NCBI GenBank assembly: GCA_965238135.1 | Contig: OZ250177.1 | Coordinates: 3,408,236-3,472,235 of the forward strand | DNA from: Candidatus Multivorans sp. | Lineage (GTDB): Bacteria; Acidobacteriota; Thermoanaerobaculia; Multivoradales; Multivoraceae | Length of the DNA stretch: 64,000 nucleotides | Direction: 5' to 3' | In this document: positions 1-64,000 of the stretch, piece by piece | Position numbering within the stretch: position 1 is the stretch's first letter | Layout: each line of letters opens with the position of its first letter | Translations under genes and position numbers: made by a program | The notes under the pieces: generated by a model | The model's input: the letters and a program-made list of their open reading frames with translations, nothing else | Database searches by the model: none | What the model was told of the DNA's origin: nothing

Positions 1-2
1 GC

Positions 3-1241
3 GCCGCCTCCGAGTGGAGCAGCAGCAGCGCCTTCTTCGACGCGGACGGAGACGGCGACCTCGACCTCCTGGTCGGCAACTACGTGCGCTGGTCACGCGA
101 GATCGACATCGAGGTCGGCTACCAGTTGACCGGAGTTGGGCGCGCCTACGGACCGCCCGTGAACTACGGCGGCACCACCCTGGACCTGTACCGGAACGAT
201 GGTTCCGGTGTCTTTGTCGACGTCTCCGAGGAAGCCGGATTGCACATCCTGAACCCGGCCTCGGATGCGCCGGTGGCGAAGACGCTGGGCCTGGCGCCGG
301 TGGATGTCGAGGGCGACGGCGACGTCGACGTGCTGGTCGCGAACGACACGGTGCGTAACTTCCTGCTCGTGAACGACGGCAGCGGCGTCTTCACCGAGCA
401 GGGGGGGAACTACGGCCTCGCCTACAGCCGCGACGGCGCGGCGACCGGCGCGATGGGCGCAGATGCCGCCGATTTCCGCAACGACGGCGAACTCGGCTTC
501 GCGATCGCGAACTTCGCCAACGAGATGACCTCGCTCTACGTCTCCCAGGGCGATCCGACGCTGTTCAGCGACGAGGCGATCACCGCCGGCATCGGCGCGC
601 CGAGCCGCCGCGTGCTCAGCTTCGGGCTGTTCTTCTTCGACTACGACCTGGACGGCCGGTTGGACTTGCTCCAGGTCAACGGGCACCTCGAGGACGACAT
701 CGAGGTGGTGGAACCCAGCCAGCGTTACAGGCAGGCGCCGCAGTTGTTCTGGAACGCCGGCTCAGGAGCGGCGTCGACCTTCGTGCCGGTCGAGCCTCCG
801 CCCGGCGATGGTCTGACCCGCGAACTCGTCGGCCGCGGATCGACCTACGCCGATATCGACGCCGACGGCGACCTCGACGTCCTGCTGCTCCAGACCGGCG
901 ACCGGCCGCTGCTGCTCCGCAACGACCAGGAGACCGGCCACCGCTGGCTCCGCTTCCGCTTGCGCGGCGACGGCGTGCAGGTCAACCGGGATGCGATCGG
1001 TTCCTGGGTCGAGATCGAGCAGAAGACCGCGGCTGGGCCCGTGGTGCAACGCCGCCGCGTCATGCCGACCCGCAGCTACCAGAGCCAGGTCGAACCGGTG
1101 GTGACGATCGGCCTGGGCGACGTGGCGTCGGTCGACGAGCTGGTGCGGATCGAAGTGGTATGGCCCGACGGCACGCGGCAGGCGGTTGAAGTCGACGGCC
1201 TCGACCGGGCCGTCGAGGTCGAGTACGGGTCTCCGAACTAG
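3..1241 (+). CDS. FG-GAP/VCBS-repeat protein with ASPIC/UnbV-like C-terminus (CRTAC1 family), 5' partial
   Basis: The frame is open from the window edge. Repeated FG-GAP Ca-binding-type motifs are present (FFDADGDGDLDLLVGN, VDVEGDGDVDVLVAND, FFDYDLDGRLDLL, YADIDADGDLDVLLL). The C-terminal block GSWVEIE...VVWPDG is typical of ASPIC/UnbV. Confidence 0.8.
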   Translation, partial: AASEWSSSSAFFDADGDGDLDLLVGNYVRWSREIDIEVGYQLTGVGRAYGPPVNYGGTTLDLYRNDGSGVFVDVSEEAGLHILNPASDAPVAKTLGLAPVDVEGDGDVDVLVANDTVRNFLLVNDGSGVFTEQGGNYGLAYSRDGAATGAMGADAADFRNDGELGFAIANFANEMTSLYVSQGDPTLFSDEAITAGIGAPSRRVLSFGLFFFDYDLDGRLDLLQVNGHLEDDIEVVEPSQRYRQAPQLFWNAGSGAASTFVPVEPPPGDGLTRELVGRGSTYADIDADGDLDVLLLQTGDRPLLLRNDQETGHRWLRFRLRGDGVQVNRDAIGSWVEIEQKTAAGPVVQRRRVMPTRSYQSQVEPVVTIGLGDVASVDELVRIEVVWPDGTRQAVEVDGLDRAVEVEYGSPN

Positions 1242-1712
1242 CTGCTAGCCATAGCCAGGGCACCGGGAACCCGGGTCATCGACCTTGCCGGCGCCTACGT
1301 GCTGCCGGGTCTGTGGAACAACCACTCCCATCTCGGCGACCTGCTGCCGGACCCGAAGGGCCTGCTGCCCAACGAACCGCTGCTTCGGGCCTCGATTCGC
1401 GCCGGCCGCAACGCGATGGACGCGCTCAAGGCCGGGATTCTCGAGATCGAGCAGCTCGCCTTCCACGGAATTCCGGCCATGGGCGCCATCCAGGCCGCGA
1501 CCCGAAACAGCGCCGAGATGATGGGAATGCTGGACGATCTGGGCACGGTCGAGGTCGGCAAGCTGGCCGATCTGATCGTGCTCGAGAAGAACCCGCTCGA
1601 GCACATCTCGCACATGCGCAGCCTGTCCATGGTGATCAAGGACGGCAAGATCGTGAATCGCTCGAGAGACGAGGGGCAGGCCAGCTTCTGGGAGCTCTAC
1701 CTGCAGGACTGA
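1242..1712 (+). pseudogene. amidohydrolase-family remnant (N-terminus missing, large internal deletion)
   Basis: The frame continues directly after the TAG of the previous gene. It reads ...TRVIDLAGAYVLPGLWNNHSHLG (N-terminal HxH metal motif). About 75 aa later it reaches the C-terminal GKLADLIVLEKNPL...VIKDGKIV block. Intact family members are about 400 aa. Confidence 0.55.
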
Positions 1713-1907
1713 GGAGCGGCGCGGTGAACCTACCGCCCGGACGACGTGCCCGAGGTGTTCCGGGAGCACTTCGTCAAGTACACGTACTTCGAAGGGCCGA
1801 ACGGCAAGCGGATCCACATCCTGGCTTCGGACGGCTGGACCCGCGACCAGATCAAGCACGGCCGCAACGTGATGCGGTCCGCAGGAGGAGTCGGGTACCG
1901 TTGCGGC

Positions 1908-2507
1908 ATGCAGGAAGCCAGCGAACGCCTTGCGCAGCAGATTCGGTTTCTGGTCGAAGCCGACCGCCTCAAGCAGGTGCTGCGGCGCACCTCCATCGTT
2001 GGAAACGACCGCCGGGAGAACTCCGCGGAGCACTCGTGGCAGTTGGCCTTGATGGCCCTGGTGCTGGCGGAACACGCGGCGGCTCCGGGGCTCGATCAGC
2101 TCAAGGTGCTCAAGATGCTGGTCGTGCACGATCTGGTGGAGATCGATGCCGGCGATACGTTCGTCTACGACAAGGCGGGTGTAGAGGACCAGGAGGAGCG
2201 CGAGGAGCGTGCTGCCGACCGCATCTTCGGGCTGTTGCCGGACGAGACGGGGGCCGAGTTGCGCGCCCTCTGGGACGAGTTCGAGGCGCGGCAGAGTCCG
2301 GAAGCGAAGTTCGCCAAGGCGATGGACCGCCTGCAGCCGATGCTGCTCAACTACGTGAACGGCGGCGGTGTCTGGCGGAAGCACGGCGTGCGGGCGGACC
2401 AGGTACGGGAGATCAACTGCTGTATCGAAGATGGCGCGCCCGAGCTGTGGCGTTACGCCGAGGAACTGATCGAAGACGCGGTACGGCGCGAGTACCTGGC
2501 CCCTTGA
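1908..2507 (+). CDS. HD-domain phosphohydrolase, YfbR-like 5'-deoxynucleotidase
   Basis: RRENSAEHSWQLA...LVVHDLVEIDAGD is the H...HD...D signature. The ATG at 1908 gives about 199 aa. The longer ORF starting at 1746 adds an unrelated 54-aa segment. Confidence 0.75.
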   Translation: MQEASERLAQQIRFLVEADRLKQVLRRTSIVGNDRRENSAEHSWQLALMALVLAEHAAAPGLDQLKVLKMLVVHDLVEIDAGDTFVYDKAGVEDQEEREERAADRIFGLLPDETGAELRALWDEFEARQSPEAKFAKAMDRLQPMLLNYVNGGGVWRKHGVRADQVREINCCIEDGAPELWRYAEELIEDAVRREYLAP

Positions 2508-2591
2508 GGCCGCCGCGAGCCGGCCGCCACGGCCTGACCGGGCGCGGATGACGCAACAAGAGCAGCTATGACGCCGCAAGGAGGACGAACC

Positions 2592-3458
2592 ATGAAGCCT
2601 CGAAACTGCCAACGTCTCGCCTCGGTGCTGTTGGTCTGCGTGATCGTTGTTGCCTGCGGCGCGGCGCCGGACGAAGGCGCTGGCACCGCCGATGCGACCG
2701 AGCCGGCGACAAGCGAACTCGCCTGGGTCAAGAAGGTGATGGTCCACGGCGTTCCGATCCTGGCCACGAACACAACCGGCGACGACAAGCTCCTGCACGC
2801 GGCCGGCGTCCTGGCGCAGTACCTCGACAACGACGAGGACGGCGAGGTCGACAATCCGAAGATCCACCAGGCCATCCTGGACACAGGGGGCACGATCGTG
2901 ATGACCGGCACGCAGGACGAGGCGCATGAAATGGACTGGGCCAACGCCCCCCGGGGTCAGGGTCTGTACGACGAGGAGACCCAGATCGACGCCCGGGAGC
3001 GCGGTGTCTTTGACGCGGCACTCGAGGAGATCTTCCACATGGTGACGGACAACGGTCTCGCCGTGGCGTACCCGGAGACCTTCGGCCTGGAACCGGGCTC
3101 GGAACTGACCGACGCGATGGACAAGGCGCGCGGCGGCCGTTTCGACGGGCCGCCGGACGAGTACCCGGAAGGCGCCTGGTACACCTACGACGATGAGACC
3201 TGCGACTACGGCTGCATGGCCGCGGAGTACATCTACTGGGTGTACACGTCCTTCATCGGCGCTCAGGACTTCCCAGGGCGGCTCGACGAGATCGGCCACG
3301 AGTGGCCGCTGAACACGCGCGGGAAGGTGCAGGTGGGGGAGCCGGTCCTGTTCGAGGTTCTGAGCCGCCCCGAGTACAACCTGGCGACCGTGATTCCCGA
3401 CGGCAACTACGAGGGCGCTCCGCTGGTGATCGAGCCCTATGAGTTCCCCGGTGCGTAG
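2592..3458 (+). CDS. secreted lipoprotein, function unknown
   Basis: AGGAGG lies 7 nt upstream of the ATG at 2592. MKPRNCQRLASVLLVCVIVVAC is a signal peptide with a lipobox Cys. I recognise no family. Confidence 0.6.
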   Translation: MKPRNCQRLASVLLVCVIVVACGAAPDEGAGTADATEPATSELAWVKKVMVHGVPILATNTTGDDKLLHAAGVLAQYLDNDEDGEVDNPKIHQAILDTGGTIVMTGTQDEAHEMDWANAPRGQGLYDEETQIDARERGVFDAALEEIFHMVTDNGLAVAYPETFGLEPGSELTDAMDKARGGRFDGPPDEYPEGAWYTYDDETCDYGCMAAEYIYWVYTSFIGAQDFPGRLDEIGHEWPLNTRGKVQVGEPVLFEVLSRPEYNLATVIPDGNYEGAPLVIEPYEFPGA

Positions 3459-3522
3459 GAAGCTGCGCCGGCGAACGATGGATCGTTCCGGACCTGGGCC
3501 GCAGAAGCCTGACGGCTTCCGC

Positions 3523-3556
3523 CCTGGGAACGCGGGCGTCTCGCCCGCACCCGGCG
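3523..3556 (+). repeat. REP-like hairpin repeat, copy 1
   Basis: Sequence cctgggaacGCGGGCGtctCGCCCGCacccggcg, a 7-bp stem with a 3-nt loop. It matches the copies at 22001 and 22341 at 32-33 of 34 positions. Confidence 0.75.
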
Positions 3557-3582
3557 CGGAGCGCCGGTCTGGTGGGCGCTAC

Positions 3583-4787
3583 GTGGGAAAGCGCGTCGCG
3601 GGCGTACCCGGTGGATGCGTCCTCGCGCTGCTCGCCACGCTGCTTCCCGCCCCCTTGACGGCTCAGGACCAGGAGGACGGCGGCCTCCGCGCCCGGTACG
3701 AAGCCGAGAACCACCAGATCCGCGGCGACAAGTTCGACGTCGCCTCCCTCAGATCATGAGGGAACGCGGCCAGGAGCCGGTCGGCGGCCCGACGACCGAG
3801 TACGACTACCGCTTTGTGGGGTTCAAGGAGTTCATCGCCGCGCGGGATCCGGAGGTCATCGCGCTCAACTTCAAGCACGACCTCGGCCCCTGGGTGACCT
3901 ACCGGGGCGAGATCGACGGCCTGTCGCACACCGACTACGTGCTCCTGTCCGAGGAACTCGGCGCGGAGTACGCGAGCGGGCTGATCTCATCCGAGTGGCT
4001 GACGATGGACTACATCAATCGCCACGTGCCGAGCGAGGTGGAGCTGCTGAAGCGGATGCGGCGCGACGAACTGGGGCGGTTTGACCGGGCGGTGGCCGCC
4101 ATCGAGCCGGGCTCAACCAGGACCGACGACACCGAACTGACCATCATGCGCCGCATGCAGACCGGCCAGTCCCAGGGGGGGCGGAGCGACGGCTGAGAGA
4201 ACGCCGTGGTCCAAGGCGGCGACATCGTCACGAACCCGAGCCTGGGCGTGTACGCCTACGTGCTACGCGAGGGCGAGACGGGACCGCCGCCGGAGATCCA
4301 GAAGCTCTGGGCCGAGTACCTGCGCGTCGACGCGATCCTGGCAGAGACGATTCGGGCCGGCCTGACGCCGCACGAGATCATTCGGGACTACACCCGCAAG
4401 TTCGAGGAGGCCGGGATCGTCGTCCGCGACAACCAGCTCCACATGGTGACCCCGAAGAACGACTTCCCGGCCTATGCGACCGGCTTCGACGCCGCGAAGA
4501 CCCACATCTCGATCGACTCCCACGGGCAGATGAAGGGCGCCCGCCCCGAGTCGGTCGAGACCTACTTCGGCCCCCGGATCGGCTCCCTGGGCCCGGATTG
4601 GTCGAAGGAGATCCCGCTCGCGCCGTACCACCACTTCGTCATCGAGTACTTCTTCTACATGCCTTCGCCGGCTCCCGAGGGGCAGGACCAGTACCTCCTG
4701 TGGTGGGACCACGAGGAAGCGTTGGCGACGGAGGACGGCATCGAGTTTCTGTCGCCGCCGCAGACGGAACTCATCCTGGTCCGCTGA
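3583..4787 (+). pseudogene. M24-family (Xaa-Pro aminopeptidase-like) peptidase, secreted, disrupted
   Basis: A signal peptide frame (VGKRVAGVPGGCVLALLATLLPAPLTAQ) ends at 3759. The homologous sequence continues in another frame from about 3742 (FDV/LPQIMRERG). An in-frame TGA lies at 4194-4196. The downstream part carries AYVLREGE and QTELILV blocks, but the metal-binding Asp pair looks lost. Confidence 0.5.
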
Positions 4788-6266
4788 TCACACCAGCAGC
4801 TTCTCCAGCCGCGCCACCACGTCCGACTTGGCGCCGGCGATGTTCTCGTCCTCGAGCGGGTCCGCCTCCAGGTCGTACAGCTCCTTCTCCTCCTGGAAGC
4901 CCTCGACCAGCTTGTAGCGGTGGTCCTGGACCACCCGGAACCGGCCACTCGCGGCATTCCCCGACTTGAGCGCGGAGCGGACGTACTCCCGGTGCTCGCC
5001 CTGGCCGGAGTCGAGCAGCGGGCGCAGTGACCGGCTCTGCATCTCCTCGGGAACCCCGGCCTCGCCATAGTCCAGGCTGGTCGCGGCCAGGTCCATCAGC
5101 GAGACGAGCGCGTCGCTGCGGACGCCGCCGGCGATACCCGGCCCGGCCATGACCATGGGGACCTTCCATGAGGCCTCATGGGGCAGGCCCTTGCCCCAGT
5201 AGTCGTGGTCGCCGAGCATCTCGCCGTGGTCGCTGGTGTAGATGACGATCGTGTCCTCCAGTTCGCCACGCTCGGTCAGCCGCTCCTGGTAGAGCCCGAT
5301 CCAGCGGTCGATGTTCTCGATCATCGCGGCGTAGTTCTGGCGGATACGGACGTGGTGTTCCGGCGTGAACGGGGACGACGGCGCCAGCAACTGTCCACCG
5401 CGCGCGATGCCGTGGTAGTTGTGCGGCTGGGGGAAGTCCTCGATCACCCGGTCCGGCCCTCGGTACTCCCGTTCCATGCGCTCGGTGATGTCCATGGGCG
5501 GATGCGGCCCGTTGAAGTTCACATGCAGGAACCAGGGGCTTCCGTCGGGGACGCCGTCGAGCAGCTCCATGCCGGTGCGCGCCGTGTAGTTGTCCTTGTA
5601 GGCATGGTCGCCGATCGGGGTCGGGTCCGTCATCCCCCACCAGTTGACGTGCCGGGGAAGGCGCCGCTCGCTGATGTCCGCGTTGTGGATGTCCTTCAGC
5701 GGCGGGTCGAGCGAGTCGAGCCAGAACCCGTAGGGTTCGGTGTCTCCGCCGCCCTTGCTGCCGGTGATCAGCATGTCGGAGAAGCCCCACTCCTCCATGT
5801 ACAGCTTCCCGTCCGGGCGCCGCCCGTCGGGACCCTTGTGGAGGTCGATCTTGCCGCAGCCCATCGTGTGGTAGCCGCTGTCGTGTAGGTGCTTGAAGAA
5901 GGTCGGCCGCAGCGCGGCGTCGTACATGTCGCGGTTCCGTGCGACGCTGCAGTTCTCGTACTCCATGCCGGAGGCCAGGCACGACCGCGAGGGTCCGCAC
6001 ACCGGCGACGGGACGATCGCCCGCGTGAAGTCGACCCCGCGGGCCGCCAGCGCGTCGAAGTGCGGGGTGGGCACCGGGATGTCGGGGTTCCGCCCCACCC
6101 AGTCGAAGCGGTGTTGGTCGGAGATGAGCAGCAGGATGTTGGGACGCTTGATGGCCCGGGGGCCGGGCGTTTGCGCGTCGCCGCAACCGGTGAGAGCGGC
6201 CGCGGTTGCCGCGGCGCCGGCGGTCAGAACATCGCGGCGGGAGAGAAGGTGGTTGCGACGGTTCAT
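4788..6266 (-). CDS. Cys-type sulfatase with Tat signal
   Basis: SRRDVLTAGAAATAAALTGCG is a twin-arginine leader. CGPSRSCLASG is the C-x-P-S-R formylglycine motif. The gene is sulfatase-length at 492 aa. Confidence 0.9.
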   Translation of the reverse strand: MNRRNHLLSRRDVLTAGAAATAAALTGCGDAQTPGPRAIKRPNILLLISDQHRFDWVGRNPDIPVPTPHFDALAARGVDFTRAIVPSPVCGPSRSCLASGMEYENCSVARNRDMYDAALRPTFFKHLHDSGYHTMGCGKIDLHKGPDGRRPDGKLYMEEWGFSDMLITGSKGGGDTEPYGFWLDSLDPPLKDIHNADISERRLPRHVNWWGMTDPTPIGDHAYKDNYTARTGMELLDGVPDGSPWFLHVNFNGPHPPMDITERMEREYRGPDRVIEDFPQPHNYHGIARGGQLLAPSSPFTPEHHVRIRQNYAAMIENIDRWIGLYQERLTERGELEDTIVIYTSDHGEMLGDHDYWGKGLPHEASWKVPMVMAGPGIAGGVRSDALVSLMDLAATSLDYGEAGVPEEMQSRSLRPLLDSGQGEHREYVRSALKSGNAASGRFRVVQDHRYKLVEGFQEEKELYDLEADPLEDENIAGAKSDVVARLEKLLV

Positions 6267-6303
6267 GCCGACTCCTTGCGTGGCAGCTAGGGCCTGTCTA
6301 TTC

Positions 6304-6322
6304 TTGTTGGAAGTTCCTACAA
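6304..6322. promoter_or_regulatory. imperfect palindrome in the divergent sulfatase intergenic region (candidate operator)
   Basis: TTGTTGGAA-G-TTCCTACAA has 8 of 9 arm positions complementary. It lies in the AT-richer 116-bp region between the two divergent sulfatase starts. Confidence 0.3.
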
Positions 6323-6382
6323 CGTTAGCAGACGGTAGTTGTGTCTCGTTGAGATCCGACGCCGGCTCTGGAGGTAAGCTGC

Positions 6383-7855
6383 ATGAGCGACAAGAGCACC
6401 CGGCGCGAGTTCCTGCGCCAGTCGTCGACCCTGGTCGCCGGCAGCAGTCTGGCGGGGTTCGCCGCCTGTGCCGATCCGAACTCCCAGATACCGGCCGACG
6501 CCGCGGGACGCCGGCCCAACTTCCTGTTCTTCTTTCCCGATCAGCACCGGTACGACTGGATCGGTCTCGACAACTACGCAGTACCGCTGTCGACGCCGAA
6601 CATGGAGCGTCTCGCGCGGACCGGAGTGAACTTCACCTCCGCGGTGTGCGCGGCGCCGACCTGCGCTCCCTCGCGATCCTGCCTGGCCAGTGGCATGGAA
6701 TACGACCGCTGCGGCGTGCCGGACAACCAGTACGACTATCCGGTCGATCGGGCGACCTACCACGGTCTGCTCCGCGATGCCGGCTACCACACGATGGCCT
6801 GCGGCAAGCTCGATCTGTCCAAGGGGAGCAGCGACTGGGGGCTCGACGGAACGAACCGCGGGGACGCCTGGGGTTTCTCGGCGATGATCAACAACGCCGG
6901 CAAGGGCGCGGGCATGTCCTACCTGCGGGAACCGGTCGGTCCAAGCGACCCGTACTACGCCTACCTGGATTCTCTGGAACCGCCCCAGGGGCGGATCTGC
7001 GCGGAGGACATGGCCCGGCGCAACGCCACCAGGCCGGAGGGTTGGTGGGGAGACACAAGCCCGTCGCCCCTGGGCCCGGAGGCCTACTGCGACAACTGGA
7101 TTGCCCGCAACGGCCTCGACCTTCTGGAGCAGGCGCCGGCGGACAAACCCTGGCACCTGGTGGTGAACTTCGTCGGTCCACACCCGCCGATGGACATCAC
7201 CCGGGAGATGGAGCGCAAGGTGCGCGGTCCCGAGCGTGTCCTCGACGGCCTGGGCCTGCCGCACGACTACACCGGATCCTTCACAGCCGAGCAGCACCTG
7301 GGCTCGCGCCAGAACTACGCCGCGATGATCGAGAACGTCGACATGTGGCTTGGCCTGTACGTCGACATGCTGGAGGAGAAGGGGCAGCTCGACAACACCA
7401 TCATCGTCTACTCCTCCGATCACGGCGAGATGCTCGGCGAGCACGGGCGCTGGGGCAAGGCGGTGCCGTACCGGGCATCTGTCGGCGTGCCGCTGCTCCT
7501 GGCGGGACCCGGAGTCCGGCAAGGCTTCCAGACTGGCACGCCGGTCTCGATCATGGACCTCGCGGCGACCTTCCTCGACTACGGCGGCATAGACGTCCCG
7601 GCGGAGATGGATAGCCGCTCGCTCCGGCCGTTGCTCGAAGGCTCGACCGACAGCCACCGCGAGGTCGTGCTTTCCGGCCTGCGGGACTTCAGGATGGCGT
7701 GGGACGGCCGCTACAAGCTGGTCCGTGACTACGGCGACGAAGAGTGGCGGCTGTGGGACCTTCTGGCCGACCCGGAGGAGTCGCGGAACCTGGCTTCATG
7801 GCAGCCGGACCAGGTGCGGCGGCTGCGGGAGTGGCTGCCGGAACGGCGGGCCTGA
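6383..7855 (+). CDS. Cys-type sulfatase with Tat signal (paralogue of 4788-6266)
   Basis: TRREFLRQSSTLVAGSSLAGFAACA is the leader and CAPSRSCLASGMEYDRC the active-site motif. The protein is collinear with the divergent neighbour. Confidence 0.9.
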   Translation: MSDKSTRREFLRQSSTLVAGSSLAGFAACADPNSQIPADAAGRRPNFLFFFPDQHRYDWIGLDNYAVPLSTPNMERLARTGVNFTSAVCAAPTCAPSRSCLASGMEYDRCGVPDNQYDYPVDRATYHGLLRDAGYHTMACGKLDLSKGSSDWGLDGTNRGDAWGFSAMINNAGKGAGMSYLREPVGPSDPYYAYLDSLEPPQGRICAEDMARRNATRPEGWWGDTSPSPLGPEAYCDNWIARNGLDLLEQAPADKPWHLVVNFVGPHPPMDITREMERKVRGPERVLDGLGLPHDYTGSFTAEQHLGSRQNYAAMIENVDMWLGLYVDMLEEKGQLDNTIIVYSSDHGEMLGEHGRWGKAVPYRASVGVPLLLAGPGVRQGFQTGTPVSIMDLAATFLDYGGIDVPAEMDSRSLRPLLEGSTDSHREVVLSGLRDFRMAWDGRYKLVRDYGDEEWRLWDLLADPEESRNLASWQPDQVRRLREWLPERRA

Positions 7856-7892
7856 GGGTCCGAGGGCATCTTGCCCACATTCGGCGCAACGA

Positions 7893-8267
7893 CTACACCA
7901 GCTCGATTCCGGGCACGTCCTTGAAGTCGTCCTCGTTCAGGGTCCAGATCGCCGCGTCGTGGACGATCGCGCAGGCGGCGATGGCGATATCGGCCTCGCG
8001 GCCGCGGGGATTCGCCACCGCGTCGTAGATCACAGCTGCCCGGGCGGCGGTCTCCGCATCGAACGGAACCGCCGCGGCGGAGGGAAACAGCTCCTCCTGG
8101 GCCTGCAGTTCCACCATCCTCCGCGGCCCCCGCAGCCACTCGTAGAGGACGACGGTCGAGAGCGCCAGCCGGTGCCCTTCGTCAACGAGTTCGAAGAGAC
8201 GGTGGATCGAATCGTGCGGTCCCGTCAGGGCGCCGACAAGGGCCGACGTGTCGACATGGACGATCAT
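7893..8267 (-). CDS. vapC: PIN-domain toxin (VapC-like)
   Basis: MIVHVDTSALV is a PIN N-terminus with the conserved Asp. The start overlaps the antitoxin stop in an ATGA at 8264-8267. Confidence 0.8.
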   Translation of the reverse strand: MIVHVDTSALVGALTGPHDSIHRLFELVDEGHRLALSTVVLYEWLRGPRRMVELQAQEELFPSAAAVPFDAETAARAAVIYDAVANPRGREADIAIAACAIVHDAAIWTLNEDDFKDVPGIELV

Positions 8268-8545
8268 GGGCGCGGCGGCCTTCGCCACCCGGTTCGCCGC
8301 GAAGCCCGGATCTCACGTAGCTCGGCGTTCGTTTCCTCTCGTGACCGGGCAGGTGGGGCTTCGCGGATGCGGTCGATGACCTTGAGCATGCGCAGGCGTT
8401 CGACCTCACTCAGCCGATCGGCCCGGGCGGAAAAGTCGGCGACCGCTTCGCGGACGATCTGACTTTGGGGCTTGCCAAGGCGCTCCGCGGTCCTGCGGAT
8501 GCGATGGACTGTCGCTTCATCGAGTGAGTACGTAACCTTGACCAT
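8264..8545 (-). CDS. vapB: ribbon-helix-helix antitoxin (VapB/CopG-like)
   Basis: MVKVTYSLDEATVHRIRRTAERLGKPQSQIVREAV is an RHH pattern. The gene lies immediately upstream of the PIN gene and is coupled to it. Confidence 0.7.
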   Translation of the reverse strand: MVKVTYSLDEATVHRIRRTAERLGKPQSQIVREAVADFSARADRLSEVERLRMLKVIDRIREAPPARSREETNAELREIRASRRTGWRRPPRP

Positions 8546-8669
8546 AACGCGGCAATACTGCCATAACTGGTCGGCATCGCCCCGGTGGGATGGCCAGAGA
8601 AGAGAGCCAGTGCCGGCGCTTTGCACCGGATGCGGGCGCGGATCGCGCCACCCGGGTTCCCAGGAGCTC

Positions 8670-9716
8670 CTACCAGGTGAGTCGCGTCTTCATCCACCCG
8701 GACGTGTTGTGGAAGTCGGACACCGCGCTGCCGGGCGGCACCAGGGCGTCGCAGGCGGTGGCGATATCGGGGTCGAGCGTCATCTCCTGGACCGCCACGA
8801 GTTCGTCGAAGTGCTCGCAGGTCCGGGGGCCGATCAACGGCGCGGTGATGCCGGGCTGGTCCTTGCACCACAGGATCGCCAACTGGGCCGGCGTGATCCC
8901 GGCCTCGGCTGCTAGCTTGCCGAACTCGACCCCGACCTGGATTGCCCGGTCGGTGACCCGCCGCGCGTAGTACTTGCCGAGCAGGTCGGCACGGGAGCCT
9001 TCGGGGTACTTCTCCGCATCGGAGTAGCGGCCCGCCAGCACGCCCATCCCCAGCGGCGCCCAGGCGAGGATGCCGAGACCGTGCTTCTCGCACAGCGGGA
9101 TCAACTCGTTCTCGATCCGCCGGTCGAGCAGGTTGTAGGGCGCCTGCTCGGATGAGAAGCGGACGTAGCCCTTCATCTCGCTCACCATCAGCGCTTCCAT
9201 CACGCTCCAGGCGGGGTACGTCGAGCAGCCGATGGACAGGACCTTACCGGCCCGGACCAGGTCGTCGAAGGCGCGCAGCGTCTCGTCGATGGGGATGCCG
9301 AAGTCCGGCCGGTGAGTCTGGTACAGGTCGATGTGGTCCGTCTGCAGGCGCCGAAGCGCCGCGTCGCACGCGTTGAGAATCCCGGCCCGGGAGAGCCCCT
9401 GCTCGTTCGGGTTGTGCCCCGCCACGTGCTCCGACCGGGCGAGACCGGTCTGTTCGTCGAACTGGCCGGGATAGACCTTCGTCGAGATCACGACCTCGTG
9501 ACGCCGGCCCGTCTCCTTGAGCACACTGCCGACGATTCGCTCCGCCCGGCCGTCGCCGTAGATGTGACCGAGATCGATCAGGTTGACGCCGGCGTCGAGC
9601 GTCCGCTCGATGATCCGCCGCGCTTCGTCTTCTGGCGTCACATCGCCGAAGTTGCTCGTGCCGAGACCGAGCGGCGAGACCTTCAGGCCGGTACGGCCGA
9701 GGGTGCGGTAGTTCAT
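8670..9716 (-). CDS. aldo/keto reductase
   Basis: MNYRTLGRTGLKVSPLGLGTSNFG is the AKR N-terminus. The protein is full length at 348 aa. Confidence 0.9.
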   Translation of the reverse strand: MNYRTLGRTGLKVSPLGLGTSNFGDVTPEDEARRIIERTLDAGVNLIDLGHIYGDGRAERIVGSVLKETGRRHEVVISTKVYPGQFDEQTGLARSEHVAGHNPNEQGLSRAGILNACDAALRRLQTDHIDLYQTHRPDFGIPIDETLRAFDDLVRAGKVLSIGCSTYPAWSVMEALMVSEMKGYVRFSSEQAPYNLLDRRIENELIPLCEKHGLGILAWAPLGMGVLAGRYSDAEKYPEGSRADLLGKYYARRVTDRAIQVGVEFGKLAAEAGITPAQLAILWCKDQPGITAPLIGPRTCEHFDELVAVQEMTLDPDIATACDALVPPGSAVSDFHNTSGWMKTRLTW

Positions 9717-9798
9717 GTCAGGAAGGCTCCTCTGTGTTCCGGGGCTGCTGCCAACGAGCTCGTTGGCAACAGGATTGTTGGCAAGACGAGCCGCCTTC

Positions 9799-10701
9799 CT
9801 ACATGCGGTCCGCGAGCTGCAGCGCCGGATCGAACAGGCGATTCGGCGCCTCGTTCTCGCCCAGGAGAAACCGGATCTCGTCGTCGTAGCCGGTCATCTC
9901 CCAGCGGATGAGCGAGATCGGGATGATGCCGCCGGCGAGGAACTCGTCGATGAAGTCTCTGAGCACGAAGTCGTCGCCGAGTTGCATCGCGCGTTCGCGG
10001 AAAAGTTTCATGAAGTGGGCCTTGCCGACCACGACGCCGGTGTGGAAGCCGGGGAAGCGCAGGTTGGACTCCATCTCGTACAAGACCATGCGCTCGTCCT
10101 CCTGGGACCAGCCCTTGGCCATCAGCGCGGCACACAGCTTTCTCGACTCGTCGAAGGTGATCAGGTTCGCGTGCATCGCGAGGTCCGGCAGCGCCAGGCT
10201 CATGTGGGAGATGTTCATCAGGTACTCGACCTCGCGGCCGCGCCGCGGCCGCTCATCGAGGACGCCGGCCTGCATCAGGAGCTCCTCCAGGGCGACGGCC
10301 CAGCCTTCCATCCGCATCCAGTCCATGTTGAAGCGACGGTTTGCGCCGCGGATCGGCCGCTCGTCGCGCTGTCGCCGCTGGTCGTCGAACATGTGGCCGA
10401 CGTACTCGTGGGACTCGCCGGGCAGGATCTCGCGCTCGCGGGCCTTGTGGTCGATGCTCGGGTCGGACGGGAGTGGTTCGGGCTCCGAGACCGGCCAGTC
10501 GTCGATCTCGATCGCGGCGAGCCGCGCCTTGTAGTTCTCGAGGCCTTGGCGTTGCCGCTCCATCGCCTCGGCGGTGTAGTCGGGCACGCCGCCCACGATC
10601 TCGGGCTCCTGGAAGACGCGGAAGTCCTCGAAGAGCTGCAGGAGACATGCGGGCTCCTTCTCAGCGAAGTGGCGGGTCTTCTTGGCGTCCGAGAGGGCTA
10701 C
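9799..10701 (-). pseudogene. DUF885-like metallopeptidase-fold protein, C-terminal half only
   Basis: HEYVGH, EGWAVALEELLMQAG and FIDEFLAGGIIPISL blocks resemble the C-terminal half of DUF885 (about 550-600 aa when intact). The frame is closed by a stop at 10702-10704. The first start candidate is the GTG at 10596. Confidence 0.5.
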
Positions 10702-10720
10702 TCACTGGCAAGCTCCGCGA

Positions 10721-10749
10721 TTGACAGGAGTTGTCCATGAGGCAATAGT
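10721..10749 (+). promoter_or_regulatory. sigma70-like promoter facing the three-gene cassette
   Basis: TTGACA (10721-10726), a 17-nt spacer, then AATAGT (10744-10749). It lies about 190 nt upstream of the ATG at 10937. Confidence 0.35.
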
Positions 10750-10936
10750 CAGCGTGTGCTCGGCCAGGAGACCGTGCCCGGGCGTCCCACGTTGGGCATC
10801 GCCGACCTCCACCGCCGATGGTACTCCTCGGGCGGAGAGAGGGTGATACCGTGCCCGGCCCCCGGAGGGGCACTGACCTGCCGGTCACACTCCAGAGGCG
10901 ATGGACGTCCGGTGCCCCGGACCAGGGTTCGCGGCA

Positions 10937-11704
10937 ATGACTAACTCCTCCCGGCCAAATCGCATTCGCACACTGGCCAACGCGCCGATTCGGGAGGCGC
11001 TGATAGACCTCCGCTGCGAGTTGCCGGAAGGTCAGGACGCCGAGCTGTTGGCCAGATTCGATGCCGCTCATCGGGGGATCGAGAGCGAGTTCCCCGAGAA
11101 GGGGAAGAACTACGCGGCGAGTGTTTCTGCCGAGTTGAAAGAAGGTACGGATCCAGCAGTTGCCGCGACCGCGGCGTTGCGTGGATACCACTTCAGGAAC
11201 TCTCAAGGAGACAAGATCGTCCAGTTTCGCCTTGATGGCTTCACTTTCAACAAGCTGCGCCCCTATACGAAATGGGCGCAACTCCGGGCGGAGGCTGAGA
11301 CTCTGTGGACGAAGTACAGGTCGTTGTTGTCGGAAGTTCGGGTTACGAGGGTTGGCGTCCGTTACATCAACGAGATCCAGGTTGCCCCCGGGGTCGGTTT
11401 CGAGACCATCTTCGTAGAGCCCCTGAGACAGCCGCTGGGCTTCGGTAAGGGTCGAATTCGGCAGTCTTTGGAGCGACTTCAAGTCTCGAGTCACGACGCC
11501 TTCGAGAGGACGATAGTGACCCGCCTAGCTAGAGAAGAGAAAGCGGGGTTCACTGTGATCCTCGATATCGACGCCTTTGCCGTGGCGCCAGATGGGGCCT
11601 TCGAGGACTGCGAGGTGTGGGCGCGTATTGACGAACTTCGTAGCCGGAAGAACGAGATCTTCTTCAGCAGTTTGACTGCCAACGGAATCGAGAGGTACGC
11701 ATGA
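10937..11704 (+). CDS. TIGR04255-like uncharacterised protein
   Basis: N-terminal NAPIREALIDLRCE, central RVGVRYINEI and C-terminal ILDIDAF...EIFFSSLT match my memory of the TIGR04255 family layout (about 260 aa). Local GC is visibly lower than in the flanks. Confidence 0.6.
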   Translation: MTNSSRPNRIRTLANAPIREALIDLRCELPEGQDAELLARFDAAHRGIESEFPEKGKNYAASVSAELKEGTDPAVAATAALRGYHFRNSQGDKIVQFRLDGFTFNKLRPYTKWAQLRAEAETLWTKYRSLLSEVRVTRVGVRYINEIQVAPGVGFETIFVEPLRQPLGFGKGRIRQSLERLQVSSHDAFERTIVTRLAREEKAGFTVILDIDAFAVAPDGAFEDCEVWARIDELRSRKNEIFFSSLTANGIERYA

Positions 11705-12201
11705 GTCTAGTTGCCGTAGAAGCTCAGGATTGGGTGGGACAACTCGGGAGGCGGCGCTCGACGGCTGTTGGGCCGGAGGCGTTTCGAATCGATAGGGAGG
11801 AAGAGACTTCGGAATCAGCAGTCTCCGCATGGCAGTTGTCGAGACAGGATGCCAGGAGGAACCTGTGGGAGATCTTCGAAGAGGCGTCCGTTCCCGGCTG
11901 GGACGGTGACGATGCCAGGCCGCTCTCGCGCCGCGCGAAGGACGCCGTAGTCGATGCTCTCTTCACCCTTGCGCCCCATCTACCGATTCCCGAGATAGTG
12001 CCTGAGCCCGACGGTGGCGTGGCCATGGAGTGGTCGAGTGACAGTACGCACTCTCTGATTGTGAGTTTCGGGCCGGATGGCGACCTCTACTTTGCCGTTC
12101 ACGTGCCGGGTCGGCGAGAGTCGGGCCGACGCCCTTTCGACGCCCAACTTCCCTCGGATCTGCTGGGGCTCGCGAAGGAGGCCGCGGCTGACGATCCGTG
12201 A
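11701..12201 (+). CDS. hypothetical protein (PGWDGDDA...PEPDGGVAMEW motif)
   Basis: The ATG overlaps the upstream stop in an ATGA at 11701-11704. The gene shares orientation and lower GC with its neighbours. I recognise no family. Confidence 0.5.
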   Translation: MSLVAVEAQDWVGQLGRRRSTAVGPEAFRIDREEETSESAVSAWQLSRQDARRNLWEIFEEASVPGWDGDDARPLSRRAKDAVVDALFTLAPHLPIPEIVPEPDGGVAMEWSSDSTHSLIVSFGPDGDLYFAVHVPGRRESGRRPFDAQLPSDLLGLAKEAAADDP

Positions 12202-12580
12202 TCGGGAGTCCGTTGCCCGGTTCCTTTACACGAAGAGTCACTTCTCCGTCGCCAAGAGGACGGTGAAGCACGCTGCCTTTATGCCCCCCAGTGATCTCCG
12301 AACGTCGGTCTACCGAATTGACGGGCTGGATGAGACAGGGGTGCGCCAGCTAGCTTCCGAAACATCTCGGAAGACTTCGTTCAAGGGACACGGGGTCTTC
12401 TTGGCGGCTGATGTGCGATCAGTGTCTCAACTGGATGTCGTTCCCGAAACGAGTCGACATCCGCTTCACGCCGACATTGTGGGTTGGCCGACAGAACGAG
12501 AGAAGCGGATTGAACTCGCCAGCCTGCTTGCTGCCAAGGCTGAATTTGTACCGTCAGCGCCGGGACCCAGCTCGGCTTGA
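12077..12580 (+). CDS. hypothetical protein (conserved-looking core FMPPSDLRTSVYRIDG...HADIVGWP); start uncertain
   Basis: This is the longest ORF, from the ATG at 12077, and it overlaps the previous gene by 125 nt. After the upstream stop at 12199-12201 the first canonical starts are the GTG at 12263 and the ATG at 12281. Confidence 0.45.
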   Translation: MATSTLPFTCRVGESRADALSTPNFPRICWGSRRRPRLTIRDRESVARFLYTKSHFSVAKRTVKHAAFMPPSDLRTSVYRIDGLDETGVRQLASETSRKTSFKGHGVFLAADVRSVSQLDVVPETSRHPLHADIVGWPTEREKRIELASLLAAKAEFVPSAPGPSSA

Positions 12581-12639
12581 CGGTGAGGTCGTGTACACGG
12601 CCGAATTGACCACCCGGCCGCGGGAGCACTGCTGCCGAT

Positions 12640-14223
12640 CTATGGAATGTTGACCAGGGTGTAGTACGCCTCCGGGTGGAGAAGCGGCTCGCCGCCCTTG
12701 CTCCGGACTCCGTCGAGATGCAACTCGTGGACGTAGCCGGCGCGCAGCGGCTCGACGGTCAGGCGGACGCTCATGCCGTCGGCGGCGACCCGGGCGGATC
12801 GGATGGCGACCCGCAACTTGTCGTCCTCGGGCCCGCCGTAGCTCGCGCTGAGGCGGTAGGTGTAGCTCTGCATGCGGTAGGACGCGGTGTCCCCTGCGCT
12901 GTCCCGATCCACCGGCCGGGTGAACGTGAGTTCGAAGCCGTCGGGCTGCGCGCGCATCTCGTGGATCTCGAACGGCACGGCGCCGGTCCAGACGATCCGC
13001 TGGAGACCGTGCGGCTCGGGGCCGACGCCGCCCCAGCCGCGGTCCGACATGCCGGCGAAGAGCGATCCGTCGTCAGCGAACGCGAGGCGAATCACCCCGC
13101 TGTCGAGGCCGCGCCGGAAGTTGAACGCGGCGCCCTGCCAGTGGCCGCCGATCTTCTCCAGGAACACCCGCATGACCATCGCGTGATGCTGGTCGCCGAT
13201 GAAGAGCTGGCCGGCGAAGGGCCCGAACTTGCCGCCGGTCGTGTCCCACTTGAGACCGCTGGGGGACTGCCCCATCTTCACGTAGGGGAACCACACCGAC
13301 GGCATGCGGAAGTTCGGAATCGCCTGGTGCAGGTCCTTCATGAAGGTCCCGCCCTGCGGCTGGCCGTCCGGCGGCGGCTCGACCTTGGACTCGGGTAGGT
13401 GGGTGGAAGCCATGCCGTGGGGATGACCATGAAAGTCGCCCACATCGATCAGCGAGAGCTTCGAGGCGTTGTTCCACTCGCCCTGGTTGTCCGTGTAGAA
13501 GACCTCGCCCCAGGGGCTGACCTCGACGCCGGCGGGAGAGCGCAGGCCGGCGGCGACGAACTCGGCGTCGCCGCTCGCGGGATCGATTCGGACCGCCCAG
13601 CCCCGCCAGTCCGCGAACCCGTAGGGCTGGGCGCCGAAGGGGATGTTCAGCGTCACCCAGATCTTGCCGTCCGGCGTCAGGCGCGGTCCGAAAACGTACT
13701 CGTGGTAGTCGCCGCTGGTTTCCCAGGCATCCGTGACGGTCTCGAAGACATCGGCCCGGTCGTCGCCGTCGGTGTCCTTGATCCGCGTCAGCTCGCCTCG
13801 CTGTGCCGTGTAGATCCAGCCGTCGAGTTCGAGCAGGCCGAGCGGCTGCCCGAGGCCGAAGGCGTACTGCTTGAACGTCGGTTGCGGCGGATCGCTGAAC
13901 GCGTTCTCGACGATGAAGATCTCGCCCCGCCGGGTTCCCGCCATGATGCGGCCGTCCGAGAGCTGCAACAGCCCGCCGACCTCCATCGACATGCCCTCCT
14001 CGAGGGGCATCGTGAGCAGCCGGTAGGACAGATCCTCCGCGGCGGCCTGCGCGCCGATGGCGTCCTGCTGGCGGGCGAGGATCTGCTTCTCCGTCTCTTC
14101 GCGCAGGCCATCGTCCAGGGGTTCCTGGGCCAGAAGGGCCAGGGGCAGGGAGATCAGCAGGGCGAGCAGCGCCGTGGCGGCGGCGCGGCCGGGTTGCAAG
14201 GTGTTTGCGCTCACGAGGGCCAT
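12640..14223 (-). CDS. secreted beta-propeller protein, sugar-dehydrogenase-like (membrane-bound dehydrogenase domain type)
   Basis: Signal peptide ALLALLISLPLALLAQEP. The DTDGDDRADVFETV and GLGQPLGLLELDGWIYT blocks resemble the SGL/PQQ-type propellers found fused or adjacent to heme-binding domains. It lies 4 nt downstream of the cytochrome gene. Confidence 0.55.
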   Translation of the reverse strand: MALVSANTLQPGRAAATALLALLISLPLALLAQEPLDDGLREETEKQILARQQDAIGAQAAAEDLSYRLLTMPLEEGMSMEVGGLLQLSDGRIMAGTRRGEIFIVENAFSDPPQPTFKQYAFGLGQPLGLLELDGWIYTAQRGELTRIKDTDGDDRADVFETVTDAWETSGDYHEYVFGPRLTPDGKIWVTLNIPFGAQPYGFADWRGWAVRIDPASGDAEFVAAGLRSPAGVEVSPWGEVFYTDNQGEWNNASKLSLIDVGDFHGHPHGMASTHLPESKVEPPPDGQPQGGTFMKDLHQAIPNFRMPSVWFPYVKMGQSPSGLKWDTTGGKFGPFAGQLFIGDQHHAMVMRVFLEKIGGHWQGAAFNFRRGLDSGVIRLAFADDGSLFAGMSDRGWGGVGPEPHGLQRIVWTGAVPFEIHEMRAQPDGFELTFTRPVDRDSAGDTASYRMQSYTYRLSASYGGPEDDKLRVAIRSARVAADGMSVRLTVEPLRAGYVHELHLDGVRSKGGEPLLHPEAYYTLVNIP

Positions 14224-14227
14224 AGGA

Positions 14228-17170
14228 TCACCAGGACAGGGTCACATCGAGCTGGAGCGTTTCGCCTGGTGCGAGGTCGATGCGCTGCAGCAGTTGGCGG
14301 ACGCCCTGGGACTCCCGGACGAACGGCGCGAGGTCCGCTTCGAAGGCATCGGAGGCGATCGATACGTCGAGCCGGCCATCGACGCTCCAGGAGCGCTCCG
14401 ACTTCGAGGCGATCTCCTCACCCTCGGCCAGCAACAGATAGAGCGGACGGGGGTCCGAGCCGGCGGAGAGCCGGAAGCGGCGGATCAGGTTCGTGCCGCC
14501 GCCGCTGTGCAGTGGCGTCGGCGCCTCCTCGATCAGGAGGTCGTGCAGGCGGTAGCGCAGCACCGGTCTGCCCTCGTCGTCGAGCCGGTAGCCGAGGAAG
14601 CGGCCGCCCACGTTGCGGTCGTTCCGCCCGGCGATGGGCCACGGACTGTCGATGTCGCTCAGGTCCGCGAAGGCCGGGCCGGGCGGAAGATCCAGCACGT
14701 CCGTGCCGTAGGGACCGAGGAACCGGCCCGCGCGGCCCTGCCACGTGCCCTTGGCATCGAAGAAACCGCCGCGCCAGATCTTCGCCAGGCGGACGTTGTT
14801 CGCGTCGAAGGCGACGTGGACGTTCTCCGGGTAGCCGATGGCGATCGACCGCGGTCCGACATCGATCATGAAGGTGCGGAACACGATCGGGCGCTCGTCC
14901 GGGACGAGAACCAGCTCGGCGCCGATGTTCGTGCCCTCGGGCGCGGGCATGGAAGTGCCGAGCGAGAGGGCGTTCCAGATCGCATCGATCTGGCCGTCCA
15001 TCGAACCGCCGCCGAGATGCTGGAAGTTGACGACGCCTTCGGGCCAGAACGAGGGCATGCGGGTTCCCGGGCGGATCGCGGCCGGATCCCGCAGGAGGCG
15101 TGCGACCCACCCGGGTCGCAACCGGTCATAGACGGTGGCCAGGTCGATGGTCGAGACGCCCTGGGCGGGATGGACGTGAACGTTGTGGCACGTGATGCAG
15201 CTCATGGACTTCTCGCCCAGCAGTTCAATCCCGTCGTCGACGGCTTCGGTCGAAAAGGCCGGCTCGTCGAGGTCGCCGGCCGCTGCGTCGGCGGTGGCCA
15301 GGGAGTCGGCGAGCTGATCGATTGCCTCGCCGGCGAAGTTCGGCATCCTGACTTCCATGAAGTCGCGGCGGACGTGCAGTTCGTCCGTCGTCAGAACCGA
15401 GTGCAGCGCTTTGGGCTTCAGCTTCCCGCCGATGGCGTGCAGGTCCGGCGGTAGGCGCCCCTCGTCGCCGAGGTCCTGGCCGCCGACCACGGCGAAGTAC
15501 GTCGCGCGCACCGGATCCGGGCCGCCGACTTCCGCGTCGCCGGCGCGTCGCTGGTGGCAGGCGTAGCAGTTGTAGCTCGCCATCGTGTGGACGATCTGGT
15601 CGGCGGGTGGCCGCGACTTCGCAAGATGGGGGAGCACCTCGAGTGCGGCCCGGATGGCGCGCCTCTGGTGGTCGGCGAGCGGATAGCGCGGCGAGGAGTC
15701 GCCCGTGTGCATGCCGGGTCCGTTGACCACGGCGGCCGGATCCAGCTCGGCGAGAGGCGGCGGAGCGGCGACGTCCCGCCGGTCGGGCTGGATTCCCGAG
15801 TAGCCGTGGCACGAGGCGCAGCCGTGGCGAACGAAGAGTCGCGCGCCCCAGCCCGCGTCCTCCGCGTCTCGCGAAACCAGGGTTCCCCCGTCCGGCCGCA
15901 GCCGCACGTTCTCGTAGCTGGTGTAGTCGTCGAGAACAGCGCCCCGGGGGAGGGAAGCGCCCTCGAGGTCGACGCGGAGAAAGGGCTCTCCCGTGTCGCC
16001 GCGAATGAAGTAGGTCACTTCCACCGGGTGATCTCCGGCCTCTAGCTGGAGTCGGATGTCCGCCTCCCGGGCGCTGCCGGCGGTCTTGGTGGCGACCACC
16101 TCGCCGTCAACGGCGAGCGAGGAACCCGAGCGGCGGTCCGAGGCCAGGGTGAACGTGTAAGGGCCTGTCGCCGGCGCCCGCATCACGCCGGCAAACCGGT
16201 ACGCGTGGTTGCCGTAGTTCATCTCGACCGGGAGGCGTAGCGACAGGCCGCGGATCCGACCCTCGGCGGCAGGTTCCATCGCGTCGAGGTCGGCAGGCGG
16301 CCGGTCGAAGAAGCCTCTTACGTCCTCGTCCTGCATGGGATCGAGGAAGTACTCGAACTCGAAGCCTGGCCGCCGCTCGACCACCTGCGGTTCCTGTTCC
16401 CGCAGCAGATAGATCGCGAGATCCTCCGCTTCCGCCGGGGTCAGGTACAGGGACGGCATGCGCCCGCCTGGCCTTGTCGACCGTGGGTCCAGGAGGAACT
16501 TCGAGAGCGCCGAGACAGAGGTCTTGCCGGCGAGATCCGGCAGAAGGACGGAGGGAATGGCCGGTTCGGCGCCGGCAGCCTCCGGCGCGTGGCAGGCGAC
16601 GCAACCGACGGAGTGGAACAGCCTGCGCCCCCGCTCCACCGCGGCCCGGAAGCGGAACACCGGGAACTCGTCCGCCACACTGCGGTTCGCATCGTCGGCC
16701 GGGTGCGGGGCCCCGTCCGGCTCGGGCGGCTCTTCCTCGTAGAACAGGTAGCGCGCGATGGAACGCGCGACGCGGTTCCCATCCTCGCGGTCGAGAGAGT
16801 GCAGGACCTCAGGCATCGTCGAGCCCGGCTTGTGTTCGTCCGGGTCGGCCAGGTAGGCGGTGAGCCACTCGACGGTGACCCGCTCGTTGAGCTCCGCGAG
16901 GTCGGGGGCCGTACGTGTGGGTATCCGTTTCGACACGTCGGGCGTCGGTTCATGGCAGGACAGGCAGTTCAGTTCGCCGAGCAGCACTTCGCCGAGGGCC
17001 GCCTCGCTGGCCGCGCCGGTGAGTCTCAGATGCTCGTAGCCCGGCACGACCGGTGTCGGCGCGGCCGGAACCGCCGGCTGGGCCTGAAGCGCCGCGCTCA
17101 GCGCCGCGGCCAGGACCGGGAAGACGAGCCGGCCGGACCGGCTCGAACGCGGTGCGCGGCGGCCGATCAC
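14228..17170 (-). CDS. five-heme c-type cytochrome with PA14-like domain
   Basis: Five CxxCH motifs are present (CLSCH, CVACH, CASCH, CYACH, CITCH). A PA14-like segment reads FEFEYFLD...YTFTLASDRRSGSSLAVDG. The likely GTG start at 17170 gives the signal peptide VIGRRAPRSSRSGRLVFPVLAAALSAALQAQP. The ORF upstream of that point is a GC-rich extension. Confidence 0.75.
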   Translation of the reverse strand: MIGRRAPRSSRSGRLVFPVLAAALSAALQAQPAVPAAPTPVVPGYEHLRLTGAASEAALGEVLLGELNCLSCHEPTPDVSKRIPTRTAPDLAELNERVTVEWLTAYLADPDEHKPGSTMPEVLHSLDREDGNRVARSIARYLFYEEEPPEPDGAPHPADDANRSVADEFPVFRFRAAVERGRRLFHSVGCVACHAPEAAGAEPAIPSVLLPDLAGKTSVSALSKFLLDPRSTRPGGRMPSLYLTPAEAEDLAIYLLREQEPQVVERRPGFEFEYFLDPMQDEDVRGFFDRPPADLDAMEPAAEGRIRGLSLRLPVEMNYGNHAYRFAGVMRAPATGPYTFTLASDRRSGSSLAVDGEVVATKTAGSAREADIRLQLEAGDHPVEVTYFIRGDTGEPFLRVDLEGASLPRGAVLDDYTSYENVRLRPDGGTLVSRDAEDAGWGARLFVRHGCASCHGYSGIQPDRRDVAAPPPLAELDPAAVVNGPGMHTGDSSPRYPLADHQRRAIRAALEVLPHLAKSRPPADQIVHTMASYNCYACHQRRAGDAEVGGPDPVRATYFAVVGGQDLGDEGRLPPDLHAIGGKLKPKALHSVLTTDELHVRRDFMEVRMPNFAGEAIDQLADSLATADAAAGDLDEPAFSTEAVDDGIELLGEKSMSCITCHNVHVHPAQGVSTIDLATVYDRLRPGWVARLLRDPAAIRPGTRMPSFWPEGVVNFQHLGGGSMDGQIDAIWNALSLGTSMPAPEGTNIGAELVLVPDERPIVFRTFMIDVGPRSIAIGYPENVHVAFDANNVRLAKIWRGGFFDAKGTWQGRAGRFLGPYGTDVLDLPPGPAFADLSDIDSPWPIAGRNDRNVGGRFLGYRLDDEGRPVLRYRLHDLLIEEAPTPLHSGGGTNLIRRFRLSAGSDPRPLYLLLAEGEEIASKSERSWSVDGRLDVSIASDAFEADLAPFVRESQGVRQLLQRIDLAPGETLQLDVTLSW

Positions 17171-17463
17171 ATCGGCCACTCGAGGCGTTCGGGGGCGACC
17201 GCGTAGTTGGAGAAGACGGGCCGCCAGGCTTCCCACTCCTCTCGCGTCCCGCGCCGGTCGGGCGAGGTGCTGACGTCTACGGCGAACCGCCCTGTCCGCT
17301 CGAGCGTCACCTTGACGGCGGCGCTGGTGCGTTCCCAATCGTGGTTGTTCACGCCGTCGATGATCAGGACCGGAATCCTCGCGTCCGCTCCGGCTGATTC
17401 GGCTCGCGGCGCCGTGCAGCCGCACACCAGAAGCAGGATCGCGATGGAGCGAGAAACGAACAT
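17167..17463 (-). pseudogene. ThuA-like lipoprotein, N-terminal about 98 aa only
   Basis: MFVSRSIAILLLVCGC is a lipobox. IPVLIIDGVNNHDWERTSAAVKVTLERTGRFAVDV matches the ThuA N-terminus, but ThuA domains are about 220 aa or more. The stop overlaps the cytochrome GTG (GTGA). Confidence 0.5.
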
Positions 17464-17505
17464 TCAATCGGCGGTTGAACACGATACACGAGCCGTTTTA
17501 GGAGT

Positions 17506-18273
17506 GTGCGCGGCAGAACGATCCGCTCCTGGGACCCCGGCTGGCGCGATCCGCGCGCCCATCAGAGCCTGGGTACCGTCCTGGTTCGCCGCGGCAATCC
17601 GCAGGCGGCCCTGGAGCACTTCGGCGCCGCCGTCGCGCTGGAGCCGGAGAATGCCCGCGCGCACTCGGACCTCGGCGTCCTGCTGGGAGAGCTCGGGCAG
17701 AACGACCGCGCCCTGGAACATCTGGGCCGCGCGGTTGAACTCGACCAGGGGCTGGTGCAGGCACTGCTGAGTCTCGGCAACGTCCAGGCGCGCATCGGTC
17801 GCCTTGAAGAGGCCGAGGCGACCTACCGGCAGGTGGTGGAGCAGGATGCCGGGAACGCAGATGCCCGGCTTGGACTGGGGGCCGTGCTGGCGCAGACCGG
17901 GAACTTCGACCAGGCCGTCGTCGAGTTGCAGGAAGCGCTGCGGCACGAGCCGGGCGACGAGCGGGCCTCCCGCATCCACTTCGGCCTCGCCGAAGCCCTG
18001 GTGCGCACCGGCCAGCTCAAGGAAGCCCTACCGCACTACACCCGCGTCCGCGAAATCGAACCCGTCCAGGGCCTCGCCTGGCTGCGCGAGGCGACCGTGC
18101 TGATGGGCCTCGGCCGCTTCGAGGAAGCAATCGACATCCAGGGCACCCTGGTCCAGGAAGCGCGGCGGCTGGAGCGCGGCGGCGAGGAGAGGCGTCTGGC
18201 CCGGAACCTGGAGCGGTACGAGCGCGGCGAGGCGTGCTGTGCGCGGGTGGCGGATGCGTTTCCGCCGTACTGA
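17506..18273 (+). CDS. TPR-repeat protein
   Basis: Consecutive 34-aa TPR units are visible (ALEHFGAAVALEPENARAHSDLGVLL..., AEATYRQVVEQDAGNADARLGLGAVL...). The repeats begin almost at the GTG start, so the protein may be N-terminally truncated. Confidence 0.6.
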   Translation: MRGRTIRSWDPGWRDPRAHQSLGTVLVRRGNPQAALEHFGAAVALEPENARAHSDLGVLLGELGQNDRALEHLGRAVELDQGLVQALLSLGNVQARIGRLEEAEATYRQVVEQDAGNADARLGLGAVLAQTGNFDQAVVELQEALRHEPGDERASRIHFGLAEALVRTGQLKEALPHYTRVREIEPVQGLAWLREATVLMGLGRFEEAIDIQGTLVQEARRLERGGEERRLARNLERYERGEACCARVADAFPPY

Positions 18274-18288
18274 CCAGATGCTGCGTGC

Positions 18289-18699
18289 CTAGGCGGATCT
18301 GAGGCCGGTATCGACGAACTCTCGTGGGGATACGACGCGAACGTTCTGCCTGGCGCCGGCTGGGAAGTGTCTGACGTTTCCGGTGACCAGATAGTCGGCC
18401 AGGGCGGCTGCCGCCACTTCCAGGAAGGGCTCGTCGTGGGGATCGGGAAGCCTGGCCGGCAAGGGCATTGGAGAGGTCAGTTCGCCATTGGCTTTGACTT
18501 GTAGAAGGAGCGCGCTGATGTCCTCTTCAGCGAGAGAGAATCTGGGTCGGCGCAGTACCTCGGCGTACTCGGCGAGGATTCGCGCGTCGTAGCAGAGGCT
18601 GAGTCCGCCAGCCGCGATCAGCCCGACGATGGTGCCCGGTGGCCCGAAGGGCGAAAGCAAGCCGGAAACGAGGACGTTGGTGTCGACGACGATTCTCAT
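18289..18699 (-). CDS. PIN-family toxin (TIGR00305-like)
   Basis: MRIVVDTNVLVSGLLSPFGPPG...YLVTGNVRHF is the typical pattern. The start overlaps the antitoxin stop in an ATGA at 18696-18699. Confidence 0.8.
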   Translation of the reverse strand: MRIVVDTNVLVSGLLSPFGPPGTIVGLIAAGGLSLCYDARILAEYAEVLRRPRFSLAEEDISALLLQVKANGELTSPMPLPARLPDPHDEPFLEVAAAALADYLVTGNVRHFPAGARQNVRVVSPREFVDTGLRSA

Positions 18700-18983
18700 G
18701 CGCGGCGTTGGCGCCGCGCTTCGTTGATCTCAGCGTTCACTTCGTCGAGGCTCCACTGATCAAGGCCCCCCTCACGTGCTCGGCGCTGCATATTGAGCAC
18801 AGCCAATTGTGCTCGGGCTTGCCGAAGCGCCGTCAGCGTTGCGTCAAGGGTCGACGCAGTCGCGGCAGAAAGAACGGCGACCGGCTTGCCGTTAGAAGTG
18901 ACCACGAGGTCCTTCGCTTCCCCCAGTGATTCCCAGACTGCTGCGGAGCGAGTGCGTAAGTCACGGATGCTGACGAAGTCCAT
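18696..18983 (-). CDS. Phd/YefM-like antitoxin
   Basis: MDFVSIRDLRTRSAAVWESLGEAKDLVVTSNGKPVAVL is a Phd/YefM-type N-terminus. The gene is coupled to the PIN gene downstream. Confidence 0.7.
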   Translation of the reverse strand: MDFVSIRDLRTRSAAVWESLGEAKDLVVTSNGKPVAVLSAATASTLDATLTALRQARAQLAVLNMQRRAREGGLDQWSLDEVNAEINEARRQRRA

Positions 18984-19143
18984 GGGTGTAACCCTCAAGA
19001 TTCACAATCGAGTACACGACGGTGACACGATTGTGTCTTCTCGTCAAGACCGTGGTCCGATCACCTCCCCCTCGCCCTGGACCAGCGTCTGATACTCGCT
19101 TGGCCGCACATCCGTCCACCGCTCCGCCGTGCCGTCGGGCCTG

Positions 19144-19829
19144 CTCCAGGTGTCCGAGCACGAGGTCGGGATTGCCGTCGCCATCGAAGTCGCCTGCGTC
19201 CACGCCCATACCGGCCTCGGGTTGGCCCTCCCGGTTGACGGCGACGCCGGCGAGCAGGGCGTTGTAGGCGAAGGTGCCGTCGCCGCGGTTGCGGAACAGG
19301 CTGTCGGCGCCGAAATTGGTGACGTAGAGGTCCGTCCAGCCGTCGTTGTCGAAGTCGAACAGGGCCGCTCCGCCGCCCATCATCTCGTTGAAGTAGTGCT
19401 CGCCGGACATGCCGTTGAAGTAGACGAAGTCGAGGCCGGCGGCGGGGGCGGCGTCGATGAAGATGGGTGGGTGCGGGGCGGGGGTGGGGTCGGTGTTCCC
19501 GCCGCAAGCGGCGAGGAGGAAGTCTCGATCGACTTCGACAGCGCCTCGCTTGCTCCGTAGCGGTCGCCGAGCCCTTCAAGCAGCCTGCCGAGGTTGAACT
19601 GGACCCGGTAGCTCTGCGGGTGGTAGTCGAGTTCCTTGCAGTAGTAGTCGACCGCGGCTCGCGCGTCGCCGCGCTGCTCGGCGAGCAGGGCGAGGTTGTA
19701 GTGCGCCAGCCGCACGTCGGGCTGGATGGTCAGGGCCTCGTTGAACAGCCGTTCGGCGGCCGCGAGGTCGGAACGCAGGAGCGCCACGGCGCCCTGGCCC
19801 ACCACGGCCGCGCCCATATCGGGTGACAA
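19144..19829 (-). pseudogene. TPR + FG-GAP (CRTAC1-like) gene remnant, frameshifted and 3'-truncated
   Basis: The TPR frame (NEALTIQPDVRLAHYNLALLAEQRGDARAAVDYY...) runs to about 19524. The FG-GAP frame (FIDAAPAAGLDFVYFNGMSGEHYFNEMMGGGAALFDFDNDGWTDLYV...DAGDFDGDGNPDLVL) is in another phase. It loses similarity at about 19144, next to the toxin-antitoxin pair. Confidence 0.5.
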
Positions 19830-19956
19830 CGTACTTCGTGACCTCGTAGAAGCGCTCCTGGTAGAGGGCGACGTGGTCCGTCTCGGCGCCGTCGACGACT
19901 CCCTGTTCCAGGGCCGAGTAGAGCTCGCCGAAAGACATCGGCGTCGCCTGCGACCA
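19822..19956 (-). pseudogene. DctP-type TRAP solute-binding protein fragment (about 45 aa)
   Basis: ATPMSFGELYSALEQGVVDGAETDHVALYQERFYEVTKYV matches the conserved mid-region of DctP-family receptors. It is bounded by a stop upstream and by the TPR fragment downstream. Coordinates are approximate. Confidence 0.45.
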
Positions 19957-20016
19957 CCATCACTCTGTCTTCGCTCATCAACTCTCCTCCTGACAACTAA
20001 CTCCTACAGTCATGCA

Positions 20017-21081
20017 CTAGTGCCCGCCCCAGATGTCGCCGACGACAAACCCGTTGGGGAACGGGTCCTCCGGGTCGAGGACGTACTGGGCGAAGCCGGT
20101 AATCCATGCCGTCCCCGCCAGGGTCGGCACCGCGGCGGCGTAGTCGCCGACCCGCGTCTCCCGAATCATGCGGCCCGTGAACGTCGTGCCGAGAATCCCC
20201 TCGTGGACGAAGTCCTGGCCGAGCGGCAGCTCGCCCTTGGCCCACATCGCCGCCATCTTCGCGCAGGTGCCGGTACCGCAAGGTGAGCGGTCAAGCGCCC
20301 CGGTCCAGGTCAGCGGCTTGTCCCAGTCGAGCTTGCCGGTCGACACGATGACCGTGTTGCGCCGGTGCGAGCCGGGCACAAGCGGCGGCGCGGAGAGCTG
20401 GCCGATCGTGACGCCGCGGATCTCGGGGTTCAGCGGGTGGACGGGCGCGGGAAGCTGCTCCTGGCAGGCGGCCTTGATCATCTCGCCGACCCGGGCGGCG
20501 TCGGCGGCTTCTTCGGGCGCCAGGGTGAGGCCGACCTGATCCGCGTCGGCGATGACGTAGAACATGCCGCCGTAGGCGACATCGACCGTGACCTTGCCGA
20601 GTTCGGGCACTTCGAGTTCGGCGTCGAGATGGACGGCGAAGGCCGGCACGTTCTTGAACTCGACCCGCTTCACCTTGCCCCGCTCGACCTCGGCGCGCAC
20701 TTGGATCAGGCCGGCGGGCGACTCCAGCGTGAGTTCGGTGAGCGGCTCCGTCGACGCCACCATCCCGGTCTCGATCAGCACGGTAACCACGGCGATCGTG
20801 TTCGTGCCCGACATGCCGGGGTACTCGACCTGCTCCATGATCACGTAGCCGGCGACCGCATCGGGATGGGTGGCCGGGAGGATCAGGTTGCAGTTCGCCG
20901 CCGGATAGCCGCGGGGCTCGCGCAGCATGCGCAGCCGGAGTTCGTCGGCTTCCGTCTCGAGGTAGCGCATCTTCTCGAACATCGTCGACCCGGGGACGTC
21001 GAGGACGCCGCCGACGATCACCCGGCCCGGCTCGCCGCAGACGTGGGTGTCCACGGCGTGGATTACGTTGGAGACGCGCAC
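20017..21081 (-). CDS. proline racemase-family enzyme (hydroxyproline epimerase/dehydratase type)
   Basis: IHAVDTHVCGEPGRVIVGG is the family N-terminus and DRSPCGTGTCA is the second catalytic loop. The first catalytic position reads GMSGTN, with Ser where canonical racemases have Cys. Confidence 0.85.
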   Translation of the reverse strand: MRVSNVIHAVDTHVCGEPGRVIVGGVLDVPGSTMFEKMRYLETEADELRLRMLREPRGYPAANCNLILPATHPDAVAGYVIMEQVEYPGMSGTNTIAVVTVLIETGMVASTEPLTELTLESPAGLIQVRAEVERGKVKRVEFKNVPAFAVHLDAELEVPELGKVTVDVAYGGMFYVIADADQVGLTLAPEEAADAARVGEMIKAACQEQLPAPVHPLNPEIRGVTIGQLSAPPLVPGSHRRNTVIVSTGKLDWDKPLTWTGALDRSPCGTGTCAKMAAMWAKGELPLGQDFVHEGILGTTFTGRMIRETRVGDYAAAVPTLAGTAWITGFAQYVLDPEDPFPNGFVVGDIWGGH

Positions 21082-21146
21082 GCGGATTCAGCCTACGGCA
21101 GAGGCAACGGCATCAAGGTCAATCGCGTTGGAGACGCGCATCGGAT

Positions 21147-21975
21147 CTAACTCCCGGCTGGTGGAAGAACCGTCATTTTCATCCAGTCCGCCGTGTTGTG
21201 AAAGTCCGCCCGGGAGTTCTCCGGGTAGTCCGAGTCGCTCAGGTAGCGGCCGGCGAGCACGCCCATCGCCATCGGCGCCCAGGTAATCACGCCCAGGCCG
21301 AGGCGCTGGCACATCGGAATCAGCTCGTTCTCGATCCGGCGGTCGAGCAGGTTGTAGGGCGGTTGCTCGCTGACGAAGCGGGCGTAGCCCTTCAGTTCGC
21401 TCGTCATCACGGCCTCGGCGACCATCCAGGCCGGGTGGGTCGAGCAGCCGATGGACAGGATCTTGCCGGCCCGCACCAGGTCGTCCACGACCAGCCGGTC
21501 GTAGACGTCCATGTTCGTGTGGACGTCGCGTTGAAGAACTCGAGGTCGTCCTGGATGAACTGGAAGCCCTGCAGTCCCGTTTCGAGAAAGGCCATGTGGT
21601 CCGTGCAACAGGTGTTGCCGGGCACGATCCAGGACATCCCCACATCCTGGAAGGGCGCCATCCAGGCCTCCCGCGCAGCGCCTCCAGATCGTCCCGGGTC
21701 TCGATGCCGCCGAGGTCGATCGCGGCGACCGGCCCAGTGACCGTCCCCTCCGCGTACCGGGGACCGTAGACGTCGGTCAGAACCCGGGCGAACTCCATGA
21801 CCTGGGACCGCTGGAATCCCTCGTCGCGAAGGCTGGCGACGACTTCCGCATCGACCGTCTCGCTTAGGGCGGACGACCTGACGGCGCTCTCTTCGCCGGC
21901 CGGGCGCCCGCACGCGGCGAGCATCGCAACGAGCGCGACGAGTGCCGGCATCCGGGTGACACCGCGAGCGATCAT
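21147..21975 (-). pseudogene. mosaic remnant: M28 peptidase fragments fused to an aldo/keto reductase fragment
   Basis: The M28 pieces are a lipoprotein N-terminus with LTDVYGPRY and the block [23 protein letters not shown]...[15 protein letters not shown], spread over several frames. This joins in frame to the AKR block [20 protein letters not shown]...[14 protein letters not shown], a paralogue of 8670-9716. The AKR part has an internal deletion between SRAD and FHNT. Confidence 0.6.
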
Positions 21976-22000
21976 CAGGAGCCCGGCACTATACAGCCGT

Positions 22001-22034
22001 CCTGGGCACCCGGGCGTCTCGCCCGCATCCGGCG
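22001..22034 (+). repeat. REP-like hairpin repeat, copy 2
   Basis: cctgggcacccgggcgtctcgcccgcatccggcg matches copy 3 at 32 of 34 positions. Confidence 0.7.
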
Positions 22035-22340
22035 GCGACTACACTGCCGCAGTGTCGGCCATCGGCATCGCCGTCGTCCTGTTCATCGCCGGAACCTGGT
22101 TCGCCAGGCCCCTGCACCGGATGCGCCTTCACTTCGCGGTTGCGGACGCCTATCGCGGCCTCGACACCCTGCTGGCGCCGGTTGTCGGCCTGGTCGCCAT
22201 GGTCGCGGTGTCGTTGCTCACGCTAACGACACATCGACCAAGGCACGACGAGTTGAAGCGGGTTCCATCCGAACGTGACCTGGTGGCAGGGCTGGACAGT
22301 GCCTAGGAGTCCGCGAGGCGGAACGATGGGCCACTCTGGA

Positions 22341-22374
22341 CCTGGGAACGCGGGCGTCTCGCCCGCATCCGGCG
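22341..22374 (+). repeat. REP-like hairpin repeat, copy 3
   Basis: cctgggaacgcgggcgtctcgcccgcatccggcg has the same orientation as copies 1 and 2. Confidence 0.75.
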
Positions 22375-22673
22375 CTAGCAGTACCTTCAGCGAACAGGTT
22401 CGGCGCCTGGAGCGCCTGCTCCGACGCGAGCTCGAGGCGGAGGGCCTCAAGGTCGAGGAAGCTGTCGAGAAGGGCGAACGGGTGCTGGTCATCGGCGAAA
22501 TGAGGATCTTCCCCCGGCGTCTTCTCGAAGGCCAACTCACGGCAGCCGATACAAGCGACCCCGACACCGTCGACCTCGACTGGCTCGCCGCCGCCCACCG
22601 CAGTTACTTCCGCAACCTGCGCCGGTTCCATCCCAGTCTGGTCATCCGCTAGCCGGCGTACACTTGGCGGCCG

Positions 22674-23723
22674 ATGGGGAACGCCTTGGCTCTGGGCCGT
22701 CGATCGATCCTGCTAGCGCTCGCGGCGGCCGCGGCCGCGGCGGGCTGCGGCGGTGACGGCCGGACGTCCGTGGTCGTCTACTCGCCGCACGGCCGGGATC
22801 TTCTGACCGTCGTCGAGCAGGCGTACGAAGAGGCTCGGCCCGACGTGGATGTCCGTTGGCTCGACATGGGTTCGCAGGAGGTCTACGACCGCATCCGCTC
22901 GGAGCGTGCGAACCCGCAGGCGGACGTGTGGTTCGGCGGCCCGGCGACGATCCTGGCCCGGGGCGCGGCGGAGGGCCTGCTGGCGCCGTCCGAGCCCTCG
23001 TGGGCCGGTGTCCTGGAAGCCGCCGACCGGCACCCGGAAGGTCTCTACTTCACGCTCTACCAGACGCCGACGATCATCGTCTACAACCGCGACGCGATCA
23101 GCGCCGAGGAGGCGCCGGCCGACTGGGACGATCTACTGGACGAGCGCTGGCACGACGAGATCGTGATCCGCGACCCGCTCGCCAGCGGCACGATGCGGAC
23201 GATCTTCGGCAAGATTCTGGCCGACTCGGTGGTCGAGACCGGCAGCACGGAAGCCGGCTTCGACTGGTTGCGACGGCTCGACGGACAGACCCGGGAGTAC
23301 GTGCACAGTCCGGCGGTGCTGCACGAGAAGCTGACCCGGCAGGAGGGCCTGCTCACGCTCTGGGAGATGACGGACACGCTGTCCCTGATCGACCGGGGCG
23401 CGCCCGTGGCGTACCGGTTCCCGGAGAGCGGCACGGCCGTGATCCAGGACTCGGTGGGCATCGTCGCGGGCGCCCGCCACCCGGACGCGGCGGCGGCCTT
23501 CGTCGACTGGTTGGGCTCGCCCGAAGCCCTGGGTCTGGCGGTGCGCGAGGCGTTCCGCCTGCCGGCCCGGGGCGACCTGGATGCCGAAGAACTCGCGCCG
23601 TGGGTGGCGGACGTGCAGTCGCGGCTGCGCCGGGCCGAGGTCGACTGGCAGATGATCGAGGAGAACGGCAGCGAGTGGATGGCGCAGTGGGACCGGGCCG
23701 TTCGCGGCCAGGGCGGAGGATGA
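22674..23723 (+). CDS. ABC transporter periplasmic substrate-binding lipoprotein (Fe(III)/family-1 solute-binding type)
   Basis: LLALAAAAAAAGCGG is a lipobox. VVVYSPHGRDLL...VRWLDMGSQEVYDRIRSE...ADVWFGG follows the FbpA/AfuA-like pattern. It is the first gene of a binding protein/ATPase/permease operon. Confidence 0.8.
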   Translation: MGNALALGRRSILLALAAAAAAAGCGGDGRTSVVVYSPHGRDLLTVVEQAYEEARPDVDVRWLDMGSQEVYDRIRSERANPQADVWFGGPATILARGAAEGLLAPSEPSWAGVLEAADRHPEGLYFTLYQTPTIIVYNRDAISAEEAPADWDDLLDERWHDEIVIRDPLASGTMRTIFGKILADSVVETGSTEAGFDWLRRLDGQTREYVHSPAVLHEKLTRQEGLLTLWEMTDTLSLIDRGAPVAYRFPESGTAVIQDSVGIVAGARHPDAAAAFVDWLGSPEALGLAVREAFRLPARGDLDAEELAPWVADVQSRLRRAEVDWQMIEENGSEWMAQWDRAVRGQGGG

Positions 23724-24853
23724 CCGCGGCCGGAGTCTCCGTCCGGTTCGACGACGTCTTCAAGTCGTTCGACGACACGGTCGTCCTCGCCGGCGTCTCG
23801 CTCACCGTTGAACCGGGTGAGATCTTCGCCCTGCTGGGGCCGAGCGGCAGCGGCAAGACGACCATGCTGCGGCTGCTGGCGGGCTTCGAGCAGCTCGACC
23901 GCGGCCGCCTGCTGATCGCGGACGAGGCGGTCGAGCACCTGCCGCCCGCCCGCCGCGGCGTCGGCATGTTGTTCCAGAGCTACGCGCTCTTCCCGCATCT
24001 GAGCGTGGCGGAGAACGTGGCCTTCGGTCTCAAGGTCCGCGGCGGCGGGCAGGGCGAGGTGCAGGGGCGCGTGGCCGAGATGCTCGAGCTCGTGCGCCTC
24101 GGCGGTTTCGAGTCGCGTCGGATCGCGGAACTCTCGGGCGGCCAGCAGCAGCGGGTCGCTCTGGCCCGGGCGCTGGCGCCGCGGCCGCGGGTGCTGCTGC
24201 TGGACGAGCCGCTGTCGAACCTCGATCCGGCGCTGCGTGAGGAGACCCGCGCCGATCTGCGCCGTGCGGTCAAGCAGACCGGCATCACGACGGTGCTGGT
24301 CACCCACGAACAGGAGGAGGCGTTCGAGCTCGGCGAACGGATCGGGGTTCTCAACGGCGGCCGCCTGGAGCAGGTCGCGGCGCCCGCCGAGCTGTACCAG
24401 GATCCGGCTTCGCGCTTTGTGGCGACGTTCGTCGGCCGCTGCTCCGTGCTGCCGGGGGTGGTCGAAGCCGAGGGCGACGGCGGCGCGCTCGACGTTCGGA
24501 TCGAATCGCAGGGGGCGCCGCAGGTCTGGCGTTGCCGGGGCGGCGACGGGATCGCGGCCGGCGACCGGGTCGATGTCTGCGTTCGCCCGGAATCCCTGGA
24601 GCTGGCGCCGGGCGCGGGCGCCGGGCTGGCGGGCGAGATCGAGGTGGAGCGCTACACCGGCAGCAACAGCTTCTACACGGTTCGGTTGACCACTCCCTCG
24701 GGCGGGTCCGGAGCTGGTCAGGTCACCGTCGAGGTGGCGATGCCCGGTACCGCGGCCGGTCTGACCGGCGCCTGCGTGGTGCGACCGCTTCCGGAGGAGC
24801 CGCCGTGCGTTTTCGCGGCCGGGGCAGCCGGGGCAACCGGGGCCGAACCTTGA
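23720..24853 (+). CDS. ABC transporter ATP-binding protein (FbpC/PotA-like)
   Basis: Walker A is GPSGSGKTT, the signature is LSGGQQQRVALARAL and Walker B is LLLDEPLSNLD. The ATG overlaps the upstream stop in an ATGA at 23720-23723. The N-terminal part of the listed long ORF is spurious. Confidence 0.9.
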   Translation: MTAAGVSVRFDDVFKSFDDTVVLAGVSLTVEPGEIFALLGPSGSGKTTMLRLLAGFEQLDRGRLLIADEAVEHLPPARRGVGMLFQSYALFPHLSVAENVAFGLKVRGGGQGEVQGRVAEMLELVRLGGFESRRIAELSGGQQQRVALARALAPRPRVLLLDEPLSNLDPALREETRADLRRAVKQTGITTVLVTHEQEEAFELGERIGVLNGGRLEQVAAPAELYQDPASRFVATFVGRCSVLPGVVEAEGDGGALDVRIESQGAPQVWRCRGGDGIAAGDRVDVCVRPESLELAPGAGAGLAGEIEVERYTGSNSFYTVRLTTPSGGSGAGQVTVEVAMPGTAAGLTGACVVRPLPEEPPCVFAAGAAGATGAEP

Positions 24854-24897
24854 ACTCGGCCAGTCGCGGCCGCGGCTCGTTGCAGCTCCGGTCGCTG

Positions 24898-26538
24898 ATG
24901 CCGTGGCTGCTGCTGGCGTTCCTGGTCTGGCTGGTCGGCTATCCGCTGCTCGTGGTGGCGGCCGAGGCGTTCGGCATCGGCGGTCTGGAGGGGGACGGTC
25001 CGACGACGGAGGCGTTCCGCTCCTTCTTCAGCCGGGCGGACGAGTGGAACGCGATGTGGCGGACGCTGTGGATCTCCGTGCTGTCCACGCTCGCCGCGGC
25101 CGCGGTCGGGGTGCCGCTCGGCTTCCTGTTCGAGCGCAACGAGATTCCGGGCCGGCGTCTTCTCGGCGCCCTGGTCGCGCTGCCGGTGGCGCTGCCGCCG
25201 CTGGTGGGCGTCATCGCGTTTCTCTTCCTCTACGGCGAGAGCGGTCTCGCCGCGCGGGGGCTGCAGACCCTGGGTCTCGACGTGTCGTGGCGGCTGACCG
25301 GGCCGGCGGCCATCCTCCTGGTCCACGCGTACTCGATGTACGTGTACTTCTACCTGTTCACCCGGGCGGGACTCTCCGGGCAGGACGGCGCCGCCATCGA
25401 GGCCGCCCAGAGCCTGGGCGCGAAGCGGTCGCAGATCCTGTTCCGGGTCACCCTGCCGCGGCTGCGGCCGGCCCTGGCGGGCGCCACGCTGCTTACGTTC
25501 ATGACCTCGCTCGGCTCGTTCTCGGCCCCCTACATCTTCGGCGGCGGCTTCCGCGTGATGACCACGCAGATCGTCGCCTCCAAGCTGAACGGGGAGCTGC
25601 GCATGGCCTACGTCGAGACGACCATGCTGGCGCTGATGGCGTTCGGCGCCCTGCTCCTGCTGCGCCGGATCGATCCGGGCCTGGACCTGGCGTCGGGCGC
25701 GCGTGGCACGCCGCCGGCGCGGCGGCGCCTGCACAGCCGGGGGGGCCGCGTTGCCGCCGCAGCCGGCGGCTGGATCCTCGCCGGGGTCTTGCTCCTGCCG
25801 CACGCGACGTTGATCCTGATGTCGCTTGTGCCGCCGAACACCTGGACCGTGGAGGCGTTCCCGCCGGTCCTGGGCCTCGTCAACTACGGCGATCTGCTGT
25901 CGTCGGCGGAACGGCTGCGGCCGGCCCTGAACTCGCTCTGGATGGCCGCCGCGGCGACGCTGGCGGCGGTGGTCGTGGGCGTCGTGACGGCGCGACTGTC
26001 GCTTCGGCGCGGCGGTCTGCCCGGGCGCGCACTGGAGACGATGATGACCCTGCCCTGGGCGATTCCGGGGACGGTCTTCGCCCTCGCCCTGGCCGCGGCG
26101 ATGAGCGTCAACGCTCCCTGGGTCGGTCGCTTCGTGCTGGTGGGCACGATCTGGATCCTGCCGCTGGCCTACCTGGTGCGCTCCCTGCCGCTGACCGGCC
26201 GCTCGGTGTTCGCGGCCCTGCGGCAGCTCGACCCGCGCCTGGAGGAGGCCGCGGCGAGTCTCGGCGCCGGCGCGTTGAGAACGGTGCTGCTGATCGTGCT
26301 CCCCCTGCTGCGGCCGGCGGTGATCGCGGGCGCCGGCCTTGCCTTCATCACCATGCTGGGCGACTTCGTGACCTCGATCGTGCTCTACACCTACGACACC
26401 CGCCCGATCTCGATCGAGATCCAGTCCAGCCTGCGGATCCAGGAGACCGGTATTGCCGCCGCCTACGGCGTGCTGCTCATGCTCTTGAGCGCGGCCGCAT
26501 TCATCGCCTGGAACGACCGCGCCGGCGGGCGGCTCTGA
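24898..26538 (+). CDS. ABC transporter permease, duplicated (two-module) FbpB-like
   Basis: The 546-aa protein is highly hydrophobic with two repeated permease modules. Start is the ATG at 24898. An alternative is the TTG at 24850, which overlaps the ATPase stop. Confidence 0.85.
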   Translation: MPWLLLAFLVWLVGYPLLVVAAEAFGIGGLEGDGPTTEAFRSFFSRADEWNAMWRTLWISVLSTLAAAAVGVPLGFLFERNEIPGRRLLGALVALPVALPPLVGVIAFLFLYGESGLAARGLQTLGLDVSWRLTGPAAILLVHAYSMYVYFYLFTRAGLSGQDGAAIEAAQSLGAKRSQILFRVTLPRLRPALAGATLLTFMTSLGSFSAPYIFGGGFRVMTTQIVASKLNGELRMAYVETTMLALMAFGALLLLRRIDPGLDLASGARGTPPARRRLHSRGGRVAAAAGGWILAGVLLLPHATLILMSLVPPNTWTVEAFPPVLGLVNYGDLLSSAERLRPALNSLWMAAAATLAAVVVGVVTARLSLRRGGLPGRALETMMTLPWAIPGTVFALALAAAMSVNAPWVGRFVLVGTIWILPLAYLVRSLPLTGRSVFAALRQLDPRLEEAAASLGAGALRTVLLIVLPLLRPAVIAGAGLAFITMLGDFVTSIVLYTYDTRPISIEIQSSLRIQETGIAAAYGVLLMLLSAAAFIAWNDRAGGRL

Positions 26539-26557
26539 GCGCGGGCCGCCTCCTGCT

Positions 26558-27733
26558 GTGCCGCGACTGATCGACCATCGCCTGGGGGCGCTGATGGCGG
26601 TCGCGTTCGTGTGCACGCTGGGCGAGTTCCTGGTCGTGGCACTTCTCCCGTTCTACGCGGAGCGATACGGCGCGAGTCCCTTCGAAGTCGGCGCTCTGGT
26701 GTCCGCCTTCGCCCTGGCGGCGATGGCGACCGCACCGCTCTGGGGCCGGCTCGCCGACCGCTCGGGGCGCAGGCCGGCACTGCTGCTCGGCCTTCTGGTG
26801 TCGGCTGTGGGCTTCGCCCTTTTCGGCGTGGCGCAGTCGATCGAGTTGCTGCTGCTGAGCCGCCTGGTGCAGGGTGTGGGCGGCGGCACGGTGCCGGTGG
26901 TGTTCGCCTACATCGCCGACTCGGTGACCGGCGAGCGGCGCGCCGAGGGTGTCGGGTGGGTGACCGCCGTCACCAGCTCAGCGGCGATGATCGGCCCGGC
27001 CGTGGGCAGTTTCGCGGGCCAGGTCCATCCGGCCGGGCCCGGAGCGGTGGCCGCGGCGCTCAGCGTGGCGGCCGCGGTGTTCGCGCACTTCTGGCTGCCG
27101 GAGTCGCGGCCGCGAGGGACGCCGAGCGGCGAGGGGGAGGAGGCGCGGTACTCGATCCTGGGGGCCGTCGGCCGGGTAGCCGCACAGCCGCTTCGCCCGC
27201 TCAATCTCCTGATCTGGATCTACGCCGCCGGGCAAATCGGCATGGCGGGGATGACCGCGATCATCGGCCTCTACCTGGGGCGTCGTTTCGGAGTGGACGA
27301 GTCGAACATCGGGTTGTTCTTCTTCTATCTGGGCGGCCTGTCCATCGTCTTCCGCGTTCTCGTTCTGGGGCGGGCGGTCCGTCGCTGGGGCGACGTCAAC
27401 GTCTTGCGCACCGGCGCCTTGAGCTTCGGCGCCGGGCTGATTGCGATCCCGTTCGCCACCGGACTATGGACGCTCGGGGCGGCGATCTTCCTCGTCCCGC
27501 TGGGCACCTCGCTGCTCTTCCCTTGCACGACCTCGCAGGTCTCGAAGCGCGCCCCCGGAAGCGGCGTCGTGGGGCAGGTGCTGGGCGTCCAACAGGCCTA
27601 CGGCAACGCCAGCAAGATCGCCGCGCCGCTCCTCGCGGGCTATCTGTTCCAGGAGCTGTCGCCGGGCGTGCCGTTCCTGGCCATCGGCGCAGTGCTGCTC
27701 GTTGCTGCCGTGGCGTCGTTCCGGCTGCGGTGA
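26558..27733 (+). CDS. MFS transporter
   Basis: GRLADRSGRRPALLLGL is the MFS loop 2-3 motif. The 391-aa protein has a 12-TM-like hydrophobic profile. Confidence 0.85.
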   Translation: MPRLIDHRLGALMAVAFVCTLGEFLVVALLPFYAERYGASPFEVGALVSAFALAAMATAPLWGRLADRSGRRPALLLGLLVSAVGFALFGVAQSIELLLLSRLVQGVGGGTVPVVFAYIADSVTGERRAEGVGWVTAVTSSAAMIGPAVGSFAGQVHPAGPGAVAAALSVAAAVFAHFWLPESRPRGTPSGEGEEARYSILGAVGRVAAQPLRPLNLLIWIYAAGQIGMAGMTAIIGLYLGRRFGVDESNIGLFFFYLGGLSIVFRVLVLGRAVRRWGDVNVLRTGALSFGAGLIAIPFATGLWTLGAAIFLVPLGTSLLFPCTTSQVSKRAPGSGVVGQVLGVQQAYGNASKIAAPLLAGYLFQELSPGVPFLAIGAVLLVAAVASFRLR

Positions 27734-27974
27734 TCGCTGCGCTCTACCCGGACGTCGGGTCGCATTCAGTGCTGCCGTTTATCCATTGACCAGACCCACG
27801 CAGAGACAACCGGCGAAGCTCGCCGGAGAAAGTCGCCACAGTCCGGGAATGTCGAGGCCGATGGCCGCGGGCCGGGTCGGATCCGGCTGCCTCGTCAGGG
27901 CCACTGGAACCAGCGCGAGGGTGAGGAGGATCGCCGTGCTGAACAGCAGGGCGGCAGTTGCCTGAGCATCGCGG

Positions 27975-28457
27975 TCATCTCTTGTTGCGGCGGCCCGCTT
28001 CAAGAGCCTGGAGGACCTCCTCCGGGGTTCGTTCGGCAGAGGCGAACGGATCGATCACCCGAACTTCGCCGAAAGTCTGGCCGTGCTGGAGATCCTCGGT
28101 GAGGAGGACCGGACATCCACACGATTGAGCGGCCGCCACGATCAACGCGTCCCACCAGGACAGCGAGTTGGCCTGCTCGAGAATCCACGCTCGTTCCATG
28201 ATGGCGAGGTTGACCGGGACCGGCTGCCACGCGGCCAGAGCCCGGACGATCTGGCGAGCTTTGGCGCCGCCCATGCCCGGCTTCAGCTTGCGGGTAAGGG
28301 TCGCGTACAGCTCCTGCAAGACCTGCACACTCAGGCGGCCGGAGTGGCTGCGCCATAGATACGAGTACCAGTCTTCGGCACGCGACTGCTTCGCCGGGTC
28401 GGACGAGTCGTGCCGGTAGACGAGTACGTTCGTGTCAACGAAGACCGGGCCGGTCAT
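27975..28457 (-). CDS. vapC: PIN-domain toxin (VapC-like)
   Basis: MTGPVFVDTNVLVY is the PIN N-terminus and WWDALIVAAAQSCGCPVLLTEDLQHG the C-terminal block. Confidence 0.8.
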   Translation of the reverse strand: MTGPVFVDTNVLVYRHDSSDPAKQSRAEDWYSYLWRSHSGRLSVQVLQELYATLTRKLKPGMGGAKARQIVRALAAWQPVPVNLAIMERAWILEQANSLSWWDALIVAAAQSCGCPVLLTEDLQHGQTFGEVRVIDPFASAERTPEEVLQALEAGRRNKR

Positions 28458-28677
28458 GGAGCGAGTCTCGCGAGGGGTAAGGCTGGCCCTTCTGCTTCAG
28501 CCTCTCGGGCTGAATCGCGAGGGCTCGTTCCATGGCGACGTCGTAACGATCCTCCTGGCGCCTCATCCGTTGAACCAGGTCTGCCAACCAGCGGGAAACA
28601 CTGCGCTCGTTCTCCGCAGCGCGGACCCGGACCCACCGGGCGTCGTCTTCAGGCAGCGCGATCGTGATGTTCTTCAC
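28435..28677 (-). CDS. vapB: ribbon-helix-helix antitoxin (VapB-like)
   Basis: (V)KNITIALPEDDARWVRVRAAENERSVSRWLADLV follows an RHH pattern. The gene overlaps the PIN gene by 23 nt. Confidence 0.7.
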   Translation of the reverse strand: MKNITIALPEDDARWVRVRAAENERSVSRWLADLVQRMRRQEDRYDVAMERALAIQPERLKQKGQPYPSRDSLHDRPGLR

Positions 28678-28694
28678 GGCACGAGACTAGGGAA

Positions 28695-28709
28695 ACACGA
28701 AGTTCGTGT
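28695..28709. promoter_or_regulatory. perfect palindrome upstream of vapB (candidate operator)
   Basis: ACACGAA-G-TTCGTGT lies 18 nt upstream of the antitoxin GTG. It also overlaps a short relic that resembles a PIN N-terminus. Confidence 0.3.
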
Positions 28710-28730
28710 CAACGAGTCTGGGTATGAGAG

Positions 28731-28757
28731 AAGGGCGCGGCCTGTGGCCGCGCCCTT
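28731..28757 (-). terminator. GC-rich hairpin downstream of the tRNA-like element
   Basis: AAGGGCGCGGCC-tgt-GGCCGCGCCCTT has a 12-bp perfect stem. It is followed on the minus strand by CTTCTCTCAT, a weak U-tract. Confidence 0.45.
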
Positions 28758-28765
28758 TGAAGACT

Positions 28766-28860
28766 TGGTAGCGGGGGCAGGATTTGAACCTGGGAGCCTT
28801 GGGCTATGGCAGGCCGATGGGTTAGGTGCTCTAGACGGTCTTGCGGTGGAAGCCCCCGCT
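28766..28860 (-). pseudogene. degenerate tandem copy of the initiator tRNA gene (95 nt, no valid D-arm or anticodon arm)
   Basis: The 3' half (CAGGTTCAAATCCTGCCCCCGCTACCA), the 3' flank and the terminator are near-identical to the tRNA at 28905-28981. A 7-bp acceptor stem AGCGGGG/CCCCGCT is still possible. The 5' and central parts have diverged and are expanded. Confidence 0.5.
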
Positions 28861-28869
28861 AGACGGGAG

Positions 28870-28896
28870 AAGGGCGCGGCCAGCGGCCGCGCCCTT
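28870..28896 (-). terminator. GC-rich hairpin downstream of tRNA-fMet
   Basis: AAGGGCGCGGCC-agc-GGCCGCGCCCTT has the same stem as 28731-28757. Confidence 0.45.
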
Positions 28897-28904
28897 AGAA
28901 GACT

Positions 28905-28981
<77 letters not shown>

Positions 28982-28993
28982 TCAGGACGGGGG

Positions 28994-29022
28994 ATCGTGG
29001 CACAGGAGGGGTGCAGTGTCAA
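28994..29022 (-). promoter_or_regulatory. sigma70-like promoter for the tRNA
   Basis: On the minus strand: TTGACA (29022-29017), a 17-nt spacer, then CACGAT (28999-28994). It lies about 13 nt upstream of the mature tRNA 5' end. Confidence 0.35.
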
Positions 29023-29100
29023 CCTGGAGCCGGGCCGGATCTTGCTTCTCCGGCGCCCGTCTTCGCGGCCTCGAGTCCGCCCCTCGTATAGGCTTCGTCC

Positions 29101-29451
29101 GTGTCAGCGACGCCTCCAGACCGGCGCGGGCGGCTGCGGGAGCGCATCGATCGTTGGCGCGAATGGACGCAGCGCTCGCTTCCGACGCTTATCGGTGTTG
29201 GCCTGATCCTGGTTCTCCTGTTTCTCGCCAAGGCAGGCGCCGAGAACTACTCGGGCCTTGCCGAGCTCGCGGACCGGGAGGCGGAACTCGAGATCGAGCT
29301 GGAGGAGGCGACGCAGCGGGTCGACAGCCTGAGGCGCACGGTCGTGCTGATGCAGGACGATCCGGCAGTGCTGGAGCGTCTGGCGCGCGAGGAGCTGGGC
29401 CTGGTGAGACCAGATGACACGGTCGTGGTCCTGCCGCGGGCGGACGACTGA
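29101..29451 (+). CDS. ftsB: septum formation initiator FtsB/DivIC family
   Basis: A single TM (LPTLIGVGLILVLLFLA) is followed by a coiled coil and the ...LERLAREELGLVRPDDTVVVL C-terminal motif. Confidence 0.75.
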   Translation: MSATPPDRRGRLRERIDRWREWTQRSLPTLIGVGLILVLLFLAKAGAENYSGLAELADREAELEIELEEATQRVDSLRRTVVLMQDDPAVLERLAREELGLVRPDDTVVVLPRADD

Positions 29452-29466
29452 TCCGGCCCTGAACCG

Positions 29467-32400
29467 GTGTCCGTGTGGCGTGAACTCCGCCGCCGCATTC
29501 GCCGCGGCCGCGACTACCGCGAACTCGCTGCGGCTGAGCGTGCGGCGGTCGTCGGTCTGCCGGTGCGCGCGGCCTCGGTGGTGTTCGAGCTGCTGGCCGA
29601 GGATCGTGCCGCGGCCCAGCTCGTGGTCGTGCCGAGCGAGAGCGAGGTGCTGGCCTGGACCGAAGGGGCTCGGCTGCTCGGGCGCCGGGACGGGGCGCGG
29701 GTCGTTCCCTTTCCGTCTCCGGCGCTGACGCCCTACCAGCAGGCCGAGGCCTCGTTGCAGGTGCGCGCCCAGGAAAGCGTCGCCTACGACGTTCTGCTTG
29801 GCGCTTCGCGGGTCACCGTGGTCTGCACGCCCCGGACGCTGTTTCATCGTCTCGCCGAACCGCAGGCGTTCCTGCAGTCGGTCATAGGCGTTCGGGTGGG
29901 AGAGGACATTGTTCCCGAGGAACTCCTGACCCACCTGGTCGCCCGCGGCTACCGGCGCAGCGATCTGGTGGCGGCGGTGGGCGCGGTGGCGCAGCGGGGC
30001 GGAGTCTTCGACCTCTTCGCGCCCGGCGAACCGCGGCCGGCGCGACTCGACCTGTTCGGCGACACGATCGAGAGCATCCATCGTTTCGATCTGTCGACGC
30101 AGCGCTCCGAGGAGGCAATCGAGTCGTTGCGCATCCGGCCCTTGACGCCGTTCGCGGCCGCGCCGGAGCAGGCCGCCGAGCTGGCCCTGGCGCTACTGGA
30201 AGAACGGGGCGACGATCTGGCTGAATCGGCCCGCACCCAGTTGCAGGAGATGGTGGAGGGGGAGCCCTTTCCGGGCTGGGAGAAGTACCTCCCGCTGCTG
30301 CAGCCGAGCACGAGTCTCGGCGAGGTGATGGAGAACGCCACCGTCGTCGTGGTCGAACTGGACCGGGTGCGACGGGAGATCGAGCAGCACACGGAGATGC
30401 TGTGGGACGAGTACGCGAGACGGTCCGACGACGGCGACATCGCCGCCGAACCGGAGCGGTTGACGGTGCCCAGTGCTCAGGTGCTCGATCTCGTCGAGGA
30501 CGCGGCTCTCCGGATCGGGGGCGTGCTGGATGAGCGCGAGGGACGGCGAACCCGGGTCGACTTCGGCGCGGTCGAAACGGACGTCCTGATCGATCAGCTT
30601 CCCCGCTTTCCGCGCGAGGTGGAGACCGCCGCGGCGCGCGGCGACGACCTGTGGCTGGTGGCGCGCGCCGGGCGGCACGAGTCGCTGCGCCAGACACTCG
30701 GCAGCCGCAAGATCGACTGGGATGGAGGCGGCGTGCGGCTGGTCGACGGCGAACTGGGACGGGGTTTCCGGCTTCCGGCAGCCGGGCTCGTGCTCTTCGG
30801 CGAGGGGCAACTCTTCCGGCGCCGGGCTGCGGCGCCCCGCCGCCGCCGGATGGGGCCCTTCGTGTCCGGCCTCGGGGACCTGCGGGTCGGCGAGTTCGTG
30901 GTCCACGAGGAACACGGCATCGGACAATTCCTGGGGCTCAGGACGCTTGAAGGTCCGCCCGGCGACGGGCCCGAGGTGGAGGGCTACGGACCCCGCAGGC
31001 CGTCGCGGGCGGTCGAGGTCATGGAGCTCCTCTATTCATCGGGCCGCACGCTGCTGCTGCCTCTGACTCGCCTGAACGAGATCGAGCGCTACAGCGGCAT
31101 CGATGGGCTCGCGCCCCGCCTCGACCAACTGGGCGGCAGCAGTTGGGCGAAGAAGAAGGGCCGGATCAGTCGCAGCCTGAAGGCGATCGCCACCGATCTG
31201 TTGAGACTCTACGCGGAGCGGCGGCTGGCGCGGGCGGTGCCGATGAACGAGGACAGCGATCGCCAGCTCCAGTTCGAGAGCGCCTTCACCTACGAGGAGA
31301 CGCCGGATCAACTGGAGGCGGTGCGCACGATCAAGGAGGACCTGGGCCGCGAACAGCCGATGGACCGGCTTCTGTGCGGCGACGTCGGCTTCGGCAAGAC
31401 CGAGGTGGCGATGCGGGCGGCGTTCAAGGCGGTGGACAACGGCCTGCAGGTCGCGGTCCTGGCGCCGACGACGATTCTCGCCGATCAGCACCTGCGCACG
31501 TTCCGGCGGCGCTTCCAGGGCTTCGACTTCGAGATCGAGATGGTCTCCCGCTTCCGTTCGGCGGCCCAGGTCAAGGCGATCCGTGAGCGTCTGGCGGCGG
31601 GCGAGATTCACATTCTCATCGGTACCCACCGACTCCTGAGCCGTGACATCGACATGCCCTGCCTGGGCCTGGTGATCATCGACGAGGAGCAGCGTTTCGG
31701 AGTCGCCCAGAAGGAACGCCTGCGTGAGTTGAAGCGCAACGTCCACGTGCTGGCGATGTCGGCGACGCCGGTGCCGCGCACGCTGCAGTTGTCGCTGGCC
31801 GGGGTGCGCGACCTGTCCCTGATCGAGTCGCCGCCCCGGGACCGGATGGCGGTCGAGACCCGGGTGCTGCCGTTCTCGGGCGACCTCGTCCGCGAGGCGA
31901 TCGAGTTCGAGGTCGAGCGCGGCGGCCAGGTGTTCTACGTCTACAACCGGGTCGAGAACATCGAAGGGATGCTCCGCTATCTGCGGGAGCTCGTGCCGGG
32001 GCTCCGGATCACCGTCGGTCACGGTCAGATGGAGGAAGGGGAGCTGAGCCTTCGGATGCGTGGGTTTACTTCCGGCGAGTACGACCTGTTGCTGGCGACG
32101 ACGATCATCGAGAACGGGATCGATATTCCCAACGTGAACACGATGCTCGTTCACCGCGCGGATCGCTTCGGTCTGGCCCAGCTCTACCAGTTGCGGGGCC
32201 GGGTCGGCCGCAGCGATCAACTGGGCTACTGCTACCTTCTGGCGCCCCCGGACACGGTGCTTTCGGAGGAGGCGCGCAAGCGACTCGTCGCCGTCCGGGA
32301 GTTCACCGAGCTCGGGGCGGGTTTCCGGATTGCGGCGCGTGACCTGGAGATTCGGGGCGCCGGCAACCTGCTCGGGGCGGAACAGAGCGGCCACATCGCG

Positions 32401-32940
32401 GAAGTCGGGATCGAGACCTACATGAAGATGCTGGAGAAGACGATCGCCGAACTCCGGGGCGAGGCGCCGGCGGACAGGCCGTCGGCGTCGATCAGCCTGC
32501 CCGCGACCATGTCGATTCCGGAGGACTACATCGGCGAGATCTCTTTGCGACTCGAGATCTACCGGCGCCTTGCGGACGCCGACGAGGATCCAGAGACGCT
32601 GCTTGCCGAGCTGCGCGACCGTTTCGGACCGCCGCCGGAGGCGGTGCACACCCTGATTCGCGGCGCGGAACTGAAACGGATTGCGGAATCCCTGGGTGTC
32701 CAGTCGATCGCGCACCGGAGCGATCGGCTGACGGTCAAGCTTCGCCGCGACGCGAAGGTCGATCTGGAACGCTTGATCCGCTTCGTTTCCGAGCGGGAGG
32801 GCGCCGGTTTCACTCCGGACGGGGTGCTGACGCTGTCCGAGATACCGGGCCGTGAGTCGCTCGAGATCGCGCTCCAGCTCCTGCAGTTGCTGGCGGGTGA
32901 ACCGCTGTCGCGGCTCGCCGGTTCGGAGACGGTCCATTGA
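29467..32940 (+). CDS. mfd: transcription-repair coupling factor
   Basis: The protein is 1157 aa. It has a CarD-like GEFVVHEEHGIGQF block, helicase motifs LLCGDVGFGKTEVA and DEEQRFG, and a TRCF C-terminus. Confidence 0.95.
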   Translation: MSVWRELRRRIRRGRDYRELAAAERAAVVGLPVRAASVVFELLAEDRAAAQLVVVPSESEVLAWTEGARLLGRRDGARVVPFPSPALTPYQQAEASLQVRAQESVAYDVLLGASRVTVVCTPRTLFHRLAEPQAFLQSVIGVRVGEDIVPEELLTHLVARGYRRSDLVAAVGAVAQRGGVFDLFAPGEPRPARLDLFGDTIESIHRFDLSTQRSEEAIESLRIRPLTPFAAAPEQAAELALALLEERGDDLAESARTQLQEMVEGEPFPGWEKYLPLLQPSTSLGEVMENATVVVVELDRVRREIEQHTEMLWDEYARRSDDGDIAAEPERLTVPSAQVLDLVEDAALRIGGVLDEREGRRTRVDFGAVETDVLIDQLPRFPREVETAAARGDDLWLVARAGRHESLRQTLGSRKIDWDGGGVRLVDGELGRGFRLPAAGLVLFGEGQLFRRRAAAPRRRRMGPFVSGLGDLRVGEFVVHEEHGIGQFLGLRTLEGPPGDGPEVEGYGPRRPSRAVEVMELLYSSGRTLLLPLTRLNEIERYSGIDGLAPRLDQLGGSSWAKKKGRISRSLKAIATDLLRLYAERRLARAVPMNEDSDRQLQFESAFTYEETPDQLEAVRTIKEDLGREQPMDRLLCGDVGFGKTEVAMRAAFKAVDNGLQVAVLAPTTILADQHLRTFRRRFQGFDFEIEMVSRFRSAAQVKAIRERLAAGEIHILIGTHRLLSRDIDMPCLGLVIIDEEQRFGVAQKERLRELKRNVHVLAMSATPVPRTLQLSLAGVRDLSLIESPPRDRMAVETRVLPFSGDLVREAIEFEVERGGQVFYVYNRVENIEGMLRYLRELVPGLRITVGHGQMEEGELSLRMRGFTSGEYDLLLATTIIENGIDIPNVNTMLVHRADRFGLAQLYQLRGRVGRSDQLGYCYLLAPPDTVLSEEARKRLVAVREFTELGAGFRIAARDLEIRGAGNLLGAEQSGHIAEVGIETYMKMLEKTIAELRGEAPADRPSASISLPATMSIPEDYIGEISLRLEIYRRLADADEDPETLLAELRDRFGPPPEAVHTLIRGAELKRIAESLGVQSIAHRSDRLTVKLRRDAKVDLERLIRFVSEREGAGFTPDGVLTLSEIPGRESLEIALQLLQLLAGEPLSRLAGSETVH

Positions 32941-32963
32941 GCGGCCGGTTGGACTCGCGTGCG

Positions 32964-33791
32964 ATGCGACGAGCCTGCGCCTGTCTCCTGGTCGGGGTAT
33001 CCCTGGGCTGTGGCGGCGGCAGGCTGCCGGAGGGCGTGGTGGCGCGAATCGGCAACCAGGACTTTCGTTACGAGGACTTTCACGGCTACGTTGAAGAGTC
33101 GCTCGGCGGGGACGCTTCGCGCTTCGCCAGCGCGGTGCTCTCCCGGCTCTTCGAGCGCTTCGTCGACGACCAATTGCTCTTGCAGTTGGCCCGGGATCGG
33201 GGGCTCGTGGACGGGAAGGCTACGGTCCACCAGGCCGCGATGCGGTTGCTCGAGGCGTCAACGCCGGTCGTGTCGTGGTCGGAAATCGAGCGCTACTACG
33301 CCGAACACCGGAGTGATTTCGCGCGGCCGCCACGGGTTCGCCTGCGTCAGATTCTGGCCCAGGATCGAACCGCCGCCGGGCTGGCGCTGGCAGAGCTCGA
33401 AGCTGGCGTGGACTTCGGGGAGGTGGCGCGTCTGCGTTCCCTTGGCCCCAGCGCGTCATCCGGAGGTCTCCAGGGCGAACTGTCGCGCGAGGATCTTCCC
33501 CCGGCGCTCGCCGACATCGTCTTCGAGCTTGGCGAAGGAGAATGGAGCGACCTGCTCGAGGCCGACTACGGCTTTCGCATCTTCCAGGTCGAGCGCCTCT
33601 TGCCGGAAGAAACCTTGACGGTCGCGGAGGCGGCGCCAAGAGTAAGGACCCTGCTGGAGGAGGCGCAAAGCGAAGAGCTTGTCCGAGCCGCCGCCGCCCA
33701 AGCCCGGCAGCAGTACAATCTGCGCGTCGCGGTGGAGCGGTTGCCCTTCGAGTACCACGGCGCGTTCGTGGATCAGGCCGCCGCAGAATGA
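32964..33791 (+). CDS. parvulin-type peptidyl-prolyl isomerase lipoprotein (SurA/PrsA-like)
   Basis: MRRACACLLVGVSLGC is a lipobox. The PpiC-type block reads RVRLRQILAQD...GGLQGELSREDLPPALADIVFEL. An alternative start is the TTG at 32937, which overlaps the mfd stop. Confidence 0.75.
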   Translation: MRRACACLLVGVSLGCGGGRLPEGVVARIGNQDFRYEDFHGYVEESLGGDASRFASAVLSRLFERFVDDQLLLQLARDRGLVDGKATVHQAAMRLLEASTPVVSWSEIERYYAEHRSDFARPPRVRLRQILAQDRTAAGLALAELEAGVDFGEVARLRSLGPSASSGGLQGELSREDLPPALADIVFELGEGEWSDLLEADYGFRIFQVERLLPEETLTVAEAAPRVRTLLEEAQSEELVRAAAAQARQQYNLRVAVERLPFEYHGAFVDQAAAE

Positions 33792-33802
33792 GGTAACAAG
33801 AA

Positions 33803-34975
33803 ATGACTCAACGCAGCCTGGGCCCCGCGCCCGGCAGTTCCTGGTTTGACGGCCGCCGTATCGCCGGCTCACTCGCTGGCTCGGTGGCGGCCTTGCTGGC
33901 CATGGCAGCCCTCCCCGTGGCCGGGCAGTCCTCGCCCGGCTCGGACAACCGTGTCGTGCTGCGGGTCAACGACCGCATCGCGACCCTCTACGACTACCAG
34001 AGGGCAGTCAACGAACAGATCGGCGGTATTCGGGGCGCTCTCGGACTGACCGAGCCGGAGCGGCAGGAGCGGATCGGAGACGCCGGCCGCTTCGTGATGA
34101 AGAGGCTGTTCGAGGAACTGCTGCTCATGTCGCGGGCCGATCAACTGGCGGTGACGGTCGACGAGAGCGAAGTCGATGAGCAACTCCGCGCCGTCAGGGA
34201 GCGATTCGGGCTCGAAAGCGAGGAGCAATTCCGCCAGGCTTTGGCGCAGCAGGGCATGCGGGAGGAGGACTTCCGGGAGCGCACGCGCATCCAGCTACGG
34301 TCCAACGTCGTCCGGGGTCGGGAGGTGGCGCCCCGGGTGGTGGTCGAAGATGAAGACATGCGACGGTTCTACCGCGACAACGAGGACCGTTTCCGCATTC
34401 CAGAGCGGGCTCGCTTCGAGGAGGTCGTGGTTCTGGAGGGTGTGGTCCCGGCCGACCGCATGGCGCCGCTGGCGGCGCTGGCCCGTACCCGGTTGATGGC
34501 CGGCGGTGCGGCCGCGGAGGTGGCGGAAGGGCTCGGCGAAGGCGTGACGGCGGTCGATGTCGGATGGGTCACGGCCGGCGACTTGGCGCCCGCTCTCGAT
34601 GCGGTCGCCTGGGAGCTTGAAGTCGACGGCGTTGCCGAAGCGATTGCGGCCCGCGGCGGCCTGCATGTTCTGAAGATGCTGGAGCGAATGCCGGCGACGG
34701 TTCAGCCGTTCGAGGAGGTCCGCGACGCGATCCAGCAGGAAGAGCGGAATCGACTGTTCTCCGAGGAGTACGACCTCTACCTGAGCGAACTCGCGGACGC
34801 CGCCTACGTTGTCGAACGGCTGCCGGAGGGGGCCGAGGGATATCGGCCTGTCGAGTCCCCTTCGCTCGACGGCGACGCGCTGGGGCTGCTCGCTCCGTTC
34901 GGTCGCGACGTCCAGGTGCCGGATGTCGACGAGCCGTCCGGCGATACGGCCGAGGAGACCGAGGGCCAACGCTGA
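33803..34975 (+). CDS. SurA-like chaperone/peptidyl-prolyl isomerase
   Basis: Signal peptide, a SurA N-domain-like VVLRVNDRIATLYDYQRAVNEQ, and a PpiC-like ERARFEEVVVLE...GVDVGWVTAGDLAPAL. Confidence 0.7.
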   Translation: MTQRSLGPAPGSSWFDGRRIAGSLAGSVAALLAMAALPVAGQSSPGSDNRVVLRVNDRIATLYDYQRAVNEQIGGIRGALGLTEPERQERIGDAGRFVMKRLFEELLLMSRADQLAVTVDESEVDEQLRAVRERFGLESEEQFRQALAQQGMREEDFRERTRIQLRSNVVRGREVAPRVVVEDEDMRRFYRDNEDRFRIPERARFEEVVVLEGVVPADRMAPLAALARTRLMAGGAAAEVAEGLGEGVTAVDVGWVTAGDLAPALDAVAWELEVDGVAEAIAARGGLHVLKMLERMPATVQPFEEVRDAIQQEERNRLFSEEYDLYLSELADAAYVVERLPEGAEGYRPVESPSLDGDALGLLAPFGRDVQVPDVDEPSGDTAEETEGQR

Positions 34976-35069
34976 CGATCGGCCGGTCGGGGCCCCCGGA
35001 AAGGGGTCCAGCCGTTCGTAGCAGGTCTTCGGGAGGTCTTTTCGTGGTTCCGAGGTTTTCCTCAGTCCT

Positions 35070-35117
35070 AAAGTGGAGCAAAGTGGTCTGAAGTAGACAA
35101 GAATGGCCCAAAAGTGG
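35070..35117 (+). promoter_or_regulatory. array of five roughly 10-bp-periodic AAAGTGG-like direct repeats (candidate MraZ operator)
   Basis: The units are AAAGTGGagc AAAGTGGtct GAAGTAGaca AGAATGGccc aAAAGTGGta. The array lies 93-140 nt upstream of the mraZ ATG in a lower-GC intergenic region. Confidence 0.55.
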
Positions 35118-35209
35118 TAACGTCGCGCGTCTGAGCGTCAGTTTGTAGGCACTACGCCCACTTCTTGTGGGTACCACGCCCACCTGACTGACTCTTCAGG
35201 TCGTGAGCG

Positions 35210-35683
35210 ATGTTTCGAGGGCATGCAGAAGCAAAGATCGACGCAAAGGGCCGCCTGAAGGTCCCGAGCGTGTTCCTGCGCCCGCTGCAGGAGCGTTTCG
35301 GTCCCGACATCTTCACCACTTCGCTGCACGGCGATTGCGCGTGGATCTACCCACTGCGGCTCTGGGAGCTGGAGGAGCAGCGCATGGCCCGCCTGCCGGC
35401 CACCCACAGGCTGCGTCGCAAGTGGGAGTCCCGGGTCAGCTACTTCGGTCTCCAGAGCCGTCTCGATTCGCAGGGGCGGCTGATGGTCCCGGCGAAGTTG
35501 CGAGGACGCGCGGGCATCGAGGGCGAGGTCGTCATTTTCGGTCGCCCGGACCGCCTTGAGGTCTGGAACCTCGAGCGGATGGAGAACGACCTGGACTCGG
35601 AACCGTTCACGGATGGCGAGTTGGACGAACTGACCGACGATCTCGAGGCGCTGGATGCGTCCGGCAACAGGGATGTCGACTGA
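35210..35683 (+). CDS. mraZ: transcriptional regulator MraZ
   Basis: MFRGHAEAKIDAKGRLKVPSVF plus a second DSQGRLMVPAKLR repeat give two SpoVT/AbrB-like halves. It is the first gene of the dcw cluster. Confidence 0.95.
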   Translation: MFRGHAEAKIDAKGRLKVPSVFLRPLQERFGPDIFTTSLHGDCAWIYPLRLWELEEQRMARLPATHRLRRKWESRVSYFGLQSRLDSQGRLMVPAKLRGRAGIEGEVVIFGRPDRLEVWNLERMENDLDSEPFTDGELDELTDDLEALDASGNRDVD

Positions 35684-36659
35684 TGTGGGCGGCGACGGTC
35701 AGAAGCCCCGGCACCAGCCCGTCCTGGTCTGCGAGGCCCTGCGGTTCCTTGCTCCGGAACGCGGCGGTTGGTTCGTCGACTGCACGGTCGGCCTGGGCGG
35801 TCATGCCGCGGAACTCCTTGGGCGCTTTCCCGGCGCGCGGGTGCTCGGCATCGACCGCGACGAAGAAGCCCTGGACCACGCCCGGCGCAGGCTGCGCGAG
35901 TTCGGTTCGCGGGCCGTCCTGGTGCACGGCAACTTCCATTCGATCGACGAAGTTCTGGCTGAGGTGGGGAGCGGGAAACCGGCGGGAATCCTCGCCGATC
36001 TCGGCGTTTCGTCGCTGCAACTGGACCAGCCGGAGCGGGGCTTCAGCTTCAGGCGCACCGGCCCGCTCGACATGCGCATGGATCAATCGACTCGATCGGC
36101 AACGACGACTGCGAGGGACATCGTGAACCTGGAATCCCAGAGCGTGTTGGAGACCGTGCTCCGCGATTACGGCGAGGAGCGTCAAGCCCGCAAGATCGCG
36201 CGGGCGATCGTTGAGCGTCGTCGCCGCGGGCCGATCGAGACCACCGACGACTTGCGTGAACTGGTTCACGAGACGGTTGGGACGTCCAGGGTGAGGCGGG
36301 GCCGCGCGATGCCGGGAAGCCGGTCGATCGATGCCGCGACCAGGACGTTCCAGGCGCTTCGGATCGCCGTCAACGAGGAGTTGTCCGGGTTGGGGCCGGC
36401 CCTCGAACGAGCGGTGAATCTGCTTGAGCGGGACGGCCGGTTGGTCGTCATCTCGTACCACAGCCTGGAAGACCGGATCGTCAAGCACCGGCTCCGCGCC
36501 AACGCCGTGGGCGAGGTCGATCCGATCACTGGGCGCCCGCGCACCGAAACACGGCTGATCGAACTGATGACCAAGAAGCCGATCCGGCCGCAGCCGAGCG
36601 AGGTGGAGTACAACCCCCGGTCGCGGTCCGCGCGGTTGCGCGCGGCCCGGAGGCTGTAG
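35655..36659 (+). CDS. rsmH: 16S rRNA (cytosine1402-N4)-methyltransferase
   Basis: HQPVLVCEAL...VDCTVGLGGHAAELL...LADLGVSSLQLD...FQALRIAVNEEL are RsmH/MraW motifs. An alternative ATG lies at 35673. Confidence 0.9.
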   Translation: MRPATGMSTDVGGDGQKPRHQPVLVCEALRFLAPERGGWFVDCTVGLGGHAAELLGRFPGARVLGIDRDEEALDHARRRLREFGSRAVLVHGNFHSIDEVLAEVGSGKPAGILADLGVSSLQLDQPERGFSFRRTGPLDMRMDQSTRSATTTARDIVNLESQSVLETVLRDYGEERQARKIARAIVERRRRGPIETTDDLRELVHETVGTSRVRRGRAMPGSRSIDAATRTFQALRIAVNEELSGLGPALERAVNLLERDGRLVVISYHSLEDRIVKHRLRANAVGEVDPITGRPRTETRLIELMTKKPIRPQPSEVEYNPRSRSARLRAARRL

Positions 36660-36684
36660 CGGCTGAGACGGGATTTCGTGAACT

Positions 36685-37071
36685 GTGAAGACCGGTTACA
36701 GCGTCAGCAAGGAGATCGCGAATCCCTTCCTCGTGCGCCAGCGGGATCCGGGCCGGCTCCGCGGCCTGTGGCGGCTGGTGGCGATCGTTCTGCCCTTCGG
36801 CGCCGCGGTGTTCGCGTACACCTGGGTACACGAACAGGGTCTGGAGGCCGGCTATCGGATCGAGCAGTTCGAACGGCGCCTGGAGGACCTGCTGCAGGAA
36901 GAACGCCTGCTCGAACTGGAGGCCACGCGGCTGACGCGGCCTGAGCGGCTGAGGGCGCTGGCGCTGGAACAACTCGGTATGGCGCCCCCGACGCTGGACC
37001 AGATGATCTTCCTGAGTTCGGAGAGCGCGTCCCTCGTACAGGCCGGCATCGCGACGGAGGCCGCGCAGTGA
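36685..37071 (+). CDS. ftsL: cell division protein FtsL
   Basis: Small bitopic protein with one TM (LWRLVAIVLPFGAAVFAYTWV) followed by a coiled coil. It sits between rsmH and ftsI. Confidence 0.75.
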   Translation: MKTGYSVSKEIANPFLVRQRDPGRLRGLWRLVAIVLPFGAAVFAYTWVHEQGLEAGYRIEQFERRLEDLLQEERLLELEATRLTRPERLRALALEQLGMAPPTLDQMIFLSSESASLVQAGIATEAAQ

Positions 37072-38903
37072 ACGCCCTCGGACCCCGCGCCAGGGGCGCC
37101 CGGCGCCGCCACCTCGGAAGGCTGGTGATCCTGGTCACGGTCGCCGGCGTCTGGATGGGCGCCATCGGTTGGCGGCTCTTCGATCTGCAGATTCTCGACG
37201 CCGACTCGTACCGGGAGAGCGCGGCGCGGCAGCAGCGCAGCGAGGTCGTCCTGAACCCCAAGCGCGGGACGATTTACGACTCGCGCGGCAGAACCATGGC
37301 GGTGTCGGTCGAGACCCGGACGCTCTATGCCGAAACCGCCAAGGTGGACGATCCGCCGACGCTGGCCGCCTACATTGCTCCGTTGGTGGGCCGCACCGAG
37401 GAACGGATAGAGGCCCTGCTGCAGAAGCCCGGGCACGTGCCGCTGGCGCGGAAGCTCGACCGCGCCCTGGCCGCCGGCATCGACCTGTCCGCGTTTCCGG
37501 GCCTCTACTTCCTGGCCGAGAGCAAGCGCGAGTACCCGATGGGCTCGTTGATGGCTCATGTGCTTGGCTTCGTCGGTACGGACACCAGCCTCGCCGGTAT
37601 CGAACTCAAGTACGACGGCGAGGTCGCGGGTGAGTCGGTCAAGAGGCACGTACTCCGGGATGGCCAGCAGCGGTTGGTCGTCGTCGCCGGTTCGCTGGGC
37701 GAACCGAAGCCGGGGGCGGACCTCCACCTGACCATCGATGCGACGATCCAGCACCTGGCGGAGCGGGCCCTGCGGGAGACGATCGAGTGGTCGAAGGCCA
37801 AGGCCGGCAACGTGGTGATCCTGGCGCCGGAAGATTCGGCGGTGCTGGCGATGGCCTCCTATCCGGTCTTCGACCCGAACCAATTCGGCGACTTCGGTTC
37901 CGAGGAGCGCCGGAACAGGGCGATCCAGGATTCGTATGAGCCCGGCTCGACGTTCAAGACGATCACGGTGGCGGGCGCGTTCGAGCGGCAGGTTGTTCAC
38001 GCCGACCAGATCATGGATTGCGGCAATGGCCGGATTCGCGTCGGCAAGGCGCGGATCAACGACCACAAGCCCTTTCCCGAACTCACCTTCCGCACGGCGA
38101 TCGCCAAGTCGAGCAACGTCTGCGCGATCAAGGCAGGGCTCCTGGCCGGTGAGCAGACGATGCAGGACCTCGTGTCGGCCTTCGGGTTCGGCAAGGCCAC
38201 CGGCATCGACATCGGTGGCGAGCATCCGGGCATCGTGCCGCTCCGGGTCTGGGATCGCGAAACGACAGCGTATGCCTCGTTCGGCTACGGCTTGGCGGTG
38301 ACGCCCCTCCAGCTTGCGAACGCCTACGCGGCGGTTGCCAACGGCGGGGTGTGGAACCAGCCGTACATCGTGCGCTCCCTGGAGCGCGAAGGTGAGATCG
38401 TCGACCTGCGTCCTGAGGATCGCAGCCGGCGCGTGATCTCGAAGTCGACCGCGTACGAGGTCATCCGCCTGCTCGAGGAAGTGGTCGTGAGCGGCACGGG
38501 CCGCAAGGCCGCCATCGCCGGCTACCGGGTAGCCGGCAAGACGGGGACGGCCGAGAAGTCGGACGCGGGGGGCTACTCGGAGACCGGTCGCGTCGCTGGT
38601 TTCGTCGGTATTGCTCCCGCCCGGGCGCCCCGATTGGTCTGTCTGGTGATGATCGACGAGCCGACCGTCGCCACCGGTGGCGGTGAAGTCGCTGCGCCGG
38701 CCTTCCAACGCATCGTCAGCGAGGCGTTGTTCTACCTCGGTGCGACGCCTTCGCGGCAGCCGATGGGTTGGAGCCAGCCGGTGTGGCTGCGGCCGGCCGA
38801 GCCGGCGGACGTCAAGGTCGTCGACGCGGTCGCCGAAGAGGAGGTGAAGCAGGAGGACACGGGGACGGAAGGCGAGCTGTGGACGGCGCCGGGATCGAGC
38901 TGA
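37068..38903 (+). CDS. ftsI: peptidoglycan D,D-transpeptidase FtsI (PBP3)
   Basis: STFK, SSN and KTGT motifs are present behind an N-terminal TM. The GTG start overlaps the ftsL stop (GTGA). Confidence 0.9.
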   Translation: MNALGPRARGARRRHLGRLVILVTVAGVWMGAIGWRLFDLQILDADSYRESAARQQRSEVVLNPKRGTIYDSRGRTMAVSVETRTLYAETAKVDDPPTLAAYIAPLVGRTEERIEALLQKPGHVPLARKLDRALAAGIDLSAFPGLYFLAESKREYPMGSLMAHVLGFVGTDTSLAGIELKYDGEVAGESVKRHVLRDGQQRLVVVAGSLGEPKPGADLHLTIDATIQHLAERALRETIEWSKAKAGNVVILAPEDSAVLAMASYPVFDPNQFGDFGSEERRNRAIQDSYEPGSTFKTITVAGAFERQVVHADQIMDCGNGRIRVGKARINDHKPFPELTFRTAIAKSSNVCAIKAGLLAGEQTMQDLVSAFGFGKATGIDIGGEHPGIVPLRVWDRETTAYASFGYGLAVTPLQLANAYAAVANGGVWNQPYIVRSLEREGEIVDLRPEDRSRRVISKSTAYEVIRLLEEVVVSGTGRKAAIAGYRVAGKTGTAEKSDAGGYSETGRVAGFVGIAPARAPRLVCLVMIDEPTVATGGGEVAAPAFQRIVSEALFYLGATPSRQPMGWSQPVWLRPAEPADVKVVDAVAEEEVKQEDTGTEGELWTAPGSS

Positions 38904-38976
38904 TGAGACTCGGCGACGCGATCGCCGACCTGCCGCTGCGGTCACCGCTGGCCTTGCCGCCGCCGACACGGAAGTC

Positions 38977-40449
38977 ATGGGCGTTCAGCACGACTCCCGC
39001 CGCGTTGTGAGCGGCGATCTGTTCGTCGCCTGGCGAGGCGACCTCCACGACGGTCGTGTCTTCGCTCCGGACGCGGTGGCGCGGGGCGCCGCCGCGGTAC
39101 TGGCCTTCGGCCCGCCGCCGGCCCCGCCGACCGTACCGTGGCTGGAGGTCGACGATCCCCGCGCCCGCATGGGGCGGGTGGCCGCGAGGCTCTACGGCCA
39201 CCCGGAACGGGAGCTTCTGACCGTCGGCGTCACCGGCACCAACGGCAAGAGCACGACGTCCCAGTTGATCGGCGCCTGTCTGACCCGGTCGGGTCGTTCC
39301 GCGGCGGTGGTCGGAACCCTGGGCCGCACGGTCCATCGGCCGGGTTCCGCGCCGGCGGCCTTCGAGCCCCTGAGCCGGGCGGCGGAGGATCGCACGACGC
39401 CGGAGAGCAGTGACCTGTTCCGGATGTTGCGCCGGGCCGTGGACCTGGGCGCGCGGTCGGCGGCGATCGAGGTCTCGTCCCACGCCCTCGACCAGGGTCG
39501 CATGAACGGCATGAGGTTCGACGCCGCGGTGTTCACGAACCTGACCAGAGACCATCTCGACTACCACCCATCGTTCGAGGCCTACTTTGCGGCCAAGCGC
39601 CGCCTGTTCTCCTTGCTCCGGCCGGGCGGCAGGGCGGTGCTCAACGTCGACGACGAGTACGGCCGCCGTCTGGCGTCGGAGCTCCAGGACAGCGGCAGGG
39701 TCGTGCGGTTCAGCGCCTCCGGACGCCGGGATGCCGAGGTGCGAGTGGTCCGCGCCGACCTCGATCTGGCCGGGATTCGCGCCGAGGTCGAGACGCCCAC
39801 GGGCCTGATCGCCTTGAACAGCCCCCTTCTCGGCCGGTTCAACCTCGAGAACCTGGCCGCGGCAGTGGCCGCGGCTCAGGCCCTCGGCGTCTCCGCCGAA
39901 GGCATATGCGAGGCGGTAGCCGACCAGCCGCCGCTCTCCGGCCGGCTTGAGCCGGTGGAGCGCGGTCAGGAGTTTCCCGTTCTCGTCGACTACGCCCACA
40001 CGGACGGGGGGCTGCGCGCGGCCCTGGCGGCGGTGCGCGAACTGAGCGACCGGCGCATTGCCGTCGTGTTCGGCTGCGGCGGTGACCGCGATCGCGGCAA
40101 GCGGGAACTGATGGGGCGCGCGGCGGGAGAACTCGCGGATCTCGCGATCGTCACCGACGACAACCCGCGGAGCGAGGAGCCGGGGCTCATCCATGCCGCG
40201 ATCGTCGCTGGTCTCGAGGCCGCTCGGGGTTGTGCCTGGGAAGTCGTCGCGGGCCGGCGCGAGGCGATTCGGCGGGCCGTTTCGGTGGCGGCGGCGGCGC
40301 CGGGGTGGACGGTCCTGGTTGCCGGCAAGGGCCACGAGGCGACGCAAACGATCGGCGGCCTCAAGGTGCCCTTTCGTGACCGCGATGAGTTGGAGTCGGC
40401 CCTGAACGCACTGAACGGGGAGCTCGAGGGTGAGACGACCCCTTGCTGA
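38977..40449 (+). CDS. murE: UDP-N-acetylmuramoyl-L-alanyl-D-glutamate--2,6-diaminopimelate ligase
   Basis: DSRRVVSGDLFVA, GVTGTNGKSTT and DDNPRSE motifs are present. The start given is the first ATG in this frame. A MurE-like N-terminus (MRLGDAIADLPL) lies upstream in a different frame (see findings). Confidence 0.85.
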   Translation: MGVQHDSRRVVSGDLFVAWRGDLHDGRVFAPDAVARGAAAVLAFGPPPAPPTVPWLEVDDPRARMGRVAARLYGHPERELLTVGVTGTNGKSTTSQLIGACLTRSGRSAAVVGTLGRTVHRPGSAPAAFEPLSRAAEDRTTPESSDLFRMLRRAVDLGARSAAIEVSSHALDQGRMNGMRFDAAVFTNLTRDHLDYHPSFEAYFAAKRRLFSLLRPGGRAVLNVDDEYGRRLASELQDSGRVVRFSASGRRDAEVRVVRADLDLAGIRAEVETPTGLIALNSPLLGRFNLENLAAAVAAAQALGVSAEGICEAVADQPPLSGRLEPVERGQEFPVLVDYAHTDGGLRAALAAVRELSDRRIAVVFGCGGDRDRGKRELMGRAAGELADLAIVTDDNPRSEEPGLIHAAIVAGLEAARGCAWEVVAGRREAIRRAVSVAAAAPGWTVLVAGKGHEATQTIGGLKVPFRDRDELESALNALNGELEGETTPC

Positions 40450-41899
40450 TGCGGCCAGGATCATGAACGGTTGCCTGATCGGAGAGGTTGAACCCGGCGC
40501 CTGTTACCGGGGCGGGGCGATCGACTCGCGCCGGGTCGAGGGCGGCGAACTGTTCTTCGCGCTGCCCGGCGAGCGGACCGACGGCCATCGCTTCGTGGCC
40601 GACGCCCTGGCCGCGGGCGCCGCGGCCGCCGTGGTGGCGGCGCCGGTCGACCAGGCGGGGGGCCCCCAGATCCGGGTCGACGACGTGACCGCGGCGCTCC
40701 ACGATCTGACCCGGGACCATCGCCGGAGGCTCAAGACCCGGGTCGCGTCGGTCACCGGCTCGGCCGGCAAGACGACGACCAAGGATCTGCTGGCCCTGCT
40801 GCTCGGCGAACGCTGGCGGGTTCACAAGAGTCCGGGCAATCTGAACAACCTTCTCGGCTTCCCGCTCACGCTGCTTGCCGTGGACGAGGACTGCGAGTGG
40901 CTGGTGGCCGAGATGGGGATGTCGGCGCCGGGCGAGTTGGCCGCGGTCAGCCGGCTCGGCCGGCCGGACGTGGCGGTGTTCACGAACGTGCGACCGGCGC
41001 ACCTCGCCGGCTTCGAGCAGGAGAGTGGCGTCGCCGCGGGCGTGGAGGCGATTGCCCGGGCCAAGGCGGAGCTGCTCGAAGGGCTTGCCGACGACGGCAT
41101 CGTCGTCGCGAACGCCGGCAACCCCCACGTCGTCGGCCTCGTTGAGCGATACCTGGCCGAACGTGCCGAACGTGCCGAACGTCCGGAAAGCGGCCGCGCC
41201 GGCGCGGCCGGGCGCGTCGTCTGGTTCGAGGTGGCGCCCGCGGCCGGCAAGACCCCCGTTGCCGAGGTCACAGCACGCGACCTCGAGCCGCTGGCGGGAG
41301 AACCGGGAACGCGTTTCGTGCTCGAAAGGGGCGGCGCCGAAGCACTCGTCGAGCTGCCCCTGCACGGCCGGGTCAACGTCGAGAACTTCCTGGCCGCCGC
41401 GGCCTGTGCCCTTCGCCTCGGCGTTCCGATCGAGCGCGTGGCCGCGGCCGCGCGACGGCCGATATCCGCGGCCGGACGCGGCGAAGTGGTTTCGCTGTCC
41501 TCGGGCGCGACCCTGGTGGACGACTCGTACAACTCGAACCCGGAAGCCGCGCAGTTTGCGCTTCAGGCCGCGCGCCTGCTCGACGGCCGGCGCCACGTGG
41601 CGATCCTGGGGGAGATGCTCGAGCTCGGCAGCGCCGAGCGCCGCTACCACCGGGAACTGGGCAGCGCCGCCGCCGATCTGGGATTCGACCTGGTCGTGGG
41701 CGTTGGCTGGTTGACGACCGATCTGCTGGCGGCTGCGGCCGAGGGCGGCGCGGAGACCGTCTGGTTCGAGGACTCGCTCGCCGCGAGCGCCGGCGCGCCG
41801 GCCCTGATCAGGGACGGCGATGTCGTGCTGGTCAAGGGTTCGCGCGGCTCGGCGCTCGAGCATGTCGCCGGGGCGCTGAGGCAGGAGAGGGCGAACTGA
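40430..41899 (+). CDS. murF: UDP-N-acetylmuramoyl-tripeptide--D-alanyl-D-alanine ligase
   Basis: IDSRRVEGGELFFALPGERTDGHRF and VTGSAGKTTTKD are MurF motifs. The gene overlaps the murE 3' end. Confidence 0.9.
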   Translation: MRRPLADAARIMNGCLIGEVEPGACYRGGAIDSRRVEGGELFFALPGERTDGHRFVADALAAGAAAAVVAAPVDQAGGPQIRVDDVTAALHDLTRDHRRRLKTRVASVTGSAGKTTTKDLLALLLGERWRVHKSPGNLNNLLGFPLTLLAVDEDCEWLVAEMGMSAPGELAAVSRLGRPDVAVFTNVRPAHLAGFEQESGVAAGVEAIARAKAELLEGLADDGIVVANAGNPHVVGLVERYLAERAERAERPESGRAGAAGRVVWFEVAPAAGKTPVAEVTARDLEPLAGEPGTRFVLERGGAEALVELPLHGRVNVENFLAAAACALRLGVPIERVAAAARRPISAAGRGEVVSLSSGATLVDDSYNSNPEAAQFALQAARLLDGRRHVAILGEMLELGSAERRYHRELGSAAADLGFDLVVGVGWLTTDLLAAAAEGGAETVWFEDSLAASAGAPALIRDGDVVLVKGSRGSALEHVAGALRQERAN

Positions 41900-42975
41900 T
41901 GCTGCTCGACCTGCTGTTGCCGCTCGGCGAGAGGATGGCGCCCTTCAACGTCGTCCAGTACATCACCTTCCGCTGCGCCTGCGCCGCGTTGACGGGTGTC
42001 GTGCTGAGCCTGATGCTGGGCCCCAGTTTCATCCGCGCCGCGCGGCGCCTCTCGATCGGACAGGCGATCCGCGAGGAAGGCCCGGAGCGGCACAAGAGCA
42101 AGGCCGGCACCCCGACGATGGGGGGATTGCTCATCCTCGTCGCGGTGATCGTGCCGACCCTGCTGTGGTCCGACCTTTCGAACGTCTACGTCTGGCTTGC
42201 GATCGGCACGACGATCGCGCTGGGCGCGGTCGGCTTCGTCGACGACCTGCTCAAGGTCCGGCGGCGCCACAGCAAGGGCTTAGGGCTGAAGGCGAAGCTG
42301 GGCCTGCAGCTCGCGGTGGGCGCGGCGCTCGGCGCCGGCCTGGTCGGCCTGACCGATCTCGACGCGAACCTGAGCTTCCCCTTCTTCAAGACCCTGCTGA
42401 TCGAACTCGGTCCGTTCTACATTCCCTTCGTCGCCATCCTGATCGCCGGTTCCTCCAATGCGGTGAACCTCACCGATGGGCTCGACGGCCTGGCGATCGG
42501 CGCCACCCTGGTGGCGGCAGCCACCTACGCGGTCTTCGCCTACATCGCGGGCAACTCGATCGTCGCCCGCTACCTGCAGGTGTCCTACGTCCCGGGGGCA
42601 GGCGAGGTCGCGATCATCTGCTCCGCCCTGGTCGGGGCCAGCCTCGGCTTCCTATGGTTCAACGCCCATCCGGCCCAGGTGTTCATGGGCGACGTCGGCT
42701 CGCTCGCAATCGGCGGCACGATCGGCGCGGTCGCGGTGCTCTCCAAGCAGGAACTGCTGCTGGTGCTGGTCGGCGGACTGTTCGTGATCGAGGCGCTGTC
42801 GGTGATCGTCCAGGTGGCGTCCTACAAGACGACCGGGCGCCGGGTCCTGCGCATGGCGCCGCTCCACCATCACTTCGAACTCGGCGGGTGGAGCGAGAAC
42901 CAGGTCATCGTGCGGTTCTGGATTCTCGCCGTGCTGTTCGCCTTTCTCGGGCTTTCGACCCTGAAGTTGAGGTAG
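41899..42975 (+). CDS. mraY: phospho-N-acetylmuramoyl-pentapeptide transferase
   Basis: HKSKAGTPTMGG, NAVNLTDGLDGLA and APLHHHFE motifs are present. Confidence 0.95.
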   Translation: MLLDLLLPLGERMAPFNVVQYITFRCACAALTGVVLSLMLGPSFIRAARRLSIGQAIREEGPERHKSKAGTPTMGGLLILVAVIVPTLLWSDLSNVYVWLAIGTTIALGAVGFVDDLLKVRRRHSKGLGLKAKLGLQLAVGAALGAGLVGLTDLDANLSFPFFKTLLIELGPFYIPFVAILIAGSSNAVNLTDGLDGLAIGATLVAAATYAVFAYIAGNSIVARYLQVSYVPGAGEVAIICSALVGASLGFLWFNAHPAQVFMGDVGSLAIGGTIGAVAVLSKQELLLVLVGGLFVIEALSVIVQVASYKTTGRRVLRMAPLHHHFELGGWSENQVIVRFWILAVLFAFLGLSTLKLR

Positions 42976-44432
42976 TGGCGTTGGTCGAGTCGAGTAGCAG
43001 CACGTCCCCGAACCCGGCGTCGCCGGTCTCCGCATGGCGGAGGGCGCTGGTCTATGGGCTGGGCTTGTCCGGCGTGGCGGCAGCGCGGGCGCTTGTTGAC
43101 CGCGGTATCCGCGTGGCGGCCGTCGACGGCCGTCCGGCCTCCGGTCTGGGGTCGGCGGCACAGGAACTCCTGCGAACGGGACGGGTCGAGATGTTGCTGG
43201 ACGAACAGGCGGCGCTGCCGAGAGGTCTCGACGCCGTCGTGCTGAGTCCGGGCGTGCCGCCGAACCGGCCCCTGCTGCGGAGCGCCCGGTCGGCGAACAC
43301 GCCGGTTGTGGCCGAAGTGGAACTCGCTTACCGCCTGCTGGAGGCGTCGTGCGCACCGACCGTGGTGGCGATCACCGGCAGCAACGGCAAGAGCACGACG
43401 ACCGCGCTCACCGGCGCCCTGCTCGAAGCGGCGGGTTACCCGGTTGAAGTCTGCGGCAACATCGGCACGCCGCTGAGCGCTCGCGTCGACGGACCGCCCG
43501 GGCGGGTCTTCGTCGTCGAGCTCTCGAGCTTCCAACTCGAGGCGGTCGACCGCTTCCGGCCTCGGGCGGCGGCGCTTCTGAACATCAGCCCCGACCATCT
43601 CGACCGCTACCGCAACGTGGGAGAGTACGCGGCCGCGAAGGCGCGCATCTTCGGCAACCAGGCGCCCGGAGACATCGCCGTGGTGAACGGCGACGACTCC
43701 CAGGCGCGCCGGCTCGGGAGCGACCGCGGGGGGGCATCGGCCCAGGTCAGGCGGCGCTTCTTCTCACGTCTCCGTCAGGTTGAGGACGGCTGCTACCTCG
43801 ACCGCGACCGGGTGATCGAGGTCGGGCCGAACGTCCGGCGCGAGCTGTTCCGGCTCGACGATCTGGCGCTGGATGGGTTGCACAACGTGGAAAACGCGAT
43901 GGCGGCGGCGCTGCTCGCGTCGGCTGTCGGCGCCGATCCACACGGTTTCGCCTCAGGTCTTCGCGGCTTTGGCGGCTTGCCCCACCGGATGCGCCTGGTC
44001 GAGACCATGGACGGCGTCCGCTACTACAACGATTCGAAGGCAACCAACCCCGCCGCGTCCACGCAGGCGCTGGCCGGTTTCGGCGACGGCTCGGTTCACC
44101 TGATTCTGGGTGGCCGGGCGAAGGGGGAGGCCGCCGATTTCGCCGAATTGGCGGCGGTGGCAGCGGCCAAGGCCGCGGCGGTCTACCTGATCGGCGAGGC
44201 CGCCGGCGCGATCGAATCCGTGCTGCTCGACGGCACCGCGCATCGCCGCTGCGGTTCGCTCGACCGGGCGGTCGAGGCGGCGTCCGCCGCGTCGAGCCGT
44301 GGCGAGAGCGTGCTGCTCTCGCCGGCCTGTGCCAGCTTCGACCAGTTCGAGGACTTCGCCGACCGCGGCCGCTGCTTCGAGCGTCAGGTCAGAGCTCTCG
44401 CGGCGGCTCGCGGAGGGGGCGGCGATGGCTAA
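42975..44432 (+). CDS. murD: UDP-N-acetylmuramoylalanine--D-glutamate ligase
   Basis: GLGLSGVAAARAL is a Rossmann motif. ITGSNGKSTTT and LNISPDHLDRY are Mur ligase motifs. The GTG start overlaps the last base of the mraY stop. Confidence 0.9.
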   Translation: MALVESSSSTSPNPASPVSAWRRALVYGLGLSGVAAARALVDRGIRVAAVDGRPASGLGSAAQELLRTGRVEMLLDEQAALPRGLDAVVLSPGVPPNRPLLRSARSANTPVVAEVELAYRLLEASCAPTVVAITGSNGKSTTTALTGALLEAAGYPVEVCGNIGTPLSARVDGPPGRVFVVELSSFQLEAVDRFRPRAAALLNISPDHLDRYRNVGEYAAAKARIFGNQAPGDIAVVNGDDSQARRLGSDRGGASAQVRRRFFSRLRQVEDGCYLDRDRVIEVGPNVRRELFRLDDLALDGLHNVENAMAAALLASAVGADPHGFASGLRGFGGLPHRMRLVETMDGVRYYNDSKATNPAASTQALAGFGDGSVHLILGGRAKGEAADFAELAAVAAAKAAAVYLIGEAAGAIESVLLDGTAHRRCGSLDRAVEAASAASSRGESVLLSPACASFDQFEDFADRGRCFERQVRALAAARGGGGDG

Positions 44433-45501
44433 GAAGCTCGCCATCGACAAGGTGCTCTTCACGGTCGTCGTCCTGCTGGTGGTGGGAGGGCTGGTCATGG
44501 TCTATTCGGCCAACCCGCCTGACCCCGACGGCGCCTTCAAGCGGCAGTTCGTCACCCAGCTCGCGGCGGCGATCGTCGGTCTGGGCGCGATGCTGGTGGT
44601 GATGAACGTAGACTACCGGCGCTGGGCCAGACCGTGGCTGGTGTACGCCGGCCTCGGGGTCTCGCTCGGGCTGCTCGGCATCGTGCTGGCGTCGCCGCCG
44701 ATCAACGGCAGCAGCCGGTGGCTGTCGCTTGGACCGGTGACCTTCCAGCCGTCGGAGCTGGCCAAGGTCGCGGTCATCCTCTTTCTCGCGTACCAGATCC
44801 ACCGCTGCCCTGAGGGGGTCAGCCAGCCCCGGGTGCTCGTGCCGTGCGGAGTCGGCGTCGGCCTGGTGACCCTGCTCGTGCTGCAGGCCCCGGACTTCGG
44901 CAGCGCCGCGCTGATCCTCGGGATCTCGGCGGTCATGCTGTTTCTCGCCGGCCTGTCCTGGCGCTGGATCGTGCCCGGGCTGCTGGTGTTCCCGGCGGTG
45001 CTGGGGCTCTTCATCTGGTCGGAGCCCTACCGCGTGGAGCGAGTGATGGGCTTCCTCGCGCCGGAGACCGACCCCTCGGGCAACGGCTTCCAGGTGCTGC
45101 AGTCGCTGATCGCGATCGGCTCCGGCGGCGTGACCGGTCAGGGCCTGGGCGAGAGCGCCCAGAAGCTCTACTTCCTGCCGCTGGCGAGTTCCGACTTCAT
45201 CTTCTCGATCGTCAGCGAGGAGCTGGGATTGATCGGCGCCGCCGCCGTGCTGGCCGCATTCGTCGTTCTCGCCTGGCGGGGCTACGTCGCCGGGCACCGC
45301 GCCCCGGACGCGTTCGGCCGGTTTCTCGCTTGGGGACTGACGTCGGCGGTGCTCATCCAGGCGCTCGTCAACATCAGCGTCACCGTCGGACTGGTGCCGG
45401 TCACCGGTACGCCGCTGCCGTTTCTGTCGCACGGCGGATCCTCCCTGTTCATGACCCTGGTCGCGTGCGGCCTGCTGCTGAGCGTTTCGGAGCATGGATG
45501 A
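44425..45501 (+). CDS. ftsW: SEDS-family peptidoglycan glycosyltransferase FtsW
   Basis: Polytopic protein with FQPSELAKV and LPFLSHGGSS motifs. Start is the ATG at 44425 within the longer listed ORF. Confidence 0.9.
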   Translation: MAKKLAIDKVLFTVVVLLVVGGLVMVYSANPPDPDGAFKRQFVTQLAAAIVGLGAMLVVMNVDYRRWARPWLVYAGLGVSLGLLGIVLASPPINGSSRWLSLGPVTFQPSELAKVAVILFLAYQIHRCPEGVSQPRVLVPCGVGVGLVTLLVLQAPDFGSAALILGISAVMLFLAGLSWRWIVPGLLVFPAVLGLFIWSEPYRVERVMGFLAPETDPSGNGFQVLQSLIAIGSGGVTGQGLGESAQKLYFLPLASSDFIFSIVSEELGLIGAAAVLAAFVVLAWRGYVAGHRAPDAFGRFLAWGLTSAVLIQALVNISVTVGLVPVTGTPLPFLSHGGSSLFMTLVACGLLLSVSEHG

Positions 45502-46610
45502 GCGCTCGCACTCACCGCCCTTCGGTGGTCTTCTCGGGTGGTGGAACCGGCGGGCACGTGTTCCCTGGCCTGGCAGTAGCCGAGGAACTCCGGCGCCTCG
45601 GTTGGCGCACGGCGTGGATCGGGCGCAGGCGGAGCCTCGAGGAACGGTTGGTTGCCGCGGCCGGGTTCGAGTTCAGAGCGTTGCCGGCGCGGCCCTTTGT
45701 GGACCGCAGTGTCCCGGAACGAGCGGTGGCCCTGAGTGTTCTGGCGGTTTCTACGCTGCGGGCCGCCGTGCTGCTGCGCCGCCTTCGTGCCGCCGTGGTG
45801 TTGGCCACCGGCGGCTACGCCTGCGCTCCGGCTGCCCTGGGGGCCCGGCTGAACGGTTCCGGCCTCTACCTGCTCGAACCGAACGCGCAGAGCGGTGCGG
45901 CGAACCGGCTGCTGTCGCGGTTCGCCACGGAGGCGGGGACTGCTTTCGAGTCCGCTGCGAAGCAGTTGGCGTGCGAGGCGCGGCTGGTCGGGGTTCCGGT
46001 GCGCCGGGCCTTCCGCCGGGTCGGCGAACCGCGCCTCCAGAGCGACTGCACGCGGGTGCTGGTGCTCGGCGGCAGCCAGGGCTCGGATGCTCTCAACCGG
46101 CAACTGCCGGGTCTGTTCGCCCGGGCCGCCCGAAAGACAGCCATCGAGGTCACGCACCAGTCGGGACCTTCCCGGGTCGACGACACCCGCGACCGCTATC
46201 GAGGTCTCGAGGCGCCGGCGCTCAAGGCGACGGTCGAGGGGTTCATCGAGGACACCGCCGGCGCGATGGCGGCCCACGACCTGATCGTTTCGCGGGCGGG
46301 GGCGGTGACGGTGGCGGAAGTGGCCGCGGCCGGCCGGCCGGCGGTCTACGTTCCGTTGCCGCTGGCCGCGGGGCACCAGCGCGGCAACGCGCAGGCGATG
46401 GTCGATGCGGGAGCGGCGATCCTGGTCGAGCAGGACGATCTGCAGGGCGAGGCGGCCGCGGAGCGATGCGCGGGGCTGATCGCGGATCGCGCCCGGCTGT
46501 CGTCCATGGCTCGGGCGGCCCGCGCCCACAGCCGGGGCGATGCGGCGCGCGCCGTAGCGGAGCGGGTCTGCGCGATCGCCGGCGCCTCCAGCGCCGGGAG
46601 CACGCGCTGA
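45498..46610 (+). CDS. murG: undecaprenyldiphospho-muramoylpentapeptide beta-N-acetylglucosaminyltransferase
   Basis: VVFSGGGTGGHVFPGLAVAEEL is the MurG N-terminus. The start overlaps the ftsW stop in an ATGA. Confidence 0.9.
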   Translation: MSARTHRPSVVFSGGGTGGHVFPGLAVAEELRRLGWRTAWIGRRRSLEERLVAAAGFEFRALPARPFVDRSVPERAVALSVLAVSTLRAAVLLRRLRAAVVLATGGYACAPAALGARLNGSGLYLLEPNAQSGAANRLLSRFATEAGTAFESAAKQLACEARLVGVPVRRAFRRVGEPRLQSDCTRVLVLGGSQGSDALNRQLPGLFARAARKTAIEVTHQSGPSRVDDTRDRYRGLEAPALKATVEGFIEDTAGAMAAHDLIVSRAGAVTVAEVAAAGRPAVYVPLPLAAGHQRGNAQAMVDAGAAILVEQDDLQGEAAAERCAGLIADRARLSSMARAARAHSRGDAARAVAERVCAIAGASSAGSTR

Positions 46611-48031
46611 TGCCTCTGTTCCTGCGCACCGCGGGCCTCGAACGGATCCACTTCGTCGGCATCGGCGGCGCCGGAATGAGCGGCATCGCGGAAGTCCTGC
46701 TCAACTACGACCTCGCGATCAGCGGCTCCGATCTGGAGGCGAGCGAAACGACCCGGCGGCTTGCCGAACTCGGCGCCTCAGTCTTCCTCGGCCACTCGGC
46801 CGAGAACGTGGGGCAGACCGACCTGGTCGTCGTCTCCTCGGCCGTCTCCGCCGGCAATGAAGAGGTCGTTGCCGCGCGCCGGCGCGGCGTCCCGATCGTG
46901 CGCAGAGCCCAGATGCTGGCTGAGCTGATGCGGCTCAAGTACGGCATCGCCGTGGCGGGTACGCACGGCAAGACGACGACGACGTCGCTCGTGGGCAGCG
47001 TACTGACCGGCGCGGGCCTCGATCCCACCGTCGTCGTCGGCGGCCGGCTCCGCGTGTCCGGCACGGGAGCGCGCCACGGCAAGAGCGACTACCTGGTTGC
47101 GGAGGCGGACGAGTTCGACCGCAGTTTCCTCGATCTGGCGCCGGTGATCGCCGTGATCACGAACATCGATGTCGATCACCTCGACACCTACCGCGACCTG
47201 GCTGACATCAAGGATGCCTTCGTGCGCTTTGCCACCCGGGTTCCCTTCTTCGGTCAGATCATCGCCTGCGTCGACGACGCGAATGTGCGGGACCTGCTGC
47301 CCCGCCTCGCGGACCGGCGGATCGTCACCTACGGCTTCGACTCGGGGGCGGACCTGCAGGCGCGCGATCCCGAGCCCACCGCCTCCGGCGTGCGGTTCGA
47401 GGTCGTGGATTCGGCCGCGGGTCGGCTTGGCGCGGTCGAGCTGCCGATGCCCGGTCGACACAACGTCCTGAACGCGTTGGCGGCGGTGGCGGCGGCCCGC
47501 GCCACAGGAGTCGACTTCGGGACGGCCGCACGTCTCCTGTCTGGTTTCTCCGGCGTTCACCGGCGCTTCGAGCGGGTGGGCAGTTGGCGGGGTGCGACCG
47601 TGGTCGATGACTACGCGCACCACCCGACCGAGGTCGAGGCGACCCTGCGGGCCGCTCGCGAGGTGTTGGATCTCGCGGGGGAAGAGGGTCGGCCGCGCCG
47701 GCTTCACGCCGTGTTCCAGCCCCACCTGTTCAGCCGGACGCGGTACCTGGCGGACGACTTCGGCCGCGCCCTGCTGCTGGCCGACAACGCTCTGGTTACC
47801 GACATCTACGCGTCCCGTGAGAAGCCGCTTCCCGGCGTGGATGGGGGCCTGGTGGTCGCGGCGGCCGCCGGCTGCGGCCACCCCAGCGTCACAGGCTGCG
47901 GTCCCTGGCGTACAGCGCCTGAGCGCCTCCGTTCGGTGGTTCGGGAAGGAGACATGATCCTCACCCTCGGCGCCGGAGACATCTACCGGTTGGCTCGACT
48001 CCTCGTGGCGGATGAGGAGGACGGAAGATGA
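46610..48031 (+). CDS. murC: UDP-N-acetylmuramate--L-alanine ligase
   Basis: IHFVGIGGAGMSGIAEVL and VAGTHGKTTTTS are MurC motifs. The ATG shares one base with the murG stop. Confidence 0.9.
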   Translation: MPLFLRTAGLERIHFVGIGGAGMSGIAEVLLNYDLAISGSDLEASETTRRLAELGASVFLGHSAENVGQTDLVVVSSAVSAGNEEVVAARRRGVPIVRRAQMLAELMRLKYGIAVAGTHGKTTTTSLVGSVLTGAGLDPTVVVGGRLRVSGTGARHGKSDYLVAEADEFDRSFLDLAPVIAVITNIDVDHLDTYRDLADIKDAFVRFATRVPFFGQIIACVDDANVRDLLPRLADRRIVTYGFDSGADLQARDPEPTASGVRFEVVDSAAGRLGAVELPMPGRHNVLNALAAVAAARATGVDFGTAARLLSGFSGVHRRFERVGSWRGATVVDDYAHHPTEVEATLRAAREVLDLAGEEGRPRRLHAVFQPHLFSRTRYLADDFGRALLLADNALVTDIYASREKPLPGVDGGLVVAAAAGCGHPSVTGCGPWRTAPERLRSVVREGDMILTLGAGDIYRLARLLVADEEDGR

Positions 48032-48969
48032 ATCGCGGCAGGAGTGGGCTGCCGCTTGCGGGACGCCGGACCGTGCGCCGCCGCCGTCCGCGGCCCGTCG
48101 TCTGGTTGGCGATGGGGGCGGGAAAGGTCCTCCTGGGCGTGGCGCCCGTCGTGGCGGTCGGCGTGTGGCTGGCGACGGCGCCGGTGTTCGACCTGAAGCC
48201 TGAGATCGGGATCGAGACGGGGGCGCGCGTGTCCGAGGAGTGGGTGCGGGACCGGCTTGCCGGCCTGGTGGGACGCAACCTCCCGATGCTCTCTCTGGAA
48301 CGCGCCGCGGTGCGACTCGAGCACGAATGGGTGCGTGAAGCGAAGTTGGCCAAGCGGCTCCCGAATGAACTCGATGTGCGGATCGTGGAACACGAGCCGG
48401 CCGCCGTGTTCGAGTCGGGAGACCGATCCTGGATCATCGACCGGGACGGCCGGGCGATCGTGGGATGCGAGCGCGCTGCCGATCTCTGCGAGGGGAGTGC
48501 GGTCGCGGTCGCCGAGAGCACCCTGGTTCGGGTTTCGATTCAGAGCGCGCTGCTCGGGGAGCGTGTCGGGGAGAGTCCGGCGCGGAACCCCGGCGTTACC
48601 GGACTCCCATCGAGAGACGTTTCTGGAGAAGTGCTCGCGCGGACGCTGAAACGGGCGCTCGACGTGGCGACCGAAGTCAGGGCGTTCGAGTGGGGACGGC
48701 AGGTCCGGGCGGTGGAGGTCATCAGCTTCGGGATCGTTGACGACGACTACCTGCTCGCGTGCAGCGGCCGCCCGGCGACCGTGCTCGTCCGCGGCAGCGA
48801 CCTGACGGCCAAGGCTTCGGTGTTCGAGTTGCTGCAGGCGGCGATCAGGAAACACAGCGATCCCGAGGTCGTCGACTTGCGGTTCAGAGAGCGAATTGTC
48901 CTGTCGAGGGAGGCGCCGGGTACAGGCCGCGACCCCGCCGACGAGATCAATGCCGGAGATCCCTCGTAG
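48028..48969 (+). CDS. ftsQ: cell division protein FtsQ
   Basis: An N-terminal TM is followed by a POTRA-like segment (RVSEEWVRDRLAGLVGRNL...VRIVEHEP). It sits between murC and ftsA, and its start overlaps the murC stop in an ATGA. Confidence 0.8.
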   Translation: MNRGRSGLPLAGRRTVRRRRPRPVVWLAMGAGKVLLGVAPVVAVGVWLATAPVFDLKPEIGIETGARVSEEWVRDRLAGLVGRNLPMLSLERAAVRLEHEWVREAKLAKRLPNELDVRIVEHEPAAVFESGDRSWIIDRDGRAIVGCERAADLCEGSAVAVAESTLVRVSIQSALLGERVGESPARNPGVTGLPSRDVSGEVLARTLKRALDVATEVRAFEWGRQVRAVEVISFGIVDDDYLLACSGRPATVLVRGSDLTAKASVFELLQAAIRKHSDPEVVDLRFRERIVLSREAPGTGRDPADEINAGDPS

Positions 48970-48985
48970 AGGGGAGGACGAAACG

Positions 48986-50236
48986 ATGCCGAAAACGGAC
49001 ACACGTTTGGTAGCCATCGATGTCGGCTCGGCGAAGGTCGGCGTGCTGATCGTCGAGCGCACCGAGATCGACGGAGAGCCCGGCCTCAAGGTCGTCGGCG
49101 TTGGCAGGGCGCCCAACCGCGGTACGTTGAAGGGCCACATCGTGAACGTCGACGCGACGGTGAGCTCGCTGCGGCGGGCTACCGAGGAAGCCGAGACCAT
49201 GGCGGGAACTGAGATTTCCCGTGCCGTTGTCGGTGTCGGCGGCAGCGATCTGCGCTCCGCGAACAGCCACGGCACGGCCTACATCGACAGCGGTGACCGG
49301 GGCATTTCGCGCGCCGACATCGACCTGGTTCTGAATGCCGCCCGGGACGTGCCGCTTCCTCCCGACCGCGAGATCCTGCACGCGATCCCGCAGGAGTTCG
49401 CGGTCGACGATCACGGTGGCATAGCGGACCCCCAGGGCATGCTGGGGAGCCGTCTCGAGGCCAAGGTCCACCTGGTCATGGGCCACGCGCCGAGAACGAG
49501 GACGCTGATCCGGTGCCTGAACCAGGCGGGTGTGGAGGCGACGGAGGTCGTGTTCGAGCCGCTGGCCACGGCGGAAGCGGTCCTGCTTCCCGATGAGCGC
49601 GAACTCGGCGTTCTGATGCTGGAGATCGGATCCGGCACCTGCGGATTCGCGTTCTTCCACCAATCGGAAGTCCAGCACAGCGGCGTCCTTCCGTTCGGCG
49701 CCAGCCACTTCACGGCCGACCTGGCCTCGGTGTTGCGAACCTCGTTCGCCGGCGCCGAAACGCTGAAGCTCCGCGACGGCTGCTGCCTCCCCGGTTTGTT
49801 TGACGGCGACGAGGGAGTGACCGTGCCGAGCGTAGGGGGAGGCGCCAGCCGGACGATCGCGCGGTCCAGGCTCGCCGAGATCCTGCAGGCACGCGCCGAG
49901 GAGATGTTCCATTTCGTCCAGGTCGAGATGGAGAAAGCGGGCTGCGCCGATCAGCTCCGGGGCGGAGTCGTTCTCACCGGCGGCGGTTCGAAGCTGGCCG
50001 GTCTTCCCGAACTGGCCCAGCAGTTCTTCTCGTGCGACGCACGCTACGGCGTGCCGCTCGGTCTCACCAGCGAGATCGAGGGTCTTACCGATCCGACATG
50101 GGCTACGGCCGCGGGCCTTGTGCTTTACGCCGTCGCCGCGGAGCAGGCCCGACTACCGCTCGTGCGCCAGGGCTCCGTTCGCGGAGTGCGCGGGGTGATG
50201 GGCAGCCTGCGACAGATGTTCAGCGATCTTCTCTGA
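48986..50236 (+). CDS. ftsA: cell division protein FtsA
   Basis: LVAIDVGSAKVGVLIVE is the actin-fold phosphate-1 motif and VVLTGGGSKLAGL the second. GGGGAGGA lies upstream of the ATG. Confidence 0.9.
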   Translation: MPKTDTRLVAIDVGSAKVGVLIVERTEIDGEPGLKVVGVGRAPNRGTLKGHIVNVDATVSSLRRATEEAETMAGTEISRAVVGVGGSDLRSANSHGTAYIDSGDRGISRADIDLVLNAARDVPLPPDREILHAIPQEFAVDDHGGIADPQGMLGSRLEAKVHLVMGHAPRTRTLIRCLNQAGVEATEVVFEPLATAEAVLLPDERELGVLMLEIGSGTCGFAFFHQSEVQHSGVLPFGASHFTADLASVLRTSFAGAETLKLRDGCCLPGLFDGDEGVTVPSVGGGASRTIARSRLAEILQARAEEMFHFVQVEMEKAGCADQLRGGVVLTGGGSKLAGLPELAQQFFSCDARYGVPLGLTSEIEGLTDPTWATAAGLVLYAVAAEQARLPLVRQGSVRGVRGVMGSLRQMFSDLL

Positions 50237-50278
50237 TCTTGAGTTACTGAACCGGAGGGTTCGAAAAGGGAGAGTGCC

Positions 50279-51559
50279 ATGATTCTGATGGAAGAGCAGC
50301 AGCCGGCCGCGATGGAGCCGACGATCGACGACGCGGCTTCCTCCGAGGAGAGTTTCGGTCCGGCCAAGATCAAGGTCGTCGGTGTCGGCGGCGGCGGCGG
50401 CAATGCCGTCAACCGGATGATTGCCAGCAGTCTGAGCGGCATCGAGTTCATTGCGGCCAACACCGACCTGCAGGCGCTCCGGCGCTGCGAGGCGGAGACG
50501 AAGTTGCAGCTCGGCCGCAAGATCACGCGCGGCCTGGGCGCGGGGGCCGACCCGGATATCGGACGCAACTCGGCGCTGGAGGACACGGACAAGATCCTCG
50601 ATGTGCTGAGCGGCGCCGACATGGTCTTCCTGGCGGCCGGGCTCGGCGGCGGAACCGGCACGGGCGCGGTGCCCATCATCGGTTCCCTGGCGGCCGAGGT
50701 CGGAGCTCTGACCGTGGCGGTAGTCACGAAGCCGTTCGCCTTCGAGGGCCGGCGGCGGATGCTGATCGCGGAGCGCGGTCTGGAAGAGCTGCACAAGGCG
50801 GTCGACACGGTCATCGCGATCCCGAACGAGCGGCTGCTGAGCTTCGTCGATCGGGGTACGTCGCTTTCTGAGGCCTTCCTCACCGCCGACGACGTTCTGC
50901 GCCAGTCGGTTCAGGGCATCAGCGACCTGATCACGATGCCCGGCGAGGTAAACGCCGACTTCGCGGACGTGCGGGCCATCATGTGCGGTCAGGGGATCGC
51001 CGTGATGGGCACGGGCCTGGCGTCGGGCGACAACCGTGCGCTCGAGGCGGCGCAGCGCGCTGTGTCCTCGCCACTGCTCGAGGACGCCTCGATCGAGGGT
51101 GCCGGGGGCTGCCTGATCAACATCACGGGCGGCAGTTCGCTGACGCTCCACGAGGTAGCCGAAGCGGCCCGCATGGTCACCGAGGCGGTGGATCCGAACG
51201 CGAACATCATCTCCGGTCTGGTGGTCGACGAGACGATGGACGAGGAGATGAAGGTCACCGTGATCGCGACCGGCTTCGCCGAGGATCGCCAGCCTCGACC
51301 GGGCGGCTCGGGGTCGAAACCCGAGGGCGCCGGGACCGATGAGGCTGCGGATTCGCCCGAGGGTCTCGCTGCCGCCGGGCAGGCGGCGGACGCGGCTCTC
51401 AAGGGGGACTCGCCCGAGGACAAGGGCGCCGACGACGCGGGCTTCCGCGATCGGCTGCTCGCCGAGCGCCACAAGATCGATCCGGGTGGCTTCGGACCGA
51501 ATTGGAGGAATGTCGACGACTACGACATCCCGACGGTGCTGCGCAAGCAGATGGACTGA
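50279..51559 (+). CDS. ftsZ: cell division GTPase FtsZ
   Basis: [13 protein letters not shown] and [11 protein letters not shown] are tubulin signature motifs. The C-terminal peptide is [13 protein letters not shown]. Confidence 0.97.
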
Positions 51560-51565
51560 AGCCAC

Positions 51566-51645
51566 GGTGGCTTCGGACCACCGTAACCCGCGAGAATGTC
51601 GACGACTACGACATCCCGACGGTGCTGCGCAAGCAGATGGACTGA
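51566..51645 (+). repeat. tandem duplicate of the ftsZ 3' end (second copy, non-coding or out of frame)
   Basis: A 14-bp match (ggtggcttcggacc) and a perfect 52-bp match (51594-51645 equals 51508-51559) include the stop codon. Confidence 0.85.
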
Positions 51646-51659
51646 GTTGGGGGCTACAG

Positions 51660-53606
51660 CTACATCCGCTCGGGCAGGGGTACGCCGAGAATCGCGGCCA
51701 GGGCCTCGAGGGAACGCACGAAGATCTGCATTGCGGCGAGACGCGCGTCGCGGAGATCGGCGTTCTGCTCGTGCAGGATGGGATGGCGGTGGTAGATGGC
51801 GTGGAACTTCTGTGCCAGGTCCAGCCCGTGCCTGGCGATCAGGGACAGTTCCAGCGTGGCCGCGGCGCGCTCGACGGTGTCCTGGCATTGCGAGGCGAGC
51901 AGAACCAGGTCCCAGAGATCGTCGGGCCACGCCTCGGCGGGGAGTTCCGCGGCCCGGCGCCCGCCCACTTCCTGCGGCAGACCCTCTTCCAGCAGGCGAC
52001 GGCGGATGTTCCGGGCGCGCACGATGGAGTACTGCAGGTACGGCCCCGTCTCGCCCTCGAAGGCCGTGGCTTCGTCGATGTCGAAGGCGATCACCCGGGT
52101 CGTGGTTGCCCGCACCATGAAGAAGCGCAGCGCCGCGGTGGCGATCTGGCGTGCCAGTAGCTCGGCGTCCTGGTCGTTCGCGTCAACGGTGTCGGATTCG
52201 CTGCGGCGGGCTGCGATCTCAGCCCGGCTCTTCGCCTCGAGCTGGTCGAGCAGGTCGTCCGCCTTGACGCCGATGCCCTTGCGGCCGGACATCTCCAGCC
52301 TCGCGTCGCCGCTGAAACCGAGTTGTTCCGCCGTCCGGGCGGACAGGGCGACCATCTCGTAGGCGAAGTGGACGCTCTCGCCGGCCTGACGCGTGTGACC
52401 GAGCGCTTCCAGACCGGCGCGAACGATCCGCTGCAGGTAGGCCTGGCGGGCGTCGATCACGTTGATCACCCGGGCGCCGGCGCCGAACGGCGGCGCCTGT
52501 TCCCGTCCCGGGCCGCTCTGTGTGCCGGCCGGTGCGGTCTCCCAGAGGGGTCCGTCGTCGAACCGGTCGTACTCGAAATCGCGGCCGAGCACGCCGAACT
52601 TCCAAAGCTGGTACGCGATGTCCTTGCCCACGTAGGTCACCGTGCCGTCGGACCGCACGATCACCTTGTCCGGATCCTCGAGACCCTGGAACTCCTCGCT
52701 CTCGGAGAGCGGCATGACCCAGCAGCCGGCGTTCTTTCCGGTCTCCTCGAACCGCACCGCGCCGCTCTCCTTGAGTTGCTCGAAGGCGGCGACGAAGAAG
52801 TCCAGGCGCAGGATCTCGCTTTCACGGGTCAAGAGGTCGTAGTCGATGTCGAGGCGGCGCATCGTCGCCAGGTGGCGGCTGACGACTCGTCGCGCGACTA
52901 GGCGGCCGGCCTCCGCCCTTCGGCCGTGGCCCGCTTCCAGGGCGTGGAGAGTGCGGCGCCGGAGCTCGAGCCGTTCGGGGTCCGGCTCGTACCAGCGGCC
53001 GACCTCGCTGTAGACGTCCCAGCAGGTGTAGTCGAACGGCTCCGGCAGGGCTTCGATGTCGGCCACCGAGCAGCCCCGGAGATCGAGGAAGCCGACCACC
53101 ACGTCGGCGACCTGGACGCCGGTGTCGTCGATGTAGTTCTGGACTTCGGTCGTGCGTCCGAGACCGCGGAGCGCGCGCGCCAGGACATCGCCGAGGACGG
53201 CGTTGCGCAGGTGGCCTATGTGCGCCGCCTTGTTCGGATTGATGTTTGTGTGCTCGACGATGACCTTGGCGGGCCGATCGGTACAGGTAGAGGGCGCCAC
53301 CGGAACCGCGTCGAGCATCGCGGCCGCGAATCCGGTGCGGTGGAGGTGGAAGTTGACGTAGCCCGGGCCTTCGACGGTGACCCGGTCGAACCCCGGTGGC
53401 AGGTCCATGGCCTCGACCAGACGTTCCGCAATCGCCCGCGGCGCCTGGCGGAGTTCGCGCGCGAGGTGAAGAGCGCAGGGACTCGCGAGGTCGCCCAGCC
53501 GCCGCTGGGGCGGCACTTCGACGGTCGGGTCGTGATCGAGCCGGAAGGCGCGGGAAAGGGCGCTTCGCAGCGCGTCGGCGACCAGGGATCTCGTGCGCTG
53601 CAGCAT
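51660..53606 (-). CDS. argS: arginine--tRNA ligase
   Basis: Class I motifs NPNKAAHIGHLRN (HIGH) and EMSGRKG (KMSK-like) are present, with a DALR-type anticodon-binding C-terminus. Start is the ATG at 53606, alternatively 53654. The remaining 5' part of the 958-aa ORF is a GC-rich extension. Confidence 0.9.
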   Translation of the reverse strand: MLQRTRSLVADALRSALSRAFRLDHDPTVEVPPQRRLGDLASPCALHLARELRQAPRAIAERLVEAMDLPPGFDRVTVEGPGYVNFHLHRTGFAAAMLDAVPVAPSTCTDRPAKVIVEHTNINPNKAAHIGHLRNAVLGDVLARALRGLGRTTEVQNYIDDTGVQVADVVVGFLDLRGCSVADIEALPEPFDYTCWDVYSEVGRWYEPDPERLELRRRTLHALEAGHGRRAEAGRLVARRVVSRHLATMRRLDIDYDLLTRESEILRLDFFVAAFEQLKESGAVRFEETGKNAGCWVMPLSESEEFQGLEDPDKVIVRSDGTVTYVGKDIAYQLWKFGVLGRDFEYDRFDDGPLWETAPAGTQSGPGREQAPPFGAGARVINVIDARQAYLQRIVRAGLEALGHTRQAGESVHFAYEMVALSARTAEQLGFSGDARLEMSGRKGIGVKADDLLDQLEAKSRAEIAARRSESDTVDANDQDAELLARQIATAALRFFMVRATTTRVIAFDIDEATAFEGETGPYLQYSIVRARNIRRRLLEEGLPQEVGGRRAAELPAEAWPDDLWDLVLLASQCQDTVERAAATLELSLIARHGLDLAQKFHAIYHRHPILHEQNADLRDARLAAMQIFVRSLEALAAILGVPLPERM

Positions 53607-53747
53607 CGGAGTGCGCGGAGTGTACCGAAGGGGGGGCTTGGGCTCCGGTAGCATGTTCGCCGATTCAGGGAGCGCCGTGAACGAGAACCGCCATAGCCCC
53701 GTCCGTCCGGCCCGACTCCCGCTGGAACCCAGCACCGGGTTGGCGCC

Positions 53748-55691
53748 ATGACGGGTCGCAAGCGGCCGCTGCCGCCGACCGCGCCGGAGTCGCTGGTGGC
53801 TCGCCGCGTCCTCGTACTGGCGCCCCACTACGACGACGAGGTGCTGGGCTGCGGCGGCCTGATCCTGCAGCTTGCCGCGGGCGGCGCAAGCGTCGTTTGT
53901 GCCTTCGTGAGCGACGGTTCGGGCGGCGTGGAAGCACCGCCGGAGGGGGTGACGAGAGACCAGTACTCCAAGCGGCGAAGGGCGGAAGCGGATGCGGCCG
54001 CCAACGTACTCGGCATCGACAGCGTGGAGCATCTGGGCTCGCGCCACGGTTTGAGAGACGGCGCCCTGACCTCCTCCCTGGACCAATTGACCGGCCACAT
54101 CGAGGCGTTGCTTCAGCAACACAAGCCGGACCTGCTGCTGGCGCCCTCGCCTCTCGAAGTGACGCCCGATCATCAGACTGCGTTTCGCGCCCTGCACGAG
54201 GCGCTGATCAACCGCCGGCGAGGACGAACCCAAGAGGGAGAACCGCTTTCCAGCCAGGACGACGACTCGTCGCCCGGCGATCTGGCGCTGCGGGTTCTCT
54301 GCTACGAGGTGAACCACCCCTTCTATCCCGACCTGCTCGTGGACGTGACGGCCGAGATGGAGGGAATCGCCGGCGCGATGTCCCACTATCGGAGCCAGTT
54401 GGAACGCCACGACTACATGGGTTCCTGTCGAGGCCTGCGGCGCTACCGGTCGCTCGGCCTGCCGGATCCATGCCGCTACGCCGAGGCCTACTGCCAGTTG
54501 AAGGCCAGCGACTTCACCACCCGGAGCCCGGCGCAACTGATCGCGTACCTGGGCGGCGCGCCTTCGCTGGTCGAGGTTGCTTCGCCCCGCCGGGCGTCGA
54601 TCGTGGTCCGGACGTACAACCGGCCGCGGCGGCTGGCGGAGGCACTGGACAGCTTGGCGCAGAGCACCTACCGCAACGTCGAGTTGGTTCTGGTGAACGA
54701 CGGCGGGCGGCGCCCTGAGGTGGCGGAGGACTTTCCGTTCGAGGTGCGCCGCGTCGACCTGGATCGCAACCGCGGCCGGGCCGCCGCTGCCCAGGCCGGG
54801 GTGGAGGCGGCTTCAGGCGACTGCATCGGCTTTCTCGACGACGACGACCTGCTGGCGCCCGAGCACCTCGAAACACTCACGGCGCAGCTTTCCGGCGATG
54901 TCGAGGTGGCCTATACCGACGCGGCCGTCGTCAGCTACCAGCCGGGAAAGGGCGGCTGGGTGGAATGTGGACGCCGGCTCCCCTACAGCCGGGACTTCGA
55001 CCGGGGAATCCTGTTGCTCGACAACTACATCCCGTTCCACACCGTGCTGACGACGCGGGAGGCGATCGAGCTGGCGGGACCGTTCGACGAACGGTTGCCG
55101 GTCTTCGAGGACTGGGACCTGTTGATCCGGTTGTCGCGTTCAACGGACTTCGTCCATATCGCGCGGACGACCTGCGAGTACCGTCACTTCCTTGGCGGTA
55201 CCGCGGCCGGCGCCCCGGGGGGTCATGCGCTCGGTGGGGCGGCCTCCGACCGTGGCGATTTTGAAACCCTGAAGGCGCGGGTTCTGAGCAAGCACGCGGC
55301 TGAACTCGACTCCGCCTCGCTGGCGCGGGCGGTGACCCGGATGCGGCGTCAGGCGGTGCTGGCCGGCGATGCGGCGCGGGCGGAGATTCGCGACCGCGAG
55401 GCGGAGCTGGAGCGGATGCACGCGAAGATTCACGGTCTGCACGCGAAGATCGAGAGCATGCGGGCCTGGGAACGGGAGTTGGATTCGTCGCACCGGGAAC
55501 GCGGCGCCGAGATCGAGCGGTTGCAAACCCTGGAGCGGGAACTGAAATCGTCGCACGGGGAGTGCGAAGTCGAGATCCACAGACTTCACGGTCGTGAGCG
55601 GGATCTGCAGACCGAGATCGAAGCCATGAAGGCGACGCGGGTCTGGCGACTGCACGAACGTCTGCAGTCTCTGCGTGGCGCGGGTGACTGA
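53748..55691 (+). CDS. three-part fusion: PIG-L/LmbE-type deacetylase + GT2 glycosyltransferase + C-terminal coiled coil
   Basis: VLVLAPHYDDEVLGCGG is the PIG-L motif. ASIVVRTYNRPRRLAEALDSL...VLVNDGG...FLDDDDLL is a GT2 DxD fold. The C-terminus carries 21-aa heptad-like repeats. Confidence 0.8.
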   Translation: MTGRKRPLPPTAPESLVARRVLVLAPHYDDEVLGCGGLILQLAAGGASVVCAFVSDGSGGVEAPPEGVTRDQYSKRRRAEADAAANVLGIDSVEHLGSRHGLRDGALTSSLDQLTGHIEALLQQHKPDLLLAPSPLEVTPDHQTAFRALHEALINRRRGRTQEGEPLSSQDDDSSPGDLALRVLCYEVNHPFYPDLLVDVTAEMEGIAGAMSHYRSQLERHDYMGSCRGLRRYRSLGLPDPCRYAEAYCQLKASDFTTRSPAQLIAYLGGAPSLVEVASPRRASIVVRTYNRPRRLAEALDSLAQSTYRNVELVLVNDGGRRPEVAEDFPFEVRRVDLDRNRGRAAAAQAGVEAASGDCIGFLDDDDLLAPEHLETLTAQLSGDVEVAYTDAAVVSYQPGKGGWVECGRRLPYSRDFDRGILLLDNYIPFHTVLTTREAIELAGPFDERLPVFEDWDLLIRLSRSTDFVHIARTTCEYRHFLGGTAAGAPGGHALGGAASDRGDFETLKARVLSKHAAELDSASLARAVTRMRRQAVLAGDAARAEIRDREAELERMHAKIHGLHAKIESMRAWERELDSSHRERGAEIERLQTLERELKSSHGECEVEIHRLHGRERDLQTEIEAMKATRVWRLHERLQSLRGAGD

Positions 55692-55736
55692 CTGCCGGCT
55701 CGTTCGGGAACGAATGAGGGCGACTGGAGGTAGCCG

Positions 55737-57011
55737 TTGACGCGTGTCGCCCTGGTGTGCAGCGAGGCGCTGGGAGAACGCGCGGCCGGCATTGGAATCC
55801 GCTACCTGGAGATGGCCCGCCGTCTTCCCGAGTTCGGATTCCAGGTCGTCCTCGTGTCTCCCTGGCGCTCCGGGCTGTCGCCCGAGGTCGGGAGCGGGCC
55901 GGCTGAAGTGCGCCGGTTCGATTCCGCACCGCTGCCCGAGTTGCTCGAGGACTGCGACGTCGCCGTGGCCCAGGGACAGTTGGCCAACGGCGTGCTCCAT
56001 GAGCTACCGGAGTTGCCGACCGCGATCGATCTCTACGATCCCTTCCTGGTCGAGAACCTGACCCACTTCGACACCTTGGGACTCGATCCCTACCGGAACG
56101 ACCACCAGACCTGGGTCCATCAACTGGCTCGCGGCGATCTGTTCCTCTGTTCCTCGTCGGAACAGCGCACTTACTACCTGGGCTTCCTGACCGCCCTGGG
56201 GCGGGTGAACCCACACCGCTACCGCGATGATCCGAGTCTCTCCGGCCTCATCGTCGAGGCGCCCTTTGGAGTGCCGGATCCGCTGCCCGACTACCGGCCG
56301 CTGTTGCCGCCCCGGGTCCCGGGCGAACGGCGGCTGTTGTTCGGTGGCCTGTACGACTGGTACGACCCGGAGCCTCTGCTGGAGGCTTTCGCCTCGCTGT
56401 CCGAGGCGAAGGCGCGCCTTCTGTTCGTTCGGCAGCCCCCGGGCGCGCAGGCGCCTCAGCGGTTGCTGGCGAAAGTGGAGGCGCTAAGTCGGCGTCAGGA
56501 TCCGGAGCGCATCGGTTTCCTCGAATGGGTTCCTTTCGAGCGACGCTACGACCTGCTGCGGGACGTCGACGCGCTTGCCGCCTGCCATCGACCCGGACTG
56601 GAGACCGACCTGTCGCTGCGCACCCGGTTCGTGGATGCCCTCGCGGTCGGCTGTCCGGTGCTGACCACCGAGGGCGGCACCGTGTCCCGCCTGCTGCAGG
56701 AATGGGACGCCGGCCTTGTCGCCCCGTGCGGCGATGTCGACGCGCTGAGGGCCGGTCTTGCCGAGTTGGTCGCCGGTGGACCGGAAGTCGAGGCGCGGGC
56801 TCGTCGCGGACGGGAGAGGGCCCTGGCGACGTTCTCCTGGGAGCGCAGTCTGGCTCCGCTTGCGGCCTTCCTGGAGTCTCCGCGGGTCGATCCCACCAAG
56901 GAAGAGTTCGCTTTCGTGCCGTCGACCGGGGCCCCCGCCGACGAACTGGGGTTCCGGCTGCGGCGCTGGCTTCGGACGCGTCTGGTGGGTGCGCAGGCGG
57001 CCGGCAGATGA
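55737..57011 (+). CDS. GT4 (GT1-fold) glycosyltransferase
   Basis: RVALVCSEALGERAAGIGIRYLEMA is the N-terminus, and the GT-B C-terminal half reads ...ETDLSLRTRFVDALAVGCPVLTT. The TTG start has GGAGG upstream. Confidence 0.75.
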   Translation: MTRVALVCSEALGERAAGIGIRYLEMARRLPEFGFQVVLVSPWRSGLSPEVGSGPAEVRRFDSAPLPELLEDCDVAVAQGQLANGVLHELPELPTAIDLYDPFLVENLTHFDTLGLDPYRNDHQTWVHQLARGDLFLCSSSEQRTYYLGFLTALGRVNPHRYRDDPSLSGLIVEAPFGVPDPLPDYRPLLPPRVPGERRLLFGGLYDWYDPEPLLEAFASLSEAKARLLFVRQPPGAQAPQRLLAKVEALSRRQDPERIGFLEWVPFERRYDLLRDVDALAACHRPGLETDLSLRTRFVDALAVGCPVLTTEGGTVSRLLQEWDAGLVAPCGDVDALRAGLAELVAGGPEVEARARRGRERALATFSWERSLAPLAAFLESPRVDPTKEEFAFVPSTGAPADELGFRLRRWLRTRLVGAQAAGR

Positions 57012-58366
57012 TGAGCGGACCCACCGCCGGTCGGAAGCGGATCGACACCGTCGACGTGCTGGTGGTGAGCTGGAACGGTCGCCACCACCTGGAGACCCTG
57101 CTGCCGGCGCTCGAGGCCCAGCAGGTTCCCGGCGCCGCGGTGACGGTCCGGCTGTTCGACAACGGCTCGACCGACGGCACGGTGGCCTGGGTTCGATCCG
57201 AGCACCCGCGCGTGGAGGTGCTGGCGAACCCGACCAACATCGGCTTCAGTGCCGCGAACAATCGACTGGCAGAGCAGAGCGGCGCCAGCGCCCTGGCGCT
57301 GGTCAACAACGACACCCGGCCGCGGCCGGACTGGCTGGCCCAACTGGTTGCGGGGTTGGGCGAAGCGCCGGCCGACGTCGCGGCGGTTTCCGGCTGCATT
57401 GTCGACTGGAAGGGCAACCGGCTGGACTTCGGCCGGGGCGTGATGACTTTCGACGGCCACGCGTTCCAGCTCGACTACCACCGACCCCTGGCAAGGGTCG
57501 AGATGCCGGAAGAGGGCAGTGAGTTGCTGTTCCCATGCGGTGGAAACATGATCGTCCGTCGTGACGCCTACCTCGCGGCGGGCGGCTTCGACGAGACGTA
57601 CTTTGCCTACCTGGAGGATGTCGATCTCGGTTGGCGGTTGTGGTCGGCTGGAGAGCGTGTGCTGTCCGCGCCGCGGGCAGTCGTCCACCATCGCTCGATG
57701 GCCACCAGCAAGCTGCTAGGGAACGCGAACCGTGGACTGCTGTTCGAGCGCAACGCCTATCTGACCGCGTTCAAGAACTACGATGCGGAGCTGTGGCCGC
57801 AACTGATGCCAGTCGTGCAGATGACGCTGATCGCCCGCGTCCAGTACCTGCTCGCCAACCGCAACCCGCACGGTCAGGAGTTGGCCGTCGACCCGTACGG
57901 CGCCCCGGCGGAGGGGCGCGGCGGTGCTCCCGCCGCGAGCGTTGGCGGGGCCGGCGCCGCTTCTGGCGCGAGGCAGTGGCCGCTCGTCGGCGCCGGGCCG
58001 CGCGACGCCTGGGAGCGGCTACGGTCCGTCGTCGCGCTTCGCACGAGACTCAGACGGTTCGCGCGGCCGCACACTGGGCTGCCCGACGGCGTGCCTGCCA
58101 TTGTCGACGAGCAGACTGTGGCTCAGGTGCGGGCGCTGTCTTCGATCGTCCGCGGACTCGACGGTGCGGCTGAACGCAGGCGCCGGATCCAGGCCAGACG
58201 CCGGCGGCCGGACGGTGAAATCTTCGAGCGTTTTCCGCTCTACCTGGTGCCGACCTATCCGGGCGACGAAGAACTGTTCGAGAGCGTCGGCTTCGAGTCG
58301 ATGTGGCCGGAAGGGCTGATGTTGGTCCGTCGCACCCTGGAGGAGGTCATGGAGGTGGAGCGGTGA
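57008..58366 (+). CDS. GT2 glycosyltransferase
   Basis: VDVLVVSWNG...LFDNGSTDGT...NIGFSAANN...LVNNDT...YLEDVDLGWR is a GT2 pattern. The start overlaps the upstream stop in an ATGA. Confidence 0.8.
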   Translation: MMSGPTAGRKRIDTVDVLVVSWNGRHHLETLLPALEAQQVPGAAVTVRLFDNGSTDGTVAWVRSEHPRVEVLANPTNIGFSAANNRLAEQSGASALALVNNDTRPRPDWLAQLVAGLGEAPADVAAVSGCIVDWKGNRLDFGRGVMTFDGHAFQLDYHRPLARVEMPEEGSELLFPCGGNMIVRRDAYLAAGGFDETYFAYLEDVDLGWRLWSAGERVLSAPRAVVHHRSMATSKLLGNANRGLLFERNAYLTAFKNYDAELWPQLMPVVQMTLIARVQYLLANRNPHGQELAVDPYGAPAEGRGGAPAASVGGAGAASGARQWPLVGAGPRDAWERLRSVVALRTRLRRFARPHTGLPDGVPAIVDEQTVAQVRALSSIVRGLDGAAERRRRIQARRRRPDGEIFERFPLYLVPTYPGDEELFESVGFESMWPEGLMLVRRTLEEVMEVER

Positions 58367-59343
58367 TCGGGCCGCCGGCCTGGACCGTCGTCATCCCCAC
58401 GTTCAACCGCCTTGCGGCGCTCGAGGAGATGATCGAGGCGTTGGACGGTCAGGAGGGACCGCGATTCGAAGTCCTCGTGGTGAACGACGGCAGCACCGAC
58501 GGCACGGCCGCCTGGCTGGATGAACGGGTCGCCGACCGCCACGGCGCCGCGCCCGGGCTGCGGGTCATCCACCAGCAGAACCAGGGGCCGGCTGTAGCGC
58601 GGAATCGAGGGGTGACGGCGGCGCGAGGGCGGTGGGTGGCCTTTCTTGGTGACGACACTGTCCCCGCACCGGGATGGTTGGCCGCGCACGACCGTGTCCA
58701 GAATGAAGATCTCGCCTGCTCTGTTCGGGCCTCGGGCGGCTGCGTCGGAGTCATCGGTCGTACGGACTGGCACCCGCGCATGCGCCGTACACCCTTCCTC
58801 GACTACATCAACGAGCAGGGACTTCAGTTCGGATTCGCCCTGATCGAGGACGAGGACAACGTGCCGTTCAACTTCTTCTACACCTCGAACCTGTCGGTCG
58901 ACCGGGAGGCGATGGCCGCCGAGCCGTTCGACCCGGCGTTCCCTTTCGCGGCCTGGGAGGATGTCGAGGCGGGCTACCGGCTTGCGGCACATGGCCTGCG
59001 GCTGCTCTACCGGCCCGAGGCCCGCGTCGCGCACGACCACCCGACCGATCTGACGCGGTTCGCGAAGCGGCAGTACCGATCGGGATACTCGGCGGTCGTG
59101 TTCTTCCGGCGCCACGAACAGCTCGGGCCCTTTCTGGGGATGCAGAACGGCAAGCCCCCTTTGGCGGGAGGCGCCGGGGAGCGAGTTCTGCTGTGGGCCC
59201 AGGAGCGGCTGGCGCGGGCGTTGCAGGGAATGCCGGTCAGACTGCCACGGCTTTGGGAGAAGACGATGCGACATCACTATCTGGAAGGACTGAGGAACGG
59301 CTGGTCCGATGGCGTTGGTCTGGACCGGGGAGGGGCATCATGA
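58363..59343 (+). CDS. GT2 glycosyltransferase
   Basis: WTVVIPTFNRLAALEEMIEAL...LVVNDGSTDGT...ARNRG...FLGDDT is a GT2 pattern. The start overlaps the upstream stop (GTGA). Confidence 0.8.
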   Translation: MIGPPAWTVVIPTFNRLAALEEMIEALDGQEGPRFEVLVVNDGSTDGTAAWLDERVADRHGAAPGLRVIHQQNQGPAVARNRGVTAARGRWVAFLGDDTVPAPGWLAAHDRVQNEDLACSVRASGGCVGVIGRTDWHPRMRRTPFLDYINEQGLQFGFALIEDEDNVPFNFFYTSNLSVDREAMAAEPFDPAFPFAAWEDVEAGYRLAAHGLRLLYRPEARVAHDHPTDLTRFAKRQYRSGYSAVVFFRRHEQLGPFLGMQNGKPPLAGGAGERVLLWAQERLARALQGMPVRLPRLWEKTMRHHYLEGLRNGWSDGVGLDRGGAS

Positions 59344-60284
59344 GAGGACGCTGGCCCTGCACGTTGATTCGCCGGTGGTCGTCGCCGGTGGTTGCCGCGC
59401 TGCTTGGACTGGGGCTTGTCGCCAGCGCGGACGCGACCCCAGGCGCGCATGGGGCCGTGGCCGGGGTCGCCCCTGCGGTGGCGGTCTCGGCGCCGGTCGC
59501 TGCCTCCGCCCGCGACCGGGGCGAACGCCGGGAAGGCACGCGCGCCGGACGCCGAAGCCGGTCGCGGGCGGTCTATCGCCCCTACTACGGTTCGTTCGGC
59601 CGGTACGGCGGCTTCGGTGCATTCTGGCCCTACTCCTTCTCGCCCTACGCCTTCGGCCAGTACGGTCCCTACGCCTGGGGACCGGGTCCGGCCGGTTACG
59701 CGGCGCCGAACGCGGGCGCGCTGGATATCAACACGAAACCCAAGAAGGCGTCGGTCTACCTCGATGGCGAACTGATCGGGCGCGTCGGTTCGTTCGACGG
59801 CTTCCCTGGCTATCTCTGGTTGCGCGAGGGCAGCTACCGGCTGGCGATCTTCATGGAGGGCCATGAGACCCTGGAACGGAGCATCAGCGTTCATCCCGGC
59901 CTGGTGATCAAGATCGACGAGGATCTGGCGCCGGGTCTCGCTGTTCAGCCGCAGCCGGCGGCGCCCGAACCTGTCGCCGAACGGACCGCGCCTCCCGGCG
60001 AGCCCTGGAGGGTTGAGAAGCGCGGCCAGCCGATCGAGCAGGATCAGCGGAGCGAGCCGGCGCGCCTGATGGTCGAGGTGCAGCCCGCCGATGCGGTCGT
60101 GTACCTGGACGGGCGGCTGCTGGGCAGCGGCACCCAACTCGCGAATCTCCATTCGCCTCTGATCATCGACCCGGGCGCCCACCGCCTGGAGGTGACACGC
60201 CCCGGCTACGCGTCCGCGGTGCGCGCGTTCGAGGCTACCAAGAGCGAAGACGTTTCGCTGCGCATCGAACTTCGGCAGGAGTGA
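59340..60284 (+). CDS. secreted protein with Gly/aromatic-rich segment and two PEGA-like domains
   Basis: A signal peptide is followed by YRPYYGSFGRYGGFGAFWPYSFSPYAFGQYGPYAWGPGP. Two PEGA-like units follow (KASVYLDGELIG...; ADAVVYLDGRLLG...TRPGYAS). The start overlaps the upstream stop in an ATGA. Confidence 0.7.
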   Translation: MRGRWPCTLIRRWSSPVVAALLGLGLVASADATPGAHGAVAGVAPAVAVSAPVAASARDRGERREGTRAGRRSRSRAVYRPYYGSFGRYGGFGAFWPYSFSPYAFGQYGPYAWGPGPAGYAAPNAGALDINTKPKKASVYLDGELIGRVGSFDGFPGYLWLREGSYRLAIFMEGHETLERSISVHPGLVIKIDEDLAPGLAVQPQPAAPEPVAERTAPPGEPWRVEKRGQPIEQDQRSEPARLMVEVQPADAVVYLDGRLLGSGTQLANLHSPLIIDPGAHRLEVTRPGYASAVRAFEATKSEDVSLRIELRQE

Positions 60285-60361
60285 CGCGAAACGGCGGCCT
60301 GTCAGGCCCTGTGCGGCATCCGCTTGGACACAAAGAACTCGCCATGTTACCATGATTCGTT

Positions 60362-60931
60362 GTGGTCCGAGAAATGGTGAGCCTTGTGCAGGCGCCGGTC
60401 GGTGCGCCGGTCTGGCCTGCGGCGCGCACGGTTGAGCCACTCCGAGTCCTGATCCCTTCACCGCTCGGCGCCCTGGGGCTCGAGTTCATGGGTCGGCTGG
60501 TGATGCGTCTGGTCATCGATCCGGCGCGCTCAGAGAGGGCCCTGTTCCCCGCGCTCGGCGTGATGGAGACGACCGACTTCATCGACGAGGCGCTGGGCCG
60601 GCTGTCCGAGTACTTTGCCGGCGCGCGGCGAAACCTTGATCTGCCCTACGACCTTGACCGGATCGGCTTGGACTCCCTCTCGCGCCGGATCTTCCAGGAG
60701 ACGGTGCGGATTCCCTACGGTTTGACCCGCACCTACCGCAACGTGGCGACTTCATCCGGCCGGACCGGGGCGTATCGGCTGATCCGGTCGAAGCTGATGG
60801 CCAACCCGTTGCCGATCCTCGTGCCGTGCCACCGTGTCGTGCCGCGCCGGAGCGGCCCGGGTACCTACATCGGCGGTGCGGAACGCAAGGCCCGGTTACT
60901 CGCCCTGGAGCGGAGCAACACTGCCAGCTAG
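60362..60931 (+). CDS. ogt: methylated-DNA--protein-cysteine methyltransferase
   Basis: The PCHRVV active-site motif (LPILVPCHRVV) is present with the preceding helix-turn-helix region. The exact start is uncertain (GTG 60362 or ATG 60374). Confidence 0.8.
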   Translation: MVREMVSLVQAPVGAPVWPAARTVEPLRVLIPSPLGALGLEFMGRLVMRLVIDPARSERALFPALGVMETTDFIDEALGRLSEYFAGARRNLDLPYDLDRIGLDSLSRRIFQETVRIPYGLTRTYRNVATSSGRTGAYRLIRSKLMANPLPILVPCHRVVPRRSGPGTYIGGAERKARLLALERSNTAS

Positions 60932-61873
60932 CACCAGGGCTTTCCTGGCGTCTTCCCAGATCCCCTCGAGAGCCTGATCGAAACCGCGCCGCGGATTCCA
61001 GCCCAGGGCACGGAGACGGCTCCCGTCACCGCAGAGGACCGGAACGTCCGCGGGCCTCTGGCGGTCGGGATCCTCGCGGATTTCGGTGTCGACGCCACTG
61101 ATCTCGATCAGTCGCCGGAGCGCCGCGGCCAGTTCGATCGCTTCGCCGCGAGCGATGTTGTACGCGCAGCCCGGTTCGCCGCGCTCGACGAGCATGGCGT
61201 AAGCGTCCGCCCCGTCGTCGATGTGGATGAAATCGCGGCGTGAAATCAGGTTGCCGACACCAAGCACGGGTTCCTTCCGACCGGCCTCGATCTCCGCAAG
61301 TTGCGCGGCGAAGGAGGGCAATGCGAACTGCACGCTTTGGCCGGGGCCGATCAGGTTGAAGGAGCGCACCGCGATGGCGCCCTGGCCGAGAGTCAGCCGC
61401 TCGACCGCAGCCTTGGTCACTGCATAGGGGGACCGGGGGCGGAGGGGCCGCTCCTCTCCGACAGGGAGTTCGCTCTCGGGGACCCGCCCGTAGACCTCGG
61501 CGCTCGAGGCGACCACCAGGCGGCACGAGTCGGAGAGTGCCCGCGCCGCGGCGGCCACGAACTCGGAGCCCTCCACGTTGACCCGGTAGTAGTCGTCGAT
61601 CCGCTGCCAGGAGGCGCCGACGTCGGAAAGCCCGGCGAGGTGCACCACCGCGTCCGGCGCGTGCTCCCCAAAAACCCGTTCCACCGCGCCGCGGTCGCAG
61701 ATGTCGAGTTCGACCCAATCGCACCTGTGGTGCGGCGGGGTAGCGGCCGGGGAGTCGGCCAGGGCGGCGTCTGGACCATGGCAGGCGATGACGGTGGCGC
61801 CGCGTTCGAGCAACCGGGGCACGAGGCGCCCGCCGACGAAGCCCTCCGCGCCGGTGACGAGAACGCGGGTCAT
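60896..61873 (-). CDS. NAD-dependent nucleotide-sugar epimerase/dehydratase (SDR)
   Basis: VLVTGAEGFVGGRL is the Rossmann motif, with SSAEVYG and a YAVTK catalytic Y-x-x-x-K. Its 3' end overlaps the ogt 3' end by 36 bp. Confidence 0.85.
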   Translation of the reverse strand: MTRVLVTGAEGFVGGRLVPRLLERGATVIACHGPDAALADSPAATPPHHRCDWVELDICDRGAVERVFGEHAPDAVVHLAGLSDVGASWQRIDDYYRVNVEGSEFVAAAARALSDSCRLVVASSAEVYGRVPESELPVGEERPLRPRSPYAVTKAAVERLTLGQGAIAVRSFNLIGPGQSVQFALPSFAAQLAEIEAGRKEPVLGVGNLISRRDFIHIDDGADAYAMLVERGEPGCAYNIARGEAIELAAALRRLIEISGVDTEIREDPDRQRPADVPVLCGDGSRLRALGWNPRRGFDQALEGIWEDARKALVLAGSVAPLQGE

Positions 61874-62748
61874 GACTCGGCCTTGCCTTGCCGCAGGCGT
61901 TCGAAGTACTCGTCGAGACCGGGCCGCCAGCCCTCGACTTCACGGTTCGTCAGGGCCTCGAAATGTGCCGTATCAAGCACGGAGTAGGCGGGCCGCGCGG
62001 CCGGCCGGGTCAGCTCGGAGGACTCGATCGGCGTGATTGGCGCGTTCAGTCCCAGGGCATCGGCGATGGCGAAGGCGAAACCGTGCCAGGACGTCGCCGG
62101 CGTATTGCAGTAGTGGACGATACCGGAGGCGCCGGCAGAGGCGAGATCGACCAGCGCCCGTGCCAGGTAGGGGGCGTAGGTGGGGCAACCGACCTGATCG
62201 GACACCACCCGCAGGGGCTTGCCCTGGCCGATGCGCGAAGCGACCGACGAAACGAAGTTCCGACCCTCGGGGCCGAACACCCAGCTCGTGCGGACGACGA
62301 GACCGCCGGCGTCGAGAACTCCCCGCTCGCCGGGGAGCTTCGAACGGCCGTAGGCGGTCTGCGGCGCGGTGGCGTCACCTTCGCAGTAGGGCCGCCGGCC
62401 GCGGCCGTCGAACACATAGTCGGTGGAAACGTGGATCAGGCGGCAGTCGGACGGCAGGGCCGCCGCCAGCCGCTGAGGCGCTCTGCCGTTGACCTCCATG
62501 GCCAGATCCAGGTTGCTCTCGCAGCCGTCGACATCGGTGTAGGCCGCGCAGTTGTAGACGGCGCGGGCGCCGAACCGTGCGGCGAGCGCGGCGGTCCCGT
62601 CGGTATCGCAGAGGTCCGCGCGGCCACGGTCGGCGGCGAGCACTTCCGCGCCATGCCGCCGGAGTTCGTCGGCCACCTCGCGTCCAAGCTGGCCCGCTGC
62701 CCCCAGCACGACCGCCCTGGGAGCGTCGCCACCGGTGCCTTCGATCAC
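61870..62748 (-). CDS. rfbD: dTDP-4-dehydrorhamnose reductase
   Basis: VLGAAGQLG...NCAAYTDVD...VSTDYVFDG...YGRSK follows the RmlD pattern. It is coupled to the downstream epimerase gene by an ATGA overlap. Confidence 0.8.
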   Translation of the reverse strand: MIEGTGGDAPRAVVLGAAGQLGREVADELRRHGAEVLAADRGRADLCDTDGTAALAARFGARAVYNCAAYTDVDGCESNLDLAMEVNGRAPQRLAAALPSDCRLIHVSTDYVFDGRGRRPYCEGDATAPQTAYGRSKLPGERGVLDAGGLVVRTSWVFGPEGRNFVSSVASRIGQGKPLRVVSDQVGCPTYAPYLARALVDLASAGASGIVHYCNTPATSWHGFAFAIADALGLNAPITPIESSELTRPAARPAYSVLDTAHFEALTNREVEGWRPGLDEYFERLRQGKAES

Positions 62749-64000
62749 AGCGTTTCGCTCTGGCCGCCAGTGATGTCGAAGAAGGAGCCGACGCTCTTGA
62801 GCGTGACCAGCAGCCGGTACTGGGTGTCCTGGCGCCGGGTGGTGCGGAAGTTGGCGACCTCCAGGCGGAGACCGAAGCAGCAGGCCTGGTAGTCGATTAC
62901 GTGGCGCTGCATCTGCAGGACTCTCTGCTCGATGTCGTAGCTCACCATGCTGTTCAGGCGCAGCTTGCTCGGGATCAGCTCCAAGCCGGCCGAGACCTGT
63001 ACGTGGTGGCGGCGCGTCCTGTCCAGTTCGGGATTGCGGCGCACCGCCCAGCGAAGACCGAGCGAACTCGTGTCGCCGACACCCACAGTTGCCGAGATCC
63101 CGGTCGAAGAGAACTGGGAGAACAGGGTGTCGTAGAGCGCGTCGAAGCGGATGCCTGTGCGCCGGGACGGATTGAACCGCAGCAGGGCGCCGACGGGACC
63201 GTTCTGGCTGGTGAGGGAGCGGTCCAGCGAGCGCAGCAGCGGTTTCTCACTGTCGAGCGACAGGTCCCGGAAGAACTCGACCGAGAGGAACTCGAAGGCG
63301 CCGCCCTCTTCGGGATCGGCCGGCTTGGCGAGCAGACGGTTGAACAGGCTGAAGCGGGCGACGTTGCGTCCGCGCAGGTTGTCGACCTCGTCGAACAGTG
63401 GGATGCGGAAACGGTCGTCGAAGTCTTCGAAGTAGGCATAGACGACGCGGGGCTCGATCAAGTGCTTCATCCGCGAGAAGCGCCCACCCTCCCCAAGTTC
63501 GAAGATGCGCGAGAACCCGGGGCCGACGATCTCGGCGCGAGCGGTGGGAACCAGCCGCATCAGATCCTCGCCCCGGAAGTCCGTGTCGCTCATCGCGGCC
63601 CTTCGTTCCTGGGCGGTCATCAGGCTGTCGCCGTACCAGGTCAGGTGACCGCCGGCGGTGAGCGACAGGGACAGCCAGGTCGCCATCCGTATGGGAACGC
63701 TGATCTCCGGCTGCAGATTGGCGCGCGCGTAGCGGCCGACGCGCCGGGCTGAGCGGTTGGTGTCGAGATAGTGCAGCGAGCTCTTCAACTGCACGTAGAC
63801 AGGCGAGTCTCCCAGCCGCGTGGAACGCAGCTTGTACTCGATCTCGGGCAGTTGGCGCAGTTGGACCGTGCGCTCAGCCGAGATGAACGTCTTGCGTTGG
63901 TCGAGCTGGACGTTGATGGACTGGCTGCCCCAGTTCCGGGTCATGAAGGCGGTCGAGTAGAGCTGGCGCCGACTGTTGCGATCGACCCGGCGTTCGAAGT
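62745..64000 (-). CDS. lptD: LPS-assembly outer-membrane protein LptD, 5' partial
   Basis: KHLIEPRVVYAYFEDFDDRFRIPLFDEVD and the C-terminal YQACCFGLRLEV...LVTLKSVG follow the OstA_C pattern. The frame stays open to the window edge. Confidence 0.75.
   Translation of the reverse strand, partial: FERRVDRNSRRQLYSTAFMTRNWGSQSINVQLDQRKTFISAERTVQLRQLPEIEYKLRSTRLGDSPVYVQLKSSLHYLDTNRSARRVGRYARANLQPEISVPIRMATWLSLSLTAGGHLTWYGDSLMTAQERRAAMSDTDFRGEDLMRLVPTARAEIVGPGFSRIFELGEGGRFSRMKHLIEPRVVYAYFEDFDDRFRIPLFDEVDNLRGRNVARFSLFNRLLAKPADPEEGGAFEFLSVEFFRDLSLDSEKPLLRSLDRSLTSQNGPVGALLRFNPSRRTGIRFDALYDTLFSQFSSTGISATVGVGDTSSLGLRWAVRRNPELDRTRRHHVQVSAGLELIPSKLRLNSMVSYDIEQRVLQMQRHVIDYQACCFGLRLEVANFRTTRRQDTQYRLLVTLKSVGSFFDITGGQSETL

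Follow-up and report, generated by a model that had tools for sequence, protein, structure and literature searches.

The stretch of DNA analysed here (the window) comprises 64,000 nucleotides of a contig of Candidatus Multivorans sp. Between a degenerate DUF885 gene and a DUF7133 β-propeller gene it holds a compact cassette of three genes, designated A, B and C, together with a putative promoter and a conserved leader (Table 1). A preliminary description of this DNA had listed three co-directional open reading frames, the second of them starting in an ATGA overlap with the first, and all three are confirmed. The overlap of A and B is 4 nt long; B and C overlap by about 14 nt in the window, compared with 26 nt in distant relatives. 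Overlaps of this kind are typical of coupled operons.

Table 1. Features of the cassette and of its borders in the window
Feature	Position	Strand	Basis
Degenerate DUF885 gene (context only)	9799..10648	-	Pfam DUF885, C-terminal part only
Insertion borders	DUF885 start codon (CAT) 10646-10648; RBS remnant ends 10659; propeller stop 12640-12642		
Inserted segment, ~1.98 kb (promoter, leader, genes A, B, C)	10660..12639	.	Empty site in L122, L095
Putative sigma-70-like promoter, TTGACA-17-AATAGT	10721..10749	+	10/12 consensus matches
Conserved leader, ~190 nt, 5' of A	10750..10936	+	Alignment of upstream region
Gene A, 255 aa, TIGR04255 family, TBP-like double-domain fold (model)	10937..11704	+	NCBIfam match, AF2 model
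Gene B, 166 aa, acidic; variable N-terminus, conserved C-terminal domain	11701..12201	+	ATGA start overlapping A stop; family alignment
AAGGAGG Shine-Dalgarno for C, within 3' end of B	12175..12181	+	Invariant in 8/8 related cassettes
Gene C, ~130 aa, inferred non-canonical CTG start	12188..12580	+	Coding signal onset between 12188 and 12203
DUF7133 β-propeller gene, convergent with cassette (context only)	12640..14223	-	Pfam DUF7133

The cassette was said to be less GC-rich than its surroundings, and the calculation bears this out. Its GC content (10937-12580) is 0.597, against 0.687 ± 0.018 in other segments of 1.6 kb (z = -4.96), which makes it the lowest-GC 1.6-kb segment of the 64 kb. In tetranucleotide distance, too, it is the extreme of the window: none of the 294 other segments reaches its value. 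The GC3 values are 0.61-0.70 in the cassette genes versus 0.84-0.92 in the flanking genes.

The borders of the foreign segment were located with the help of close relatives that have no cassette. There the DUF7133 propeller gene and DUF885 share a strand, the former 14 nt upstream of the latter; in L122 and L095 the propeller stop codon, these 14 nt and the DUF885 start codon follow one another with nothing else between them. Thus approximately 10660-12639 is an insertion. Occupied and empty sites both occur among close relatives, as is characteristic of mobile-element insertions. In one further carrier (L007) homology is confined to the cassette, and the flanks differ. As reported before, no integrase or transposase was seen adjoining the cassette; no integrase or transposase of its own, terminal repeats or target-site duplication was found for the insertion, and repeat searches around the cassette yielded no convincing direct or inverted flanking repeats, only matches at chance level. 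The closest tRNA is 16 kb away. A VapBC pair, itself an indel, is present in the neighbourhood of the cassette. The window copy is chromosomal and has no prophage, restriction-modification (RM) or helicase neighbour.

Across A, B and C the dN/dS ratios in six genomes are 0.08-0.29, which indicates purifying selection. Among about 90 cassette loci scored for splits that disrupt a reading frame, two such splits were found, both in C and none in A or B. The inserted segment is almost certainly an accessory module conserved as a unit. The cassette is a horizontally acquired, self-contained operon of three genes, placed antisense within the 14-nt gap that separates the propeller gene from DUF885 in a host operon, and kept by selection since. 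Its chromosomal position is stable in one lineage.

The preliminary description placed the cassette at a gene-disruption site. This term is misleading: the insertion occupies the intergenic gap. Compared with L001, L009, L010 and L011, the DUF885 gene of the window lacks 735 nt internally, and it has lost its signal-peptide region. In these four relatives DUF885 stands intact beside the cassette, and therefore the cassette did not insert into DUF885. Insertion as the cause of the truncation is rejected on the same ground; the decay of DUF885 is later than the insertion and independent of it.

The near-consensus promoter claimed earlier was recovered as well. Its -35 element is kept and a TATA(A/G)T-like -10 element is present in six syntenic relatives. 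The hexamer pair is a putative promoter of the cassette. The upstream region (10690-10945) has a mean column identity of 78% in an alignment of seven syntenic relatives and L007. A structure was predicted for the leader, with compensatory changes at only two pairs, and an Rfam search of the region gave no match.

Gene A had been described as TIGR04255-like. Residues 13-251 of its product align with positions 2-248 of the 252 in the NCBIfam model TIGR04255 (105.5 bits; E = 3.9e-30). The curated cut-off of the model is 30 bits, and A thus belongs to the family at full length. It is the largest and best conserved gene of the cassette (identity of 93-95% versus 72-83% for B and C; dN/dS of 0.08-0.15), and 3,816 cluster representatives were found for it at E <= 0.001. 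NCBIfam calls the family sporadically distributed and of unknown function, and related copies on a Crinalium plasmid are annotated as TIGR04255 family protein; unlike A, the Crinalium member is followed by unrelated genes. TIGR04255 was mentioned in no paper in a full-text literature search.

The AF2 model of A has a pLDDT of 94.8 and shows the topology β-α-β4-α twice. TBP chains came out on top in a Foldseek search of the PDB (probability of 0.99 for the best and of 0.84-0.99 overall; E of about 2e-3). The duplicated β-α-β4-α order of secondary-structure elements is common to TBP and to the model of A. The two differ in that A is longer by 75 residues and the TM-scores are low (0.3-0.43), with rmsd of about 11 Å and sequence identity of 6-10%. 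Because of these TM-scores it is the topology only that suggests nucleic-acid binding by A. Conserved charged residues (E20, D24, Q96, R98, R138, R142, N145, D210, D212, and K238) would line the curved TBP-like β-sheet. Another PDB entry, 9hnh_A, was rejected as a relative of A; it looks like a designed repeat protein, and two internal repeats appear in the alignment. Profile sequence searches with A, B and C against the PDB returned nothing meaningful. Two points are new for TIGR04255: the tentative assignment of the TBP-like double-domain fold and the consistent presence of B and C after members of the branch nearest A. In three loci (L012, L015 and L040) A is replaced by "GNFNPAI" proteins, for which the hhalign comparison with A was not significant.

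Protein B has an isoelectric point of 4.55 in the window, and the family median is 4.9. Its conserved C-terminal domain has the form WDGxGA...PEPDGxxxxEW, and the gene has dN/dS of about 0.2. A helix-turn-helix domain (HTH_17) was detected in one of 35 B proteins, at the N-terminus of a variant that has no A partner (L029); the B protein of the window does not contain it. Neither B nor C has a Pfam, NCBIfam or PHROG family or sequence relatives in the PDB.

The start of C was recognized as a problem in the preliminary description, and rightly so; neither of the two codons considered there, ATG 12077 and GTG 12263, is correct. ATG 12077 is rejected since L001 and L002 lack it, and between 12077 and 12187, inside B, the C frame has dN/dS of 0.7-11.8, with values above 1.8 in five of six comparisons. 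GTG 12263 is the start given in database gene calls (P0001-P0003). The 60 nt before it (12203-12262) evolve as coding sequence in the C frame with dN/dS of about 0.2, and they encode the ARFL strand, which is conserved throughout the family and confidently modelled. GTG 12198, which overlaps the stop codon of B, is in the wrong frame. A fusion of B and C by a +1 frameshift was rejected upon inspection, because the slippery context is not conserved. The evidence points to CTG 12188 as the probable start: it is conserved, is the sole conserved candidate, and has the AAGGAGG motif 6 nt before it. The invariance of this motif extends to L007, whose cassette is 73% identical overall. Because of the apparent CTG start, gene callers overlook C in this clade or annotate it too short.

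The C family is large and unnamed, and its members are about 137 aa long. At E <= 0.01 it has at least 961 members, all unnamed, a lower bound obtained among the 8,000 candidates scored. Residues R43, R77, H94 and A95 are among those invariant in the family alignment; position 96 (D or N) and E88 are nearly invariant. The AF2 model of C has a pLDDT of 93.6, including the N-terminal strand 8-13, and Foldseek found no match for it in the PDB or BFVD. A PHROGs search gave nothing. The protein is not basic (family median pI of 6.4). The confident models of A and C match no housekeeping enzymes.

The three families adjoin in other genomes. We found 74 genome loci via C. In every one that includes DNA upstream of C, B immediately adjoins C on that side, and in most loci A comes before B. 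In other words, C was never seen without B in the loci with upstream DNA. The trio was recovered also among loci found via A. The A-B-C loci are distributed patchily over at least 12 phyla with unrelated flanks. Most of them have ordinary metabolic neighbours.

Such neighbours, the purifying selection and the chromosomal position that is stable in one lineage would suit an ordinary cellular operon, for example one of nucleic-acid or nucleotide metabolism with a TBP-like protein, whose foreign look comes from its amino-acid composition. We consider this highly improbable. Close relatives are polymorphic for the presence of the cassette and the empty site is clean, the trio is patchy over the phyla, prophages carry it, and a GC3 of 0.2-0.3 below that of the neighbours is inexplicable by amino-acid composition.

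Mobile DNA was searched for the cassette in several ways. Eight viral contigs of IMG/VR contain A-B-C copies, and copies are found at the ends of viral contigs of 37-39 kb. A P2-like Ralstonia phage of 36.6 kb (Peduoviridae) has a divergent copy in its final 1.1 kb; the hhalign match between C and the third gene of the divergent prophage copy is weak (E = 0.005). A pattern scan of IMG/VR with C found none. Since the A-based scan did find copies, the blank result of the C-based scan reflects a limit of sensitivity. Neither C nor B gave a tblastn match among plasmids or phages, and no relatives of C were found in PLSDB or INPHARED.

A sizeable minority of about 70 loci has RM, GmrSD, TIR-STAND, Zeta, Fic, SNF2 or UvrD-like genes as neighbours. 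In approximately 5-8 of about 57 loci, at least one of the first two genes upstream encodes a type I or IIG methylase or restriction enzyme. MmeI, a TIR-STAND protein, a Zeta toxin and an N6_N4 methylase were also met beside the cassette. In one array GmrSD, a methylase and ImmA precede A-B-C; a separate, tightly packed array consists of hsdR, hsdMS, X, A, B and C in one direction. A UvrD-like helicase gene is immediately downstream of the cassette in eight loci. In L021 and L040 the order is methylase, A-B-C (or its variant with an alternative A), UvrD-like helicase. Several loci have helicase fragments on the flanks of the cassette.

These arrangements can be read in another way. The packed hsdR-to-C array, the methylase-to-helicase order and the helicase fragments fit a cassette that is an accessory (specificity, regulatory or anti-restriction-sensing) part of larger RM or helicase systems, the window copy being an orphan with little function. 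This is clearly unlikely in our estimate: the window lineage has no partner nearby, yet its genes are under the constraint described above in six genomes. Besides, RM and helicase neighbours are absent from most loci, and the partners vary between loci, as expected for co-location in defence islands and not for one fixed system.

The cassette was compared with known and candidate defence systems. PDC-M32 is a candidate two-gene system with M32A of about 375 aa and M32B of about 123 aa (Payne et al. 2024, bioRxiv 10.1101/2024.01.29.577857); PDC systems were nominated by their embedding in RM, BREX and DISARM loci (10.1101/2024.01.29.577857). The C-terminal part of the PADLOC model PDC-M32A (positions ~271-325) is matched by 29 of 35 members of the B family, and by B of the window with E = 3e-4 over about 55 positions. 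The divergent C of L012 matches PDC-M32B (E = 0.013; positions 18-114 of 123), and neither C of the window nor typical C proteins do. A counterpart of gene A is undetectable in PADLOC models. The cassette and PDC-M32 share the gene order, an A-type gene (M32A) before a B-type gene (M32B), and the location beside or inside RM loci. They differ in that B has half the length of M32A and lacks the first 270 positions, so that B does not cover most of the 375 positions of M32A. By these profile matches B appears to be a remote homologue of part of PDC-M32A, and the cassette is remotely related to PDC-M32 without belonging to it.

There are also positional likenesses. The sites of divergent A-B-C copies resemble those of defence cargo carried terminally by P2-like prophages, and some copies are appended to hsdR-hsdMS operons in the manner of genes embedded in type I RM loci (e.g., PrrC). 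The window copy differs from both kinds of cargo in being surrounded by neither prophage nor RM genes.

With type II and tripartite toxin-antitoxin (TA) systems the cassette shares a compact operon, small overlapping genes and an acidic upstream protein. The small downstream protein that never occurs alone, the horizontal spread and the strain-to-strain indel polymorphism are likewise features of TA modules, and B and C are adjacent small overlapping genes like those of a type II pair. On the other hand, Pfam, NCBIfam and PADLOC searches revealed no homology of a cassette protein to any known toxin or antitoxin. Apart from rare variants, B lacks the DNA-binding domain of antitoxins, and C is not basic. 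In size and degree of conservation A, the third gene, surpasses B and C, which is not typical of a TA accessory gene.

The cassette could accordingly be viewed as a selfish addiction module that has no role in phage defence, in which B neutralises the toxin C, the third partner A acts as a regulator or in a chaperone-like way, and loss is costly. The putative neutraliser is encoded upstream in small, overlapping, co-directional genes, C is never without B, the sole frame-disrupted genes are two copies of C, one B variant has an HTH domain, and a VapBC indel pair lies in the neighbourhood. The charge pattern across the family is not TA-like, however, almost all B proteins lack a DNA-binding domain, and in the searches of Pfam, NCBIfam and PADLOC no component resembled a toxin or an antitoxin. 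Defence is favoured by the recurrent packing of the trio into operons with RM genes and by its location at prophage ends. We regard pure addiction as fairly unlikely; TA and defence roles can coexist.

Since the trio recurs in at least 12 phyla, often by restriction enzymes or at prophage ends, it is a good candidate for an anti-phage or TA-like system. A-B-C is a widespread and undescribed module, and its likeliest role, to which we give an even chance, is that of a candidate anti-phage system of the abortive-infection or TA-like kind. A defence or TA-like function in general is, in our judgment, equally balanced between being right and wrong. The proposal of an uncharacterised accessory or candidate defence-type module in the preliminary description is supported by composition, co-occurrence and structure alike, none of which gave the contrary result named there. 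The empty site, the frequent RM and other defence neighbours and the remote homology of B, and weakly of C, to PDC-M32 add to this.

A more specific reading is possible, and we offer it tentatively, as falling well short of an even chance. A-B-C would be a new three-component anti-phage system in which TBP-like A senses a phage nucleic acid or a nucleotide signal and frees C from B, with a UvrD-like helicase, which carries a RelE-like N-terminus, as a partner in some lineages. In this mechanism C, a small α/β protein, would be the effector. Acidic B, translationally coupled to C, would hold it inactive through the conserved C-terminal domain. A would bind a nucleic acid or a small ligand that appears on infection and would thereby control the release of C. 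The assignment of these individual roles (C as effector, B as inhibitor, A as sensor or controller) is doubtful, somewhat more so than the reading as a whole. We counted in its favour the acidity of B, the HTH-bearing B variant without A, the constant presence of B with C, and the TBP-like fold of A. Against the anti-phage reading as a whole we counted that none of the three proteins matches one of established activity, that the window copy has no RM or helicase neighbour and most loci have metabolic ones, that relatives of C were not found in PLSDB or INPHARED, that the TM-scores of A to TBP are low, and that the links to PDC-M32 are weak, PDC-M32 itself being a candidate. The median pI of C and the nearly constant lack of a DNA-binding domain in B were counted against a classical type II TA pair.

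Despite their wide spread, A, B and C are all without an assigned function, a Pfam family or a publication. If the cassette is a defence system, it would be a new one that combines a TBP-like fold with a fold unmatched in the PDB and BFVD. It would also provide the first functional handle on TIGR04255 and on the PADLOC candidate PDC-M32. Close relatives with clean sites, some occupied and others empty, offer a natural starting point for experiments.

The cassette comprises three ORFs in the same direction, genes A, B and C, as the preliminary description had it, and the ORF listing and direct reading of the sequence agree on this. The proposed start of B in an ATGA overlap with A is seen at 11701. 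The composition of the cassette is foreign: its GC content, already described as low, is 0.597 vs 0.687 ± 0.018 in the rest of the window (z = -4.96), the lowest in the 64 kb; GC3 is 0.61-0.70 vs 0.84-0.92 in flanking genes; and its tetranucleotide distance is the largest in the window, matched by 0 of 294 windows. Among the next-lowest GC stretches is 28001-29000 (0.640), which coincides with the only tRNA gene of the window, tRNA-Met (28905-28981, - strand); further tetranucleotide outliers lie near 25.6 kb and 40 kb. Both the -35 element of the predicted promoter proposed for the cassette and the ~190-nt leader 3' of it are conserved in relatives (for the upstream region 10690-10945, mean column identity is 78% in an alignment with seven syntenic relatives and the contig L007). 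The GC content of the leader is 0.67, host-like in contrast to the genes downstream. The leader matched no Rfam family and shows little covariation, with only two compensatory pairs.

Coordinates of the cassette and related features (window positions unless a locus is named)
Feature	Position	Strand	Basis or remark
DUF885 pseudogene	9799-10648	-	735-nt in-frame internal deletion; signal-peptide region lost
Predicted promoter, sigma-70-like TTGACA-17-AATAGT	10721-10749	+	Sequence match
Leader between promoter-like site and gene A	10750-10936	+	Conserved in relatives
Gene A	10937-11704	+	ORF listing and direct reading
Gene B	11701-12201	+	ATG overlaps TGA of A as ATGA
Gene C (third frame)	End at 12580	+	ORF listing and direct reading
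Divergent third gene (C version), prophage/viral	L083:1621-2058, L090:4108-4509, L091:1261-1710		

The cassette is inserted foreign DNA, and relatives without it show the unoccupied site. It occupies the same position in seven syntenic relatives (L001, L002, L008-L011 and the metagenome contig L120), including L008, in which C is 96% identical and the DNA about 97%. The shorter contigs L144 and L145, with the arrangement and identities of L120, may belong to one population with it. The metagenome contigs L122 and L095 (propeller protein 88-90% identical), which are just as close, have no cassette; here only 14 nt separate the propeller stop codon from the start codon of DUF885, which lies on the same strand. 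Therefore the host gene order is cytochrome, propeller, DUF885 and aldo-keto reductase in a single direction, and ~1.98 kb (about 10660-12639) was inserted antisense into the small propeller/DUF885 gap.

The cassette had been placed at a gene-disruption site, which is not what the relatives indicate. DUF885 is ruled out as the insertion target, being intact beside the cassette in L001, L009, L010 and L011. Its deletions differ among the window, L002 and L008, so the decay was repeated and independent, and later than the insertion. In the window, the loss of the signal-peptide region leaves the former start codon in another frame. The insertion may have separated DUF885 from the operon promoter, relaxing selection on it.

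Neither integrase nor transposase was found at the cassette, as noted before, nor were terminal repeats or a clear target duplication. The contig L007, which has an SNF2 helicase upstream, shares only the cassette with the window (10967-12540, 73% identity), so A, B and C move together as one unit. Another small accessory insertion, a VapBC-like PIN and RHH pair, lies less than 3 kb away (7893-8626, - strand), where it separates the sulfatase region from the aldo-keto reductase gene. It is present in L001 and L002; ~20 nt are left at that site in L122, which is cassette-free as well.

A scan with the C profile, one genome per species, gave 74 loci from Verrucomicrobiota, Nitrospirota, Latescibacterota, α-, β- and δ-proteobacteria, Planctomycetota, Acidobacteriota, Chloroflexota, Gemmatimonadota, Armatimonadota, Hydrogenedentota, Cloacimonadota, Bdellovibrionales and one CPR bacterium. 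According to an HMM search of all ORFs, B lies directly upstream of C wherever upstream DNA exists, and A precedes B in most loci, being missing in seven. Searches begun from A recover the same trio. Among ~90 cassette loci scored, there are two frame-disrupting splits, both in C and none in A or B. The A-B-C unit of three genes is conserved from phylum to phylum, purifying selection acts on each gene, and we are nearly certain that the unit is an accessory module. The place of A is taken in L012:5764-6438, L015:700-1461 and L040:1690-2313 by a different protein of ~225 aa (208-254 aa, motif GNFNPAI) that matches nothing in Pfam or PADLOC and whose profile is not significantly similar to that of A. 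On the Crinalium epipsammum plasmid pCRI9333.03 (L082), a TIGR04255 gene (within 4998-6828) is followed by two overlapping/adjacent genes (182 and 171 aa) that are not related to B or C; A-type proteins may thus have other partners as well. Nearby on this plasmid are a DNA methyltransferase gene and an HNH gene.

Protein A, previously called TIGR04255-like from its layout, is a bona fide member by the family model. At E <= 0.001, exhaustive phmmer found 3,816 representatives, which with few exceptions are 240-260 aa long; a full-text literature search found no paper mentioning TIGR04255. The AF2 model of A (97 sequences, pLDDT 94.8, pTM 0.89) has the element order β-α-β-β-β-β-α / β-(short helix)-β-β-β-α. 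Its best PDB matches are TATA-box-binding proteins (TBP): the probability is 0.99, although E is only about 2e-3 and TM 0.3-0.43; the predicted fold is a TBP-like pseudo-dimer with no close relatives. Conserved charged residues (E20, D24, Q96, R98, R138, R142, N145, D210, D212, K238) alternate on the strands, which suggests a putative binding surface on the sheet.

Protein B is acidic (median pI 4.9), with 60 variable N-terminal residues and then a conserved domain of ~110 residues (C..WDGYGA..., LP...P.PE...EPDG.I.LEW), and it has no relatives in Pfam or PDB. A variant in L029, a locus without the A gene, carries an N-terminal HTH. The C family includes at least 961 proteins at E <= 0.01 among 8,000 candidates scored by profile search, ~137 aa each and all unnamed, with strongly conserved LPSGLP, ARFLTSS, AAFMPNP..GETSVFRHG and EPPxRHADIxGWPW motifs. 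The AF2 model of C (pLDDT 93.6) had no Foldseek match in PDB (best E 0.65) or BFVD (best E 0.02, TM 0.44).

A shortage of canonical start codons for C after the B stop had been noticed correctly: in the window clade, no in-frame ATG, GTG or TTG exists between 12092 and 12263. Neither ATG 12077 nor GTG 12263 is compatible with pairwise comparisons to six relatives. The segment 12203-12262 has dN/dS of about 0.2 in the C frame, like the remainder of C, and is coding, against GTG 12263. At 12077-12187 dN/dS is 0.7-11.8, with values >1.8 in five of the six comparisons; the C frame is therefore not coding there, and ATG 12077 is also missing in L001 and L002. Translation of C must thus start within 12188-12202. 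CTG 12188 is the sole conserved near-cognate codon there; it lies 6 nt after AAGGAGG (12175-12181), both are invariant in all eight related cassettes, and we infer that this CTG is a non-canonical start. In an AF2 model from this codon, the first block has pLDDT 95 and strand 8-13 joins the sheet. Distant C homologues start ~18 residues ahead of the conserved ARFL motif, overlapping B by 26 nt. Gene callers skipped C in L001 and L002 and shortened it in the database entries P0001-P0003.

Restriction genes and other defence genes recur near the cassette. In about 57 loci, counting the two genes closest upstream (raw counts), N6_Mtase, Eco57I, MmeI, TaqI_C and HSDR_N occur 4-5 times each, and PADLOC type I and type IIG models match 5-8 proteins. 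Individual loci have an MmeI enzyme, a TIR-STAND protein, Zeta toxin, an N6_N4 methylase or Fic as neighbours, and one has GmrSD, methylase and ImmA, then A-B-C. In a tightly packed array, hsdR, hsdMS, X, A, B and C, gene X (L153 6004-6756) lies between fused hsdM/S and A, overlapping A by 4 nt; its 250-aa product is conserved in six contigs (L153-L158), belongs to no Pfam family and does not resemble A, B or C. Most remaining neighbours are ordinary metabolic genes. That A-B-C is itself an ordinary cellular operon is highly improbable. The structural comparisons of A and C gave no match to a housekeeping enzyme.

A UvrD-like helicase of ~700 aa with a RelE/HigB-like N-terminus lies directly 3' of C in eight loci (L021, L033, L040, L063, L065, L068, L078, L094), and its short N- or C-terminal remnants flank the cassette in at least six more (L037, L041, L059, L069, L076 and L151). 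In L059 they stand on both sides (residues 3-104 upstream of A, 649-699 downstream of C). The helicase gene may have been a fourth member of the ancestral cassette, or it may be a target into which the cassette prefers to insert. It seems quite unlikely that the trio is an orphaned accessory of R-M or helicase systems.

The module is also found on prophages and on eight IMG/VR viral contigs; in the P2-like Ralstonia phage YO139_2 (36.6 kb) it lies in the last 1.1 kb. The third gene is divergent in four of nine viral/prophage copies (L083, L090, L091, L092); in L083, L090 and L091 it keeps the AF..PSV.R, VR and AHA motifs and loses GWPW, and hhalign relates it to C only at E = 0.005. A 337-aa ORF without annotation comes after it in L091 and L092. 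A pure addiction module is an unlikely reading of A-B-C.

PDC systems are candidates nominated for embedding in RM, BREX or DISARM loci, and one of them, PDC-M32, comprises two genes and has 98 instances (bioRxiv 10.1101/2024.01.29.577857). The C-terminal part of PDC-M32A is matched by 29 of 35 B family members (best E = 1.3e-6), and the divergent C of L012 aligns end to end with PDC-M32B (E = 0.013). B is thus remotely homologous to this candidate-only system, and C weakly so; it is the nearest entry in PADLOC, from which the trio itself is absent. Small multi-gene defence-island cassettes are a known kind; this A-B-C trio is one not described. The chances that it has a defence or toxin-antitoxin-like function are about even. 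Tentatively, C would act as the effector and the acidic B would neutralise it, with A as a TBP-like sensor.
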